A stretch of DNA of 64,000 bases, from the IMG/VR virus record IMGVR_UViG_3300033076_001048, positions 9,766 to 73,765 of that record; one strand, given 5' to 3'. The notes beneath the pieces were generated by a model. It did no database searches and had not been told where the DNA came from. It saw only the letters and a list, made by a program, of their open reading frames with translations. Origin of the DNA: a virus (Duplodnaviria; Caudoviricetes). The translations under genes were made by a program, and so were the position numbers. The first letter of the stretch is position 1; each line of letters begins with the position of its first letter. Of the stretch, positions 1-64,000 are shown in pieces.

Positions 1-939
1 GGAAGTACTGGATTTAGTAATACTTCAGGTGGAAGTCCCGCAGGTTATTATGATTATACTTACACAAAAGATACGGTTCCAAGAATTACTGCAGGACAAA
101 ATATTTCAATTTCCTATACTGCGGTTACTAATGGTAACTATATGGAATATTTCAAACTATGGATTGATTTTAATGGTAATGGAGTTTTAACAGATGCCGG
201 TGAATTGGTCCATAGTTCAAATTATTCTTGGTTAGGAACAAAAACAATAACCGCCACATTTACCGTACCAACCTCAGTATATAATGGTGAAGTTTACATG
301 AGATTTGTAATGCAATATTCAGGTTCACCAGTAATATGTGGTACATATCCTTATGGTAATACATTCGATTTTAAAACAAGAATTGTGGGTGCTACTGACC
401 CATTTAGTTATACAGGTTATATCTATGATTCGGAAGGAAGTGGAATTCAAAATGTTCCTGTGGAATTATATAGTAAATTAAAAACTGACGTTACCTATAC
501 ATCATTAACCAGTGTTACAACTGATGCTAATGGTAAGTTTAGTTTAAGTTCAACAAGAGATGCTACTTTGTATGACTTCCAATTAAAAATTAACACTTTA
601 ACTATTTCATCACCAATTGTTAATGATGCTAAATCATTCAATACTAAAGTATTACAACAATCTTTTAATTCACGAGATTATTATAGGATGGATGTTAATA
701 ATGATGATAATTTATCAATAACTGATGTATATCTGATATATATGAAAATAATTGGCGTGAATTGGAAATCAGGTGTTTACAGTTATAGAATATTTACACC
801 CACTGAATGGAGTACAATTAGTACCTCAAACAGTAATCTAAAGTCAACATATTCAGGAAGTCAAACAGTAACCATAACTGGTTTAACAAATAAGGGCAGT
901 TCTAATTTTTACTTAGTTAGGACAGGATTCAGATATTAA
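1..939 (+). CDS. 5'-truncated surface/virion protein with GEVED, Cna-B-like and dockerin-like segments
   Basis: Frame open from base 1; WIDFNGNG..DAGE GEVED motif; MDVNNDDNLSITDVYLI dockerin-like motif. Confidence 0.7.
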   Translation, partial: GSTGFSNTSGGSPAGYYDYTYTKDTVPRITAGQNISISYTAVTNGNYMEYFKLWIDFNGNGVLTDAGELVHSSNYSWLGTKTITATFTVPTSVYNGEVYMRFVMQYSGSPVICGTYPYGNTFDFKTRIVGATDPFSYTGYIYDSEGSGIQNVPVELYSKLKTDVTYTSLTSVTTDANGKFSLSSTRDATLYDFQLKINTLTISSPIVNDAKSFNTKVLQQSFNSRDYYRMDVNNDDNLSITDVYLIYMKIIGVNWKSGVYSYRIFTPTEWSTISTSNSNLKSTYSGSQTVTITGLTNKGSSNFYLVRTGFRY

Positions 940-979
940 AATATTTTCCAATTCATTTGTTTTTAAGAAAGTTTGTTAT

Positions 980-987
980 TACCTTTG
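980..987 (+). promoter_or_regulatory. Bacteroidota sigma70-type -7 box TAnnTTTG (example of many copies)
   Basis: TACCTTTG 7 nt before ATG 995; same box at 27756, 31107, 32147, 33930 (+) and 61337 (-). Confidence 0.7.
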
Positions 988-994
988 TTCCAAT

Positions 995-1402
995 ATGGAA
1001 TATAAACACACCTTTAAAAGGTTTTTACAACGTATAGCAATTGATATAACACGTAAGTTAGATTATCGTTCTATGGATAAATCAACTCACGGTAAAGAGT
1101 GTTTTTCAATTTGTCAGAAACTAATCGGTAATCCCGAGTCGGAACTTATTGTATCACCGTTGACAGCAAAAAGATACATCAAAAATGATGAATCAAATAT
1201 CTTTGTAATTATACAAGGGCGAACGGTTCAAATCATTAACCATATTTATAGTTACTCAATACACCTTGATGAAAAGACATATGAAAGGGTAATGGCAACA
1301 TTTAACCATGAGCAAGAAAAAAGATGTCTTAAATTGGAATCAGAAGTAGAAGTAAACATTAAACACTCACTCAAAAATATAATTAATAATTTACAAAATT
1401 AA
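995..1402 (+). CDS. hypothetical protein
   Basis: 135-aa ORF after a TAnnTTTG box. Confidence 0.7.
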   Translation: MEYKHTFKRFLQRIAIDITRKLDYRSMDKSTHGKECFSICQKLIGNPESELIVSPLTAKRYIKNDESNIFVIIQGRTVQIINHIYSYSIHLDEKTYERVMATFNHEQEKRCLKLESEVEVNIKHSLKNIINNLQN

Positions 1403-1403
1403 T

Positions 1404-1679
1404 ATGAACAAGTCATTTAAAAATACGTACAGATTAGGAATGTTGGTCTTTATAATTACAACATTATTCGCCAGCATGATTTTTGGTGCATTATTTCGTT
1501 CTTGTAATTCGGAACCCGTTGTTAATGTTAACGTAATGGACAACAAAAAAGAATCTGTTCATGACACATTCTATATGGACAGAGAAGTCACAAAAGTAAT
1601 ACGTGATACAGTTAGAATACCCATTAGACCTGTTACAAAACCAACAGTACTACCGAAGACTGATACGGTATCTAAATAA
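1404..1679 (+). CDS. membrane-anchored hypothetical protein
   Basis: N-terminal hydrophobic helix. Confidence 0.6.
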   Translation: MNKSFKNTYRLGMLVFIITTLFASMIFGALFRSCNSEPVVNVNVMDNKKESVHDTFYMDREVTKVIRDTVRIPIRPVTKPTVLPKTDTVSK

Positions 1680-1684
1680 TTTTT

Positions 1685-1761
1685 GGACCCTTAGCTCAGT
1701 TGGTTAGAGCGGCTGACTCATAATCAGTAGGTCGCAGGTTCAAGCCCTGCAGGGTCCACCA
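1685..1761 (+). tRNA. tRNA with CAT anticodon (Ile2-like or elongator Met), CCA encoded
   Basis: GGACCCT/AGGGTCC acceptor stem, CTGA-CT-CAT-AA-TCAG anticodon arm, GGTTCAAG T-loop, terminal CCA; lacks initiator features. Confidence 0.92.
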
Positions 1762-2114
1762 TGAATATAAATTTAAAAAACTTTTTATTTTGTTTTGGAA
1801 TATTTGCACTTAGTCAAATTTTAGTTTGGTTTCAATTAAACGGTCAATTTTTTAATGAGTGGTTTAAAAAGAATACCTTCTTATTATCCCTTATTGGTAT
1901 TCCAATCAGTTATCTTTATATCTACGGTACAAATTATGGTGTAAAAGCATTTGATGGGTTACTTTGGCCACAAAGATTTTTAGGATTTTCAATTGGTATA
2001 ATTATATTCGCAATTTTGAGTTATACAATCATGAATGAAACAATTAATTTTAAAACAATGTTGTCTTTATTTCTTTCTTTTCTTATAATCTTAGTACAAA
2101 TATTTATTAAATAA
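1761..2114 (+). CDS. small multi-TM protein, DMT/EamA-like
   Basis: About four hydrophobic segments in 117 aa. Confidence 0.5.
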   Translation: MNINLKNFLFCFGIFALSQILVWFQLNGQFFNEWFKKNTFLLSLIGIPISYLYIYGTNYGVKAFDGLLWPQRFLGFSIGIIIFAILSYTIMNETINFKTMLSLFLSFLIILVQIFIK

Positions 2115-2118
2115 GGAC

Positions 2119-2295
2119 ATGTATTGTATTATTAAGTTAATGAAAAATAGTAACGGTATTGAATTACCTGTTGTGTTATTAGATAACCAAGATGAAGTTT
2201 GGGAATTCCAAAATGCTGATGAAGCAATTAAAATTGCGGAAATTTTAACAAAAAATTCTGATTCGGGTTATAGATATTACGTAAAAAAGGTTTAA
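2119..2295 (+). CDS. small hypothetical protein (58 aa, not in ORF track)
   Basis: ATG 2119 to TAA 2295, MYCIIKLMKNSNGIELPVV... Confidence 0.5.
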   Translation: MYCIIKLMKNSNGIELPVVLLDNQDEVWEFQNADEAIKIAEILTKNSDSGYRYYVKKV

Positions 2296-2313
2296 CTTTG
2301 TAATTATAAACAT

Positions 2314-2385
2314 GGCCTTATAGGTAAACGGATATACCAACTCTCTTCTAAAGAGTAATTCGTGGTTCGATTCCACGTGGGGCTA
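2314..2385 (+). tRNA. tRNA-Arg(TCT), CCA not encoded
   Basis: ACTCT-CT-TCT-AA-AGAGT anticodon arm; GTGGTTCGATTCCAC T arm. Confidence 0.88.
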
Positions 2386-2745
2386 CAAAAAATGAATTTT
2401 TCTATGACAATTTGAACATAGTAAATCACATTTATCAAGTTCTTTTTTTATTTTTTCAAGTGATTGAAGTTTTAATTTACTCCAGTCGTAATCTTTTAAT
2501 TCAGGATTTCTATGATGAAAATCAAAAATTACATAAGGTTCTTCAGGATATTTTAAACCACAATTAATACACTCAGACCCTTTATAGATTATTGCTGAAA
2601 TTTTTTTATCAATCCATCTGTCTGAACAGTATTTATTGAAACAACTTTTACATCTATCATATGGTTTATTACCACGTGATGACCTACTGTAAAAATCAAA
2701 TAGTGGTTTAATTTCATTACATTGACTACAAATTTTATTTTCCAT
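2383..2745 (-). CDS. HNH endonuclease (homing-type)
   Basis: CxxC pairs, FDFHHRNP and LLCSNCHRKIH motifs. Confidence 0.8.
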   Translation of the reverse strand: MENKICSQCNEIKPLFDFYSRSSRGNKPYDRCKSCFNKYCSDRWIDKKISAIIYKGSECINCGLKYPEEPYVIFDFHHRNPELKDYDWSKLKLQSLEKIKKELDKCDLLCSNCHRKIHFL

Positions 2746-2794
2746 ATATTATAAATATATGGATAGATTATAAAATTCTAATCACTTAATACTT

Positions 2795-2882
2795 GGAAGT
2801 TTGGCAGAGTTGGTCGATTGCGTCAGTCTTGAAAACTGAAGATGTCGTGAGGCATCCGGGGGTTCGAATCCCTCAGCTTCCG
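2795..2882 (+). tRNA. tRNA-Ser(TGA), CCA not encoded
   Basis: GGAAG/CTTCC acceptor, TCAGT-CT-TGA-AA-ACTGA arm, long variable arm, GGTTCGAATCC. Confidence 0.92.
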
Positions 2883-2884
2883 CA

Positions 2885-2919
2885 AAATCTTGGGACACCG
2901 ACCCAAGATTTTTTTTTTT
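2885..2919 (+). terminator. hairpin plus T-tract between the Ser tRNAs
   Basis: AATCTTGGG/CCCAAGATT followed by poly-T. Confidence 0.6.
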
Positions 2920-3007
2920 GGAAGATTACCCAAGTCGGTGAAGGGGGCAGTTTGCTAAACTGTTAGGCTGAGAAATCGGCGCGGGGGTTCGAGTCCCTCA
3001 TCTTCCG
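2920..3007 (+). tRNA. tRNA-Ser(GCT), CCA not encoded
   Basis: GGAAGAT/ATCTTCC acceptor, CAGT-TT-GCT-AA-ACTG arm, long variable arm. Confidence 0.92.
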
Positions 3008-3064
3008 CAAAAAAAAAGAACCGAGTTGTTTGACTCGGTTTTTTTTATTTCATATATTTTAACC

Positions 3065-4033
3065 ATGACAAAATTAAGAGAATTTAGAGAAACAGTACCA
3101 TCTTGGATGAAAATGTCTTTTTTTGATGTTTTACAAACAATTGACCCATCAAAAACTAATAAATTTTTACCAATGTTATCAAATATGGTAATTAATCATT
3201 TTGAAAAAAAGGATGTTCGTCATAATAATGAACTAAGACATGAATTGGAAATAAGGTTACCAATTATTAAAAATCAGATTCAAAATTTTGACACGGCTAC
3301 ATTATGGATGGTTTATCACCTATCACAAATATTGTCATTAGGTGATTTGGAAACAATATTTGAATTTATTCAAATGTACGAAAACCATCAAATACCAAAT
3401 GTAGATATTAATAAATTAAAAAGTTTTAATGAGTTAGAAACAATTATTACTTTAGTAGGTATTAAGAATCTTGGTAAAGAATACGCAAAACAAATACATG
3501 TTGACTTGGAAAATGAAAAATGGTTGATTGTTAGGCCATTAACTCATGAAGCGTCTTTAAAATACGGTGCAAACACCAGATGGTGTACAGCATCTAAGAG
3601 TAATCCATATCAATATTTTAGATATACTGAAAATGGCGTTTTGGTGTATTGTATAAATAAAGAAAATGGATACAAACTTGCGTTTCATATGTATAAAGAA
3701 AATGATGGATTTTATGAAATTTCATTTTGGAACAGTGCTGATGATAGGATTGATTCTTTAACCGCTGAAATTGATTATGATGTTTTTAATTTAATTAGGA
3801 ATATGTATTCAAATAATAATACAAAAACTAATAAAGAATTGGGTGGTGAATATTGGACTAAGTCTTATGAGGCTTATCTTGATAGCGATAAGAAATCAAT
3901 TGAGGATGGACCTGTCGCAGAAGCGCCTCTAACAAGAGCTATACGACTAATTCAAAATAACGATGTGGTTCAAGAACCTGAAATGGAACAGGAAGCTATG
4001 GTTGAGTATGATGGACCAACCGCAAGTTATTAA
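3065..4033 (+). CDS. conserved large-phage hypothetical protein
   Basis: Long ORF with HEASLKYGANTRWCTAS motif; likely start ATG 3065. Confidence 0.7.
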   Translation: MTKLREFRETVPSWMKMSFFDVLQTIDPSKTNKFLPMLSNMVINHFEKKDVRHNNELRHELEIRLPIIKNQIQNFDTATLWMVYHLSQILSLGDLETIFEFIQMYENHQIPNVDINKLKSFNELETIITLVGIKNLGKEYAKQIHVDLENEKWLIVRPLTHEASLKYGANTRWCTASKSNPYQYFRYTENGVLVYCINKENGYKLAFHMYKENDGFYEISFWNSADDRIDSLTAEIDYDVFNLIRNMYSNNNTKTNKELGGEYWTKSYEAYLDSDKKSIEDGPVAEAPLTRAIRLIQNNDVVQEPEMEQEAMVEYDGPTASY

Positions 4034-4099
4034 AAAATTTATTAAAATACTAATTTAGTTTGCAATTTGTAATATTTATAAATTAGTATACTTTAAAAA

Positions 4100-4720
4100 A
4101 TGGATTGGTCAAAAATAATTGAGGTTCTTTTAACGTCATCATCTTCGATAATAATCGCCCTGATAACGGCTGGGTTCTTTAGAAGAAGAATTGAAAAAGG
4201 AAAAGAACAGTTCTCTAAAAAACAATTAATGAAACAAATTCAACACGATGAAATTGTTCATTACGCTTTACGAGAATTAAGAAGGAAGTATAATGCTGAT
4301 AGAGTATATGTTTGGCAATTCCACAATGGTGGAAATTTTTATACGTCATCTCCAATGCAAAGAACCTCAATTACATATGAAAGATGTTCTGAAGGATTAG
4401 AAAGAAAAGCCGAAAAATATCAAGGAGTTTTAATTAGTAACTTTACGGGATACATTAGAGATACAATGGATAATAAAATGTTTTATCATGATGTAGAAAA
4501 ACTCCCTGATTTTGCAATTCGTTCATTGATTTTGAGTAATGGTACATTTGCTCACGCCGCAGTTCCAATTTTTGATAAGGAAAACCACTTAACAGGTATT
4601 ATGGCTCTTGATTGGGTTTTTAGTGAAATACCTGATGAATATTTAACTGATGGAGAATTTAGCGAAGAATTTAAAAAACAATATATCTTAGAAAGTGGTT
4701 CGCTAACACAATATCTATGA
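4100..4720 (+). CDS. single-TM protein with GAF-like domain, possible T4-type holin
   Basis: N-terminal TM helix, then LRELRRKYNADRVYVWQFHNG and AVPIF..GIMALDW. Confidence 0.5.
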   Translation: MDWSKIIEVLLTSSSSIIIALITAGFFRRRIEKGKEQFSKKQLMKQIQHDEIVHYALRELRRKYNADRVYVWQFHNGGNFYTSSPMQRTSITYERCSEGLERKAEKYQGVLISNFTGYIRDTMDNKMFYHDVEKLPDFAIRSLILSNGTFAHAAVPIFDKENHLTGIMALDWVFSEIPDEYLTDGEFSEEFKKQYILESGSLTQYL

Positions 4721-5166
4721 GAAAAATACGTCAAATATTAAAAGAAGAAGTTTCGGACCCATTTACATCAGTCCCAAATGATATTTTATTTGATTTTTTA
4801 CAAGAATTTGAGGGTGAGTATGATAGAGCCAAAGCAATTCAATTTTGTAAGTATTTGAATATATCCGCTTATGAAGAAAATTTATCATTTTTTGATGAGT
4901 TGATTAATTTGAATCCCCATGTAAAATCACCCGATGATATTATTAAACCAAAAAGAAAAGAATTTGAAGTTATATTTGAAGTCAAAGAAAAACTATGGGT
5001 TAAATATGAAACTAAAAATTACACTTATGGTTATAATGAAAATTCTGTTCGTGAACAAGTATATAATGGTGAGATAAGTGCGTATGATGGTGATGAAATA
5101 CCAAATAGTCGTGAAGTCTATGATTCTGATTTTATAGATGAAAATGTTTTTATTAGTGAAATTTGA
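4717..5166 (+). CDS. acidic hypothetical protein with leader motif
   Basis: MRKIRQILKEE start. Confidence 0.7.
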   Translation: MRKIRQILKEEVSDPFTSVPNDILFDFLQEFEGEYDRAKAIQFCKYLNISAYEENLSFFDELINLNPHVKSPDDIIKPKRKEFEVIFEVKEKLWVKYETKNYTYGYNENSVREQVYNGEISAYDGDEIPNSREVYDSDFIDENVFISEI

Positions 5167-5203
5167 TTATATAATTCTTAATAATTATTCTTATTAACTT
5201 CAT

Positions 5204-5752
5204 ATGAAATACAACGTAGTAATTTCGGGTATTAGTCAAAAAATTTCATTGGGTTCAATCACCAATGACGAAAGAAAAAAAATTACCGAGTTTTCCAAAG
5301 AAACTGGAATCTCATTATCAGAAACAATCTTTAATGAACTAATTGATGTTTTAAATTGTGAATGGCAAGACATTTGCGACATTGATATTGTTGATGGTGC
5401 AATTCCTGAAGAATCAAAAATCACAATTTATGATGAATTTGATAAAATAGTTTTTGACCGAAAACTTTCAGAATTAAAAACAATAATTGATTTTGAGGAA
5501 CACGAAGAAAATGCAATTCCCGATAACATGCATCTTTTAGCAGTAAATAAAGAAAAAGGTTCACTATTAGATGAAATTCTTTATTTGGATGAAAAGTTTG
5601 ATTCATCCAAATTAGAGTTAGTTTGTGATACATTCACACTAACTGATGGTACTGTTTATAGTTGTATTCAGGGATTTAACTATGGAGATGATTTTTATGG
5701 GCTGAATCCATTAGACGTTAGTTATTACCAATTTCAATCAAAATTTATTTAA
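5204..5752 (+). CDS. hypothetical protein
   Basis: 182-aa ORF. Confidence 0.65.
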   Translation: MKYNVVISGISQKISLGSITNDERKKITEFSKETGISLSETIFNELIDVLNCEWQDICDIDIVDGAIPEESKITIYDEFDKIVFDRKLSELKTIIDFEEHEENAIPDNMHLLAVNKEKGSLLDEILYLDEKFDSSKLELVCDTFTLTDGTVYSCIQGFNYGDDFYGLNPLDVSYYQFQSKFI

Positions 5753-5810
5753 TTGTCTTATTGACAATTACCATATATTTATGTATAATCTTATAGAAAA
5801 TCAAAAAAAA

Positions 5811-6008
5811 ATGAAAAAAGTATTATTTATCCTCGCTATCGTTGCTTTAGCATCTTGTTCATCAAATGAAACATCTACCTCTGGTTCTGACTCATTAAAT
5901 TGTAAAGACTCTGCTTGTTGTGATTCAACATGTGTTGATTCATTATCTAAGAGTGTAGAAGCTCATTCAGATTCTTTGGAAGCAGAAGTAAAAGAATTAA
6001 AAAAGTAA
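5811..6008 (+). CDS. small Cys-rich lipoprotein
   Basis: MKKVLFILAIVALASC lipobox. Confidence 0.65.
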   Translation: MKKVLFILAIVALASCSSNETSTSGSDSLNCKDSACCDSTCVDSLSKSVEAHSDSLEAEVKELKK

Positions 6009-6077
6009 TTTTTTAATTACTTTATAAAAAACCCCCTTCACAAGAGGGGTTTTTTTATGCTCTCAGTATTTATCCAC

Positions 6078-6284
6078 ATGAGAGATGCTAATTTCGTTAA
6101 AGGTACCGTTATCAACTATATGGGTGAAGAATGGACGGTAGGTGATTTTTATTTTATACCGGGTAATCCAAGAATATATGTTGGACTAAAAAAAGGTAGT
6201 GTTCAAATGAATGTTGACTTGGAAACGATAAAATTAATTATCATTAATTCAAACTATAGTTTAGACCTACAAGAAAGTTTTTAA
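6078..6284 (+). CDS. small hypothetical protein
   Basis: ATG after TATTTAT motif. Confidence 0.55.
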   Translation: MRDANFVKGTVINYMGEEWTVGDFYFIPGNPRIYVGLKKGSVQMNVDLETIKLIIINSNYSLDLQESF

Positions 6285-6963
6285 TATCATTTGTGGCACC
6301 TTTAGCGAAGAATGATTCGTATGCTGTGTTGTATTGTAATTTAATACCTAATAACTTATTTAAATCGAATTTAATCCACGATTTTGTCGTAAGTATATAA
6401 TCTGATGTATTAGTTACTTTTGGTTGATACAAACACTCCGTAAAGTATTTTAACTTATAATTTTTTATCTCACCAAAGAACTGAACTCTTGGTGAATGAC
6501 GTACACCTGAATTTATAATTGTCGGGTCAACATAAGCATTGTCATAATATAAAACACCATAAGATAATGTATTCTCCAAATACTTTGTTCTGAATGTTGT
6601 AATACCTCCACCAACACCAGTTTCAACACGTTGGTTAATCTTTTTTGATGTTAACTGTGATATCTGACCAAAAGTAAAAACTGAATAGTTTTTGTCTACA
6701 ATTCTTGGTTGAACCCTTAACGTAAAATCATTGATTAGGATGTTTCCGTTGGTTGTCATCAACTGATAATTGGTTGACATACCTGTCTCAAACTTTTTCC
6801 AATTAACACTGTTAAACGTTGATAAAACAATATTATTTTGTTGGTTGTTATTTGCATTATTTATTGAACCTGTTAAGTCTACATTGTATTTGTACGTAAT
6901 TGAATCTTGTCCCAAAACAAAATTGGACAATATAAGTAGGGGGATTAAAATGTATTTTTTCAT
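6244..6963 (-). CDS. outer-membrane beta-barrel, DUF481-like
   Basis: Signal peptide, alternating strands, C-terminal FLVGLNYSL. Confidence 0.65.
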   Translation of the reverse strand: MKKYILIPLLILSNFVLGQDSITYKYNVDLTGSINNANNNQQNNIVLSTFNSVNWKKFETGMSTNYQLMTTNGNILINDFTLRVQPRIVDKNYSVFTFGQISQLTSKKINQRVETGVGGGITTFRTKYLENTLSYGVLYYDNAYVDPTIINSGVRHSPRVQFFGEIKNYKLKYFTECLYQPKVTNTSDYILTTKSWIKFDLNKLLGIKLQYNTAYESFFAKGATNDIKNFLVGLNYSLN

Positions 6964-7004
6964 ATAATAAAAAAGGGGGTTCAAGACCCCCTTAGTAAGG
7001 TTTA

Positions 7005-7832
7005 TTATGCTAATAAGTGATAATACTCTTTAAAGTGTTTAATTCTATCAGGAAGTCCGATAGTACCACCGTTTACTCTTTTTGTAACTGCGGTTACCGT
7101 AGCATCGTCAGCTCCTTTATCCGCAATTGCGTTCAATCCGTTCTTACTGAAGAACCAACCTGCAGATGCTAATGCGTATTTGGTAGCAACCAAATCAGGA
7201 TTTGCAACTGTATCTTCACCAATTGATTTTGCAAAAGATGCGTAGTTGTCTTTACCTGTCAATTGGATATATCCTCTACCTCTGAATTTGTAACCTTCTT
7301 TTGTTTCCTCACCACCGTTACCCATTCTTCCACCATAAACTTTTGATGCAATTTTTTCAGGGTTTCTTGCGTATGATTCAGCGATGTTACCAGGGAAATA
7401 TTTAGGGAAAATCTTTTTAAGACCATCCGCAGAGTAATTCAAGTTTTCTTGAGTTGCTTTGAATCCTCCTGATTCGTGACCACATTGTGCCAAGAAATGT
7501 GCCAATCTTAAAGGTGTGTTAATTTGGAATTTTTCCATTACAGTTGGAATCTGTGCAATTACTGCTTCAGGAATATGTCCTTTTAATTTCTCCAAATTAA
7601 TTGGACCACCTTTAGGGATAATAACAACATCTTCTTTAATAACTGATGCTGATAATCCTAATTTTTCCATTGATGCTGGACCGATAATACCGTCAGCGGT
7701 TAAACCATTTTTTGTTTGCCATTCCTTAACAATTTTTTCAGTGCCAGGACCGAAATCACCGTCAGCGGCAATTCCCAATTTTGCTTGAAGAGCTTTTACC
7801 TCTTCTCCTTTTGAACCTAATTTTAAAATCAT
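7005..7832 (-). CDS. endolysin: peptidoglycan-binding domain plus GH19
   Basis: LGSKGEEVKALQ..ADGDFGPGT; RLAHFLAQCGHESGG; FRGRGYIQLTGKDNY; VNGGTIGLPDR. Confidence 0.92.
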   Translation of the reverse strand: MILKLGSKGEEVKALQAKLGIAADGDFGPGTEKIVKEWQTKNGLTADGIIGPASMEKLGLSASVIKEDVVIIPKGGPINLEKLKGHIPEAVIAQIPTVMEKFQINTPLRLAHFLAQCGHESGGFKATQENLNYSADGLKKIFPKYFPGNIAESYARNPEKIASKVYGGRMGNGGEETKEGYKFRGRGYIQLTGKDNYASFAKSIGEDTVANPDLVATKYALASAGWFFSKNGLNAIADKGADDATVTAVTKRVNGGTIGLPDRIKHFKEYYHLLA

Positions 7833-7908
7833 ATTTTTCTTTGTTTATTAACTATAAATATTTATAACATTCTAAACATTAAAAAATTAACCTAATATTT
7901 ATATTATT

Positions 7909-9465
7909 ATGATTAGTAAAAAGCTAATAATCTCAGAAGAAGAAAGAAAAGAAATTAAAACATTGTATGGTTTAATTAGAGAACAGGAAGCAACACAAAA
8001 AAATCCTGAAATTACATTAGATTTAGCAGGTACATTTGGTTCAGGAAAATATAAATTACCTGAAAAAGCCGACAAGATAGATGATTTAATAACTAAAATT
8101 AGAGAATTTAAAAAACAGAATGCCGGTAGTGTGATTGAAATTTCAATTAATTCAGGAGAGTCTCAGGTACCAAATTATGATAGAGAAAAATATCCTGTTA
8201 CCGGAAATGACAAAGTTGATTATACTAAAGAAAAAAGATTACCTGTAGGTGCCATTGCTAAGTACAGGGCAAATGCTTTAAAGGCGTATATTGAAAAGGT
8301 TGCACCTGATTTACTTAAAGATACAAAATTAGTAATAAATGAACCTGTTATTGGTCCAACAAAATGGAATCCTGATGGTGGGGACAAATCAGGGGATGAA
8401 AAGTTTACTAAAGAACAATTTGCCAATTTTAAAATTAAAGCCATTGGTAAAAAAAATGAAGACAGTACACTTCCTGGTGGTGGTTCATCTGGTTGTGCAA
8501 CTGGTTTAAGAATTAAAGTTTGGGTTCCAAAACATAATTGTAACAACGCTGAATTTTTTATTGTTCTAAATAATACAGTACTATACAACATTGATGGTGG
8601 TTATACCGCTAATCTTAATAATTCTGACACAACTAAAACTATTGCTGGTACAGAATTAGTACCTCAGTTATTAAATCCGGCGTATGGTTATATAAGTAAA
8701 AAATATGGTGTACAAAAAAAGGGTGATATAGGTGGTTCAAGATTAGAAGAATTTGTTGTCACACCTGAACAATCAAAAACAATTGTTGAATCGGGTAAAG
8801 GTTACATTTACATTTGGATGATTGGTACAACTAAAGAAATTCACAAGGACATTCCAAGAGTATTTATTACAAAAAATAATCAAGAGGTCTATAATGGTTC
8901 CCCTAAAATTGCATCAGGATTATTATTGGTACTAGATGCATGCGGTAATAAAGTGACACAAATTCCTGAAGGAACAACAAGTCAAGAACCAAATGTTGAT
9001 TCATATATCAATAAATTAGTTTCAGATAGAAGTAAAATTAACGTTAAAGAGAAACTTCCTAAAAAAACTGATGATAAAGAAGTTTTATTGGCAAGTTCAG
9101 GTAAATTAGTAAATTTAATAAGTACATTAGAAACTTACCTAAAAGATAAAATTTTAGCAAGTGGTATTAGAGCAACAGATAATGGATTGTTATTGGCATT
9201 AAAAAAGAATAAAGCAAATATTATAAATCAAACATATAGTGATGTTTATCAAATATTACAATCAAACAATTGGATGAGAAAAAATCCACTTGAAAACAAA
9301 TATTCTAACAAGTTTGTTGAGAGTGATATGGGGGGTGACATTAAATTAGATTTGGATAATTTTTACGATAAATTTAATAAAATTTATTATTCTAACTCCA
9401 ATGAAAAATATTTTCCTGACGGTGTAGGTTATGATTCCTTAAGAAAGAATTTAAAAACAACCTAA
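7909..9465 (+). CDS. leader-motif protein with divergent OmpA-like domain
   Basis: FGSGKY..ISINSGES..KYRANALKAY pattern. Confidence 0.5.
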   Translation: MISKKLIISEEERKEIKTLYGLIREQEATQKNPEITLDLAGTFGSGKYKLPEKADKIDDLITKIREFKKQNAGSVIEISINSGESQVPNYDREKYPVTGNDKVDYTKEKRLPVGAIAKYRANALKAYIEKVAPDLLKDTKLVINEPVIGPTKWNPDGGDKSGDEKFTKEQFANFKIKAIGKKNEDSTLPGGGSSGCATGLRIKVWVPKHNCNNAEFFIVLNNTVLYNIDGGYTANLNNSDTTKTIAGTELVPQLLNPAYGYISKKYGVQKKGDIGGSRLEEFVVTPEQSKTIVESGKGYIYIWMIGTTKEIHKDIPRVFITKNNQEVYNGSPKIASGLLLVLDACGNKVTQIPEGTTSQEPNVDSYINKLVSDRSKINVKEKLPKKTDDKEVLLASSGKLVNLISTLETYLKDKILASGIRATDNGLLLALKKNKANIINQTYSDVYQILQSNNWMRKNPLENKYSNKFVESDMGGDIKLDLDNFYDKFNKIYYSNSNEKYFPDGVGYDSLRKNLKTT

Positions 9466-9524
9466 TTATTTTTTTGTGGTTTAGTATAATATTTGTATCT
9501 TTGTATTGTAAAGGAGATACAAAT

Positions 9525-10100
9525 ATGAAAAACATCATCATCACAATCGGAATCTTACTCTCAACTTTGAGTGTTAAATCTCAAACTGTAATTGGACCTG
9601 TGTTTAATGAGTCATTTGCGGATTCTTTAATCTTTGTTAAAATCAACCAAGTACGTGTTGATAGTGGATTAAGAAAAGTTTACCCATCAGGTAAATTAAG
9701 AAAATTCGTATCACAAAAAAACTCAGCAATCATGGTTAAAGAAAACAGATTGTTCCACCCTGGAAATGTTGAAACTCCTGAATTTGTTAAACAACTTAAT
9801 ATTTTAGCTAAAGAGTATTTAAAAATTAATAATAATTTTAGAGTAGTTTACGGTTCTGATAGTATTCCTGCGTATTCTATTGATGAAATTGCCGCAAAAA
9901 TTAATAGTCAACCAAAAACTTATGAAGAACTCGCTGAAAAATGTGTCAATGGTTGGTTAAACTCACCACCGCACAAAGGTCTTATGTTTAATAGTGGATA
10001 TGACGGAAGTCTACACAAATACCAAAATCTTTTGTGTGGCGTATCAATTAAAAAAAGTGGTAACGTTTATTACGCTTGTGTTAACTACATTGAATTCTAA
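9525..10100 (+). CDS. secreted CAP/SCP-like protein
   Basis: Signal peptide; INQVRVDSGL and WLNSPPHK motifs. Confidence 0.7.
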   Translation: MKNIIITIGILLSTLSVKSQTVIGPVFNESFADSLIFVKINQVRVDSGLRKVYPSGKLRKFVSQKNSAIMVKENRLFHPGNVETPEFVKQLNILAKEYLKINNNFRVVYGSDSIPAYSIDEIAAKINSQPKTYEELAEKCVNGWLNSPPHKGLMFNSGYDGSLHKYQNLLCGVSIKKSGNVYYACVNYIEF

Positions 10101-10113
10101 TCCCCCCTTATTT

Positions 10114-11304
10114 TTAATTACCTGATACGGTAATAATAGGGGGAGTCATTTCAACCCTTCTATCAAGAGCGGTTTGACTTGAGTCGTGTGGTTTTTTCCA
10201 ATCAATACCTGATTTACTTGAGTCTTGTCCCATTCCTTTAGCGTTTACCCAATTTTCAACAGCGGTTGGGAAAATAGTTTTAATTAATTCGGGTTTTCCA
10301 CCACGAACAATTTCAAACGAATTTAAAAAATTATCAAAATTTTCTTTAACTCTATTTGCTCTTTGTTGACTTAAACATAAATCATAATTTTTTCTTGGTC
10401 CTTTACCCTTACCATATTGACTACATGCTTGTAAATTACCACCATCCATAGCTGATGGGTCGGCATCGGACGATGCATAACCTAATAAGGTTATTGGTCT
10501 ATCTAAAATATTTTTTAATCTACCCAATCTAAATGCACCGGTTAAAAATTTATTTAATTTTTTCAATTGTTCTTCTAAATCTTTCTTACCTTTTTCTGTT
10601 AATATATCTGAATCAAATTCAAATGGGTCCTGAAGTAAAAAAGTAAATTTTTCAGGTACAAATGTATCATCTTTTGGTTGTGGTTTACTAGATATTGGTT
10701 GTTTTCCAAAACCTATTTCACTAACCAACGCATTTCTACCTTTAATAGGTATATATGATTCTTTATAATTAGCATAAAAATATCCATCTTCATTTTTAGC
10801 CTTCATTAAACCATCTTGTTTTGCCTTAGCTCTTGAGATAACAACAGGTGCTGTCGCATTTAAAAACATTTTTCCTCCATCACCAAACATTACAACATAA
10901 TATGTTGGTAGTTTTTGATTTTCCCATTGGTATTGTAACGGTCCAAAACTTTTAACTAAAAATGTTTTAAATATATTTTGTAAATCTTGTTGGGCATCCA
11001 TTAATTTACTACTCGTTTCATATTTTTTTCCATTTACATCAAAGGCATAACTAACATTTTCATCTTTACTCCATATTTCACGAGCGTTTGTACCGTCAAA
11101 AAAATATATTTTATTACCATCATGGTAAATTCTTTCAGTTTTAGGACCTGGTACTCCAAAATAAAAAACATCTAACTCACCAGATGGTGTCAATGTAGCG
11201 TCTTGTTCCCAAATTAATTTAGTACCTGGTTTACTTTTATATGACTCGTGTAAACCACGAATACTGTTTTTTTCTTCTTGTGACAGTTCAAATAAGTTTT
11301 TCAT
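10114..11304 (-). CDS. leader-motif protein with C-terminal OmpA-like domain
   Basis: FEFDSDIL..LGYASSD..LSQQRANRV..DRRVE. Confidence 0.7.
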   Translation of the reverse strand: MKNLFELSQEEKNSIRGLHESYKSKPGTKLIWEQDATLTPSGELDVFYFGVPGPKTERIYHDGNKIYFFDGTNAREIWSKDENVSYAFDVNGKKYETSSKLMDAQQDLQNIFKTFLVKSFGPLQYQWENQKLPTYYVVMFGDGGKMFLNATAPVVISRAKAKQDGLMKAKNEDGYFYANYKESYIPIKGRNALVSEIGFGKQPISSKPQPKDDTFVPEKFTFLLQDPFEFDSDILTEKGKKDLEEQLKKLNKFLTGAFRLGRLKNILDRPITLLGYASSDADPSAMDGGNLQACSQYGKGKGPRKNYDLCLSQQRANRVKENFDNFLNSFEIVRGGKPELIKTIFPTAVENWVNAKGMGQDSSKSGIDWKKPHDSSQTALDRRVEMTPPIITVSGN

Positions 11305-11362
11305 AAATATTTTCTTATATAAATATCATTAATAATATAAAATGTATAGGTATTTATAAACA

Positions 11363-12010
11363 ATGGACAACGACAAGTTAAATAAAATTCAAGACCTTTT
11401 AGAGGATGAAGAATTTAAGGTGGATAATTTTGAATTTAAGTTATGGTTAGTAAGAAAAAGTTGGGCGGATAGTCTTTTTTTTGATTTTAAAGTTTACAAC
11501 CCTAATGATGAACCGTTTTGTCGACAATGTTTAGAATCTTCATTGTATCAAGAATTAAAACCATATTTAAGATATTTTAATATTGATGAAAATATCACCA
11601 TCAACATTTACGATAAAGACAGAGTTTTAGAACCCTATTATATTACTGATGATTTTGTTGATGGATTATTTGATTCAATAAAGGATATTACTGATATTGA
11701 TTATGATGATAATACTGATTATGATGATTTAAAAATCAAAATAAAACAAAAACCTTTAAAAATAAGTGTTGAGATAATACATGACAATACAATTAAATTA
11801 ACTGTATTTGCAAAATATATTTCACATGAAATAATTTTTGATGGTAAAATTGAAGATACTTCACCATTGAATATTGGTAATCATTGGGACGATTTTGTAT
11901 CAGCATTACATATTGATGAATCTTGGTATCACGAAAGTATCAATAATTATTTGGAAAAACACCCTTCAATGGAATGTATGGGTGTTTATTTGAATTCGAA
12001 ATTCATCTAA
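11363..12010 (+). CDS. acidic hypothetical protein
   Basis: 215-aa ORF after TATTTAT. Confidence 0.65.
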   Translation: MDNDKLNKIQDLLEDEEFKVDNFEFKLWLVRKSWADSLFFDFKVYNPNDEPFCRQCLESSLYQELKPYLRYFNIDENITINIYDKDRVLEPYYITDDFVDGLFDSIKDITDIDYDDNTDYDDLKIKIKQKPLKISVEIIHDNTIKLTVFAKYISHEIIFDGKIEDTSPLNIGNHWDDFVSALHIDESWYHESINNYLEKHPSMECMGVYLNSKFI

Positions 12011-12350
12011 GTTCAAACTTGATTGTAATATCTCGGGCAATTGATTTGTGCCCTGTTAGTTCGGTATAAATCATTTGAATATCTTTTTCAAATCCAATAA
12101 TATCATAGTTTTTTCCAAAACATTGTATGAATGGCCAAAACCCTACTACATCACCTTCCTTAAATTTTTCCTTACATTCACTTTTGATTTTTTTGTAAAA
12201 ACCCTCTTTGGTTGTTAAATGTAAATCACAGATAAACATACCCATTTTTATGCCAGGACCTCTTGTAATATCAACACGCTCAACAAAAGCATACTTTCTT
12301 GGTAAATAAGAATTCAAAGCTTTTTGATACCCTATGCGTGTTATTTCCAT
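12003..12350 (-). CDS. hypothetical protein
   Basis: ORF track; probable start MEITRIG. Confidence 0.55.
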   Translation of the reverse strand: MEITRIGYQKALNSYLPRKYAFVERVDITRGPGIKMGMFICDLHLTTKEGFYKKIKSECKEKFKEGDVVGFWPFIQCFGKNYDIIGFEKDIQMIYTELTGHKSIARDITIKFELR

Positions 12351-12401
12351 GATAATAAATATCATTTATTAAGAAATAAGATATTTATGTTTAACACTAT
12401 T

Positions 12402-13136
12402 ATGGAAAACAGAAAATTAAACGAACAGCTTAATAAAATGAAGTCATTAATGACTGAACAAGAGGTTCAAGAAGATATGTTAGATGACATCAAAGACTAC
12501 CTTTACGGTAAAGTTCAAGGTGTTAAAACAAAGTTAACAGGTGCGTTTGATGACTTATTAGATACAGGTGATTCATCTGAAGTAAGTTCATCATTTGTTG
12601 TACCTGATGAAAAGCCTGAAGAATTATCACAAGAAGAAAAAATGGAAGTTTTTTCAAAAGTTAAATCAGATGATGATTTTTACAAAGCAATTTTATTTGG
12701 TATTGGTGCACCAACATCAAAACACAATATTGATTTCTTAAAATTATGGAGAATTGCAGAAATGGGAACTGAAGGTGTTGGTAAAAAAAGATTAACAGCA
12801 ACTAATAACCCTTTGAATACAACATTAAGTTACCCAATGGACCATGAAAGTAAAAATTATAATACTATTGGTGTAAAACATTATTCTAAACCAGAATACG
12901 GTGTAGATGCAACAATCAAGACATTAAAAAATGGTTACTACAACTGTATCGTTGAAGGTTTGAGACAAGGTAAAAAATATAACGAAATTGCGGGTTGTAG
13001 AACAAGAGATGGTAAAAAGGGTGAGTTAGATGTTTGGGGGACTGGTTCTAAAAATATGTTATCTATGATTGAGAAGTATCATGGTAAAGAAGATATGGCA
13101 AGAAAGATTGACCAAGAAATTCCAAAACAATCTTAA
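12402..13136 (+). CDS. leader-motif protein with lysozyme-like domain
   Basis: AEMG..TNNPLNTT..VKHYSKPEYGVDATIKTL pattern. Confidence 0.5.
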   Translation: MENRKLNEQLNKMKSLMTEQEVQEDMLDDIKDYLYGKVQGVKTKLTGAFDDLLDTGDSSEVSSSFVVPDEKPEELSQEEKMEVFSKVKSDDDFYKAILFGIGAPTSKHNIDFLKLWRIAEMGTEGVGKKRLTATNNPLNTTLSYPMDHESKNYNTIGVKHYSKPEYGVDATIKTLKNGYYNCIVEGLRQGKKYNEIAGCRTRDGKKGELDVWGTGSKNMLSMIEKYHGKEDMARKIDQEIPKQS

Positions 13137-13399
13137 ATACAATCGATATTAATATTAAAATATAATATGAGTCTATCCAACCCCAACAGGTTGGATATTC
13201 TTTTTTTAATATCTTCTTTTAATATTTGTAAGTTCATTCCCTCTTGATAGTTCCACTCTTCTAATTTTAACGATAACCACATACATTTTTTTTCTTGGTC
13301 TTCAAATTCATTTAATTCAACAATGGAAAATTTATATTTTTGGTTTTCTTGGAAGTCGTGTATAATGTCCAACATCAACGTGTTTGTAATCATGGACAA
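13133..13399 (-). CDS. hypothetical protein
   Basis: ORF track. Confidence 0.55.
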   Translation of the reverse strand: MSMITNTLMLDIIHDFQENQKYKFSIVELNEFEDQEKKCMWLSLKLEEWNYQEGMNLQILKEDIKKRISNLLGLDRLILYFNINIDCI

Positions 13400-13485
13400 T
13401 TAATAGTTAATTTAATTTATTGTGTAAATAAAAAATCCCCCACCTTGTTTAAGATGAGGGATTTATGAAAATAAAAATGATGTTA

Positions 13486-13821
13486 TTAAAGTTTGTTTAC
13501 CTCTGGATGTCTACCAAGTTCAGCGTGTAATGCTTCTACTGCCTTAATTAAATTTGTGTATTTTGTCTTAATCGTTGGGTTTTTAGAGTAGTCAATGTTG
13601 TGATAATGTTTTTCAAATTCCGCCTTAGCTTTAGCTAAACTATCATATAATTTTTGAGCCACAGGTTTTTCTTTCTTTGGCTTAGTTTCTTTTGCTGGTT
13701 CTTCAGTGGCTGTTGCTTCTGGCATCGGAGACATTCCCTGAATACCTACTAATTGGTTTTCATTTACAACTTTATTAATTAGGTCAACTAATTGTGATTC
13801 TGATAATCTTATTGTTTTCAT
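13486..13821 (-). CDS. leader-motif hypothetical protein
   Basis: MKTIRLSESQLVDLINKVVNE start. Confidence 0.7.
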   Translation of the reverse strand: MKTIRLSESQLVDLINKVVNENQLVGIQGMSPMPEATATEEPAKETKPKKEKPVAQKLYDSLAKAKAEFEKHYHNIDYSKNPTIKTKYTNLIKAVEALHAELGRHPEVNKL

Positions 13822-13860
13822 ATTTGTTTTCTATATAAATATATCAATTTATTTGTTTTT

Positions 13861-14832
13861 TCACTTTCTTAATTTTTGAATTAATTTTTCCAATTCTTTC
13901 TTTTTCAACTCTAATCTTTCAATCTCCTTTTCTTTATCGGTACCGTATGCAAAATGTTGTTTTACTTTTTTGATGTTAGGAGAACCAGTATCTTTCTTTA
14001 TACCAAAATCAAAATTTGTAATCAATGGTTCTTCATAGAATCTTGCGTAGTCTTTACCATCTTTTACAATTCTATTTTTTTCATTTGCAAAAATGATAAA
14101 AGTATCACCATCAACAAACATAATGACTTGAACATCTTTTGGTTTATATTGTATTGGATTGTATGAAGATGATTTAATTCTATAATAAACGGTTCCTTCA
14201 GGGTCCGTCCATCTTCTAGAAAGTTTTGTATCAAAGGGTTTTACTTGTGCAGAAAAATTTGACCCGTTAGGAAGAGTCACAATTAAATCCTTTCCTTTAG
14301 AAAAGTCTTCCAAAGCACCTGAACAAAATTTTTGTATTGTAATACCTGGTAATTTATCATTTAAAATTTCAATAGATTTTCTCTCACGTGCCTCACCCTT
14401 TAAATAAGTTTCTAAATTTTTTCTTACTAATTCATTTATGTATCTACCGTTAGGTGTGAATAAATCTTCTGCGTTTTGTTTAACCCAATTATAAACATTT
14501 CCTTTATCACCTGATTGGACATGTAGTTCTTTTATTTTATTGTGAACCAATGAGTTGGTATCAAATCTATTTACAATCGACCAATTATATTGTTCTTCAC
14601 CAGGATGTGCAAGTTCTTTTGGACCAATGATACCTTCTTTAGTTTGACAAAGGTCTTTAAACTCAGGATAAACATCTTGTACTGTTGACCATTGCGTTCC
14701 AGCTGGAATTTTGTAACCATCACCAGTATAAATCTGTCTTAGTAATGGTCTAATAGTCCTCATCATTTCAGTATCAAAACTGAAACTAGCCTCAACTATA
14801 ATCTGTTTTAAAGAATCCAAAAAATTCATCAT
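13861..14832 (-). CDS. leader-motif protein, possible PD-(D/E)xK nuclease
   Basis: E..S..L helix, GKDLIV then SAQVKP. Confidence 0.5.
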   Translation of the reverse strand: MMNFLDSLKQIIVEASFSFDTEMMRTIRPLLRQIYTGDGYKIPAGTQWSTVQDVYPEFKDLCQTKEGIIGPKELAHPGEEQYNWSIVNRFDTNSLVHNKIKELHVQSGDKGNVYNWVKQNAEDLFTPNGRYINELVRKNLETYLKGEARERKSIEILNDKLPGITIQKFCSGALEDFSKGKDLIVTLPNGSNFSAQVKPFDTKLSRRWTDPEGTVYYRIKSSSYNPIQYKPKDVQVIMFVDGDTFIIFANEKNRIVKDGKDYARFYEEPLITNFDFGIKKDTGSPNIKKVKQHFAYGTDKEKEIERLELKKKELEKLIQKLRK

Positions 14833-15013
14833 ATATAAATACCTCAAACTTTTTTTTAAGTCTTTGGTCTTTTTACCAAGAGTGTAATAATTATTATCTT
14901 ATTATAATATAATATATATTAATAATATTAATACTATTATATATAATTTATTTTTTATATAACTTCTTATAGAACTTATATGGATTTTTTGGTAAAGTTT
15001 TTGTATCGTTTAT

Positions 15014-15280
15014 TTGATGTCTATTCTACTTTTAACCTTCATCCAAGTACTTACCATCATTTCAGTATATGAGCTCGTCAGATGGTCTGTAATGAGTTTA
15101 TTTGATATGTTTTTACATGACACAATAATCAAAGAAAAACCCGTGAAGGTAAAAACTTGGAAGGACATGACACTTGACCATTATAGAAAACAAATTAAAA
15201 AAAATCAAACTGAACTTTATATGGAACAAAAAACCCCTTCGGGTTGGAAGGGGTTCAAGTGGTTACGTAAAATATTCTAA
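15014..15280 (+). CDS. small membrane protein
   Basis: Hydrophobic N-terminus. Confidence 0.5.
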   Translation: MMSILLLTFIQVLTIISVYELVRWSVMSLFDMFLHDTIIKEKPVKVKTWKDMTLDHYRKQIKKNQTELYMEQKTPSGWKGFKWLRKIF

Positions 15281-15781
15281 ATCATTGTCGTGGTCTTTAT
15301 CATCATCGTCACCACTTTTGTATAAGTCGATTAACGATTCACCATAAACATCCTTTAAGTATTCATATAGTTCATCCTCAATACTTGTTCCTTCGTATTC
15401 AGAAATTAATGACTTCAAAATACTATCAACATATTCAGATTCATTTTCAAAATCAGATGCGTAAGTACTTTTTAGTATTTCCTCAAAATATTCTGAGTGA
15501 ATTAATGAATCACCAATATTTTCAACACTTTCATCTTCCTCCATCATTTCATGAATTGTTACATCACCAACAGGTACAGGAGCAAAACTCTTATCAGTCA
15601 CATGTGATGGACCGTGTTTTTTTGAGATTTCTTTTAAAATTCTGTCCAAAACCAACATACCTCTTTCGTGACCAAATTCTTTAAAATATTTATTAATTGC
15701 TTTGTATAAAGACAACTCAGGCTTGTGTTCATCTTCCATTAACGCAATGTTTTTTCTGATAGACTCTTTAATAGATTTCAT
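15263..15781 (-). CDS. acidic leader-motif protein
   Basis: MKSIKESIRKNIALME start. Confidence 0.65.
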   Translation of the reverse strand: MKSIKESIRKNIALMEDEHKPELSLYKAINKYFKEFGHERGMLVLDRILKEISKKHGPSHVTDKSFAPVPVGDVTIHEMMEEDESVENIGDSLIHSEYFEEILKSTYASDFENESEYVDSILKSLISEYEGTSIEDELYEYLKDVYGESLIDLYKSGDDDDKDHDNDLEYFT

Positions 15782-16027
15782 GATTTGTTTTTCATAATAA
15801 ATATCAGTATATTTGTCTTATGTTTGAATTAATATGTTTTGGTTGGAGTTTTTGTTTATATCGGTTGTTAACCTTAAAGAAAATACCGGCTCTTTCATTT
15901 GGTAGTGAAATAAAAATGTTACTTGGTTATGGTATATGGTATTCTATAATATCCATAGTCTTTGTAATTGTTTCGTACTTGTTAAAATAATAAGAAATCA
16001 TAAATCTCGTATATTTATAAAAATATC

Positions 16028-17171
16028 ATGCGTGATTTAATTAAAAAAATATTAAAAGAAGAAGTTGGGGTACCTCGTGGGATTACAGATTCTGCACAAA
16101 AGTTATATAATGATATTATAACAAGATTAAAAAGAAAAACAGTAACAGGTAATTCTAACTTTAGTTTATCGTTTAAAAATACAAATAAAAAATATTCTTT
16201 TTCTGATTATCAAGATTTTGAAAACATAATAGTTGAATTTGAGTTTGATGGGTATGATGAGAGTGAAACTCATAAAGGAATTTTAGTCTTGGGATTGGGT
16301 CATAACGGTCAATCTCAATTAGATAATGGTTTTAAATTGAATAATGTTGACACTGACGAAATAAAACTTTCAATTAATTTAGCAATTCCAACCTCAATTA
16401 GTGAGGTTGATAATAAAATTATTATCCAAACTCTACAAGATAATAAAAGTCTAATTATGTCATCATTAGCACATGAATTGAAACATGCGTATGATAGTTA
16501 CAAAAAACCTTCTGAAACTGTAAAACAAAGGTCGTTATATGGTGCATATTCAGGTACTCGTTTTGGTATTGAAGAACTTTATCACAGCAATTGAAAACTT
16601 GGTTAGACCTTCTGAAATTTATAGCTTGATGCAACAGGGTGAAATATCTCAAAAAGATTTTTTAAATTTTATTTCAAGTAACAGAACGTATTCAACACTT
16701 AAAGACATAAATGAATTTAGTCTTGAAAATATGATTAAATCATTAAAACAAAAACCTGAAGAAATTGATAAATTTTTATCAAACGTTGAGGATTATGAAA
16801 TTCCAGAGTCAATGGATGTGAAAATAAATGATTTATTAAAAATAGTTTATTTTGAATTACAGAAAAGAACATTACAGAGAGCACACTCAATGTTAACAAA
16901 CAATTTCTTTGAGGCTATGTTTGGTTTGTCAGATGAAAAAATGAAATTTTTAAATTCTTTTGAGAGCGAAATTCTAAAATTTAAAAAAAATCCATTGAAA
17001 TATTTTGAATTTCAAGAGAAAAAGTTTAAATTTGTAAGCGAAAAAATGATGAGACGATTATCAAAATTATATTCTTTGGCTAAGCCAAACCCTATTAAAT
17101 TGGTTCATAAAGACCCAGTAACATATGAAATGAAAATGTTAGAGTCTAAACCAAGAAATATAAAATCTTAA
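16028..17171 (+). pseudogene. leader-motif HExxH protein broken by a frame shift near 16575
   Basis: ORF 16028-16594 (AHELKH) continues in another frame (FITAIENLVRPSE) to 17171. Confidence 0.55.
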
Positions 17172-17181
17172 TACCAAAATT

Positions 17182-17631
17182 GTGGACATAATTGGTGATT
17201 TATCACGAATACGAACTATTTTATCAGAAAACAAAAAAGAAAATTCTGATGAAAAAGAAGTTTTAATGGATTTATTAACGTTTTTAATTCCTGACCATAG
17301 TGTTTACAATCCTAATGTGATTTATTTGGATAGGAATTCGGATGAGTATCAAAAAATTTACATACAATACAGCGTAAATAAAGAACATACTAATATTGAA
17401 AAAGAAGAATCTTACGATGATGATGACGTATTAAGTACAGAATATAGAGGTACAGTCTATCTAACAATAGAAAAACTTAACATTCTTGACGAATATAATA
17501 ATATTTTGGTTGAAGATGCAGACTGGTACGATGTACCTGGATATGTTTTTGAAGAATTTGAGGGTGTGTTAGGTCTTTTGTGCCACAAATACGGTATGGA
17601 TGTCGATTTTGACTACATAATAGAAGACTAA
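17182..17631 (+). CDS. acidic leader-motif protein
   Basis: Shares YRGTVYL..WYDVP pattern with 17863-18552. Confidence 0.65.
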   Translation: MDIIGDLSRIRTILSENKKENSDEKEVLMDLLTFLIPDHSVYNPNVIYLDRNSDEYQKIYIQYSVNKEHTNIEKEESYDDDDVLSTEYRGTVYLTIEKLNILDEYNNILVEDADWYDVPGYVFEEFEGVLGLLCHKYGMDVDFDYIIED

Positions 17632-17639
17632 ATGAGGTA

Positions 17640-17825
17640 TTAGCTCATTAATCTATTGATTTCTCTCATAATTTGATGTTGTTGAGACTCAATAACCTTA
17701 ATTTGTCTCTCTTGTTCCTCTGTAAGATTTACCTGTGTTAGTCTGATATCAGCAATTCTGTTTCTTAATTTGTCAAATTCTGACATCAAAAAGGAATATC
17801 TTTGGGCTTTTTGTTCGTTGTTCAT
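17640..17825 (-). CDS. small coiled-coil protein
   Basis: ORF track. Confidence 0.55.
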   Translation of the reverse strand: MNNEQKAQRYSFLMSEFDKLRNRIADIRLTQVNLTEEQERQIKVIESQQHQIMREINRLMS

Positions 17826-17862
17826 AATTTAAAGGTAATTAGATTATCAAAAATGTATAGAT

Positions 17863-18552
17863 TTAATCTTCATTTTTACAGAGAACATCGTATTCACTCA
17901 TTAAAGTATCACCATATCTTTCTAACATTATTTCATGTAATTCATCAATATATTCTTCAGTTGTTGGTTCAATAATGCTTCGTGATACAGCTCTTGATAT
18001 TGTATAGTCAATTATTGCTTCGGCAAAATCTAAATCATCTTCAAAAAAATCACAACTATCTTTATAATCTTCAATAACATCAAATAGTAGGTCAGACAAA
18101 CCATCAGGTAGTGTAGACTCATATAATACTGATTCATTCATATATTCACCTGACATATAAATATCAAAATCAACATCGGTATCAAAATATTTTTTTACTT
18201 GTTCCCAAATTTTCATTTTAAACTCATCCCATATATAATCAGGGATGTCATCATATCCATACATTCTCTCCCATGTATCTTGGTCTTTAAAACCAACCAA
18301 CAATCTATCAACAATAATATAAATGGTACCCTCATATTTTGTAGAACCCCAATTAATATCCCAAATAGAAGATTTTTTTACATGATATTCTATGGATACA
18401 TCTAATGGTATTTCATCAAAAGTGTTATAATATTCTGTGTTGTATTCACCAAAATTATTATTAATGAAATCGGTAATTAGTTCACCAATTTCAGTATCAC
18501 GTTCTTCTTTAAGTATTTTTTTGAATTGTGATTCAGTAATAATTAATTTCAT
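17863..18552 (-). CDS. acidic leader-motif protein
   Basis: MKLIITESQFKKILKEE start. Confidence 0.75.
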   Translation of the reverse strand: MKLIITESQFKKILKEERDTEIGELITDFINNNFGEYNTEYYNTFDEIPLDVSIEYHVKKSSIWDINWGSTKYEGTIYIIVDRLLVGFKDQDTWERMYGYDDIPDYIWDEFKMKIWEQVKKYFDTDVDFDIYMSGEYMNESVLYESTLPDGLSDLLFDVIEDYKDSCDFFEDDLDFAEAIIDYTISRAVSRSIIEPTTEEYIDELHEIMLERYGDTLMSEYDVLCKNED

Positions 18553-18584
18553 TAATTATAAATACCACAAAAATCACATTTAAA

Positions 18585-19115
18585 TTAATAGTTAACTACA
18601 ATATTTGGGTTTAAATCAAATTCTTCAAGCAATATTTTTTTAATATTATGTGTGATTTCATATCTTGAGGACTCAAAATATACTCGTCTTTTAAATGTAA
18701 TTTTCATTGTTGGAATTAATTCACTTGAGTTTTCTTTTCTCTTAAGAGAAATCCCATGTATAGTTCCTTTACCTATTTCACGAATACGTGGTTTGATTTT
18801 TTTTTCTAATACTTCTTTATTCCATTTTTTTTCATCATCAGATATAAATGTAATACTTTTGTGAACCCATGTCATATCGCCTAAAAAACCATATTCTTTA
18901 ATTTTATTAATATGATTTACAAGATAATTTCTAATCTCATATGAACTTATATATTGTTTTGATGTCATTAAATTTGTGTAATTAAATTTCACATCACAGT
19001 ATACAGATAAATGACGACCAACTATAATACTATAATTTGTTTCCATGTCTTCATGAAAACTTTTAATACTATTAAATCTGTTTAAGAAATCCAATATTAA
19101 TTCTTGGTCTACCAT
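18585..19115 (-). CDS. hypothetical protein
   Basis: ORF track. Confidence 0.6.
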   Translation of the reverse strand: MVDQELILDFLNRFNSIKSFHEDMETNYSIIVGRHLSVYCDVKFNYTNLMTSKQYISSYEIRNYLVNHINKIKEYGFLGDMTWVHKSITFISDDEKKWNKEVLEKKIKPRIREIGKGTIHGISLKRKENSSELIPTMKITFKRRVYFESSRYEITHNIKKILLEEFDLNPNIVVNY

Positions 19116-19175
19116 AACAATACAAATATACTGAAATTATTTGAATTCACAAAAAAAACTTATTATCTTTATAAT

Positions 19176-21323
19176 ATGGATTCTACTTATGAAATTGTAA
19201 AAGAACTTATTGACTTTAATTCTGAGGGAGTTGATACGTATAACCACAATGGAAGTACGTGGTTAATTTTTACTGACCAAAAAAAATGGGTCATAGAATT
19301 AACAAAAGAAAAAACTCTTTGGTATAACTATTATTTTTTTACAGGTGTTTTTAAATACCTATCGTTGGATGTTGTTGAAAATCAACATTACATTACTAAA
19401 TGGGTTGAAGATACAATAATCAATCCCGTGAAACACACCTCTCATTTTCATTGGAATAATGATAGTTCTGTTGAAGACACAATTGAAAATGGGGTGAAAG
19501 ACATCCAAGAAGGGATTGGAATTCAAGACCTTACAGTTGAAGACACCTTTGAATATTATGGGAGAAAGTGGAATAAAGTTAATGATACCATTCAAAATGG
19601 GGTGAAAGACATTCGACAGGGTATTCCACTTCTCGGATTTCAAGTTGAAGACACCATTCAAAATGGGGTTAAACAAACGAAACGTAGTTATGAGGGTTCA
19701 AGAAAACAGAGAACAGAAGACACCATAGAAAATGGGGTTAGACACACCATAGACACCTCATATCATAGAAACAATTTGGTTGAAGACACCATACAAAATG
19801 GGGTGAAACACACCCGGTCAATCCAATATCAATGCCTTCGAGCAGTTGAAGACACCATACAAAATGGGGTGAAACACACCGAAAAATCTCTACAAATTGA
19901 TGGTTCTTGTGTAATTGAAGACACCATACAAAATGGAGTAAAAAAAACCAAAAAGGGTGTTTTAGTACAAGAACTTAGTTTTGAAGGTGTTATTGAAAAT
20001 GGGGTGAAAGAAACCAAATCATACGTCAATAATGATTTTGATATGAACGACGCCATAGAAAATGGTGTTAAACACACACAAGGTAGTATTTTTGATAACC
20101 CAACGGCAGTTAAAGAGACCATTCAAAATGGGGTGAAACATACTGATTGTTTTGGGGAATATGAAGATTATGAGATTGATACCATTATTCAAGATGGAAT
20201 AAAAAACACCGGAGAAATATTATGGAGACATACACAAACGATTGAAGACACCATAGAAAATGGAATAAAAGAAACTCACCGTTTTGGTTTAGGGAATGAA
20301 GATGAAATAGAAGACACCATTCAAAATGGGGTGAAACACACACAAGGTAGTATTTTTGATAACCCAACGACAGTTAAAGACACCATACAAAATGGTGTAA
20401 AAGAAACTTCATTTTGGTCAGGTGTTCAACCTCTTGTTGAAGATGTAATACAAAATAGAGTTAAAAAAACTTATTCTGATAAGATTCCTCATGAATATGA
20501 TTGGACTAACCAATTTACAGAAGAGATTGATATTATCATTGAAAATGGTGTTAAAGAAACCAAACTTGGAGCACCTGATAATAGAGATTATTTTATTGAA
20601 GATGCAATTCAAAATGGTGTGAAAGAAACAACACCTGGTGGATATTTGGGGTTTGTTGAAAAGAAGGGTAAGAAAATCCATCAATTTGAAACCGCAAAAC
20701 AACTTTATTATGTTGAAGATGTTATTGAAAGTGGTATTAAAAAAACTGAGGCGGCAGCTTTGTTTGACGAAGAATCAAAAATGGATACTGTCATCAGTGA
20801 GGGTATTAAAGAAACACATGATGATGTTATGCCACATACAGGTAGGGTTGAAGGTGTAATTAAAAATGGTGTAAAGGAAACCGTAGACGCTTTATCATCA
20901 AGATTACCAAACCCTGTTGGAGATGTAATTAAAAATGGTGTTAAACAATGTATACCATCACATACTCCCCTATACAACCCAATGGATTTTTCTGTTGAAT
21001 ATCTTGAAAACCATAGATTAGATGATGTTACAAGTGTTTTAGAAAAAGGTATTAAAGAAGTTCAACCGTTACCAGCACAGGATGGTAATAGGGATTGGGG
21101 TATTTACTATCACAGACAAGAAGTCCCAACCAAACCTCATACTCAATATGTTGATGATGTAATTACTAATGGAATAAAAGAAACAAAACCGATGGATGAG
21201 TGGGTTAATACTGAGAGAATCTTGGATGGTGTTATTGATAAAGGTATTAAGGAAACCAAATCATCAGGAAGTAATTTTCCGAAATGGGCGGATGATGTTA
21301 TTAATAATGGAATTAAATCTTAA
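19176..21323 (+). CDS. repeat protein: ~76-aa N-terminal domain plus 27 VEDTIQNGVK(H/E)T units with variable inserts
   Basis: Single open frame; probable ATG 19176 after TATCTTTA box. Confidence 0.85.
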   Translation: MDSTYEIVKELIDFNSEGVDTYNHNGSTWLIFTDQKKWVIELTKEKTLWYNYYFFTGVFKYLSLDVVENQHYITKWVEDTIINPVKHTSHFHWNNDSSVEDTIENGVKDIQEGIGIQDLTVEDTFEYYGRKWNKVNDTIQNGVKDIRQGIPLLGFQVEDTIQNGVKQTKRSYEGSRKQRTEDTIENGVRHTIDTSYHRNNLVEDTIQNGVKHTRSIQYQCLRAVEDTIQNGVKHTEKSLQIDGSCVIEDTIQNGVKKTKKGVLVQELSFEGVIENGVKETKSYVNNDFDMNDAIENGVKHTQGSIFDNPTAVKETIQNGVKHTDCFGEYEDYEIDTIIQDGIKNTGEILWRHTQTIEDTIENGIKETHRFGLGNEDEIEDTIQNGVKHTQGSIFDNPTTVKDTIQNGVKETSFWSGVQPLVEDVIQNRVKKTYSDKIPHEYDWTNQFTEEIDIIIENGVKETKLGAPDNRDYFIEDAIQNGVKETTPGGYLGFVEKKGKKIHQFETAKQLYYVEDVIESGIKKTEAAALFDEESKMDTVISEGIKETHDDVMPHTGRVEGVIKNGVKETVDALSSRLPNPVGDVIKNGVKQCIPSHTPLYNPMDFSVEYLENHRLDDVTSVLEKGIKEVQPLPAQDGNRDWGIYYHRQEVPTKPHTQYVDDVITNGIKETKPMDEWVNTERILDGVIDKGIKETKSSGSNFPKWADDVINNGIKS
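19404..21320 (+). repeat. CRISPR-like coding array, consensus GTTGAAGACACCATACAAAATGGGGTGAAACACACC, 27-33-nt spacers in the 5' half
   Basis: Repeats start at 19404, 19470, 19536 (truncated), 19578, 19644, 19713, 19779, 19845, 19914, 19980, 20043, 20109, 20175, 20241, 20307, 20373, 20436, then degenerate; 19779 and 19845 copies identical. Confidence 0.9.
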
Positions 21324-21652
21324 TAAGAAGATTTGAGTGTTCCAAGAACATAAAAATTTATTTCATATTCAGAACCATATTCATCAAAGTCAATTGAAAA
21401 GTATTTTTCAACAAATGAACGTATTTGTTTATGCAAATCATTATCACCGATTTGTGAATTGTTGGTATTTCCTTCTAATACATTGTGATAATCGGTAATA
21501 ATATCAATAACCTTTCTTTTTATCACTTTCTTGGTATTGGCTAACATTACCCCTTTCTCTTTAAATGATATTGCGATTACTTGAGGAAAATTATCTTTGA
21601 TTGCTTCTCCGATTAATTGTAGTTCTTGTGATTCAGTGATTAATATTTTCAT
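21320..21652 (-). CDS. leader-motif hypothetical protein
   Basis: MKILITESQ start. Confidence 0.7.
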   Translation of the reverse strand: MKILITESQELQLIGEAIKDNFPQVIAISFKEKGVMLANTKKVIKRKVIDIITDYHNVLEGNTNNSQIGDNDLHKQIRSFVEKYFSIDFDEYGSEYEINFYVLGTLKSSY

Positions 21653-21665
21653 ACTATATTTGTAA

Positions 21666-22274
21666 TTACCACTTTAATAAAAAATCTTTTATGATTATCC
21701 CATAACGGTCTTTAAAGTATTCAGATACTAATGATTCAGATTTTTCTCTACTTCCAATAGAAAAGTATTTTGTTAACTCGTCTACAATATCCTCAGTTAA
21801 AAACATTCTTCCCCAAGAATTTTTTTGTGCAATTATATTTTTATCTAATTCTAAATCATTCTTTCTGTATATACGAATATAACCGTCATCATTAGTAATA
21901 TTTAAACCACCATAGGACATCTCAATGATATCATCCATGATTTCAAACATCTTTTCCTCATTGTCATCCTCAGACTCATTTAACGAATCTTGATTTTGTT
22001 CTTTCCAAAATTGTCTAATTTTATCACCAACCAATTTCTTAAATATTTCCTCATACTCAGCAACATCAGACCAATCAATATCGTAAATTACCTCAGGTAA
22101 TAATATTTCAATTACATAATCAACATAATCATCTTCAGGATATTCTTCGGCTTCTTCACCAATGTCGGTATTGTTTAACATTTCATACAAGACATCAGAT
22201 ATTTCTGATAACCTTCTTCTAACTGAATTAGGTATGATTTGTTCAAACTGAGATTCTGATATGATAATCTTCAT
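21666..22274 (-). CDS. acidic leader-motif protein
   Basis: MKIIISESQ start; internal SLNESE. Confidence 0.75.
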   Translation of the reverse strand: MKIIISESQFEQIIPNSVRRRLSEISDVLYEMLNNTDIGEEAEEYPEDDYVDYVIEILLPEVIYDIDWSDVAEYEEIFKKLVGDKIRQFWKEQNQDSLNESEDDNEEKMFEIMDDIIEMSYGGLNITNDDGYIRIYRKNDLELDKNIIAQKNSWGRMFLTEDIVDELTKYFSIGSREKSESLVSEYFKDRYGIIIKDFLLKW

Positions 22275-23092
22275 TACAAATAAATATTACCTCCAACATT
22301 AACCATTTGTCTTATTTCTTCTTCAGAATATTTTTTGGATATTGGAGTTAAAAATATATCCAAATTACCACCAACTGATTGAAGATTTCCAATAGATTCA
22401 ATTGGAGTATCTTCTAAAAATAAATCACCACCAACTGATTGAAGATTTCCAAGAGATTTAATTGGGGTGTTTATTAAATTCAAATTACCACCAACGTAAG
22501 TTAAGTTTCCAAGAGATTCGATTGGTGTGTTACGTAAACGCAAATTACCACCAACATGAGTTAGGTTTCCAAGGGATTTAATTGATGTTTTTCGTAAATC
22601 CAAATCATCACCAAGTGAGTATAATGGATTTCCTTCAGATTCTAAAAATTTTAGAAAAAGGTCCCAATTATTATTAAAATATTTTAATGACGGAATATGA
22701 AGAACTTCATCTTCTTCACTTTCCATTATTTTTTTATATTGAGATTCGGTAATAATAATTTTTCTTACTGACTCAGTTCTTAATTTTTCACTACAATTTT
22801 TTTTATAATAATTAGAAAGATAATCACCAAATAAATCAACCATGTGATAATAAAAACTATCTCTATCTTTGGCGGACGCATTTAAATCTTCAAGATAATT
22901 GTATGTCATTATATCACAGGCTTCAGCAATAAAAGCACCAACGTTCTTAAATTCACATGGTAGCATTGCATATTCAACAATGTTATCCATTTCTTGTTTC
23001 ATATCATCCATAGACATTCTTCTACGAAGATATGTGGAGATGGTTTCCAATAAAACTGTTTGATGTTGTGATTCAGTAATAATGATTTTCAT
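22274..23092 (-). CDS. leader-motif protein with C-terminal LRR-like repeats
   Basis: Two IIITESQ motifs; repeated TPIESLGNLxxVGGxLxL. Confidence 0.8.
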   Translation of the reverse strand: MKIIITESQHQTVLLETISTYLRRRMSMDDMKQEMDNIVEYAMLPCEFKNVGAFIAEACDIMTYNYLEDLNASAKDRDSFYYHMVDLFGDYLSNYYKKNCSEKLRTESVRKIIITESQYKKIMESEEDEVLHIPSLKYFNNNWDLFLKFLESEGNPLYSLGDDLDLRKTSIKSLGNLTHVGGNLRLRNTPIESLGNLTYVGGNLNLINTPIKSLGNLQSVGGDLFLEDTPIESIGNLQSVGGNLDIFLTPISKKYSEEEIRQMVNVGGNIYL

Positions 23093-23132
23093 TCATTAAT
23101 AAATACACAGATATCTATTAACTGTTTCAAAT

Positions 23133-23396
23133 TTAAAATTTCTTCAGGTCATTAAATGCATCATTATTTACAAACTCCATTTGCAAATAATTCATAATGT
23201 CCGTCATGAGTTCACCTTCATTTTCAGATGCTCTAATTGCCATGGCAAGTCCACCTGCCAATATTTTAGCATAGTCATCAAAATCAAGTTTTGAATCTGA
23301 ATCTGATTTTAAAGCAAAATGTGCTTTACCATCTTCTTTAATCTCAAACACAACCAATACTTGAGATTTTTTTGCATACACTCCTAAGTTTGCCAT
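23133..23396 (-). CDS. hypothetical protein
   Basis: ORF track. Confidence 0.6.
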   Translation of the reverse strand: MANLGVYAKKSQVLVVFEIKEDGKAHFALKSDSDSKLDFDDYAKILAGGLAMAIRASENEGELMTDIMNYLQMEFVNNDAFNDLKKF

Positions 23397-23635
23397 TATC
23401 TATAAATGAATGTGTCAATCTCAACTCTCATGCTATCACCATATCTAATGGTGTGAGAATAAACCTCAGTTGTATTTCCATCACGGTGAAATATATTCCC
23501 ATGACGTTCATGTTTGATAACCATTTTTTTAACTTTAGTTTCATTTACTTGTTTGATTCCATACGCCGAACCAAAACCAACCATAAATGATATTGCCATC
23601 ATAAGACCCAATAACGCTGTATTAATTTTTGTCAT
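23396..23635 (-). CDS. small membrane protein
   Basis: N-terminal TM helix after a TAnnTTTG box. Confidence 0.6.
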   Translation of the reverse strand: MTKINTALLGLMMAISFMVGFGSAYGIKQVNETKVKKMVIKHERHGNIFHRDGNTTEVYSHTIRYGDSMRVEIDTFIYR

Positions 23636-23700
23636 ACGGCAAATATACAAAAACAATATGAAATAAAAAACCCCCTATTTGAAGTAGGGGGTTAAATGTA

Positions 23701-24372
23701 TTATTTTTTTAAGTAACTATCATGTGGTGGAATTGGTGTTCCCACAGGATATGGTGCTCCTTCTTTAGCAGCCGTTACTGATGTCATACCTGATTCCACA
23801 GGAAGTGCAATACGTAATGGAATTGCTGCCTCATTCATTGGTCCATAACATTTTGCAAGTACTATTCCATTATCCAATGTATCAATGATGGTACCTGGCA
23901 TTGCAAACATATTACTTTCACTTGTATTTGGTTGTTCGGTATCAACAAGGAACATTCTATTGTTAGGTGTCATATATTCCCAACCTTTGGTTGAAGGATT
24001 AAATTGTGGAACTTTGGTTGTTGTATCATAATACCAAAATAATGACCATACGGTTTTATTGGTTCCGTCAGGTGTTTGGAAATTCTTCTCAACATTAAAC
24101 TCACCCCATGTACCACTAACACCAAACATAGCCAAGTTGGAAATTGATGGTCCGTTTAACACGGGACAAATTGCACAACCTTCGTTATACTCAACACCCT
24201 GCACAATAATTTTACGTCCTGTTGGAACCGCTCCTGATGCACCACAGAATGCAAAAGACCCCTGGTGAATCTGTAATACTTTTTCAAGTTTTGTTTCTTT
24301 TACTTGTTCGGTTTTTTCACCACATCCAAATAACATGGTAACCGCAATCATACTTAATAATAAATTTTTCAT
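23701..24372 (-). CDS. lipoprotein of unknown function
   Basis: MKNLLLSMIAVTMLFGC lipobox. Confidence 0.7.
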   Translation of the reverse strand: MKNLLLSMIAVTMLFGCGEKTEQVKETKLEKVLQIHQGSFAFCGASGAVPTGRKIIVQGVEYNEGCAICPVLNGPSISNLAMFGVSGTWGEFNVEKNFQTPDGTNKTVWSLFWYYDTTTKVPQFNPSTKGWEYMTPNNRMFLVDTEQPNTSESNMFAMPGTIIDTLDNGIVLAKCYGPMNEAAIPLRIALPVESGMTSVTAAKEGAPYPVGTPIPPHDSYLKK

Positions 24373-24504
24373 CTTGTTTTTATTTTTAATTTTAAATACC
24401 ACAAAATCTTTGTAAATAAAAAGGGGGACCGTTTTTTTTTGGGGGACATTTAATCACACATTATAAAGGGGACTAATATAACGGACGAAGTCCGTCGGAC
24501 GAAA

Positions 24505-24568
24505 AATTTCCGGCATCAGAAAGAAAAGGGGGTAGGGGGAATTTTCGGTATCCGGCATCAGAAAGAAG
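24505..24568 (-). repeat. degenerate minus-strand copy (plus partial second copy) of the 44-nt dispersed repeat
   Basis: AAAAGGGGGTAGGGGGAATTTTCGGTATCCGGCATCAGAAAG resembles the reverse complement of 31417-31460. Confidence 0.65.
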
Positions 24569-24719
24569 AATTCCCCACACCAACATTTACTCCTTGTCTT
24601 TTCTTGTGGCAATGAACCAACTTCCACCAAAGATTAAAACAAGTGCGACCGTAACAATTAAAAAATTCATATAAACAACATTTAATGGTTTATGGTATAA
24701 TACACCTTAACCATAAATA

Positions 24720-24929
24720 TCACAGAAGGGGACGATGAGATATCAAAGAAAACTCCTCACCCCTCATCACATAAGAACAATCAATTTTATTTTGTGACAG
24801 AATATGAACAATATACATATCCTTCAATTTATTTTCAAACTGAATAACCGTTCCCGGAATAAAACCCAATTCCAATAAACGAAGTGATAGTAGACCATCA
24901 CCCAAAATTCCTGTTACAATATAATTCAT
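24720..24929 (-). CDS. feoA: FeoA-like SH3 protein
   Basis: RLLELGFIPGTVI and MRGEE motifs. Confidence 0.65.
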   Translation of the reverse strand: MNYIVTGILGDGLLSLRLLELGFIPGTVIQFENKLKDMYIVHILSQNKIDCSYVMRGEEFSLISHRPLL

Positions 24930-25082
24930 TTACTGAGCAACCTCCTTTTCCATTACAAAATTATAAGAACCACCACGAGTGGCAGTAGACACCAATCTCC
25001 ACCCTTGTTTTGCCAAGTTAGATACCTCAACCATTCCTTTAGCAAAATCTTTGTTTCTTACGTATGTATATTCGTATTTCAT
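24930..25082 (-). CDS. 50-aa DUF4177-like protein (not in ORF track)
   Basis: MKYEY..LAKQGWRLVS..FVMEKE after TATCTTTG. Confidence 0.55.
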   Translation of the reverse strand: MKYEYTYVRNKDFAKGMVEVSNLAKQGWRLVSTATRGGSYNFVMEKEVAQ

Positions 25083-25146
25083 TTTACAAAGATACAAAAA
25101 ATAAATGAAATAAAAAACCCCCTCTAATTAAGAAGGGGGTGAAGAA

Positions 25147-25260
25147 TTAGTTTTTGGATTCTTTAGCTTGTTTAAGAACCTCATTGTTTTGTTTGATTCT
25201 TAAAGCAAATTTCTTACCCATCTTTCTACTCTTAGAGTAGTTTGCAAATGAACTTTTCAT
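25147..25260 (-). CDS. 37-aa basic peptide
   Basis: MKSSFANYSKSRKMGKKFALRIKQNNEVLKQAKESKN with its own TATTTAT box and downstream hairpin. Confidence 0.5.
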   Translation of the reverse strand: MKSSFANYSKSRKMGKKFALRIKQNNEVLKQAKESKN

Positions 25261-25283
25261 AATGGATAAATATAACCATATTA

Positions 25284-25493
25284 TTATTCATTTTCCAAAT
25301 ATTTCCAATGTGTGGGTTTTGGCCATTTTGGCATACCTTCCACCAATTTTACACTCCAAGTTCCACTTTCCAATAACCAACCCTCGCTAACCCAATCATC
25401 ACATACTGCGGCGCGAGTCCCCAACAATCCATAAGATAATTTCACCTTAGTTTTTGGTGGGGGCAATTCCTGTTCAATATCTTTCCAATCCAT
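25284..25493 (-). CDS. small phage protein, DUF551-like
   Basis: W..IEQELPP..PTHWKYL. Confidence 0.55.
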   Translation of the reverse strand: MDWKDIEQELPPPKTKVKLSYGLLGTRAAVCDDWVSEGWLLESGTWSVKLVEGMPKWPKPTHWKYLENE

Positions 25494-25494
25494 A

Positions 25495-25923
25495 TTATCT
25501 ATAATCAATTCGTTTATTAGAAATTGTAATATCACCAGAGTGTAACAACTTCATGGTTCTACGACCTGAACCCAGTTGTTCACCAATTCTACACTCGTTA
25601 TAAAAATACTCATCCACAGGAACCTCAAAATCAAAACTGATTCGGTCCCAAGACAATTCCATCTTATGTTCCTGAAAATGAAGGGTCACAATATAGACGG
25701 GGGTTTTACCTTTACGGTAGATTTCTTTTTTGGCAGTATAGTTATAAATCTCTTGTGTAAGTGAATCACAAAGTTTGGTGTGTTGTTTAATACTATCTTC
25801 AAGTTTGTTAGATTTGTCTTGCAATTCAGAAACACGTTTTTCCCAACCCTGTTCCACTTTAGCAGGGGATGGTGGAGTACAAGAAGCAATTAATAGAGCG
25901 GAGATTAAGATATAGTATTTCAT
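25495..25923 (-). CDS. coiled-coil lipoprotein
   Basis: LLIASC lipobox. Confidence 0.65.
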   Translation of the reverse strand: MKYYILISALLIASCTPPSPAKVEQGWEKRVSELQDKSNKLEDSIKQHTKLCDSLTQEIYNYTAKKEIYRKGKTPVYIVTLHFQEHKMELSWDRISFDFEVPVDEYFYNECRIGEQLGSGRRTMKLLHSGDITISNKRIDYR

Positions 25924-26077
25924 TGTTCTTTATTGTTACCTTCTTCACAATCACATTGTGTGTCAAACGTGGGGGTAAGAAGACATAAAAGAGTCCACCA
26001 GGGGTTTTGTGTCATCCAAACGCACATTCCAACGATTGCATAAAATGACAATACAATTACAGTTTGAGATATGTTTT

Positions 26078-26266
26078 TCATTGTTCGTTATTGTTACCTT
26101 CTTTTTTATCTTCAAAATGTGGAATTGATTTATTTTCATTAATTAACTCAAGCGTCTTTAATTGCTTTTCATAAGCATTAATCTCAGCAATGAGAATCAT
26201 TCTTTCTTGTTTTAAATTATCAAGATGTAGTTTAACATCATAAATCGCTCTTTCAATTTTATTCAT
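26078..26266 (-). CDS. small coiled-coil protein
   Basis: ORF track. Confidence 0.55.
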   Translation of the reverse strand: MNKIERAIYDVKLHLDNLKQERMILIAEINAYEKQLKTLELINENKSIPHFEDKKEGNNNEQ

Positions 26267-26287
26267 TGTTTAATTATTATATTTTTA

Positions 26288-26473
26288 TTACAATTCAGCG
26301 TCCCCCAAATCATCAAACGCATCTTCAGCATCTTCTTTGGCTGAAGACAATAATTTTTTAGTTGCATCGGCTTCATCACCTGTAACAACATTAACAACAT
26401 CCTTTACTATGGCAACGGGAGTTAAGGCAGTCTTAACCGTTGCGCTGATTATATTTGAAAAAAATCCCATACC
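26288..26473 (-). CDS. small hypothetical protein
   Basis: MGFFSNIISATVK start. Confidence 0.55.
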   Translation of the reverse strand, partial: GMGFFSNIISATVKTALTPVAIVKDVVNVVTGDEADATKKLLSSAKEDAEDAFDDLGDAEL

Positions 26474-26501
26474 ACAAATATAACAAACATTTATAATAAC
26501 A

Positions 26502-26768
26502 TCAAACATTATTCTCCTTTTCCCAGAACAATGTTAACTTGGTTCTAAACATATAGATAAAACATGTGGTGATTTCCTGATGGGTTAAATTTGATTTGTA
26601 AGCATAAGTGTGACCATAAGTCATGTTAAACCAAGTAGATAAACCATCACAGGTTTTGTGAATGAAATACTCTTTCATTCCATTTCTATAATACGAAATG
26701 GGTAATGTTTCATTAAGATGTTTCTCAATATCATTATACCTTCTTCTAATCAGTTGGGGAACCTTCAT
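26502..26768 (-). CDS. hypothetical protein
   Basis: ORF track. Confidence 0.5.
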   Translation of the reverse strand: MKVPQLIRRRYNDIEKHLNETLPISYYRNGMKEYFIHKTCDGLSTWFNMTYGHTYAYKSNLTHQEITTCFIYMFRTKLTLFWEKENNV

Positions 26769-26939
26769 ATATTAATCATGATTATTGTCCCTATAATTAA
26801 TGGTCTGATAAATAACTCCCCCTACCATTGAAAGTCCAAAAATAAAATAACCGATACTCCAAAGAATTTCCATATTACAAATATACTAAATTTTTCACAT
26901 ATTGTCATCTAAAATAAAAACCTCTCACATTGAAGGGGT

Positions 26940-27134
26940 TTATGTATTTGACAAGACAATCTCATCCCCTTCATCATAATCGTCATACTCCTGTTCCGTT
27001 ATCTTCACAATAACATACCCCTTGTCCAAAAGGGTATTAATAATACTCATCTCATTTTGACTACCCACCTCAACCTTACAAACCCCTATGGTTTCCCCAC
27101 CCTCATTCAGGAATTTAAAATAGTTCGTACTCAT
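26940..27134 (-). CDS. small acidic protein
   Basis: Preceded by TATATTTG box. Confidence 0.6.
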   Translation of the reverse strand: MSTNYFKFLNEGGETIGVCKVEVGSQNEMSIINTLLDKGYVIVKITEQEYDDYDEGDEIVLSNT

Positions 27135-27767
27135 TCCACAAATATACGAATTTCCTGAAAATTTTCCAAAAATTTTTTTTTACATATAGGGGGTCTCTTT
27201 TAAGAAGGGGGTCGTGTTTTACCGTTCAGTAATAATTTCCCCAAACCCCCATTATATACAACCATATATTCCCGTTCAGGAATATATCCCACTACAGGAC
27301 TAAGGATAAGGGGTGGGGGAACCCAAACCGACCTTTCTAAAATTTTTTCCCAAAATTTTTTTTACGGGATTGTCCCCCCTTTTTTTATCCACAACCCCTA
27401 TATAAGGGGGGATACGGGAGGGGGGACCCCCACCCACAGGGGGTAATAGGGGGGGTTTATGGACCATTTTAAGGGGTCCCTCCCCATTTAAGAGGTTTTT
27501 TAAAATACCCCTCCTCTAATGGGTTATAAAGGGGGGTGTCATAGTGTCATGTTAATAACTTTATTTTTTTATTAACTTTTTTTTACAGGTAGGGAAGGGG
27601 ATTTGGTAATGTCAAAAAAAAGTCGTATCTTTGTATTGTAATAATGATTCAGTTCAGTTACGGGCGGGAAACAGTTTGTTTCGTGGGGGGTTCTAAGGGA
27701 ACCTGCTTTATAAAAAAAATATAAAGATTTATTTGGTCCCTTCGGGAATTTTTTGTATCTTTGTATT

Positions 27768-28184
27768 ATGATTCGTAGTAGTAGAACATATATAGGTGAC
27801 CTTAAGCCCCGACACTTAAAGAAGGTGTGCGACATGACCCTTGCATGGTGTGTGAAAACTATGGGGTATAAGAAGTACAAAGGAACCCCCACCCTTAGAG
27901 TAAGTCTTGCTAAGGTGGAGTCTGAGGACTGTTATGGTTACTACTGCCCCTTCCTTAATGAGATTGTTCTATATAAGGAGACCTTGAAGGATTATACCGT
28001 CCGTAAACTCATCATGGTTATCATCCATGAATATACCCACTCCCTTCAGAAGGTGAGACAGTCATATGGTAAGATGTATGACAAGTTTGGTTATTGGAAA
28101 CACCCTATGGAAATTGAAGCTCGTAAGTCAGAATCCACGTGGAACATATGTTACAAGGACATTAAAGGTGACCTCCTAAAGTAG
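27768..28184 (+). CDS. HExxH metallopeptidase-like protein
   Basis: VIIHEYTH and HPMEIEAR; TATCTTTG box. Confidence 0.7.
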   Translation: MIRSSRTYIGDLKPRHLKKVCDMTLAWCVKTMGYKKYKGTPTLRVSLAKVESEDCYGYYCPFLNEIVLYKETLKDYTVRKLIMVIIHEYTHSLQKVRQSYGKMYDKFGYWKHPMEIEARKSESTWNICYKDIKGDLLK

Positions 28185-29008
28185 GGGGAACATAATAGTG
28201 GGGTTATCACACCCATTATTTATCCACCTGACATCATGTCATATGTGGATAACAGTATAGTGAGGGGGAAATATGTTGAAAACTTTTCATTAAAATATTT
28301 GGAAATGTCAAAATGTCAGTCGCTCTTTCGCCACTACACAATCCCTTTGAAGGGTTATGGTTCCCCCACTTTTCCCCACCTTTACTTAATACTGTAGTAA
28401 CAATTCCCCTTCCTGATATCGCCATAAAGGATATGGGTAAAAAATCCCCTCTGATGATAGCAATAATAAAGGTTTTTTTACTATAGGTAATTTCCAGCAA
28501 ATAGTAGGTGCACTAAACACTAGGCGGGTGAGACGTAGTCCTTTGACCTTTTGTTAATCCCCTTCAACGTATAAGTTGTTATATATGACACAAATACACC
28601 ATTAATTGTCCCTTATATGACCCATTATACTATGACACTTCAACGGTCATTATATATTGTGGGAACATGTGGGACATTATATATAGAACCAACTAAACCT
28701 ATGGGTTTATTTATGATGAACATATAAGTCCCTGTTAGAACACCCCTTCACAATGGTCCACAAAACTATATGTATTTACATATGAAATAACATAACCTAC
28801 GGTTAATACGAGCATATACATATAAACATATCTCACATGGACCATAGTATCTAACCATTATATGTCATCTCACATGGTGGGGACATTATTAGGTGGGGGA
28901 CTTATAATGGGGTATTATTAGGTTGTAGACTTATAGCCATACAGATTACCGTAATGTAGTTTACAGTAGTTAGTTTATAGTAAACATGGTACTGTAAACA
29001 GACAAGGG

Positions 29009-29076
29009 AAATAATTTAGTTGTGAACCGAATGTGTGAGTGTAACGAACACCCTGAGGTGAACAAATGAATTATTT
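29009..29076 (+). repeat. 68-bp direct repeat, copy 1, with terminal inverted repeats
   Basis: Identical to 31018-31085. Confidence 0.9.
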
Positions 29077-29078
29077 AC

Positions 29079-29609
29079 CTAACTAACTATTCCTATCTTT
29101 ACGGGACCTAATAAATTAAGTATCTTAAGTAATGGTCCTGTTTGGAAATTAGTCTTCTTCCCTTGTTCTATATCACGTACTACTTTTAATCCTACACCCG
29201 CTTTCTCAGATAAGTCTACTTGAGTTAGTTTCATTTTCTTTCGTTTATTAATAATAAACATTCTAATCTCATATAGTGGGTCTTCTTCCACATCCATTTT
29301 TACCTCTAATAACAACGCAGGGTCAATTCCTTTCTGATTTAGTAGTTGGACCCCCTTTGATAGATAGTAGTTAATCCAAAACGTTTCTTTTGCGTCTAAG
29401 AACTTATCATCCACATCATGTTCTACTATGTAAACCTGTGGTTCTTTATTACGTTGTTTAACAGATTTAACCCATCTATTAACTTTCTCTGAGTGCGACT
29501 TTTCATCTATATGTAGAAATGGTCTTTCTACCCCATTAACTGATTTACCCACATACACAGGTTTCTTTGTGATAGGACAATTTAATACGTAAATGATATT
29601 TGATTTCAT
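29079..29609 (-). CDS. GIY-YIG-like endonuclease fused to XRE HTH
   Basis: IYVL..PVYVGKS..RPFLH..E; LTQVDLSEKAGVGLKVVRDIEQG. Confidence 0.75.
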   Translation of the reverse strand: MKSNIIYVLNCPITKKPVYVGKSVNGVERPFLHIDEKSHSEKVNRWVKSVKQRNKEPQVYIVEHDVDDKFLDAKETFWINYYLSKGVQLLNQKGIDPALLLEVKMDVEEDPLYEIRMFIINKRKKMKLTQVDLSEKAGVGLKVVRDIEQGKKTNFQTGPLLKILNLLGPVKIGIVS

Positions 29610-29721
29610 AGTTATTATATCTTAAAAGGATTATACATTATAAATATACGTGTATTTATAAAAAACTATACTTAAAAGATATAATTATTAATGTTTTTAA
29701 TAATGTTTGTATTTATATAAC

Positions 29722-30246
29722 GTGGGGAAACGTATTATTATATCCGAATCAGAAAAAAAGAATATATTATCATTATATGAAACAACTAATGTTATCATTA
29801 GACCATTTAATCCTAATACTGATTTTGAATTAATATATAATAATTTAAATTTAGTGTATCATATGGTTGGTATGAGTAATGAGGAAATACTTGAAGAAAT
29901 AAAACCAATTGATACTAATAATAGTATTGTTATTGAAGTTGGTGGTAATTTAGCCGGCTTTTATTTTTTAAGACCTAAAACTATACCTGAAAAAGTTAAC
30001 CCTGAATTATATAGTGAATTAAAAAACTTATCAGGTGTTGAAGGTGTTGCTCTCGGTGTATTTCCTGAATATAAAAATATGGGTATTGGTAAAAAATTAA
30101 TTGAATACCCTAAAAACATGGGATATGATTATATTTGGGGTTATCAATACGAATCATTAAAGAACTTAAAAGATTGGTTAAAAAGACGAAAGTATTATGG
30201 GTTTGATAATGATGAAAATGCCCATGTAACTTATCAGGTTTTTTAA
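29722..30246 (+). CDS. leader-motif GNAT acetyltransferase
   Basis: ALGVFPEYKNMGIGKKL acetyl-CoA motif. Confidence 0.7.
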   Translation: MGKRIIISESEKKNILSLYETTNVIIRPFNPNTDFELIYNNLNLVYHMVGMSNEEILEEIKPIDTNNSIVIEVGGNLAGFYFLRPKTIPEKVNPELYSELKNLSGVEGVALGVFPEYKNMGIGKKLIEYPKNMGYDYIWGYQYESLKNLKDWLKRRKYYGFDNDENAHVTYQVF

Positions 30247-30977
30247 TTGAAATTATACCCAAAACCGATATTGATTCCACCGTTGGAATCATAACCAAGT
30301 GAGAATTGACCTTTATCATTAATTGGGAACTCAACAGCAAAGTTTACGTTTAATTTAAGAACATATAAATTTACAGGTACTTCTTCTGTATACTCATTAA
30401 CTTTACCATTTCCAACAACCACAAACACACCACTTGGTTGTGCAATTACTCCCCACTCATCATAGTATTTTGATACACTGAATTGGTTTGACCAATAATC
30501 ATGTTTGGTTGTACCAATCTCTTGTTGATTGTATACACCCCCACCCAATCTAAATCTTGTATTTTTAATTGGGAAAACAACACCAACGTTAACAACACAT
30601 TTTGATACAACTTTTTTAGTTTCCCATCTTTCAACAGTATTAACACAAGTACCTGTTTCTAACAACCTGTTTCCCCATTCTTTAGTTGTAAACATTTGAG
30701 TTGGTGGTGCTTGTTCGTAGTAAGTTCCGTTTTTTGTATACCAATTAACTGTAGATGTGAAATTACCATCAGTTTTGTAATTGGTTTTGTTATCAAATCC
30801 TAATGTTTTCTCAAGTAAATTGGTTCCTGTGTTCACATAAACACCAAAACCTTTTTCTGATTTATATTCTAAACCAATTGTGTTCATTCCTCTGAAATTA
30901 TTTTCCTGAAACACAGTTACTTGTCCTGTCAAATTTTGTAATAAAAAGAATGAGATGATGATTAATAGGTTTTTCAT
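30243..30977 (-). CDS. secreted/outer-membrane beta protein
   Basis: Signal peptide; C-terminal GFGYNF. Confidence 0.55.
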   Translation of the reverse strand: MKNLLIIISFFLLQNLTGQVTVFQENNFRGMNTIGLEYKSEKGFGVYVNTGTNLLEKTLGFDNKTNYKTDGNFTSTVNWYTKNGTYYEQAPPTQMFTTKEWGNRLLETGTCVNTVERWETKKVVSKCVVNVGVVFPIKNTRFRLGGGVYNQQEIGTTKHDYWSNQFSVSKYYDEWGVIAQPSGVFVVVGNGKVNEYTEEVPVNLYVLKLNVNFAVEFPINDKGQFSLGYDSNGGINIGFGYNFN

Positions 30978-31017
30978 AATACAAATATACTAAAAATACT
31001 TAACATTGCAATAAGGA

Positions 31018-31085
31018 AAATAATTTAGTTGTGAACCGAATGTGTGAGTGTAACGAACACCCTGAGGTGAACAAATGAATTATTT
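31018..31085 (+). repeat. 68-bp direct repeat, copy 2
   Basis: Identical to 29009-29076. Confidence 0.9.
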
Positions 31086-31118
31086 TATATATACAAATTT
31101 TATTCTTATCTTTGTAAT

Positions 31119-31418
31119 ATGAAAGAAATGATGTTTGAGTTTTTGAATAACTTTTATCCTGACGTATTTCTTCTTAGGACTAAGTTTGGTATTATCCCTC
31201 GATATGGTATTAAGGGTGATTATGCCATTGGTGAGGTTAAACGTAAACACATTAAAATGTTATGTAATTTCTTTTCTTCTGATTTGGATTATTGTACAGA
31301 TGTATATGAAGAATGGTTGAATAATAAACCTGTGTGTGTTCGTTTGAAGAATTCTACTAATGAAGATACATTTGTGGTTGAATCAGATTTAATGATTACA
31401 CCAACAACTTTATCTTAA
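31119..31418 (+). CDS. hypothetical protein
   Basis: TATCTTTG box upstream. Confidence 0.65.
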   Translation: MKEMMFEFLNNFYPDVFLLRTKFGIIPRYGIKGDYAIGEVKRKHIKMLCNFFSSDLDYCTDVYEEWLNNKPVCVRLKNSTNEDTFVVESDLMITPTTLS

Positions 31419-31460
31419 ATCTTTCTGACTTCGGCTACGGTTTATCTCCTACCCCTTTTT
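31417..31460 (+). repeat. 44-nt dispersed repeat, copy 1
   Basis: AAATCTTTCTGACTTCGGCTACGGTTTATCTCCTACCCCTTTTT. Confidence 0.9.
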
Positions 31461-31582
31461 AAGTTATTCTATACGGTCAATAAAAATATAATCATCCCCA
31501 CAAATAGTATAAGTCCTGCAATAAATAAGTTTCTTAGTGTTTTTTCCATATTACAAATTTAAGACATTTCTCTGACAATACA

Positions 31583-31626
31583 AAATCTTTCTGACTTCGG
31601 CTACGGTTTATCCCCTACCCCTTTTT
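31583..31626 (+). repeat. 44-nt dispersed repeat, copy 2
   Basis: One mismatch to copy 1. Confidence 0.9.
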
Positions 31627-31648
31627 AACTATCATTGTATTTATATTA

Positions 31649-32086
31649 ATGGCCAAAGAAAAATTATACAATGATGTCCCCAAACTTATATTGGAACACT
31701 ATGACATGTTCATGGACTCTCGTATAACCGTTAGAACAAAAGGGAAATCTCATACTCTTATTATTTATAATTGGATTGTTTTTACACCAAAAGAAATAAA
31801 TGAATTCACACCAAAAAGGGTTAACTTTTATAGTAAGTATAAGGTGGACATTTTGGATGATTTGTTTGATTTATCATATGAGGATGCCACGTATATTAGA
31901 AGTTCTGAAATGCCGTTATTGAAATACGTTCAGGGAGAATATTATTTGGATGAATTCTGTGAGAAGTTGTCACATGATAAAGTTGATGAAATTATAGATG
32001 ATTACTTAAAAGGTAAAGTTACTGTAAAACCAATTTTTACAATAGGTAATACAATCCATACCAATTATGATAGAAACAACTTCTAA
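31649..32086 (+). CDS. hypothetical protein
   Basis: ORF track. Confidence 0.65.
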   Translation: MAKEKLYNDVPKLILEHYDMFMDSRITVRTKGKSHTLIIYNWIVFTPKEINEFTPKRVNFYSKYKVDILDDLFDLSYEDATYIRSSEMPLLKYVQGEYYLDEFCEKLSHDKVDEIIDDYLKGKVTVKPIFTIGNTIHTNYDRNNF

Positions 32087-32128
32087 ATCTTTCTGACTTC
32101 GGCTACGGTTAATCCCCTACCCCTTTTT
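32085..32128 (+). repeat. 44-nt dispersed repeat, copy 3
   Basis: One mismatch to copy 2. Confidence 0.9.
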
Positions 32129-32158
32129 TATCCAACAAATTATTATTACCTTTGTGGT

Positions 32159-32668
32159 ATGAATTTATCTGATTTATCATTTGACGAACTTCTTGAGTTA
32201 AAAAACCGTGTTGACAGTATGGTTCAATCATATAAGGACGGTTATGTTTATATCTGTAAGGTTCGCTCTTATGGTAGGAATTGGACGGAGAATGTTAATA
32301 ATATTAACGAACTCCAAGAGTTGTGTTATCGTTATGATGGTCAAGATGGTATTGTGGATGTTTATTCTACCAACCCCGATTTAAGTTCCATAGACAACTA
32401 TGGTGATTTGAGGTATATTGAATCTGTTGAGGATTATGAGAAATGGTATAACTATGAACAGTTAACACGTCTTGTACCTAAAATTAAAAATGAATTGGAT
32501 AAATGGGATAACAGGGACAATGTATCATTTAATCAACGTCCATTGTTTTCACCAACATATACTCGTGATGACTTGGCTAAATATGAACGTAAGTTGAGTG
32601 AGTGTGATATGTCATTTACTCTTCCTCGCAGTTATAGAGGTGTCTCTATATCAGGTTACGATGACTAA
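32159..32668 (+). CDS. hypothetical protein
   Basis: TACCTTTG box upstream. Confidence 0.7.
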   Translation: MNLSDLSFDELLELKNRVDSMVQSYKDGYVYICKVRSYGRNWTENVNNINELQELCYRYDGQDGIVDVYSTNPDLSSIDNYGDLRYIESVEDYEKWYNYEQLTRLVPKIKNELDKWDNRDNVSFNQRPLFSPTYTRDDLAKYERKLSECDMSFTLPRSYRGVSISGYDD

Positions 32669-32676
32669 CACTAAAA

Positions 32677-33429
32677 CTATTTTTTCTTAATCTTTACACA
32701 GTTTGGATATCTTTTACCAAACATTGTCTTCATACCTTTTTGTGTGTAACCTGTCCAACATCTTTCAGTTAGTTCACCCTCAGTTTGAATCTCTTTAACC
32801 TTATCTAAATTCTCAGATGGAATTGATTTAACAACAGAGAAGTTATATCCCCATCTATTTCCTTCTTCACCAATATTACGCAATTTTAATGGTCGGCTTT
32901 TATGTCTTCCTGTAAATGTATTATCAGGATAATCATTAATATTATCTAATTTCTTTTTAATCTCATCCCAATCAACATCAATCCAATTACCATACTCTGT
33001 TATCATATCACTAAAGGAATCAAATCCTTCGGCAAATCCTCTCCATCCACTATTGTAATATGGTTTGTCATGTTTAACAAAGATATATTTAATCCCTAAT
33101 GGATTTTTATCTTCCTCAGCATCTCTTTGTCTCTTCTCAAAGTATTGCCTTAATTCTTCAGTGTATCTGTTTTTTAGATACTCTTTAATTCCATCCCAAA
33201 TTTTATAATACTCAACAGTGTCTAAGTCTTCATATTCACGTGGCATAATATCATACATTGCGATTTGAATTGTTGCGTCAATGCTATCTTCAATAGGATT
33301 GTCTTTTTTAAACTTTCCGATTTTTATTCTGTCAATTAGTGTATCAATTTCACCAAAGTTAAGTCTACGTCTTAATTGTGAATTAATCTCTTCCCTCAAT
33401 ATTCTTTTTATGGTTTCCTGTAGTTTCAT
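32677..33429 (-). CDS. leader-motif protein with C-terminal CW..G..K..PNCV module
   Basis: MKLQETIKRILREE; RCWTGYTQKGMKTMFGKRYPNCVK. Confidence 0.7.
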   Translation of the reverse strand: MKLQETIKRILREEINSQLRRRLNFGEIDTLIDRIKIGKFKKDNPIEDSIDATIQIAMYDIMPREYEDLDTVEYYKIWDGIKEYLKNRYTEELRQYFEKRQRDAEEDKNPLGIKYIFVKHDKPYYNSGWRGFAEGFDSFSDMITEYGNWIDVDWDEIKKKLDNINDYPDNTFTGRHKSRPLKLRNIGEEGNRWGYNFSVVKSIPSENLDKVKEIQTEGELTERCWTGYTQKGMKTMFGKRYPNCVKIKKK

Positions 33430-33433
33430 AATA

Positions 33434-33853
33434 TTAATATCCACCTTTTGAACTTATAAATATTATTCTTTTTCCCTCACCATATTTCCAAGAAAAATAA
33501 TTCTTAACATAATCTTCTCTTATTCTTATATCAAGTGGAATGTATTGTGTTAAGTCATCAACAAATTTATTTGAGTCAATATCTTCTTGAATCCATAATG
33601 TGTTTATTTCAGGTTTTCTATCATAATAAGCTCTACTAATGTCGGCAATTTCATCACCATTAGAATTGTAAAGTACTATCGCATCCAAGTCCCTATCATC
33701 ATTACCCTGTTTCTCAGTTCTAATCTCACCATATTTCATACGTATCATATCTTCTATAAGACTGTACATTTCTTCATCAACTTTTGGGCTGATGAATCTT
33801 GGTGGATTTGTTTCCTCCCTTAATACTTTTCTTATTGACTCTTGTAAACTCAT
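33434..33853 (-). CDS. leader-motif protein
   Basis: MSLQESIRKVLREE. Confidence 0.7.
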   Translation of the reverse strand: MSLQESIRKVLREETNPPRFISPKVDEEMYSLIEDMIRMKYGEIRTEKQGNDDRDLDAIVLYNSNGDEIADISRAYYDRKPEINTLWIQEDIDSNKFVDDLTQYIPLDIRIREDYVKNYFSWKYGEGKRIIFISSKGGY

Positions 33854-33877
33854 TTATAATAAATACTCAGATATTAT

Positions 33878-33916
33878 CTTTGTGATACCGGCAACTGATA
33901 AACCCCTACCCCTTTT
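33878..33916 (+). repeat. degenerate 44-nt repeat copy
   Basis: CTTTGTGATACCGGCAACTGATAAACCCCTACCCCTTTT. Confidence 0.65.
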
Positions 33917-33942
33917 GAAATATTTTTATTATATTTGCCGTT

Positions 33943-34383
33943 ATGAAAGAATTCACATATGTTGATGAGAATTTTCAACGGTTACAATCAAAAAATGGTG
34001 TCATAGAATTTGACCCTCAATTACGTGAAAAATTTAATTTTATCACTGAAGAGTTGTATGCTAAATATGAAAGAATTATATCACTCAACACGTTTGAGGA
34101 AAGAATAAATAAAATGTCCAACTATAGATGGGATTACATCAAGGTATATTTGACTTTAGAAATTTTAGATACTTCTGGCAAATATGGAACAAACTCTTTT
34201 TTAATATCAAATGAAATTTTTTCATTAATGAAATATTGTAGTATCAAATGGTTAGAAACACCAAATTATAGTACAAGTTTTTTACCTCCACACCAACATA
34301 TTAGTAACATTCGTATCCCATATGTGATGTATTCCAAAGAAAAAATTATTGAGCCATCATATAAATTTGATTTATTTCTTTAA
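33943..34383 (+). CDS. hypothetical protein
   Basis: TATATTTG box upstream. Confidence 0.6.
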   Translation: MKEFTYVDENFQRLQSKNGVIEFDPQLREKFNFITEELYAKYERIISLNTFEERINKMSNYRWDYIKVYLTLEILDTSGKYGTNSFLISNEIFSLMKYCSIKWLETPNYSTSFLPPHQHISNIRIPYVMYSKEKIIEPSYKFDLFL

Positions 34384-34402
34384 GATTTCATATTTATCTA
34401 AA

Positions 34403-34765
34403 ATGAAAATTATCATAAATGAATCTCAGTATAATGAAATCCTTAATGAACATGAATTAAAGTTCAGAAGGATTTATAAAAAGATTCAAGACTATTTCTT
34501 ACGTAAGATGGAGGATTATATTCCTTGTAATTACAACTATGAAGATGGTGTTTATGATTTTTTTGCCGATGTTAGAGGAATAACTATTGAAAGGTTTTTG
34601 GATGAGTTGTATGGTATTCAATGGGGTGACAATGATGGTAACAATGAAGAGTTTTTTGATTTACATGATTCCTTATCAGATATGTTATATGAAACTGAAT
34701 TTGAATATGTTAAATCATATTACAATGCTTGGATAAAAGAACATTGTCCAAAAGAAAAAAATTAA
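34403..34765 (+). CDS. leader-motif protein
   Basis: MKIIINESQYNEILNE. Confidence 0.7.
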   Translation: MKIIINESQYNEILNEHELKFRRIYKKIQDYFLRKMEDYIPCNYNYEDGVYDFFADVRGITIERFLDELYGIQWGDNDGNNEEFFDLHDSLSDMLYETEFEYVKSYYNAWIKEHCPKEKN

Positions 34766-34850
34766 TATACATGAAAGTTAATAAAGATTTGTTAGGATAT
34801 TTTATATCGATGATTATATTGTCATCTATAATACTTTGGGTTATTATATA

Positions 34851-35129
34851 ATGGAAATTACTAAACGTTCAATAGAAGATTTGTTAAACAATTTGGTTAA
34901 ACCGATGTTTGATGGTATAATTAAAATTGAAGTTGTTAGTTTATCATTATTTGACGGTATTGGTTCTGAATTATATCCTGTAATTGATGTTATATTTGAT
35001 AAAGAATCGTTTTTTGCTGTTGACGATACAAATGAATTAGAGAATAAAGTTTCTCGAGAAGTTAGACTAACTCTTAGGTATTTTAACATCCACAATTCAA
35101 TCGTAGATGTTTATGCAATGAGTGACTAA
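34851..35129 (+). CDS. hypothetical protein
   Basis: ORF track. Confidence 0.55.
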   Translation: MEITKRSIEDLLNNLVKPMFDGIIKIEVVSLSLFDGIGSELYPVIDVIFDKESFFAVDDTNELENKVSREVRLTLRYFNIHNSIVDVYAMSD

Positions 35130-35133
35130 CTAA

Positions 35134-35490
35134 TTACTTATTTGGAAAATCCCACTTTACAAAGGTAAAGCTTGAGTTTGGTGATATAGTTAAATTACTG
35201 AAATATTTATTGATTTCATGAACAATAAATGAAGTTATAAACATTTTATTATATTGACTTATGTAACCTTCACCATACACCTTAAAATGTGGATATAAAT
35301 TACCTGTGTGTTCATTAAAATCTAATCTATCATCCAAAGTAATTCCATGAATTTTGAATGAATAATAACCATCATCTAAATTTTGTTCAGAATATTTATT
35401 CAGTAATTTATCTTGAATGACATCTTCCAAAAACATTTTCATTATGGGAATGAATTGTTCTTTTTTAATTAGAATTTCTTTTGGTTCCAT
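35134..35490 (-). CDS. hypothetical protein
   Basis: ORF track. Confidence 0.6.
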   Translation of the reverse strand: MEPKEILIKKEQFIPIMKMFLEDVIQDKLLNKYSEQNLDDGYYSFKIHGITLDDRLDFNEHTGNLYPHFKVYGEGYISQYNKMFITSFIVHEINKYFSNLTISPNSSFTFVKWDFPNK

Positions 35491-35491
35491 A

Positions 35492-35824
35492 TTAATAGTT
35501 TCTATGTGTTTTAGACCATAGTTTTTCTAATTGTTTAATGTGATTATCAAAAACATAAACTTTAACGTAATCTTCTATGACATAAAACTCATCTGTAAAT
35601 CTTCGGATATCATTACTTAACCAACCTTGATAAAAACGTTCAAACAATTCATGAATAAAATTAAAAATAAACCTTTGTTTGTTTTTATATCTATGAACAT
35701 ATTTTTTAGCCGAGTTAAATTCATAGTCATAATAATCATCAAGATGACTAACATATCTTCTAGCTTTAATTGGAATTGTAGTTTCCTCCTTTAATATTCT
35801 CTTTATTGATTCCTGTAAACTCAT
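35492..35824 (-). CDS. leader-motif protein
   Basis: MSLQESIKRILKEE. Confidence 0.7.
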   Translation of the reverse strand: MSLQESIKRILKEETTIPIKARRYVSHLDDYYDYEFNSAKKYVHRYKNKQRFIFNFIHELFERFYQGWLSNDIRRFTDEFYVIEDYVKVYVFDNHIKQLEKLWSKTHRNY

Positions 35825-36195
35825 TTTAAATGTCTATTTGCAATCATTTTTATTGAGTCCATAATGTCTTCGTCGGTTGAAAATGGATTACTACTTCTTG
35901 GTTCGTCGTCAGTTGGACTGCTTGATGGTCTATCATCAATTACACTACTATCGGTAAATTGTCCTGTTGCATTATCCCCACCATTGTTTCCTCGTCCCCT
36001 AACTAATTTAGAAATTATGATGTAATCTTGTAATAACTCTTTATTCTCTTTTACAATCTCAGAACAACTGTTGTAGTCAGATGTTAAATATGTTGTAATG
36101 ATTGATGTTAGTGACGTGAATACCAATAATAAAATCAAAACAAATAACTTTTGTTTTGAATTAAACTCTTTTAATATGTTTGTGATAAATTCCAT
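35821..36195 (-). CDS. single-TM protein
   Basis: LFVLILLLVF helix; probable start MEFITN. Confidence 0.6.
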   Translation of the reverse strand: MEFITNILKEFNSKQKLFVLILLLVFTSLTSIITTYLTSDYNSCSEIVKENKELLQDYIIISKLVRGRGNNGGDNATGQFTDSSVIDDRPSSSPTDDEPRSSNPFSTDEDIMDSIKMIANRHLK

Positions 36196-36327
36196 TACGT
36201 TAAAAAGAAAAACACTTATTATGTTTTCTAATTTTAACAGTATTATAATCTGCCGTGTGTGTTGTCTTACAACCAACAAATAATAATACAATTAAGATTA
36301 TGAAAAGTTTTCTCATATCTATAAATA

Positions 36328-36693
36328 CTAATAATTGTAATTGAATATCTTACACTCGGGATTTAAATTTGTTAAGTCAGGAAATGTTACATCACCAATC
36401 AGATTATTATCTATATGTGATATGTGTAATTCAGTAAACATGTGACAATATTTTTCATATGTTTTTTTACCACCAATACACCAATCAACATCAAATTTAT
36501 ATTCACCTCGTGTATCAATTATTAGTCCCCTATTTGGGAGTACAGGTAGTTCACTGAAAGTGTTATACCCCACAAGTAATATTCCACCATCAGTTAGTCT
36601 CTTAAAGTGTTTTAAATCTTCTTTATTGTGCCAAAGGAGAGTATTATTTTTACCTATGAATCCAAGATTATTTACCGCAATTATCGCTTTCAT
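36328..36693 (-). CDS. folA: dihydrofolate reductase (short)
   Basis: AIIAV..IG..NTLLW..EDLKHFKRLT..VGYNTF; IGGKKTY; GDVTFP. Confidence 0.85.
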   Translation of the reverse strand: MKAIIAVNNLGFIGKNNTLLWHNKEDLKHFKRLTDGGILLVGYNTFSELPVLPNRGLIIDTRGEYKFDVDWCIGGKKTYEKYCHMFTELHISHIDNNLIGDVTFPDLTNLNPECKIFNYNY

Positions 36694-36798
36694 GTTGTTC
36701 AGATAAAATTTGTCTTCCTCTCCTTGATATAATACTGTGCGCGTCATGATTAAATAACGAACCAAACAATGGAAATGGTAATGCCAAGTATAATAGTC

Positions 36799-37047
36799 TT
36801 AATAGTCTCCCCATGTTGTATCATCAATTTGTTCAGATAAAACCTCAATTTTGTTTTCAACGTAATATTTTAGTTTTCTAGTACTTTCCAAATACTCCAA
36901 TCTTAGTTTATGGAACTCTTCATCTTCAATTTCTTCAAATGAACTATATTGTTCAAAACAATAATCCATACCCTCATTTCCCATTCGATATTGAACGGAA
37001 CGGAAATTATCTAAATTCTCTTCTAACTGTTTGATATTCGGTTTCAT
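36799..37047 (-). CDS. small acidic protein
   Basis: ORF track. Confidence 0.6.
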   Translation of the reverse strand: MKPNIKQLEENLDNFRSVQYRMGNEGMDYCFEQYSSFEEIEDEEFHKLRLEYLESTRKLKYYVENKIEVLSEQIDDTTWGDY

Positions 37048-37048
37048 A

Positions 37049-37516
37049 TTAGTTAATTATTTCAAAGTAAAATTTAATTTCTTTTGGTGTCTCCTTTAAC
37101 AAACCATAATCACGAGCCAATCTGAAGTTGGGTGTGTCACGATTTAATCTCATCAAAGATGTTTCAATTACTTTCCTGAATTGTTCTAAGTTGTAAGTTG
37201 ATTTCCATTTATTACAACGAGAACATGATGGATTGAGATTTTCAATATCGTGTGACCCTTTGGTTATGTTATACTTTGTTGCTTCTTGTTCGTTAATTGT
37301 ATGCCAATGCGGTTTTATATGGTCAACCTGCATCTTTTTAATATCAATCTCAATACCACAGTATGCACATCTACCATTACATTTTTTATATACGTCTTCT
37401 CTATTAACCTTCGTCTTCTTCACCTTCTTGAGGATTAAATAATGCAAATTTTGTATCATCAGGCATTGATTTAAAACCACCTTCACCATCCATATAAGTA
37501 AAAGCCAATGTAACAA
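37049..37516 (-). CDS. HNH endonuclease (true start probably near 37430)
   Basis: CAYCG..MQVDHIKP..NLNPSCSRCN. Confidence 0.85.
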   Translation of the reverse strand: MLHWLLLIWMVKVVLNQCLMIQNLHYLILKKVKKTKVNREDVYKKCNGRCAYCGIEIDIKKMQVDHIKPHWHTINEQEATKYNITKGSHDIENLNPSCSRCNKWKSTYNLEQFRKVIETSLMRLNRDTPNFRLARDYGLLKETPKEIKFYFEIIN

Positions 37517-37676
37517 TACAACTGCGAATACTGTCTAATTCATGTTGAATGCTATCCACATCAATTAATACATGTGGGTCCCAAGATTCATCTTTAATAT
37601 TTGAATTCAATTTACTTACGAGGGAATTGTAATTTCTTACCAATTGATTCCTCAATCCGTCCATACTTACTTCCAT
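37404..37676 (-). CDS. hypothetical protein
   Basis: ORF track. Confidence 0.55.
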   Translation of the reverse strand: MEVSMDGLRNQLVRNYNSLVSKLNSNIKDESWDPHVLIDVDSIQHELDSIRSCIVTLAFTYMDGEGGFKSMPDDTKFALFNPQEGEEDEG

Positions 37677-37677
37677 G

Positions 37678-37863
37678 TTATTTATTTTTTTTTACAAAAA
37701 TATAATATTCATACGACTTATCCCAATATTTTCTTGTACGACATGTTAACACCCATTTTTGTAGTCTATACCATCTTTTTAACTTGACATACCAATGGTC
37801 ATTGTCCATATCTTTTTCCAATTCTTCAAGTATTGGACTTGTATATTTTCTTGGTTTGGTCAT
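37678..37863 (-). CDS. small hypothetical protein
   Basis: ORF track. Confidence 0.5.
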   Translation of the reverse strand: MTKPRKYTSPILEELEKDMDNDHWYVKLKRWYRLQKWVLTCRTRKYWDKSYEYYIFVKKNK

Positions 37864-37867
37864 AATT

Positions 37868-38290
37868 TTAATTTGTCACATCAGTCAAATATTGACCAGG
37901 TCCTAATTCTACTCTATAACAACCTTTTTGGTTTTCCATCTCATCCATCCATGTGTCCCAATTAGTATCCAATAATTTCACGAATGCGTCGTTGTTTCCA
38001 CGTTCTTTATATCTTTGGATGTATTCATCTTTCAAACTTCTATGTGGATGAACCAACACAAAATTGATTCCGTTTTTTACTAAAGCGTCTCTTACATCTT
38101 TGTGAGATGATACTAATATTTTATCAACCGATTCATTGTCAAGACCACTTTTGATATGTTCAATATAGTTCTCAGGAAAATGTTTCTTATCAAACTTTGA
38201 ACTATCACTATCCCAAACATTTTTGTCTGTGGTGTTAAAATAAGTTGTTTTCCCAACACCAGGGAATGCCGAATATACTTTTGTTTTCAT
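37868..38290 (-). CDS. P-loop nucleotide kinase-like protein
   Basis: SAFPGVGKT Walker A; DSDSS. Confidence 0.7.
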   Translation of the reverse strand: MKTKVYSAFPGVGKTTYFNTTDKNVWDSDSSKFDKKHFPENYIEHIKSGLDNESVDKILVSSHKDVRDALVKNGINFVLVHPHRSLKDEYIQRYKERGNNDAFVKLLDTNWDTWMDEMENQKGCYRVELGPGQYLTDVTN

Positions 38291-38296
38291 ATGTTA

Positions 38297-38593
38297 TTAC
38301 TTTTTTGGTGGTTTTGGAGTTTTACCTTCTTTAATTTTTCTATCTTCAGGAGGTGTTGGTGAATTCGGAACAAGAGTTACTTCTATTTCGTGTGGTACCA
38401 TTCTTTGAACTATGTATCCATTATTGTCTATTTGATATAAACAATCTCCCACATGTAGAATTAACCTCTCAACTCTCATACACTCTTTATCATCAATCAC
38501 TTTCATTCCAAATGATTTTGATTTCACTGTAACACCCGTTGGGTCAACAGATTCTAACTTAACTTCAATTCTTTTTTTATTACATTTCTTCAT
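38297..38593 (-). CDS. hypothetical protein
   Basis: ORF track. Confidence 0.5.
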   Translation of the reverse strand: MKKCNKKRIEVKLESVDPTGVTVKSKSFGMKVIDDKECMRVERLILHVGDCLYQIDNNGYIVQRMVPHEIEVTLVPNSPTPPEDRKIKEGKTPKPPKK

Positions 38594-38916
38594 CGGTATT
38601 GTTCTCCCTTATTGATTTTTCTTGTTGGTATATTGCTTCCCAATAATCTTCTTCAGTTATCCCTGAACCCCAGATGAATAGTTTCCAACCGATGGTGGCA
38701 ATAAATTTTCTAATTTCTAATAATATGTTAGTTTCCATTGTATTTTATTTTATATAAACTTTAAGTTCATCAATCAAAAGTTTCTCAACCTCTTTTCTAA
38801 TCTTTTTAGGTATAACTATTTCAGGTGTTCCTTCCTCAACTACTATTTCAGTTTTTATTGAAATGGTTTCACATTTCAGTTTTTTTGTTTCAAGTTTCAA
38901 ATTTATTTCTTTCATG

Positions 38917-39354
38917 TCATTTATTACCTCCGTATGTTTCCTCAAACCTATCTGTAATGTAGTTACGAGTAAATTCGTCCTCATCCATATCGGTCTTGTC
39001 TAATTCTTGGTAGTAGTCTTCATAACATTCAAGACCTGTTTCAAAACCTCTTGCAAATCCAATGTGCATTGCGGTTTCTCGGGTTTGTTCACGAAGTTTT
39101 GCCCACCCAGCACTTAACTGTTCTAACTCAAGTTTATGAATTGATTTGTAACTATTTAACAAATCATTTATCTCATCACCATTTCCTTGCAAAAATCCTT
39201 TTTCGTATAAGGCGATGGCAAATAGTTCTACGCTATTTTGTGATTTATTGTTACTCATTCTTTTATCTGTTAAAAATTTAGTTAATGTTTCAGTTGTTTC
39301 TTTTTTTAATGCTTCATCCAGTTTGTTTGCAAGTTTGTTTAAGTCAATGCTCAT
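38917..39354 (-). CDS. hypothetical protein
   Basis: Probable start MSIDLNK. Confidence 0.55.
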   Translation of the reverse strand: MSIDLNKLANKLDEALKKETTETLTKFLTDKRMSNNKSQNSVELFAIALYEKGFLQGNGDEINDLLNSYKSIHKLELEQLSAGWAKLREQTRETAMHIGFARGFETGLECYEDYYQELDKTDMDEDEFTRNYITDRFEETYGGNK

Positions 39355-39596
39355 TGTTACCTCCTTGTATTTGATTCCCACATTTATTACAGTAGTAGTT
39401 TTTATTAACAAAAGAATAGTCTTTTGTGAATTGAATTCTATCCCACCTTATGTTCGTGGTGTTGCAATAACCTCCTTTTTCACATTTAGGCATATTCATA
39501 AACCAACCCCAAAAATTTTTCATGTTAAATTGTTGTGTATTTGTCATTGTTACTCATTGTTTTCAATTTTTAGTTATTAATGTTCATGTTTATATT

Positions 39597-39887
39597 TTAA
39601 TCAATCATTTTATATGTTACGTTACTTGGTTGCTCACCATTCTCAACCCTAATTCTTTCTTTGTGACCTTCGATTACTTCTAAAGCCTCTTCTTCGGTTC
39701 CCCAAGTTTCACATCCCGTTCTTGTTATATCGTAAGATGGGTTGGACGGATATCCTCTTAGAATGTTTACCCATACGGTCTCTTCTCGTTTGGTAAGAAT
39801 ACTCCCTCGTGTTTCGGTAATTTCAACTTGAGGTTGGTATCTCTTTCGTCCGTTTTTTAATTCAGTTATTTCAATTCTATATTTCAT
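39597..39887 (-). CDS. hypothetical protein
   Basis: Probable start MKYRIEITE. Confidence 0.55.
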   Translation of the reverse strand: MKYRIEITELKNGRKRYQPQVEITETRGSILTKREETVWVNILRGYPSNPSYDITRTGCETWGTEEEALEVIEGHKERIRVENGEQPSNVTYKMID

Positions 39888-39894
39888 GATTGTA

Positions 39895-40494
39895 TTAAGA
39901 TAATGAATTTGGAAGATATAGTAAAGTTGGGTTCTTTTTTTGAATATCAACGTGTGGAAAAACATTACCAAACATCATAACATCAAATCTACCAGTAATT
40001 AAATGGTACCCATTCTTAGTTGAGATAGTAGCGTAGATTTTATTACCTTCAGGTCTTGCAGTGTTAACACATCTCATAATCCTTAATAGTTCTTCCTCAT
40101 CTTTGGTATCAACATCGACAATCCATCTTTTTTCAAGAGTTTTAATTTGACCAACAACAGAATCAAATAATCCTTGTTGGAAGTTATTACCGTCCTGAAT
40201 ACGTTGAGCTAATGCAACCATCATGTTCAATGATACGTCCCTGTGGTTTTGTTTTTGGACGTGAATGTAAGCACGTGCCTTGAACATCTCACAGAGTTGT
40301 TTAATCTCATCATATCTACGTTCAAGATAATCAATACTGCTAACACAATAACTTTTAATTGTCCTAACAGATTGATGATTATCTCTTTCACCCTCAGGTT
40401 GGTCTTTCTTTCGTTTGAAGACGTAAAGCATATAAAAATCACCCTTTTCCTCAAAGTTTAATAGTTGTTTGATTTGTTCTAAATTATCAATCAT
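39895..40494 (-). CDS. conserved phage protein of unknown function
   Basis: FYML..FKRKKD, RAYIH, WIVDVD, TKNGYHLIT motifs suggest an enzyme. Confidence 0.7.
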   Translation of the reverse strand: MIDNLEQIKQLLNFEEKGDFYMLYVFKRKKDQPEGERDNHQSVRTIKSYCVSSIDYLERRYDEIKQLCEMFKARAYIHVQKQNHRDVSLNMMVALAQRIQDGNNFQQGLFDSVVGQIKTLEKRWIVDVDTKDEEELLRIMRCVNTARPEGNKIYATISTKNGYHLITGRFDVMMFGNVFPHVDIQKKNPTLLYLPNSLS

Positions 40495-40924
40495 ATACGT
40501 TAACTTTTTTTAATAGTTTATTAATTTTTCTATCACCAACTTTTGTTGGTAATTTTTTCAAATACTTGATGAACTGACCTCGTTCCATTCTTGGAAATTT
40601 AGATGGTGGGTATTTACCTGAATCAAAATCCCAATTTGTTGTGTCAATATTTTCCCAATAAAGATGTTGAATTGTAGTATCAACAACACTATGTTCATCA
40701 CTTTCACCCCAATAGTCGGCAGTCCAGAAATGAACTTCAGGCATATATAAGGGCCACCTATATCCACCACTACTTCTGTAATGCTTTCTATTGTGCCAAT
40801 GATATTCAGCCCAATATAAGTCCTTTATCTTGAAATCCTCAAGTAATCCTTTTCTATAAAGAAGATAAACAATTTGTTTCTCCTCTTTAATCCAACGTCT
40901 TTTAACTTTTGGTGTACGTGCCAT
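40487..40924 (-). CDS. hypothetical protein
   Basis: Probable start MARTPK. Confidence 0.6.
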   Translation of the reverse strand: MARTPKVKRRWIKEEKQIVYLLYRKGLLEDFKIKDLYWAEYHWHNRKHYRSSGGYRWPLYMPEVHFWTADYWGESDEHSVVDTTIQHLYWENIDTTNWDFDSGKYPPSKFPRMERGQFIKYLKKLPTKVGDRKINKLLKKVNVYD

Positions 40925-41018
40925 TATAGTCCTGTTATTAATTTGAATATTACATATGCCAACATCCATCCCATAAAGAAACCTTTGGCAAAATCACTTG
41001 GTTGTTTTACTTCTCTTT

Positions 41019-41762
41019 TCATAGTTCTGTTGTTGGTTTTAACCACATTCCACGACCAAACATGATTTCGATAAGTTTTGGATTTGTGTATTTAATTTTT
41101 TCAAACAAGTCTAAAGTTTTGATGGTGTCGTGTTTCATCATCTTATAAACCTCATCCCTAATACGTTCTTGTGAGACAACCTGTTCAAGTTTTTCCACAA
41201 CAGAATCCATCAAACATGTTTCCCAAATTCTTGGTGAAATGTCAAACCCTTTTGTGATTGAGAATCTAAATGCTCTTAATAATCTTAATGGGTCATCCAT
41301 CATGGTTACACGAGCATCCAATGGTGTTAATAATAGTTTATTTTCCAATGCCCACATACCGTCAAATAAATCAATGATGTTTCCGTTTTCGTCTTTTGCC
41401 ATAGCATTTAAGGTAAAATCCCTACGTTCCAAATCGTCTTTTAACGTGCCAGGAACAACAATAGGTTGTCTTGTACCTTCCACATACCCAACCTCTTTTC
41501 TTGCCATTACAAAGTCTGCAACACCCTGATGCGTATGTTCTTTTGGGAACTTGGCTCTGATGGTAAAACAATCAGGTGTGACCAAGAATATTTCATACCC
41601 TTCAACCTTTAAGTATTCCTCTAAAATACCAAACATAGTGTGAGCAGAACTAACATCTTTCAACAGTTCTTCACTTGGAACTGCAACATAATCAATGTCT
41701 TTGGATTTGAGTCCAAGAATTTCATCTCGAACACAACCACCCACTTCATAGAATTTAAACAT
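41019..41762 (-). CDS. cca: tRNA nucleotidyltransferase (CCA-adding/poly(A) polymerase family), compact
   Basis: VGGCVRD..KDID; DDLERRDFTLNAMA; DDPLRLLRAFRF; SQERI. Confidence 0.9.
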   Translation of the reverse strand: MFKFYEVGGCVRDEILGLKSKDIDYVAVPSEELLKDVSSAHTMFGILEEYLKVEGYEIFLVTPDCFTIRAKFPKEHTHQGVADFVMARKEVGYVEGTRQPIVVPGTLKDDLERRDFTLNAMAKDENGNIIDLFDGMWALENKLLLTPLDARVTMMDDPLRLLRAFRFSITKGFDISPRIWETCLMDSVVEKLEQVVSQERIRDEVYKMMKHDTIKTLDLFEKIKYTNPKLIEIMFGRGMWLKPTTEL

Positions 41763-41831
41763 ATTACAAAAATAATAAAAAATCCCCACACTTTCGTATG
41801 AGGATTACATTTTTTTTATAATTTTGATTTG

Positions 41832-42365
41832 TTAGAATGTTTTTACCTTCATATATGGTTCTAAATCATATTTGTCTATAATCTGTTTGAAGATTTGTTG
41901 TCTGTATCTTTTACCTAATGTGTTTCGTTGTGTAATTCCATAATAACCAAACCCTGAATCACCACTCATACCAATAACTTTATAATATGGTTGTCCATGT
42001 ATTGTCGTCAGTTTTGCTCGTGCTTCGAATGAATATTGCATACCATTTTTGGAACCAAATCTGAATTTACCTAAATATCTTTGAATTTCCCTACCATATT
42101 TATAATCCCCCAATTTAAGTTTCTCGACTAAAATTTCATGTAAGTATAACGACATTCCATCTGCAGACATATAGATAAGTGGTAAGTGACTATCTTCACT
42201 AAATTTAATTAGGTCACCATCATACATAATATCTAAAAAATTATCAATTCCACCAAGATATTTTAAAGTATTCTGAAAACCAAAATCATCAACCATACCT
42301 TGAATAATTTCTTTTTGCTCGACCTCTGTTTCTTCTTTTAATATTTTACGGATTAATTCTTTCAT
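41832..42365 (-). CDS. leader-motif protein
   Basis: MKELIRKILKEE. Confidence 0.7.
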   Translation of the reverse strand: MKELIRKILKEETEVEQKEIIQGMVDDFGFQNTLKYLGGIDNFLDIMYDGDLIKFSEDSHLPLIYMSADGMSLYLHEILVEKLKLGDYKYGREIQRYLGKFRFGSKNGMQYSFEARAKLTTIHGQPYYKVIGMSGDSGFGYYGITQRNTLGKRYRQQIFKQIIDKYDLEPYMKVKTF

Positions 42366-42412
42366 ATAAGGTTATATATAAATAGTTTGATTTTAATATA
42401 TTTATAAATTAT

Positions 42413-43891
42413 ATGGCATTTTTACCAATTACCTTTAACACTGGGTCTACAATATCAGGAACTACGCAATATGGAAATATTGCTGTTGGTTCTGAAAATT
42501 TTGATATATCAGCATATTCAAACCGTAATTGGTATTATTCACCTACAAATGTTTCAGGATGGACAATATTTTCAGACACAGGAACCATTTGGGGTAACGC
42601 AAACCCAATTCCAACATTTTGGGTAGCACCTGATTTTACAAGTAATTCTTTAATAAATTTAGTCAATCAGTTACCCAATAGAAATGGATTGGTTACACCA
42701 ATAACTACAAGTGGTGACGCAATTTCATGGTTATCAACTAACGGTTACTACACCAATAGTCCCGTATCATTTATGCCCTTAATAATGTCGTTCACAACAA
42801 CTACCTCAAATGAATCAATTGTCTTACCATTTATTCAAGGTGGTTATTATGAAGGAACAATAAATTGGGGTGATGGTACAACTTCTAATAGTTCATATGA
42901 TAATAGAACACACGTGTACTCAACTGCAAGTGCTTACACAGTAACAATAAGTGGTAGATGTGAAGGATTTACATTTGAACCAGGCTTAGGTAGTAGTTAT
43001 AATAAAGTTAGTTCTGTTACTCAATGGGGTAGTATGTTGTTTGGGTCGAACAGACAAGGTACTGATAGTTATTTTCAAGGTACATCAAATTTAAATTTAA
43101 CCGCAGTTTCAGATGTTCCATCTACATCGGGATTAACAAATTGGTGGGAAATGTTTAGAGATAGAACTCAAGGTAATCCATCTATTAATAGATTAAATGA
43201 ATGGGATACAAGAAGTGCCACCGCAATGGGTCTTATGTATAATAGAAACTTTTCATGGAATCAAAATATTGGGAATTGGGACGTATCAAACGTTAGTTTG
43301 TTTACTCAAATGTTCTATAGAGCTAACTCATATAATAATGGTGGTTCAGACACAATTAAAAATTGGAATACAAGCGCAGCAACTTCAATGGCTGCGATGT
43401 TTTATCAAACTCAATTTAATCAACCAATAACAGGTTGGAATGTTAGTAATGTAACAAATATGAGTCAGATGTTTCAACAAACACCTTTCAATTATCCAAT
43501 TAATAGTTGGGATGTTAAAAATGTTACAAATATGGGTTCTATGTTTTATGGTTGTACTTCATTTAACCAACCATTAAGTAGTTGGACAACATCAGCTTGT
43601 ACAAATATGTCATATATGTTTTATGGTGCAACATCATTTAATCAAGATATTGGTAATTGGAACGTAAGTAATGTTTCAAACTTCACGGGTTTTATGGGAA
43701 CTAAAACTGATTTAACTTTTTCATCATCTAATTTAGATTCTATTTATAATGGTTGGTCATCAAGACCTGTACAACCAAACATTTCAATAAGTTTTGGAAC
43801 CGCAAAATATACGTCAGCTAGCGCCGCTGGTAAAGCAATATTAACAGGTTCACCAAACAATTGGACAATAACAGACGGAGGACAAATATAA
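42413..43891 (+). CDS. BspA/DUF285-type repeat surface or virion protein
   Basis: Repeated FNQ.IGNWDVSNVTNMS.MF units. Confidence 0.85.
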   Translation: MAFLPITFNTGSTISGTTQYGNIAVGSENFDISAYSNRNWYYSPTNVSGWTIFSDTGTIWGNANPIPTFWVAPDFTSNSLINLVNQLPNRNGLVTPITTSGDAISWLSTNGYYTNSPVSFMPLIMSFTTTTSNESIVLPFIQGGYYEGTINWGDGTTSNSSYDNRTHVYSTASAYTVTISGRCEGFTFEPGLGSSYNKVSSVTQWGSMLFGSNRQGTDSYFQGTSNLNLTAVSDVPSTSGLTNWWEMFRDRTQGNPSINRLNEWDTRSATAMGLMYNRNFSWNQNIGNWDVSNVSLFTQMFYRANSYNNGGSDTIKNWNTSAATSMAAMFYQTQFNQPITGWNVSNVTNMSQMFQQTPFNYPINSWDVKNVTNMGSMFYGCTSFNQPLSSWTTSACTNMSYMFYGATSFNQDIGNWNVSNVSNFTGFMGTKTDLTFSSSNLDSIYNGWSSRPVQPNISISFGTAKYTSASAAGKAILTGSPNNWTITDGGQI

Positions 43892-44247
43892 TGAGTCAAA
43901 TAACATTTCCAACACAAACAACATATTATATATGTTACATTGATAATCAAACATTTAATGCTGGTTTTGTTGAACCAAATCAAGAAATGATAAGTGGTTT
44001 ACCATATATTTTTGAAACAACATCAAAAGTTGATTGGTTAAATGAATTAGTTAATTATAATACTTATTTGGGTTATATCTTCAATGACATTGAAGACGCT
44101 AATGATGCTAAAATAAGTGTTGATAATTACTATGGACCTAATACTTGTATAATTAATTATACTACAAACAATGACCCAAATTTTTGGTATATACTTGGAA
44201 CATTTACACCAGTTTTAGGTGACCCAATTTTATTTCAAATAAGTTAA
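43891..44247 (+). CDS. hypothetical protein coupled to the BspA-like gene
   Basis: ATG overlaps previous stop. Confidence 0.6.
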   Translation: MSQITFPTQTTYYICYIDNQTFNAGFVEPNQEMISGLPYIFETTSKVDWLNELVNYNTYLGYIFNDIEDANDAKISVDNYYGPNTCIINYTTNNDPNFWYILGTFTPVLGDPILFQIS

Positions 44248-44263
44248 ACTTTATAATAATCAC

Positions 44264-44605
44264 ATGAATAATCTTATAAACGAATCGTACAATGAACAAG
44301 AGATTTTGGATTTGATTGATTTCATTGTTCCAAATTTAACAATCCAAGAATCAAAATTGGTTTTTAGAAAAAGGAAAAAAGATAATAATCTTTACTTTGT
44401 AGATGAAAACGGTTTGAAATATTTTCAATATAATATTGCCAGTAATGAATTAGGATTTTATCATGAAATAATGGAAGATGTAATGAAATACATGCCAGGA
44501 ACAAAAATAATCTTCTACAAGTTAATTAGAGAGTGGTTTAAAAACAAATATGATTTACCTGTTAAAGGTATTCCGTTTGCAATGAAATCAAGTTACTTTA
44601 TTTAA
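44264..44605 (+). CDS. hypothetical protein
   Basis: ORF track. Confidence 0.6.
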   Translation: MNNLINESYNEQEILDLIDFIVPNLTIQESKLVFRKRKKDNNLYFVDENGLKYFQYNIASNELGFYHEIMEDVMKYMPGTKIIFYKLIREWFKNKYDLPVKGIPFAMKSSYFI

Positions 44606-44638
44606 CAATTTTCATTACATAAAAATATAATAAAATAC

Positions 44639-45064
44639 TTAAAGGTCTAATATTGTGTAGTAGTGATGTTCTTCAGATAAAAATTCTGATGTTGGATGTG
44701 GGTCAAAATATGGCACCAACTTATTATTCACATTTTGATAAACACAACAATGTGGTTTTTTTCTTTGTGATAAACCTCTAACAATAACAAACTCTTGTGT
44801 TGGTATTTCATTAAGACCTTTATATTTTAATGTCTTATTGTATTTCATTTTTAACCACAAATCCATAATCTTAAACCACTGATGTTCACCAGGTCTTAAT
44901 GTCTTATCTTTGTCTAAACCATAGAACACATATATGTTTGGTACCTCGTCAATCGGTAATTCTAATATAGACGCAAAACACGCTATTAAGCAATTACCAT
45001 AGGTCATTCGCTTACCATCAGAAAAAAACAAAGAATACTTTGTTTGATTAACAATTTTTACCAT
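44639..45064 (-). CDS. small papain-like peptidase fold candidate
   Basis: GNCLIACFASIL..H..FDP. Confidence 0.5.
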   Translation of the reverse strand: MVKIVNQTKYSLFFSDGKRMTYGNCLIACFASILELPIDEVPNIYVFYGLDKDKTLRPGEHQWFKIMDLWLKMKYNKTLKYKGLNEIPTQEFVIVRGLSQRKKPHCCVYQNVNNKLVPYFDPHPTSEFLSEEHHYYTILDL

Positions 45065-45075
45065 ATTTATAAATA
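45064..45075. promoter_or_regulatory. palindromic TATTTATAAATA between divergent start codons (phage promoter-like motif, example)
   Basis: Starts at 45064(-) and 45077(+) are 12 nt apart; same palindrome at 55621-55632. Confidence 0.6.
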
Positions 45076-45076
45076 C

Positions 45077-45829
45077 ATGAACTTACAAGAACAAATATAT
45101 AGGTCAAGAAAACTTATGATTGAAAATCACCAAGAACGATTATCTTTGGTTGAAGATTTATTAAATGATTTTTTGAGTTTTGATGGAAATATTTCATATA
45201 AAACAGTTCATGAGGATGTTGATGAGATAATAACAGGATTTAGTGTTGAAGCAACAATCGATTCGTCAATGTACCACATGGTTTCTCCAAACTACAACCC
45301 TGAGTATAATGAATTTTTGAACTATTTAGATGATAAAATTTATAAATTAGTTAATAACTATTTGGGTGATGATGTTCAGTATGAAGTGGTAGTATTTTTT
45401 CATAAGAATGTTGAAAAGGTAATTGAAGTTTCAAAACCAATGTTAAAAAAGGCAATGGGTGTATATTCAAGAGATTATCATTATCCAAATTTAAATTTTA
45501 AATTTATTTCAAACTTACGTAATCCAGCATTAACTATTTTTATTGAAAAGAATGTTGAGAATGGTTTGGCATTTAATCACACATATTTTAAGGAAACGTT
45601 AAATGGTTTATTCTATGATAGAATGGGTCATGGATTATTTGATGATTTCTACATTACTGCAGTTACCAGTGATTTTGAAAAAACTCAAACAACAAAAATA
45701 TATGAATCGGTTGTTGACGGTAAAGTAATATGTGATAATTGTGATTGGTCTTGGGAATTATCTGATGGTGGAAAAGACCCCTACACTTGTCATAAGTGTG
45801 GTCATGAAAACAAAAACCCCCACGATTAA
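45077..45829 (+). CDS. leader-motif protein with C-terminal Zn ribbon
   Basis: MNLQEQIYRSRKLM; CDNC..CHKC. Confidence 0.7.
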   Translation: MNLQEQIYRSRKLMIENHQERLSLVEDLLNDFLSFDGNISYKTVHEDVDEIITGFSVEATIDSSMYHMVSPNYNPEYNEFLNYLDDKIYKLVNNYLGDDVQYEVVVFFHKNVEKVIEVSKPMLKKAMGVYSRDYHYPNLNFKFISNLRNPALTIFIEKNVENGLAFNHTYFKETLNGLFYDRMGHGLFDDFYITAVTSDFEKTQTTKIYESVVDGKVICDNCDWSWELSDGGKDPYTCHKCGHENKNPHD

Positions 45830-45862
45830 GTGAGGGTTCATATTACCTTGTGATTTTTGTTT

Positions 45863-46780
45863 TTAGTCAATAACAATTGCTCTTAGTCCGTTTGACCTAA
45901 GAGAATCTGTTTGTATGTAAATTAGTTTATTTTCATTCCTCTTTAGAAAATTATCTAAAGTGTCTCTATAAGTCACCATTGTATAAAGTTTAGTACCAAT
46001 ACTTACTTGATTATCCATTGTATAATGAATCTCAGTTTTAGTTCTTACCACTTGATTTCCACACTGAGGACAAAACTTATAATTGTCTTTAACTTTGGTG
46101 CCACATCCACTACATTTTTTAATCAAATCTTTTGTGGTTATGTCTTTTGCACTGTATGGTAATATTTTCCACTCTTTTATCCAACTAACATTTGTGTTAA
46201 ACATTTCGTAACTTGAATCAAAATGTTGGTCACTTTTATTACCTTTTTCAACTCTACCTGTTTCAATTTTTGCAACAGAGGTGCTTGTGTTTCCTATGAT
46301 ACTTGAATTTCCAAGACCATTTGAGGTTGTAATAGTTGAGTTTCCATTTACTATTCCGCTCCCATATAACAATGGCATAGAATTGAAATATGTATATCCA
46401 CCAAGATGACCATAATTAGTGAATACCATTTTATTGAAGAACTCAACGGTAACTAATCCGTTATTCTCAATAGCCCTCTGATTAGTTTTACTATCAGAAA
46501 CTTCGTAGGTTTCAAATAAAAACTTTCGGTCTTCGTCCAAGTATCTTTCCAAGAATACTCTTTGACCAGGTTTTATCACAATACCCGAATTTGAAATGCG
46601 ACTGCCGTTCAAACTGATTTTTGCTAAAATACTGTCGTTGGTGGGATTATGGAGTTCAATCTCAAACTCCGTTCTGTCGTGTAGATACACATTTTTACCG
46701 TTCTGTTTTTGTCTTTGCTTTCTAACGGTAATGAAAGCGCTTGGTTCCGCAGAACCAAAATTGTAATTTTGTTGATACAT
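45863..46780 (-). CDS. conserved phage protein with zinc ribbon
   Basis: EFEIELHNPT..FETYEV; CSGC..CPQC; probable start MYQQNY. Confidence 0.7.
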   Translation of the reverse strand: MYQQNYNFGSAEPSAFITVRKQRQKQNGKNVYLHDRTEFEIELHNPTNDSILAKISLNGSRISNSGIVIKPGQRVFLERYLDEDRKFLFETYEVSDSKTNQRAIENNGLVTVEFFNKMVFTNYGHLGGYTYFNSMPLLYGSGIVNGNSTITTSNGLGNSSIIGNTSTSVAKIETGRVEKGNKSDQHFDSSYEMFNTNVSWIKEWKILPYSAKDITTKDLIKKCSGCGTKVKDNYKFCPQCGNQVVRTKTEIHYTMDNQVSIGTKLYTMVTYRDTLDNFLKRNENKLIYIQTDSLRSNGLRAIVID

Positions 46781-46806
46781 TTTGTTTTTCCTTATTTTTG
46801 GTTTAT

Positions 46807-46870
46807 TTGAACTCCACTTCGTTGGGTGTTTATTCCAACTCAACCGACTCAATGTTCGGGTGGACCTCAA
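46807..46870 (-). promoter_or_regulatory. candidate structured 5' UTR (three-way junction)
   Basis: TTGAG-G-TCCAC/GTGGA-G-TTCAA helix enclosing CCGA/TCGG and GTTGG/CCAAC hairpins. Confidence 0.45.
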
Positions 46871-46918
46871 TCACAAGGTTTGATAATAAGTATATTTGTT
46901 ATTAATTATTAATCAATA

Positions 46919-47119
46919 TTATTCTGAATTTTCTTTTTTGTATCTTTTCCATTCAATCCAAAATCCAATAGCTACTATAATGTTCATACCCAAAGACATT
47001 AAAATTTCATGAATGTCTTGATACACATTCATTGTCAAATGAATATGTCCAACAACCCAAAATGGAATTGATAAGTTACTTGCAATCCATACCAATAGGT
47101 AAGTTATAAATTTACGCAT
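46919..47119 (-). CDS. small membrane protein
   Basis: Two hydrophobic segments. Confidence 0.55.
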   Translation of the reverse strand: MRKFITYLLVWIASNLSIPFWVVGHIHLTMNVYQDIHEILMSLGMNIIVAIGFWIEWKRYKKENSE

Positions 47120-47480
47120 AGTGTTTAACCAAGATGTGTGCACTCTTATAATTAGTTGCAAGTGGTGTATCGTGAACATCACATAACCTTAATAACATTT
47201 GAACATCAGGTTCATGTGGATGTCTATCTAATGGGTCTCTAAAAAATATAACACCTTCAAGTTCTCCTTTTGCAACCATTGAACCAATTTCAGCATCTCC
47301 ACCCATTGGTCCTGAGTTTACTGTTTGTACTTTTTCAACACCAGCGTGTTGTATTCTTTTACCTGTTGTTCCTGTTGCAACAATTTCAACATCAGGTCTA
47401 TTAAAAAAATCTAATCGTTTCATCACAAAAGCAACCATATCTGCTTTCTTTCCGTCGTGTGCTATTAATGCAAATTTCAT
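47112..47480 (-). CDS. mgsA: methylglyoxal synthase
   Basis: ALIAHDGKK, ATGTTG, SGPMGGD, FFRDPL..HEPDV..LLRLCD..PLATN. Confidence 0.93.
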   Translation of the reverse strand: MKFALIAHDGKKADMVAFVMKRLDFFNRPDVEIVATGTTGKRIQHAGVEKVQTVNSGPMGGDAEIGSMVAKGELEGVIFFRDPLDRHPHEPDVQMLLRLCDVHDTPLATNYKSAHILVKHYA

Positions 47481-47542
47481 ACCCAAAATATAGTAATATT
47501 ATTAAAATAAAAAACCCCCACCAAAGTGAGGGTTTGTTATGA

Positions 47543-48376
47543 TTAAGCTAATTCCATTTCTTCCTGTCTCATTAACTCATATGCTCTTGCCATACGTGTC
47601 ATTCCGATTCCACCACCAAATCTTGGGAAGAATTCAAATGATAAGAATTGTTCCAATTCAGCTTCAACTCTTTCTTTACCAAATAGTTCAAACAACTTGG
47701 CACAATAACCACCATCTTCAATTGTATAGAACATCTCTCTCATTTTTTCAACATCACATGAACGTTCTGCCGAACCAATTGTTTCTTGTCCATAAAGAAT
47801 AACATCAACCTTATTGAATATCTCACCGTCTTTATGTTTCATATTCCAAAATGGATTTGTTCTTCTTGGGAAATGTTGTAATGAAACAACAGGACCTTTT
47901 TCGTTCCACATTCTTGATTCGTGTTCATCTTCTAAAATTGGAACTCCTCCGTATTCTTCACATACGTCATCATAATTAACCTGAACCATCTCATCACTAA
48001 ATCCAAGATAAGCCAAAAGGTCACCTTCTAATTTAATAAGTTCTTTCATTCCACCTTTAGATTCAAATTCAAACATTGGAAAAATTAATTCGTGACGACC
48101 TGGTATTGGGTTCTTTTCTTCTCTGTATGATGTTGAAATACAAAATACTCCTTCCCATTCAGGATTCATTAATAATTCATGTTCTAACCACATTTGTCCT
48201 GTTTGTGGTAATGGCCAAATCAATCCACCATATTCAAATGTTTTCACTGAATGTGGATTTTCACATGCTGCCAAAATTGATAATCTACTTTGTGTAGGAA
48301 CTTCTTTGAAACCTCTTTGTAAGAAGAAACTTCTCATCTTCTGTACTAACTCGTTGTAAATTTGTGTGTTTTTCAT
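47543..48376 (-). CDS. class II aaRS-like asparagine synthetase (no anticodon-binding domain)
   Basis: LPQTGQMWLE, SYREE..RH..F.MFEFE, GQETIGSAER, PRFGGGIGMTR. Confidence 0.75.
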   Translation of the reverse strand: MKNTQIYNELVQKMRSFFLQRGFKEVPTQSRLSILAACENPHSVKTFEYGGLIWPLPQTGQMWLEHELLMNPEWEGVFCISTSYREEKNPIPGRHELIFPMFEFESKGGMKELIKLEGDLLAYLGFSDEMVQVNYDDVCEEYGGVPILEDEHESRMWNEKGPVVSLQHFPRRTNPFWNMKHKDGEIFNKVDVILYGQETIGSAERSCDVEKMREMFYTIEDGGYCAKLFELFGKERVEAELEQFLSFEFFPRFGGGIGMTRMARAYELMRQEEMELA

Positions 48377-48552
48377 ATATGTTTTTTTCTTTTTTTATTT
48401 TCGTATGGGCAAAAAAAATCCCTTCATTAGAGAAGGGATTTAATTAATAATATATAATATTTTTGTTTATTTCGATTCGGACTATATTCGTGATTTCGTA
48501 ACATTGAAAATAAATATATCAAATCTTTTTAAAGTATCAAGTTTTTAAAAAA

Positions 48553-50307
48553 TTATTTTATCACAATTACCTGATATGTAATACTACTGTTTCCGCCTTT
48601 GATATGGAAATAATAAGTACCACCACTCAAGTCAGACAAATTTACATTAACAGAATTTTCACCTTTGATAACATTTGTCTGAGTCACATTTTTAACAATT
48701 CTTCCATTCAAATCAGTCAAATAAACATCAGCATTGAATGATTGTGTTGATGAGAAGTCAACAGTATATTGACCTTCAGTTGGGTTAGGGTAAGCATTCA
48801 CCGATGTTACTTTTCCAACAGTCTTTACATGTAATACACCATATAAACCTAAAACACCATATTCAAAGTTTGATGGATATTCTGTTGTTGGTCTAAAATC
48901 AGGTTCATTAAAATTGTTTGTATTAACCAATATACCTGGTACGAAAGTATTGGTATCAATAAAATTATTGTTTATCGAATTACGAACCCAACTATCTAAT
49001 AGATTCACATTACCACCTGAACTAACCTCAACCAAACCTGTATTGGTTGCTCCAACAGGTGCAGATGCTTTAACACCATAGATGTAGTTGTTTCTAAACA
49101 AATTATTTTTGTCGGAAATTGTTTTTGATTTAACACCCGAGTTAACTAACACTGAATCACCATCAAACATCACAAAGTTTCTGTAACCCATAAAGATTGA
49201 GTTAACAATGCTTAAACGAGAGTTTCTACGAATTCTTACTCCACGTCTGAACGCACCCTTTTGTGTTGTTGTTAATTGAGACCAAGTCATACCTGCAGGT
49301 ATTGGACCAACACAAGTAATGTTTGAGAATACTGCAGATGTTAATGGTAATCTACCTGAACCTGAAGCGTCATTGTCTGACTCAAATGTTTCTGAAGTTG
49401 ATGCTCCTGATGGTGAGTTCCAAGATAAATCATATAATTGCGAATCCTTAAATGCAATACCAAATTGAACCGCACCTGTATATCCAAAGTCGGTATCAAA
49501 ATCATCATCAGTAGTTTTGAATGAAATTAGATGTTTACAGTTAACCGTACCACCGAACCACTCATACGAATCATCATTTGAGTATGAAACTTGAACATGG
49601 TCAACAGTAGTATTTCTTCCGACTGAAGCCAAAGTCAACCCATTGATTTCTTTGTTAGGTTCAAACGCCAAACCACAAAATTCAATTCTCGTGTACTTTA
49701 TAACACCACTATTATCATCATCATTGATACCACCGTGTTTTGCTAATGTTGAGTTTGTTTTAATGTTATTAAATCCTTCAACTTGGATATCAGTACCTTG
49801 GTTATTTCTTGCATTACCACAAATAACAATTCCACCCCAATCACCTCTACCTCTATATTGACTACCCTTTGCCGATGTAAACACAACAGGTCTAGCTGAA
49901 GTTCCTTCACATGAAATATAACCACCTCTTTCAACTACGATTGTTGCATATTGTTTTGGTGTCATACTTAAATTAGCAATACCTCTGATTATAGTTCCAG
50001 CAGGGATAATCAATTTACCACCGTTTCTAACAACAACAACGCTTCTTAATAAGTAAGTTATTTTTTCATCCAAAGTTACAGTTCCAGTAATCTCAATAAT
50101 ACCTGTTGGGCTATTGAAAGTTGTGGTGTCCCATCCATAATCAGCCGCCCAATACATGGTTTTAGGGTTCCAATTTGTCCATCCAATAGTCCAATCTTTT
50201 GATTTGTCTGCCGATAAGGCACCAACGTAATTTACCTTCTCAAAAAATTGAGCATGTCCTGTAATACACAACAAGACCGATAATAATGTAATAATTATTT
50301 TTTTCAT
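48553..50307 (-). CDS. secreted beta-helix protein with T9SS type A sorting domain
   Basis: Signal peptide; TRIEFCG..EINGLTLASVG..DDSYEWFGG; AYPNPT..GTYYFHI..YQVIVIK. Confidence 0.85.
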   Translation of the reverse strand: MKKIIITLLSVLLCITGHAQFFEKVNYVGALSADKSKDWTIGWTNWNPKTMYWAADYGWDTTTFNSPTGIIEITGTVTLDEKITYLLRSVVVVRNGGKLIIPAGTIIRGIANLSMTPKQYATIVVERGGYISCEGTSARPVVFTSAKGSQYRGRGDWGGIVICGNARNNQGTDIQVEGFNNIKTNSTLAKHGGINDDDNSGVIKYTRIEFCGLAFEPNKEINGLTLASVGRNTTVDHVQVSYSNDDSYEWFGGTVNCKHLISFKTTDDDFDTDFGYTGAVQFGIAFKDSQLYDLSWNSPSGASTSETFESDNDASGSGRLPLTSAVFSNITCVGPIPAGMTWSQLTTTQKGAFRRGVRIRRNSRLSIVNSIFMGYRNFVMFDGDSVLVNSGVKSKTISDKNNLFRNNYIYGVKASAPVGATNTGLVEVSSGGNVNLLDSWVRNSINNNFIDTNTFVPGILVNTNNFNEPDFRPTTEYPSNFEYGVLGLYGVLHVKTVGKVTSVNAYPNPTEGQYTVDFSSTQSFNADVYLTDLNGRIVKNVTQTNVIKGENSVNVNLSDLSGGTYYFHIKGGNSSITYQVIVIK

Positions 50308-50375
50308 ATTTTTTAATTTAACCAATAAGTAGTAAAAAAATATCAGATTAACACTAATATAATATTAACATTATG

Positions 50376-50873
50376 TTATGAATTATACCAATGTGGTATA
50401 TCCCTCATTTTCCAAACCGCAAACCCTGATTTAGCACCACAATAGTAGTTTCTATATGATTGAACAACGTCGTCAACTTTATATTCATCAGGCATTGCCT
50501 TAGCAGGTTCAGTAAATCCTTCATCAAGAATGTTGGGTTTATTTGTAATACACCATTCAATAACATCCTGAGATTTGTGACGTTTACCGTAACGGTGTGT
50601 ATATTCATTACATAACTCCAAACCAAGTTCACACAAGTACAAATAGTTACTCAAACTTTCACGTGCCCAAATAGCACAAGGGTGATTTTTATGAGACAAT
50701 TTGTATGGTATTTGGTCGTGACTTGGGGGGTCGACTTGAGGGGTGACTTGGGGGGTCATGTGATGAACTCCACATAACAATTGTGCAGTTTCTAATATCA
50801 TTTTTACCACGTGTTTATCCACGTGATACTGAGCACATTTTTTAACATCCCAATCCAATATGAAAATATTCAT
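50376..50873 (-). CDS. pyrimidine-dimer DNA glycosylase-like family protein
   Basis: MNIFILD..HVDKHVVKMILETAQLLC; HKNHPCAIW; VQSYRNYY. Confidence 0.7.
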   Translation of the reverse strand: MNIFILDWDVKKCAQYHVDKHVVKMILETAQLLCGVHHMTPQVTPQVDPPSHDQIPYKLSHKNHPCAIWARESLSNYLYLCELGLELCNEYTHRYGKRHKSQDVIEWCITNKPNILDEGFTEPAKAMPDEYKVDDVVQSYRNYYCGAKSGFAVWKMRDIPHWYNS

Positions 50874-50934
50874 AATACAAAGATACTACAAATTATTAAA
50901 AATAAAAAACCCCCAACTTTCGTTGAGGGTTAAA

Positions 50935-51115
50935 GTGTCTGTCCGTGTTGTTAAATTCATTAAAATGAGTTTTGACGTTAAAGATGTTTGAACCATTTGA
51001 CGAGTTGAACTTCTGAATCTGTTGAATGCTAATCAGTGTCACTTATCTGAGTCTAGTAGAATGTATGGATGTAGGATAACCTACCGAATAAAACCCACTG
51101 ACAACAAACACAATA
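50935..51115 (-). ncRNA. candidate structured 3' RNA with ~8-nt periodic UCA repeats
   Basis: GTAGG/CCTAC and CAGTG/CACTG helices, periodic motif, terminator at 50903-50932. Confidence 0.4.
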
Positions 51116-51117
51116 TC

Positions 51118-51552
51118 TTAAATGTTGGTTACCGCATTATGTGCGTCCAACTCAGATTGAATTTCATCAATCATTGATTCATATTGGTTAACCATTTGGT
51201 CTCTTTCAACTTCAGAAATTACTGTGGTCATATGACGGGTTGTTGAATCACCATATCTTTCTTTAACAACAACACCTTCGGTGCAATTCAAACTTCTCAA
51301 ATACTTAATGGCCGATTTGTATTCTGCCATTCTGAATATTTTTTCATACACTGACACATTTGCCATATGAATTTTGGTTTTTAATTCCACCAATTCTTCA
51401 ACGGCTGTCATTGCTTCACTCAAACTATCTTTAGGGTTATAACTTCTATGACCGCCCTGGTCCATAGAGTTGAACCTATTTGTTCTGTCCATCAAATCAA
51501 CAATTTTTTTCGCCAATTTGTTCTTTTCTTTCAATGCTTGTTTAATGTTCAT
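51118..51552 (-). CDS. helical protein, DIP1984/DUF6847-like
   Basis: IKQALKEKNKL..LKTKIHMAN..EIQSELDAHNA. Confidence 0.55.
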   Translation of the reverse strand: MNIKQALKEKNKLAKKIVDLMDRTNRFNSMDQGGHRSYNPKDSLSEAMTAVEELVELKTKIHMANVSVYEKIFRMAEYKSAIKYLRSLNCTEGVVVKERYGDSTTRHMTTVISEVERDQMVNQYESMIDEIQSELDAHNAVTNI

Positions 51553-51565
51553 ATGTGAAATTATA

Positions 51566-52168
51566 TTAAATGTTTTCTGTTATGTCAAGTTCCTGAGTGT
51601 AATTTAATTCGATGACGGTTTTTTCCAACATTGACTTAGCAATCTCGTAGTAATGCTGGTTAAAACCATCTTTATTACGTGGTGATGGTAATACATGTAC
51701 AAAGTGATTTCTTTGATTGTATAACATGTCAGAGTCATCGTCAATGATAATATAGTTTTCAACACCAGACTTATCTATATACTCTTGTTGTATAACCTCA
51801 TCCCAATTAATATGTTGGAATTGTAAATCGTTATTTAGGTAATATCCAATTTCCATTCCTCTTGGGATATGAAGTCCTTTGGTTCTTAAACTTGGAGTAA
51901 TACCAATTATCTCACCTCTCATTTCTTCCATCTCCCAAACCTTTTTCATAAACTCAATTCCACTATGTCTCCACGTTGAACTAATTACAATCTTGGCACC
52001 TGTCTCATCAATTAATTTATTAAGGAGTTCTTTACTGCGAACACAGAATCTTTGGTAGTGGTCTTTTCTACCATCCTCCCAAGTCCATTCCTGGTACTGA
52101 CACTCACCATTACGGTAAGCACTTTCACAGTTTAGAACCCCATCAATATCTAAAAAAATAATTTTCAT
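51566..52168 (-). CDS. HAD phosphatase, RNA-repair-associated type
   Basis: IFLDIDGVLN; IVISSTWR; YIIIDDDSDM. Confidence 0.8.
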   Translation of the reverse strand: MKIIFLDIDGVLNCESAYRNGECQYQEWTWEDGRKDHYQRFCVRSKELLNKLIDETGAKIVISSTWRHSGIEFMKKVWEMEEMRGEIIGITPSLRTKGLHIPRGMEIGYYLNNDLQFQHINWDEVIQQEYIDKSGVENYIIIDDDSDMLYNQRNHFVHVLPSPRNKDGFNQHYYEIAKSMLEKTVIELNYTQELDITENI

Positions 52169-52169
52169 T

Positions 52170-52370
52170 TTACCATTCCTCTACATTACTAAAATCTTTT
52201 TCTACTTTGGCAGCATGACTATAAACAATTAACCCTACACCAATTCCGTTTGGTGAGAATGTGTAATCATACGACCCATACTCACCAAAAACTTTTTTAA
52301 TGGAATCCATCCACTCTTGGATTTCTTTCTGTTGTCTTTCTGTTAGTTCAAATTTAGTTATCATAATCAC
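52170..52370 (-). CDS. small hypothetical protein
   Basis: ORF track. Confidence 0.55.
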   Translation of the reverse strand: MIMITKFELTERQQKEIQEWMDSIKKVFGEYGSYDYTFSPNGIGVGLIVYSHAAKVEKDFSNVEEW

Positions 52371-52768
52371 TCTGCTTTACACTTATAATACCAAACGGTA
52401 TCACTAAATTCAACAATAAAGAATATATAACCAGGCGCATCAGGTACTGGCATTACTAACAAATTACAAAATTGACCCTCACTGTTGGTACATCTGTAAC
52501 TAATAGCTTCCTCAGTTTTTCTATTAACACCAACCAAATGATATTCTTGAGTTTCTTGAGAATAAACTATTGCCTTTGTTTCGGTTACTTTAATTAAAAC
52601 ATTAACATATTGAGTTTTACCCCAAGAAATCTCAGCACCCTGTTCTTGTCGAAACCCAAGTGTGACTGTACTAGCTCTTAAAAATAAATTGGATTGAGCA
52701 TAAGAGCAAACACTAGTTAATACAAATAACAATATACTTAATAACTTTTTCATAGTTTTATTTTTCAT
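52367..52768 (-). CDS. secreted hypothetical protein
   Basis: Signal peptide. Confidence 0.6.
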   Translation of the reverse strand: MKNKTMKKLLSILLFVLTSVCSYAQSNLFLRASTVTLGFRQEQGAEISWGKTQYVNVLIKVTETKAIVYSQETQEYHLVGVNRKTEEAISYRCTNSEGQFCNLLVMPVPDAPGYIFFIVEFSDTVWYYKCKAE

Positions 52769-53792
52769 TCAATAAAAATTTATTTGAAATTGCTTTGAAT
52801 GATATTGTTCCGTCCATAGAACGAACAACGACACCTTCACGTTCAGTCTTGTCGTTCAAAGCAGATTTACCTTCAGCATATTTCAACATTTCTTCAACTG
52901 TGTCAGGTAATAGGAACCCGAAGTCTTGGTTTAACACTGGAACATATTTTAGACCCATGTCAGATAACATAACAACTAACTCAGGGAAAGGAATTCTCTG
53001 ATATTTGTCAATATCAAACCCTGTAAAAAATCTTACAGTGTGTCCTTTAATCCCATATGGGTTTCCTTGAATTCCTTCACCGATTAATTCACCTTGTAAA
53101 GAAATGTTTTTTCCTGTTGCTTTCATGTTCTCTTCTAAATTCAATTCACGAGCAACTTTCCAAAAAGTATTTCCTTCAGTTTCAACCAATTCTAAATTAC
53201 GAGAACACACACCAAACTCACTATCTTTAATGTAGTAAGTTGCTGAAGAACCATCCAACTTCTCAGTTACATAAAATTGATGTTTAGATTGGAATTTCCA
53301 TTCTTCATATTCTTTGGTTAAGTTTTGAACTCTTTCTTCATCAGTTTTTGGAATAAAAGATGGAAACAATCCTTTAACTTTACCTGAAAGTTCTGCAGGA
53401 ATTGGTGGTTCGTATTTTACAATATCAAGCATTTCAGTAACATCCATACCTTCAGGTAATGTGTTTGCACTTGCAAATTGTGTAATTGGAAGAACACTAA
53501 TAGGTAAGATAAGTCCTTGTGATACTTGTCCACGAAGTTTAATTGTTTTTAAACGAAAACCTTCTTGGTCACCCATTTTTTTGTATGAAGATTTACGTAA
53601 AAACTCAAACTCTTCTTTGATAGGTAAGAAAGAATCAATCTCACAATATACAACTTTGTCACCTACCTTGTGTCCCACATTTTTTGCAACAACAACATTC
53701 CAACCACCAACGGTTGCAAGTTCAATCATATCCGCACCATCAATAGGGCGAATGTCTGTAATTTGTCTAATAGACGCTAACTTTCTTTCCAT
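52758..53792 (-). CDS. RNA ligase, DRB0094/Rnl5-like
   Basis: RKLASI..IDGADMIE OB domain; KTDEERVQN; TEKLDGSS; EGVV; FKAISNKFL. Confidence 0.9.
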   Translation of the reverse strand: MERKLASIRQITDIRPIDGADMIELATVGGWNVVVAKNVGHKVGDKVVYCEIDSFLPIKEEFEFLRKSSYKKMGDQEGFRLKTIKLRGQVSQGLILPISVLPITQFASANTLPEGMDVTEMLDIVKYEPPIPAELSGKVKGLFPSFIPKTDEERVQNLTKEYEEWKFQSKHQFYVTEKLDGSSATYYIKDSEFGVCSRNLELVETEGNTFWKVARELNLEENMKATGKNISLQGELIGEGIQGNPYGIKGHTVRFFTGFDIDKYQRIPFPELVVMLSDMGLKYVPVLNQDFGFLLPDTVEEMLKYAEGKSALNDKTEREGVVVRSMDGTISFKAISNKFLLNEK

Positions 53793-53970
53793 TATTGTTT
53801 GATTATTACGGTATCACCTTCGTTATGTTTAACTGTACTAAAATAAACACCAGTTTGGTCTGTTGTTATATTTTTAGCATCATACTTATATCCATTCTGT
53901 TCTTGTGAATTACAGCACAAAATTACTAATACAATTATTGTTTTCATACGACAAAGATACAATAAAGATT

Positions 53971-54987
53971 TTAAATATCAAAAGGTGTTACACTGAAAAT
54001 TACTTCACTTACAGATGGACATTTACTAAATATTTCAAATTCGATTGTTTGTCTAAAATCATCTAAACTTGTTGTTGTAATCAAATCATTGTTTAAATAA
54101 TAGGAAAGTTTTCCCGCTTGTTCCAAAACATCAAGTTTATTAATAATAAGTTCAGTAACCCCATTAATATTACAAGCCATAACCAAGTCATTAATGTTTA
54201 ACCAATCGACCTGTCTTTTTCTACCTGTGGTTGCACCATATTCTTGCCCAATTTCTCTAATTGTTTCAAAATATGGACTACTACCTTCAAAATTCTTCGA
54301 ACCAACATATGTACGATATGCTTTAGCAATACCATAAATGTTTCTAATCTTTTGTGGTGGAACTCCATTCAATACTGCAGAACCTACAGTACAATGTGAA
54401 GATGTAACATAAGGATAATCACCCCAATCAATATCAAGTTCAAAACCTTGAGCGCCTTCAAATAAAATTTTACAATGATTTGTCTTGTGGTCACTGTGTA
54501 ATTCTTCATAGATGTCAATAACCATATCTTTTAAGAATTTAACATCACCAGCTCTTAAACCTTTTCTATAATATTTGTCTCTATAACAAGGACCGTTACC
54601 TGTTTTAGTAGTACCAATTTCAGTATCTTTTGAATCTTCTTCAACGTGTGAATCAGTAATGACATGGACTCTTTTGTCAATAAACAAATTACCCATTACT
54701 TGAATTCCATTGTCCGAAAGTTCTTTCATTTCTTGTGTTAATTTGTTTATGTTGATAACACAACCAGGTCCTATAATTGATTTGATACCATAAAGAACAC
54801 CAACAGGAATAAAGTGAGTAACAAATTTTTTACCGTTGTGGTATACAGTGTGTCCCGCATTTCCACCACCATTATATCTGATAACGTGTGTATACTCTTT
54901 TGGTTTTTTTGCAAGTGCATGGGCAACCTTACCCTTACCTGTATCCCCAGCTTGGAGGTCTACAATAACATCTGCGTAATGTATCAT
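53971..54987 (-). CDS. purA: adenylosuccinate synthetase (short form)
   Basis: LQAGDTGKGK, RYNGGGNAGH, FEGAQG, GATTGRKR, NKLDVL. Confidence 0.9.
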   Translation of the reverse strand: MIHYADVIVDLQAGDTGKGKVAHALAKKPKEYTHVIRYNGGGNAGHTVYHNGKKFVTHFIPVGVLYGIKSIIGPGCVININKLTQEMKELSDNGIQVMGNLFIDKRVHVITDSHVEEDSKDTEIGTTKTGNGPCYRDKYYRKGLRAGDVKFLKDMVIDIYEELHSDHKTNHCKILFEGAQGFELDIDWGDYPYVTSSHCTVGSAVLNGVPPQKIRNIYGIAKAYRTYVGSKNFEGSSPYFETIREIGQEYGATTGRKRQVDWLNINDLVMACNINGVTELIINKLDVLEQAGKLSYYLNNDLITTTSLDDFRQTIEFEIFSKCPSVSEVIFSVTPFDI

Positions 54988-54988
54988 A

Positions 54989-55294
54989 TTATCTTAATCT
55001 TCTATATTGAATTCTTTGAATTGTATCACCAACATGAAATTCTGTTCTACCTGAAATTACCCCGCTGTCTTTTGTCATTGCATAATACATAGGGTCAAAT
55101 TGAAGTGTGTTAATTTCACCAGGTTTTTTAACCCATACTGAATCTACTGTAGTTGTTGTAATACGTTTTTCGTAATTTGTTTGAGGTTGACTACATCCTG
55201 TTAAATTCAAAACCACAAACACCATCATGATTGCCCATAGTATTAAAAATACCACGGCAAGTTTTTCTCTTAAATTGTTTAATTTTGGTACCAT
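54989..55294 (-). CDS. membrane/lipoprotein, hypothetical
   Basis: Hydrophobic segment ending LTGC. Confidence 0.6.
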   Translation of the reverse strand: MVPKLNNLREKLAVVFLILWAIMMVFVVLNLTGCSQPQTNYEKRITTTTVDSVWVKKPGEINTLQFDPMYYAMTKDSGVISGRTEFHVGDTIQRIQYRRLR

Positions 55295-55330
55295 AATGCA
55301 AAGATATGGATTTAAAAAACAAGAATCAAC

Positions 55331-55621
55331 TTATTTGGACATCAAAAAATCTAAATACATTTTGATTGTTCGTCTAATCACCGAAGTATCAATGTTTTGA
55401 AATTTTTCAAGAGATTCAATTTCGTTAAATAATCTATTTGTAATTTCTTTTTTTGACCCTAAATGTCTTATTTTGTCATCAATAAAAATATAATCAAACG
55501 TAAAATGTTCAGTCTTTGTTGTTTTTTTTGGATAATTTCTTCTCAAGAAATTAAAAACTTCTTCACTGGTGTTACCACTGTACTTTGATAAAATTTTATT
55601 TTTATTTGATTCACTAATCAT
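55331..55621 (-). CDS. hypothetical protein
   Basis: ORF track. Confidence 0.65.
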   Translation of the reverse strand: MISESNKNKILSKYSGNTSEEVFNFLRRNYPKKTTKTEHFTFDYIFIDDKIRHLGSKKEITNRLFNEIESLEKFQNIDTSVIRRTIKMYLDFLMSK

Positions 55622-55749
55622 ATTTATAAATACTAATTTTTATCTTTCATTTCTCTATCAAATGAAAAAATCATAAAAGAAGTCAAACACACAATAAAAA
55701 TTATGTCCACCATATATTACAATAATAAGAAAAATTAATATATTTATCA

Positions 55750-56145
55750 ATGATGAAAAAAATGTCAGTCGAAAAGTATAAAACTTTAACCGATTCAGAT
55801 AAAAAAGAAATTGAGAAATTATTTTTTGAAACTCTTAAAGAAGAAGTTGAAAACTTATTTCCTTTTTTAAAAGTTGAAAAAGTTGATTTTGGTAATTATT
55901 GGGAACAGGTTGATGAAGAATCTAATCGTTGGAAAGAACTTTCAGGATTTGTAATGTCGAATGGTAAGACATTTATTCGATTACCTGATGTTTCTGACTT
56001 TATTGCTAGTGGTCAATCAAAAATAGAATATAGTAGTACTATATATGAAGCGCAATCAAATATTTTTGAGTTTTTTGGATTACCAAATACTGTAATTGGA
56101 ATAACTTTGGCATGGGGTAACAAGGGTGATTATGATTATATCTAA
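55750..56145 (+). CDS. hypothetical protein
   Basis: ORF track. Confidence 0.6.
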   Translation: MMKKMSVEKYKTLTDSDKKEIEKLFFETLKEEVENLFPFLKVEKVDFGNYWEQVDEESNRWKELSGFVMSNGKTFIRLPDVSDFIASGQSKIEYSSTIYEAQSNIFEFFGLPNTVIGITLAWGNKGDYDYI

Positions 56146-56501
56146 TCAATCTTAATCCATTTTCGTGATGTTTCAAATCTGAAACTACCAACGTGTACTT
56201 GTTTCCAACTTTCAGGTCCAATTAAAGATAAAAAATCACTTCCATCATTTCTTTGATAAAGATAGTATGTTTCACCAATTATAGGTTCAAAATTAAATGC
56301 CGCTTTGTAAACTCTATGAGTCCATTCGTATTCATCAAGTAATTTTAGATACTCACGTTTAATCTCCTCGTACTTAGCATCAAACTCGTGGTTGGCTTTA
56401 ACTACAGTATGTGTTTTCCAACCTTGAATGTCTTCAAGTTTGATTGCTGGTGCTCCAATATTATCACCGTAATGTAATAGAGCGTGTTTTTTTTCATCCA
56501 T
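56142..56501 (-). CDS. DUF2452-like protein
   Basis: YGDNIGAPAI..FEPIIGETYYLY..LSLIGPESW. Confidence 0.7.
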   Translation of the reverse strand: MDEKKHALLHYGDNIGAPAIKLEDIQGWKTHTVVKANHEFDAKYEEIKREYLKLLDEYEWTHRVYKAAFNFEPIIGETYYLYQRNDGSDFLSLIGPESWKQVHVGSFRFETSRKWIKID

Positions 56502-56521
56502 TATGGATTAATATAATAAAT

Positions 56522-57379
56522 TTAAATGTGGTTTTCAATTTCACCAAAATTTATATTAGAAAACTTTTGGTTTTTTTCATCTTTCAAAAGTCCTAAAAAA
56601 TAAACACTTTGTGATTCAATTTCATCGTTTTGGAAAATGTAATCTCCTTCAGTAACTGTCCCTGAATAATCATATAAATTAACACTATATTTTAAATCAC
56701 CAACAATATCCTTAATTTTAGGGTCATTATACGCTTCAAATTTTTCTAAAGTTCTAAATTCACTTTTTGTTGTTAACCCAGCAACTAAATAAGCCGTATA
56801 CTCAAAATATTGGTCACCTTCAACAATTCCATCTCCACCGCATTCATTACATTCAACATATCTATCACCATCACAATTTGTACATGTTTCTTGACCACTA
56901 CCATCACAATCATCACAATTCACATATCCATCCCCATTACACTCTTCACATGAATCTCCTTCACTATCAGTACCGTCACCATCACAAGTTTGACAATTAA
57001 TTTGACCTTTTCCTCCACAATTAGAACATTCATCAGTTCCACTTCCATCGCACCAACGACATTCAATGTCACCACTTCCAAGACATTCTTCACATTCATT
57101 ATTTTGGTTTTCTAATATGTCAGTTTCTAACCACCAAAATATAGATATATTGTCAAATATTTTCTTTAAATCATTGTCTGAATACCCTTTTTGAAGTTTA
57201 AAAAAAACACCAAATATTATTTGTGCGTATTCTTCAACGGTCATATCAGTCAAAATGTTTTTAAAAAATTTTCTTCTGTTCAGTTCTCCAACAATGTTGT
57301 TAAGACTGTACATAATTTTTTCATCGTTTGATAATTCATCAACTATTATATCTATTATATCAATTATTGGAAATTTCAT
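56522..57379 (-). CDS. protein with eight DnaJ-type CxxCxGxG motifs, no J domain
   Basis: CEECLGSG through CNECGGDG. Confidence 0.8.
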   Translation of the reverse strand: MKFPIIDIIDIIVDELSNDEKIMYSLNNIVGELNRRKFFKNILTDMTVEEYAQIIFGVFFKLQKGYSDNDLKKIFDNISIFWWLETDILENQNNECEECLGSGDIECRWCDGSGTDECSNCGGKGQINCQTCDGDGTDSEGDSCEECNGDGYVNCDDCDGSGQETCTNCDGDRYVECNECGGDGIVEGDQYFEYTAYLVAGLTTKSEFRTLEKFEAYNDPKIKDIVGDLKYSVNLYDYSGTVTEGDYIFQNDEIESQSVYFLGLLKDEKNQKFSNINFGEIENHI

Positions 57380-57400
57380 TATATATAAGTATTTATCAAT

Positions 57401-57958
57401 ATGGATTTCTCTAAAGAACAAATAATACAAATAATTGACTTTATTATCAGTGAAGATGATTTAACACCTGATAAATTTGTAAAGTATGGGAATGAATCTA
57501 ATATTTGGGCAATTGAAAGTTTTGCAAAAAACATAACGACTAGTATTAGAGTTTTTAATTTAGATAGTGATGATGTTGACTTTATTTTTCATTTTTATTT
57601 AGAAAACTATAAGAAAATTTTAGATAACAGTTTGACCGTTGAAAATATGGTCATTCCTGTTAAGAAAAATTATGATTTAACAACAAAATGTATGTACAGT
57701 AAATCAGGTTTTGAATATTATTCGTACAAAAAAAACATATATTCAATTAAATCAATATATTGGGACTATGACCAAGGCGACTTTTATCCTAATGAAGGTA
57801 AATTAGTTGATGAAGATGAAGGTAATTATGAAATGCATGAATGGGAAATTTGGGATTCATCAATTGATAATAATGTTAAAGAATCAAAAGAAGAAAGACT
57901 AAAAAAATTAATAGCAATAAAAGAAATTGTAGATAAAAAAATCAAAGAATTATTATAA
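57401..57958 (+). CDS. acidic hypothetical protein
   Basis: Resembles 4717-5166 in its C-terminal half. Confidence 0.65.
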   Translation: MDFSKEQIIQIIDFIISEDDLTPDKFVKYGNESNIWAIESFAKNITTSIRVFNLDSDDVDFIFHFYLENYKKILDNSLTVENMVIPVKKNYDLTTKCMYSKSGFEYYSYKKNIYSIKSIYWDYDQGDFYPNEGKLVDEDEGNYEMHEWEIWDSSIDNNVKESKEERLKKLIAIKEIVDKKIKELL

Positions 57959-57959
57959 T

Positions 57960-58592
57960 ATGGAACTTAAAAACTTAATCCGTGAAGCATTATTAAATGA
58001 AATTGAAAAACCAATGATATTAAAAGAATCTATTGATGTTTCAGATAACTTAAAGTATCACTTACAAGAAAAATTAACTTTAACTGAAAACATATTTAGA
58101 GTTTATTCAAAAAAGTATTTTGAATTAGTAAATGAGGTTCGTTCATTATACAATGAAGGTAAATTACAATTAAACGAATCTGATGTTGATATGATATCAA
58201 CTGATTTAGGTGAAACCACAATTTTAGAAGATGGTACTGAAGTTTACTTGGACGCACCATTTATTGAAGAATATGTTTCAGAAGAAGATGCATCTCAATT
58301 GAATGAGGTTTTACATCATGGTAAAAATGTTAAGTTAAACCATCCTTTTAGAACTCCTGGTGGTCCAAAGAAATTTGCGGTATATGTTAAAACACCGAGT
58401 GGTGGAGTTAAAAAAGTATCATTTGGTTACCCTGGCATGAGAGTTAGGAATGCTAATAAGAAAGCTGCCAAATCTTTTAGAGCTCGTCACAAATGTAGTC
58501 AAAAGAAAGACAGAACAAGTGCAGGTTATTGGGCTTGTAATGTTGGTCGTTACGCAAAACAACTTGGGTTGAAGTCTTCATCATCGTGGTAA
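57960..58592 (+). CDS. leader-motif protein with basic DUF6321-like C-terminal module
   Basis: VKKVSFG..KSFRARHKC..AGYWAC. Confidence 0.7.
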   Translation: MELKNLIREALLNEIEKPMILKESIDVSDNLKYHLQEKLTLTENIFRVYSKKYFELVNEVRSLYNEGKLQLNESDVDMISTDLGETTILEDGTEVYLDAPFIEEYVSEEDASQLNEVLHHGKNVKLNHPFRTPGGPKKFAVYVKTPSGGVKKVSFGYPGMRVRNANKKAAKSFRARHKCSQKKDRTSAGYWACNVGRYAKQLGLKSSSSW

Positions 58593-58646
58593 TATAACAT
58601 TTAATTAATATTAAATAAATCTTTAACGTTATTCCATTTTCTATTT

Positions 58647-59360
58647 ATGATTATGGAATTAAAAGATTTATTGACCGTAGTTATCCCTTGTAAAAATGAA
58701 AGGGAAAATATTCAAAATGTTTTGCATTGTTTAAATAATCAAAAAAATTCAAAGGGACTTTTGGTTATTGTTGCTGATAATAGCGACGATTTAGTTACTG
58801 TTCATCATATAAATTCTGAAAGAAATAAAAACATTAACATACTAACCATTCAAGGTGGTTATCCATCTTTTGGTAGACATCAAGGAGCTTTAATGTCTGA
58901 AACACCTTACACGTTGTTTTTAGATTCGGACATGACAATAAAAGATACAAATTTTTTAAACAAAATATTAAATGAAATCATTAAAAAACAAGGTGTTCTT
59001 CTTACTTGTAAAGTCAGAACAATTGATAATAAATTTAACAATGTTTATAAAACATTTGATATAATACAAAAATTACATAAAATAACGGGTCCGTTTGCTT
59101 TGGGTGGTATTATGTTATTTAACACTGACAAATATTTTAAATTAGGTGGTTTTAGTTTAAACGATAAATTTGCCGAAGATTATAATTTAAGTAAAAAAGT
59201 TAAATCAAAAGATTTTATTTTATCAAAAGAAATTATATATACACTTTCAAGAAGATTTCAATCAAAAGGTATTTGGTATATAATCAGACTAATGGTTTTA
59301 TCTTTTATTAACAGAAACAATAAAAAGTTTTTTGAAAACACGCATTCATATTGGTCATGA
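58647..59360 (+). CDS. GT2 glycosyltransferase
   Basis: VVIPCKNE, VADNSD, LFLDSD, AEDYNL. Confidence 0.88.
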   Translation: MIMELKDLLTVVIPCKNERENIQNVLHCLNNQKNSKGLLVIVADNSDDLVTVHHINSERNKNINILTIQGGYPSFGRHQGALMSETPYTLFLDSDMTIKDTNFLNKILNEIIKKQGVLLTCKVRTIDNKFNNVYKTFDIIQKLHKITGPFALGGIMLFNTDKYFKLGGFSLNDKFAEDYNLSKKVKSKDFILSKEIIYTLSRRFQSKGIWYIIRLMVLSFINRNNKKFFENTHSYWS

Positions 59361-60073
59361 GTTACAGAACAATAATAATTTCAGATTTACATTTAGGTTC
59401 AAAATCATCTCGAGCCGATGATATTATAAAATTTTTAGAAAAAAATAATTGTGATAATTTATTTTTAAATGGTGATATAATAGATGGTTGGGCACTCAAA
59501 AGAGGTTCAAAATGGAAAGACAAACATACAAAAGTTGTTAGAAAAATTTTAAAAATGGCTGAAAAAGGGACTAACGTAGTTTGGATTAGAGGAAATCATG
59601 ATGACTTTTTGGAGACTTATTTAGGTTTGAATATGGGTAATATACATATCACAGATGAAATTATATATAAAGGTTTAGATAAAAAATTATACTATATTTC
59701 TCATGGAGACAAATTAGACGTATTTTCAACTAAATTTAAATTTATCGCTAAAATAGGTTCAATTGGTTATGATTTTGCATTATGGTTAAATCATTGGTAT
59801 AATTTTTTTAGAGAGTGGATAGGTTTACCATATTACTCATTATCAAAAAGAATTAAAGATAATGTAAAATTAGCGGTTAATTTTGTAACAGACTTTGAAG
59901 AAAATGCGATTAAAATTGCAAAACAAAAAAATTGTGATGTTGCTGTTTGTGGACATATTCACAAAGCTGAAATTAAAGATAGTTATATGAATTCAGGTGA
60001 TTGGTGTGAAAGTTGTACAGCTTTAGTTGAGGATTCTAAAGGTGTGTGGACTATAATTTATTTTCACATATAA
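59351..60073 (+). CDS. metallophosphoesterase, PlcP/LpxH-like
   Basis: ISDLHLG, GDIIDGW, GNHD, SHGD, CGHIH, NSGDW. Confidence 0.88.
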   Translation: MVMSYRTIIISDLHLGSKSSRADDIIKFLEKNNCDNLFLNGDIIDGWALKRGSKWKDKHTKVVRKILKMAEKGTNVVWIRGNHDDFLETYLGLNMGNIHITDEIIYKGLDKKLYYISHGDKLDVFSTKFKFIAKIGSIGYDFALWLNHWYNFFREWIGLPYYSLSKRIKDNVKLAVNFVTDFEENAIKIAKQKNCDVAVCGHIHKAEIKDSYMNSGDWCESCTALVEDSKGVWTIIYFHI

Positions 60074-60082
60074 TTATGTTAT

Positions 60083-60352
60083 ATGGATTTTCCATTTACA
60101 CAAGAAAAATATAATGACCACATTATCAGAACATTTTCTAAAGATGTTGATTCTGATGAATTAAAATGGCACTTTGATTTGGAAAATAGAAAAGTAACCA
60201 TACTTGAATCAGAAGGGTGGTTGTTTCAAATGGATAATGAACTCCCTGTTGAATTAAAACCTAATGATGTGGTACATATCCCCAAAAACATTTATCACAG
60301 GATTAAACGAGGTAATAACGACTTAAAAATTAAAATTGAATTTTATGAATAA
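60083..60352 (+). CDS. small cupin-fold protein
   Basis: LKWHFD..WLFQMDN..IPKNIYHRI. Confidence 0.7.
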   Translation: MDFPFTQEKYNDHIIRTFSKDVDSDELKWHFDLENRKVTILESEGWLFQMDNELPVELKPNDVVHIPKNIYHRIKRGNNDLKIKIEFYE

Positions 60353-60581
60353 TCATATGTTACAATTAAATCCAATGATTCCAATTGTAAGAAACTCTGA
60401 TGGTTTAGAAGGTTATGCGTTTTTGGTAATTGATTACTCGCAAGAACATGATTTACTTTTTACATGTGCCATGGATGATGGTGAAATTTGGACTTTAAGT
60501 AATAAAGATATCAAATTTTGTAAAAATATATCAATGGGTCGAAAAAAAGTTACTCTTGGCGATACATCGGAGCGTCAATAA
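60345..60581 (+). CDS. small hypothetical protein
   Basis: ORF track. Confidence 0.55.
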   Translation: MNNHMLQLNPMIPIVRNSDGLEGYAFLVIDYSQEHDLLFTCAMDDGEIWTLSNKDIKFCKNISMGRKKVTLGDTSERQ

Positions 60582-60993
60582 TTTCATGTGATTCATATAA
60601 ACCTGGAAATTCTTCAGGTACATCCCTCAACAATAATTGAATTTGTTTGTCAAATTTATTAAGACTTTCAGCCATGTATTTTAAAAAAGAGTGGGTCTGA
60701 ATGTTTTTAATTTTACGTGCAAATTCATTAACTGCCTCAGCACTTTCTTTTTTATATATGTCAATGTTTGTGTATATCTGAGCTTTATCCCACACCAAAA
60801 ATATTTCAAAACCAAATGCTTTTCCAACAAAATGAACCTGAGATGTATTTTTAATCTCAATACAATCATGAAACATTATCATATTTGTGTCCCCTTTGAT
60901 AACGGTAACCTGATAAAATGTTTTTATATAATCCAAAACAATATCAACATTATTCATATTCATAATAATAAAAAAAAGGTGGACATTGTCCAC
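60550..60993 (-). CDS. hypothetical protein
   Basis: ORF track; start uncertain. Confidence 0.55.
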   Translation of the reverse strand: MDNVHLFFIIMNMNNVDIVLDYIKTFYQVTVIKGDTNMIMFHDCIEIKNTSQVHFVGKAFGFEIFLVWDKAQIYTNIDIYKKESAEAVNEFARKIKNIQTHSFLKYMAESLNKFDKQIQLLLRDVPEEFPGLYESHEIIDAPMYRQE

Positions 60994-61059
60994 CCTTTTG
61001 GGACTGACCGAATATCAGTCAATCACTCCACCACTTACTTTTTAAAGAAATAAGAAACT

Positions 61060-61332
61060 TTAAGGAATTTGATTGATGATATCCATCAATTCCTCTTTAT
61101 CCAACCAACCAATTACGTCATGTTCTGCAGATGCTACCAAGTTTTTAGTAACAAAATTACCATCTTTATCAAAAATTGCAAGTTCAAAGGTATTAACAAA
61201 ATCACCATAGGTTCTTTCTCTACCACCAGTAACAGATACCTCATATTCACCAAGATTAAGTCTTGATTGATATCCACCTAAAGGATGTTCAATCTTTAAT
61301 TTCATAATATCATCAATAGTATAATCTCTCAT
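61060..61332 (-). CDS. small phage protein
   Basis: YEVSVT..FELAIF..DVIGWL; TATCTTTG box. Confidence 0.65.
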   Translation of the reverse strand: MRDYTIDDIMKLKIEHPLGGYQSRLNLGEYEVSVTGGRERTYGDFVNTFELAIFDKDGNFVTKNLVASAEHDVIGWLDKEELMDIINQIP

Positions 61333-61374
61333 ACCACAAAGATACAACGAACTTTTTACATAATCAAATATTTA

Positions 61375-62118
61375 TTGGATATGAGTTTTAATAACCTTAA
61401 AAAGAACGACATTATATTTTCTGAGTCAAAAGGTTCACGTGTGTTTAAATTAATATCCAAAGAAGAAACTCATTGGGTTGTTGGTGATATGTTCACAAAA
61501 AAAATAGATACCATCACCGAATCAGATACATTTAAAGTTGTTAAAACTGAAAACAAACCAAAACCAATATCATTGTTAAATTTGTTTGAAAACAATAAAA
61601 TTAGCACTAGACCAACTCTTACAGAAAAAGAAGTTTTTTTGGTTGAGGAACTCAAAGATTCATACGAAGAAAGTGAATTACACGATATTATTGAATCTTA
61701 TGAAAATGGTAATTTAGAAACAGGATATAATATATTAAGGTCAGCTTTAAAACTCATTAACACTACCGCTAAAAGTTCATATGACAATTTTGGGTTAATA
61801 CAATATGTTTATTGTGCTATTGAAAATTATGACAAAGAAATTAATACCTCAACACCAATCAAAAGATTTGAACTTTTTTCATTTTCCACAATTGAGATAA
61901 GTGATGAGCGAAAATATCAAAATTGGACATTATTAGTCCCTGCTTTAAATAAAGATATGATGATTAAAATGCAAGAAGGTATTATGAATGATTTTTGGAG
62001 ATGGGACCCTGACGCTGGTTGGGCTGATTATGGTGACACAGATAGTTTAGGATTTGAAGATTCTCAAATAGAAGAAGTACCAGTTACTGAATATCGTAAA
62101 CCATTAGTAATAGAATAA
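61375..62118 (+). CDS. acidic protein, paralogue A
   Basis: Collinear with 62120-62836. Confidence 0.75.
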   Translation: MDMSFNNLKKNDIIFSESKGSRVFKLISKEETHWVVGDMFTKKIDTITESDTFKVVKTENKPKPISLLNLFENNKISTRPTLTEKEVFLVEELKDSYEESELHDIIESYENGNLETGYNILRSALKLINTTAKSSYDNFGLIQYVYCAIENYDKEINTSTPIKRFELFSFSTIEISDERKYQNWTLLVPALNKDMMIKMQEGIMNDFWRWDPDAGWADYGDTDSLGFEDSQIEEVPVTEYRKPLVIE

Positions 62119-62119
62119 T

Positions 62120-62836
62120 ATGAGATACGAAAATTTAAAAAAGAACGATGTATTATTCTGTGAATCAAAAGGTTCAAGAGTTTTAAAATTGGTTGACAAA
62201 GTTGACGGTTCTTGGCTTGGAAGAGATATTTTTACAAATGAAAACTTTGAATTAACAAATACAGACCAATTTAAATTGGTTAATAGAGAAAGAAAAGTTA
62301 AGCCGTTATCTTTATTAAAATTAATTGAATCAAAAAATGGTCCATCAACTTTAACAGAAAAAGAAATGTTTATTGTTGATTACATTATGGACAATTATAG
62401 CCCTGATGAACTAAAAGAGTTAAAAGACAGTTATGATGATGGTGAACATATGAGCACAAAAATTCCATATTTCACTAGTCTTTTACGTTACTTAAATTTA
62501 CCAGGTGGATATAGTGATGCATCATTTTTCCAATATGTTCTTTGTGCTTATGAAAATATTGGAAAAACCATTACATCATCAACACCAATTCAAAGATTTA
62601 AAGAATATAGATTTACTTGGACTGAAGAAAGAGAACAAACTGAATACAGTACATATTATCTTGAATTTTATGCTGCAAATGAAGAAGACGCAAATAAAAT
62701 CTCAAAACACTTACAAGACGATTTTTGGAGTTATAACCCTGATGCTTACGATACCGACTATGGTGATAGTGTTTTTATTCAAATGCGTGACCCTGAAACC
62801 AAATTAGAAGATGAAAGACCGTTTGTTATTGACTAA
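62120..62836 (+). CDS. acidic protein, paralogue B
   Basis: Shared NLKKND..ESKGSRV and DFW..DPDA..DYGD. Confidence 0.75.
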   Translation: MRYENLKKNDVLFCESKGSRVLKLVDKVDGSWLGRDIFTNENFELTNTDQFKLVNRERKVKPLSLLKLIESKNGPSTLTEKEMFIVDYIMDNYSPDELKELKDSYDDGEHMSTKIPYFTSLLRYLNLPGGYSDASFFQYVLCAYENIGKTITSSTPIQRFKEYRFTWTEEREQTEYSTYYLEFYAANEEDANKISKHLQDDFWSYNPDAYDTDYGDSVFIQMRDPETKLEDERPFVID

Positions 62837-63095
62837 CAACTTTTGATTTTTCTTTAGCATATTCTGCCAAAGTCATAAGTGGTTCTTTTACCCCTGATAC
62901 AATCACACACTCAGTCAAAACCTTAAATGGAATATGGATGAACAAATCCTGTGCATCATATGTTGTTAGGTCTTGTTTCAACGCTAAACAACCCTGAACC
63001 ATCTTACAAAAAATTCTAAATTGAACTGTATCTACAAATGTTGGTGTAGTTAATTCACCATACTGTGGGTGGAACATTCTTAATTGGTAATTCAT
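62826..63095 (-). CDS. hypothetical protein
   Basis: TATATTTG box upstream. Confidence 0.6.
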   Translation of the reverse strand: MNYQLRMFHPQYGELTTPTFVDTVQFRIFCKMVQGCLALKQDLTTYDAQDLFIHIPFKVLTECVIVSGVKEPLMTLAEYAKEKSKVVSQ

Positions 63096-63134
63096 ATTAC
63101 AAATATAAAACAAAGTTTTGATAATACCAAATAA

Positions 63135-63970
63135 AAAACCCACGAAATTGGTTTATCGTGGGTTAGGTTTGAAACTTTAAGCTTTAAAGTCGGTTCAAGG
63201 ATGCTATCCTTGAAGGGGTAAGGCTGAAAACGCTGAGACTACACGTATTCTCGACCCATCTTTCGTGACATTATACCTTACTAGGGTTTCTTCACATTGT
63301 CCACAAATGTTGCCATCTGTATTGAGTCATCACCGATTGTTTACGTCAATCAATCGTTTCGGTTAATCCTACTCAACTCTTACTTGTCTCTATGGAATCT
63401 TGCGGACTCCCTAAACCCGTGCCCAGGTACTAGGACTTTCTTAGTTAAAACTGAAGGACTTGGGGTCCTGTCAATTTCCCCGTTAGTGTTGCCACTCGAG
63501 GAATTAGGTGACTTTCAGTTTAACCGCTCAGAGACTTATCCTTTTATATTAGTTTCTATTCAACGAGAAATCCAACAGTTGTGAGTTTATGAAGGTTGAG
63601 CTCTGAGGTGGCTAGCTTCTCTTTTGAAGAAGGAAATACCACTCAACCCTCTGTAATCCGCCAAGACTACGACTTATCTTGATATCGTTGAGTTACCTCT
63701 TGGATACCTATGATAAATTGGTACCTAGCCCTACATCAGATTGGCGTCTGAGTCGAACCATCACCTTTACCTTTTCCTATTGGTGTCTCCACCTCAACCC
63801 TGACACTCACGTAGTCAGAATGGATACTTCCTCTCAGCTGTCGCCCATAAGGATTTATCCGTAGGTAATTTGTTTAGTTGTGAGCCACTTTCGTGACACC
63901 GAAGTATTCAGTCGTTGAAACCTTTCCTCCCTATAGTCCCGTTACCGGGGTTATCTTAATCGACGCTAAA
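63135..63970 (-). ncRNA. large structured ncRNA (~830 nt), GOLLD-like in size
   Basis: GC-rich for this genome; many hairpins incl. GNRA loops; TATCTTCG promoter-like box 63975-63982; terminator 63132-63164. Confidence 0.65.
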
Positions 63971-64000
63971 CCGCCGAAGATACAAACCAACTTAAATTTT

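Follow-up and report, generated by a model that had tools for sequence, protein, structure and literature searches.

The gene at positions 19176-21323 of the window (the whole 64,000-nt stretch of phage DNA analysed here) is best explained, at a probability of roughly 0.78, as a CRISPR-type array joined in frame with a small phage domain and still gaining spacers. In total, 15 distinct inserts from five phages carrying arrays of this family match at 27-30 of 30 positions, either in genomes that belong to one Bacteroidia family or in related contigs, and these matching sequences indicate that the inserts are almost certainly captured host DNA. The translation of such 30-base host pieces as 10-residue peptides appears to be an undescribed route to protein diversification; a survey of the literature on coding arrays or related mechanisms, with most subscription papers outside its coverage, returned no description of such a gene.

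Anatomy of the gene and its family

The reading frame is uninterrupted from 19176 to 21323 and encodes a 76-codon N-terminal domain followed by 26 full 36-nt units, of 12 residues each, and one half unit at about 19536. An earlier note on this DNA had counted 27 units of a 12-residue motif, separated in the 5' half by spacers of 27, 30 or 33 nt that lengthen towards the 3' end and never carry an in-frame stop; all of this is borne out, with the half unit completing the count and the 3' inserts reaching 87 nt. Two of its other descriptions stand in part. The inserts, taken to be almost all different, are largely unique in the 5' half (eight have no match among about 240 homologous proteins) but one occurs twice, and the repeats do decay towards the 3' end, with the best at 19779 and 19845, but the repeat sequence that was quoted is exact only in these two copies. 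The features of the gene are as follows.

19164..19171, plus strand: possible Bacteroidota sigma70 -7 box with one mismatch, just 5' of the start codon
19176..21323, plus strand: whole gene, 715 aa; N-terminal domain in frame with the translated repeat-insert array
19176..19403, plus strand: conserved N-terminal domain (helix, four strands, two helices); its DNA occupies the place of a CRISPR leader
19404..19439, plus strand: first repeat, degenerate in this gene; completes the last helix of the N-terminal domain
19440..20435, plus strand: variable 5' half with 27-33-nt inserts, unique and shared ones mixed
19536..19577, plus strand: half repeat and short insert, a deletion or recombination scar
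19779..19814, plus strand: repeat on the 5' side of the youngest insert, with the same sequence as 19845..19880
19815..19844, plus strand: youngest insert, an exact 30-nt host fragment between the only two identical repeats of this gene
19845..19880, plus strand: repeat 3' of the youngest insert, the duplicated copy, identical to 19779..19814
20079..20108, plus strand: shared insert, first copy, common to 23 homologues
20343..20372, plus strand: second copy of the same insert (29/30 identical), a unit duplication by recombination
20472..21221, plus strand: old trailer of degenerate repeats and lengthened inserts, each common to 21-98 homologues and in largely the same order

The box just upstream of the start codon is of a type that we take to be that of Bacteroidota sigma70. 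Of 38 dereplicated homologues, 13 have a perfect -7 box at most 25 nt from the start, against 0.7 in shuffles, and this suggests that host RNA polymerase may transcribe the gene from it. The N-terminal domain is predicted with confidence (AF2 pLDDT about 95 over residues 1-80). Its structural matches are weak (Z<5), many of them winged-helix-like, and some uncharacterised phage proteins are related to it in structure; the comparison gave no clear relative. The first repeat is perfect, and identical to the repeats after it, in the young arrays L001, L013 and L063. The junction between domain and first repeat (window 19392-19409) resembles the repeat core out of register, possibly a microhomology through which array and gene fused.

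Homologues of the protein number 385 of similar length and 333 shorter ones, and searches of Pfam, PHROG, Rfam and the ESM Atlas gave no family match for the gene; the 'peroxiredoxin' and dodecin labels carried by some homologues are taken as artefacts of the repeat. The source contig is a 73.8-kb phage fragment, 27% complete, and the family is widespread in freshwater Bacteroidota phages of ~300 kb. All five near-complete carriers encode bS21 and on this basis belong with the large freshwater phages for which Bacteroidetes hosts are predicted (PMC9723584). From 173 viral loci 98 distinct arrays were parsed, of about 2 to 27 units. Among the 511 periods measured from one well-conserved repeat to the next, every one is divisible by three and 446 are of 66 nt; this regular spacing is not chance. 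Clustering of the 549 distinct inserts gives 403 groups, of which 336 have a single member. Several loci (L001:5226-6900, L013:1432-4275, L057, L068, L136 and L145) carry tandem paralogues with separate arrays, and the L001 paralogues have one repeat variant and one insert in common. The frame rule fails only rarely: in L107 (reverse strand, ~5783), a degenerate three-repeat relic with stops and 65-nt spacing, in insert 4 of L145, an old insert with a stop, and in a 67-nt interval at the 3' end of L009.

Several observations were made on the surroundings of the gene. ORFs 16028-16594 and 16539-17171 (plus strand; 188 and 210 aa) overlap in different frames and have homologues that are single proteins of ~418 aa; a frameshift or an assembly error has probably divided a single gene here. 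The neighbouring genes 17863-18552, 21320-21652, 21666-22274 and 22274-23092 (minus strand) have in common a short N-terminal motif, repeated at the DNA level too and typical of this phage group, and the last of them contains four to five leucine-rich tandem repeats of 60 nt (20 aa) at 22341-22615. By eye, genes resembling DHFR, CCA-adding enzyme, methylglyoxal synthase, RNA ligase and adenylosuccinate synthetase lie within 36328-60073, together with glycosyltransferase and metallophosphoesterase genes. On the 5' side of the window (about -8300 to 940 in its numbering) there is a cluster of genes that apparently bear signal peptides, like Bacteroidota secreted proteins.

Host origin and polar insertion of new units

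The youngest insert of the window gene (19815-19844) is found at 30/30 in a Bacteroidia contig (G809:C21, locus L302, E 1.7e-8) and at 27/30 in a second genome (G806), and has no match outside arrays in IMG/VR. Its protospacer lies inside a host gene for an RsmB/F rRNA methyltransferase (PF01189), on the same strand and shifted by one frame. One insert of L001 has a P-loop-like antisense reading, and nine metagenome contigs contain it inside an AAA_24 gene, one of them at 30/30. Through a core gene of one of these contigs we arrived at a Bacteroidia order of 191 genomes, possibly NS11-12g, which was then searched with the arrays. Seven of the eight inserts of L063 match a single genome cluster, corresponding to one host genus, on separate contigs and five of them at 30/30; the genes hit encode leucine dehydrogenase, NuoE, AccA, a DUF4139 protein and multicopper oxidase. 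Insert 1 of L063 gave no match in a first metagenome scan and was found at 30/30 in GTDB genomes. Further protospacers came from L001, L013 and L004. A gene pair of AAA_24 and DUF3871 (L274-L285) is found repeatedly in contigs of freshwater Bacteroidia, where it sits together with restriction genes in islands of differing context. Palindromes with a 10-bp stem occur in two young inserts (L009 insert 4 and L063 insert 5), the second of which corresponds to a palindromic element that occurs repeatedly in host contig G822:C202. None of these results depends on genome G412, which is flagged as unpublished.

Among the 14 oriented protospacers, with two assignments uncertain, seven are sense and seven antisense, and only three are in the frame that the phage reads. 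The ends of the matches coincide with the insert boundaries, and the protospacer flanks are not repeat-like. As a control the inserts were reversed, and in the 1.48 Mb of G809 even the best matches then had at least 6 mismatches. Mis-binned phage arrays are an unlikely source of these matches because the matched host loci lie inside intact housekeeping ORFs. The earlier note had asked for each spacer to be compared with host, phage and self genomes, and the comparison gave boundary-exact matches in hosts and none in phage DNA outside arrays: no insert recurs outside the arrays of G000, G002, G005 and G006 or of 1.5 Mb of phage loci, and phage and plasmid collections yielded chance hits only. 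The array of L013 gave no boundary-exact hit in 301 genomes of the F. columnare order, and those of L015, L019 and L046 gave no host match among 96 genomes. On the leader side, nine of the 15 protospacers have G at -6 and eight have it at -5, a weak, post hoc PAM-like signal (p 4e-5 uncorrected, n=14 with several hosts pooled, the 15th protospacer being without it).

The growth of the arrays is polar. Identical flanking repeats enclose 12.2% of the unique inserts against 0.6% of the shared ones, most commonly at positions 1-3, which we read as the probable footprint of integration with repeat duplication. Arrays L001, L046, L063 and L064 open with runs of identical, lineage-specific repeat variants, as expected if the first repeat is copied at each integration. 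From the first to the last fifth of the arrays the proportion of shared inserts rises from 28% to 58%, and repeat identity falls from 30.4/36 to 25.5/36. Young inserts are of random composition, with GC at the three codon positions nearly flat (0.44/0.38/0.36, against 0.41/0.34/0.21 in phage genes), and the inserts have no positional base bias. A frame-mixture model gave an in-frame fraction of 0.35 and a bacterial-like source of 0.82 for the youngest inserts, close to the 0.45 and 0.68 of real spacers, and an in-frame fraction of 0.78 for old shared inserts.

Close relatives differ by deletions and by swapped insert order, and the order is often scrambled, so that recombination at the repeats also moves units. 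The proposal of growth from one end is qualified to that extent, its core being upheld by the 5' enrichment of unique inserts and identical repeats. In the comparison of inserts among homologues, by which the earlier note would have had its idea refuted, the 5' inserts proved largely unique and polarity exists, but old 3' inserts are shared, and insert order is often scrambled. Its broader suggestion, that a CRISPR array was domesticated or that an undescribed diversification system adds units of 66 nt close to one end, gains support from the host matches and the polarity.

Selection on the translated product

A stop codon interrupts one of 312 unique 30-mers from the phage arrays, that one in a degenerate relic. 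In true bacterial arrays an in-frame stop is found in 143 of 352 30-mers (41%), and 14% of the spacers are of 29 or 31 nt. The earlier claim that the protein is under selection is confirmed by dN/dS, which is 0.33 in the repeats and, in shared old inserts, 0.34 in the gene frame against 0.96-1.28 in the other frames. Young repeats use GC-rich Gly and Val codons, which drift to phage usage with age; the Gly codon is GGG in 145 of 179 units at positions 2-4 and in 51 of 180 at the last three positions.

Structure prediction, likewise suggested beforehand, was confident for the N-terminal domain but folded the array in a single-sequence model and not in the alignment-based one, where it is unfolded with pLDDT <50. 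A perfect array modelled as a single sequence forms a parallel beta-helix in 3/5 models (pLDDT 76), whose best structural match (Z 14.9, rmsd 2.8, 170 aligned) is to generic beta-helices. As the alignment-based model has no beta-helix, we treat the solenoid as a lead only.

The integrase, alternative readings and known systems

Bacterial relatives of the repeat were sought in GTDB with a pattern made from the phage repeat together with Cas13b repeats, a choice that qualifies the resemblance found. This recovered 52 loci with 43 distinct repeats, nearly all in named Bacteroidota and mostly in arrays of 66-nt period, which agree with the phage consensus at 21-30 of 36 ungapped positions; the closest are those of Parapedobacter soli (30/36) and Sphingobacterium (27/36). 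The genes adjoining the loci that were checked encode either Cas13b (NF038190) or a TnpB/Cas12f-like protein with an ECF sigma factor, and loci of the second kind resemble dCas12f-sigmaE loci (PMC13472631). The arrays with repeats most like that of the phage (26-30/36) are in L248 (10005-13433), L250, L251 and L252, beside TnpB/Cas12f-like genes, and an ECF sigma gene is present in L248 and L250; on repeat similarity, arrays of this type are possible donors of the ancestral phage array. Upstream of the phage arrays there is no clear leader conservation at the DNA level; what is found is a conserved protein domain, followed by an array under protein-level selection.

As had been noted for the window, cas genes were not seen: Cas1 and Cas2 were not detected in the 73.8-kb contig, which has no ORF of Cas9 or Cas13 size, and no RT or integrase is evident by eye in the window ORF list. 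Eight phage genomes at least 90% complete have no Cas1 and five have no Cas4, and HMMs derived from host proteins found neither Cas1 nor Cas2 in four records. No neighbouring gene is conserved, the best family being present in 28 of 87 loci. In the host order Cas1 occurs in 27 of 191 genomes (about 14%), mostly in Cas9-Cas1-Cas2 loci with 30-nt spacers, including the genome group matched by L063; the best-matching host genomes, the incomplete MAGs G809, G822, G848 and G880, have no cas1. Type II-C repeats of the host family are mostly 46-47 nt, a ruler mismatch, and one is 36 nt. One II-C locus of this family (L369, in G804:C14) encodes a Cas9 of 1136 aa and has a 36-nt repeat that begins with the same seven bases as that of the phage; it is a candidate adaptation module. 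Polarity relative to the repeat is the same as in host II-C arrays, and opposite to that of F. columnare VI-B and most VI-B-like arrays sampled. In F. columnare, Cas1-less 36-nt arrays are filled in trans with 30-nt spacers, many of them host-derived (PMC8092290). By this analogy, and because the phages are without cas1, the integrase is quite probably the type II-C Cas1-Cas2 of the host.

Capture of the 30-nt host fragments by an unrecognised phage-encoded or other non-Cas1 integrase, in a self-contained diversity-generating system, strikes us as unlikely. It would suit a gene that is widespread although Cas1 is present in so small a part of the host order, the imperfect fit of repeat length and polarity to host II-C arrays, and the high rate implied by eight successive fresh inserts in L063; yet 30 nt is the II-C spacer length of these hosts, and neither a Cas1, Cas2 or Cas4 in the phage genomes searched nor a conserved neighbour speaks for an enzyme of the phage. 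It is very improbable that the gene encodes an ordinary old tandem-repeat protein whose loops arose by duplication, divergence and cassette shuffling, its likeness to CRISPR being coincidental. Shuffling and sharing of old inserts are real, but this account is opposed by the 15 matches to host genes, which are exact at the insert boundaries and lie in unrelated frames, and by nearest-neighbour identity among inserts, which is bimodal with few intermediates. Duplication and divergence as the origin of new inserts is refuted by the host-DNA matches.

Two further readings concern what the array is for, and we hold each to be rather doubtful. In one, the array matters mainly as DNA or RNA, either as a decoy that soaks up Cas1-Cas2 integration or as a source of antisense crRNAs turning host Cas13b, Cas12f or Cas9 on host genes, its frame being open only because the N-terminal domain and the C-terminal part are needed. 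Phage arrays that target hosts are known (PMC7162821), young repeats keep rare codons, as in the GGG counts above, and a hairpin across distant phages, and the absence of inserts matching phage DNA outside arrays is as expected if self-targeting guides are lethal. The host bias, however, is also accounted for by degradation of host DNA, inserts come equally from both strands, old inserts lose their match by synonymous drift with the peptide kept, and old repeats lose the hairpin with the motif kept. In the other reading, acquisition is an accident of a CRISPR-derived repeat and the peptides are neutral filler, selected for solubility and frame alone. The random composition of young inserts, the range of array length and the existence of a few stops and frameshifts would fit tolerated accretion of this kind, but the near-complete purge of 5' stops implies a need for the array that lies downstream of them, distant phages have old inserts in common (in up to 101 of about 240 homologues, with the low dN/dS given above), and an integration-competent repeat is kept in several N-domain subfamilies.

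In the mechanism that we favour, a CRISPR-type array still growing within a coding gene, new units are, as the matches indicate, exact 30-nt fragments of host DNA, from either strand and in any frame, which come to lie between two identical copies of the repeat variant of the lineage, mostly near the 5' end. Host II-C Cas1-Cas2 would write them in trans into the phage DNA during its replication, with the degraded host chromosome as the supply. Since 36 and 30 nt make 22 codons, the frame survives insertion; inserts of the wrong length or with a stop are purged. Those that survive come under purifying selection at the protein level and gradually take on phage codon usage, and recombination at the repeats shuffles them, deletes them and exchanges them between paralogues and between phages. 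The product would be an early cytoplasmic protein. Chances are about even that its constant 12 residues build a beta-solenoid carrying the 10-residue peptides and that these peptides offer a variable binding surface against host factors, and a useful peptide-display function might equally well be present or absent. We lean slightly towards the full proposition that host Cas1-Cas2 writes random 10-codon host pieces into an expressed phage scaffold, where selection would screen and recombination spread de novo peptides, some of which would become conserved modules.

The accepted view of a CRISPR array is that of a non-coding memory with an RNA read-out; in this gene the CRISPR writing process appears to build protein. 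If this is true, phages diversify protein by a route distinct from retroelements and recombination, exploiting the immune-memory machinery of the host. The arrays would document how peptides are born de novo in a natural series that can be dated, starting with host DNA read out of frame and ending with conserved modules, which makes that question testable. The inserts also link uncultured giant lake phages to hosts at genus or species level, and suggest that Cas1-Cas2 could be used for growing in-frame peptide libraries in vivo.

In diversity-generating retroelements (DGRs), adenines in the variable site of a phage protein are substituted from a template repeat via reverse transcriptase. The present gene is like them in that a dedicated mechanism at the nucleic-acid level varies a phage protein at a defined site, but here the protein lengthens by taking in whole foreign fragments, the inserts being exact host pieces free of positional base bias. 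The VI-B (Cas13b) arrays of F. columnare (Hoikkala et al. 2021, PMC8092290) have a 36-nt repeat of the same family (25/36), 30-nt spacers, many of them host-derived, no cas1 of their own and the acquisition-motif side toward the leader; the phage array differs in being coding, with a coding sequence in place of the leader, no adjacent effector, no 29- or 31-nt spacers, no stops and the opposite polarity relative to the repeat. The dCas12f-sigmaE arrays of Bacteroidota (PMC13472631) have the closest repeats, are likewise CRISPR material exapted for a non-immune use and are reported to carry self-targeting spacers, but they provide RNA guides to a Cas12f protein, whereas the phage gene is a selected, translated array. 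The Cas-less arrays that huge phages carry (Al-Shayeb et al. 2020, PMC7162821) likewise have host-chromosome spacers and no acquisition genes; the available part of that paper describes them as RNA-guide arrays and does not describe protein-level selection. In the Campylobacter phage Cas4 system (Hooton and Connerton 2015, PMC4283603) a II-C array similarly takes only host DNA during infection, but there the spacers enter the host array and a phage Cas4 is involved, and five genomes of the present phages have no Cas4. The large freshwater phages of Chen et al. (2022, PMC9723584) resemble the carriers in encoding bS21 and in their predicted Bacteroidetes hosts; the available part of that paper does not mention the gene, whose inserts link directly to one Bacteroidia family. 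The gene is thus neither a DGR nor an ordinary repeat protein: it is CRISPR-like at the writing step, yet, because it has no leader and no cas genes and selection acts on its translated product, it is no member of any CRISPR-Cas system as defined.
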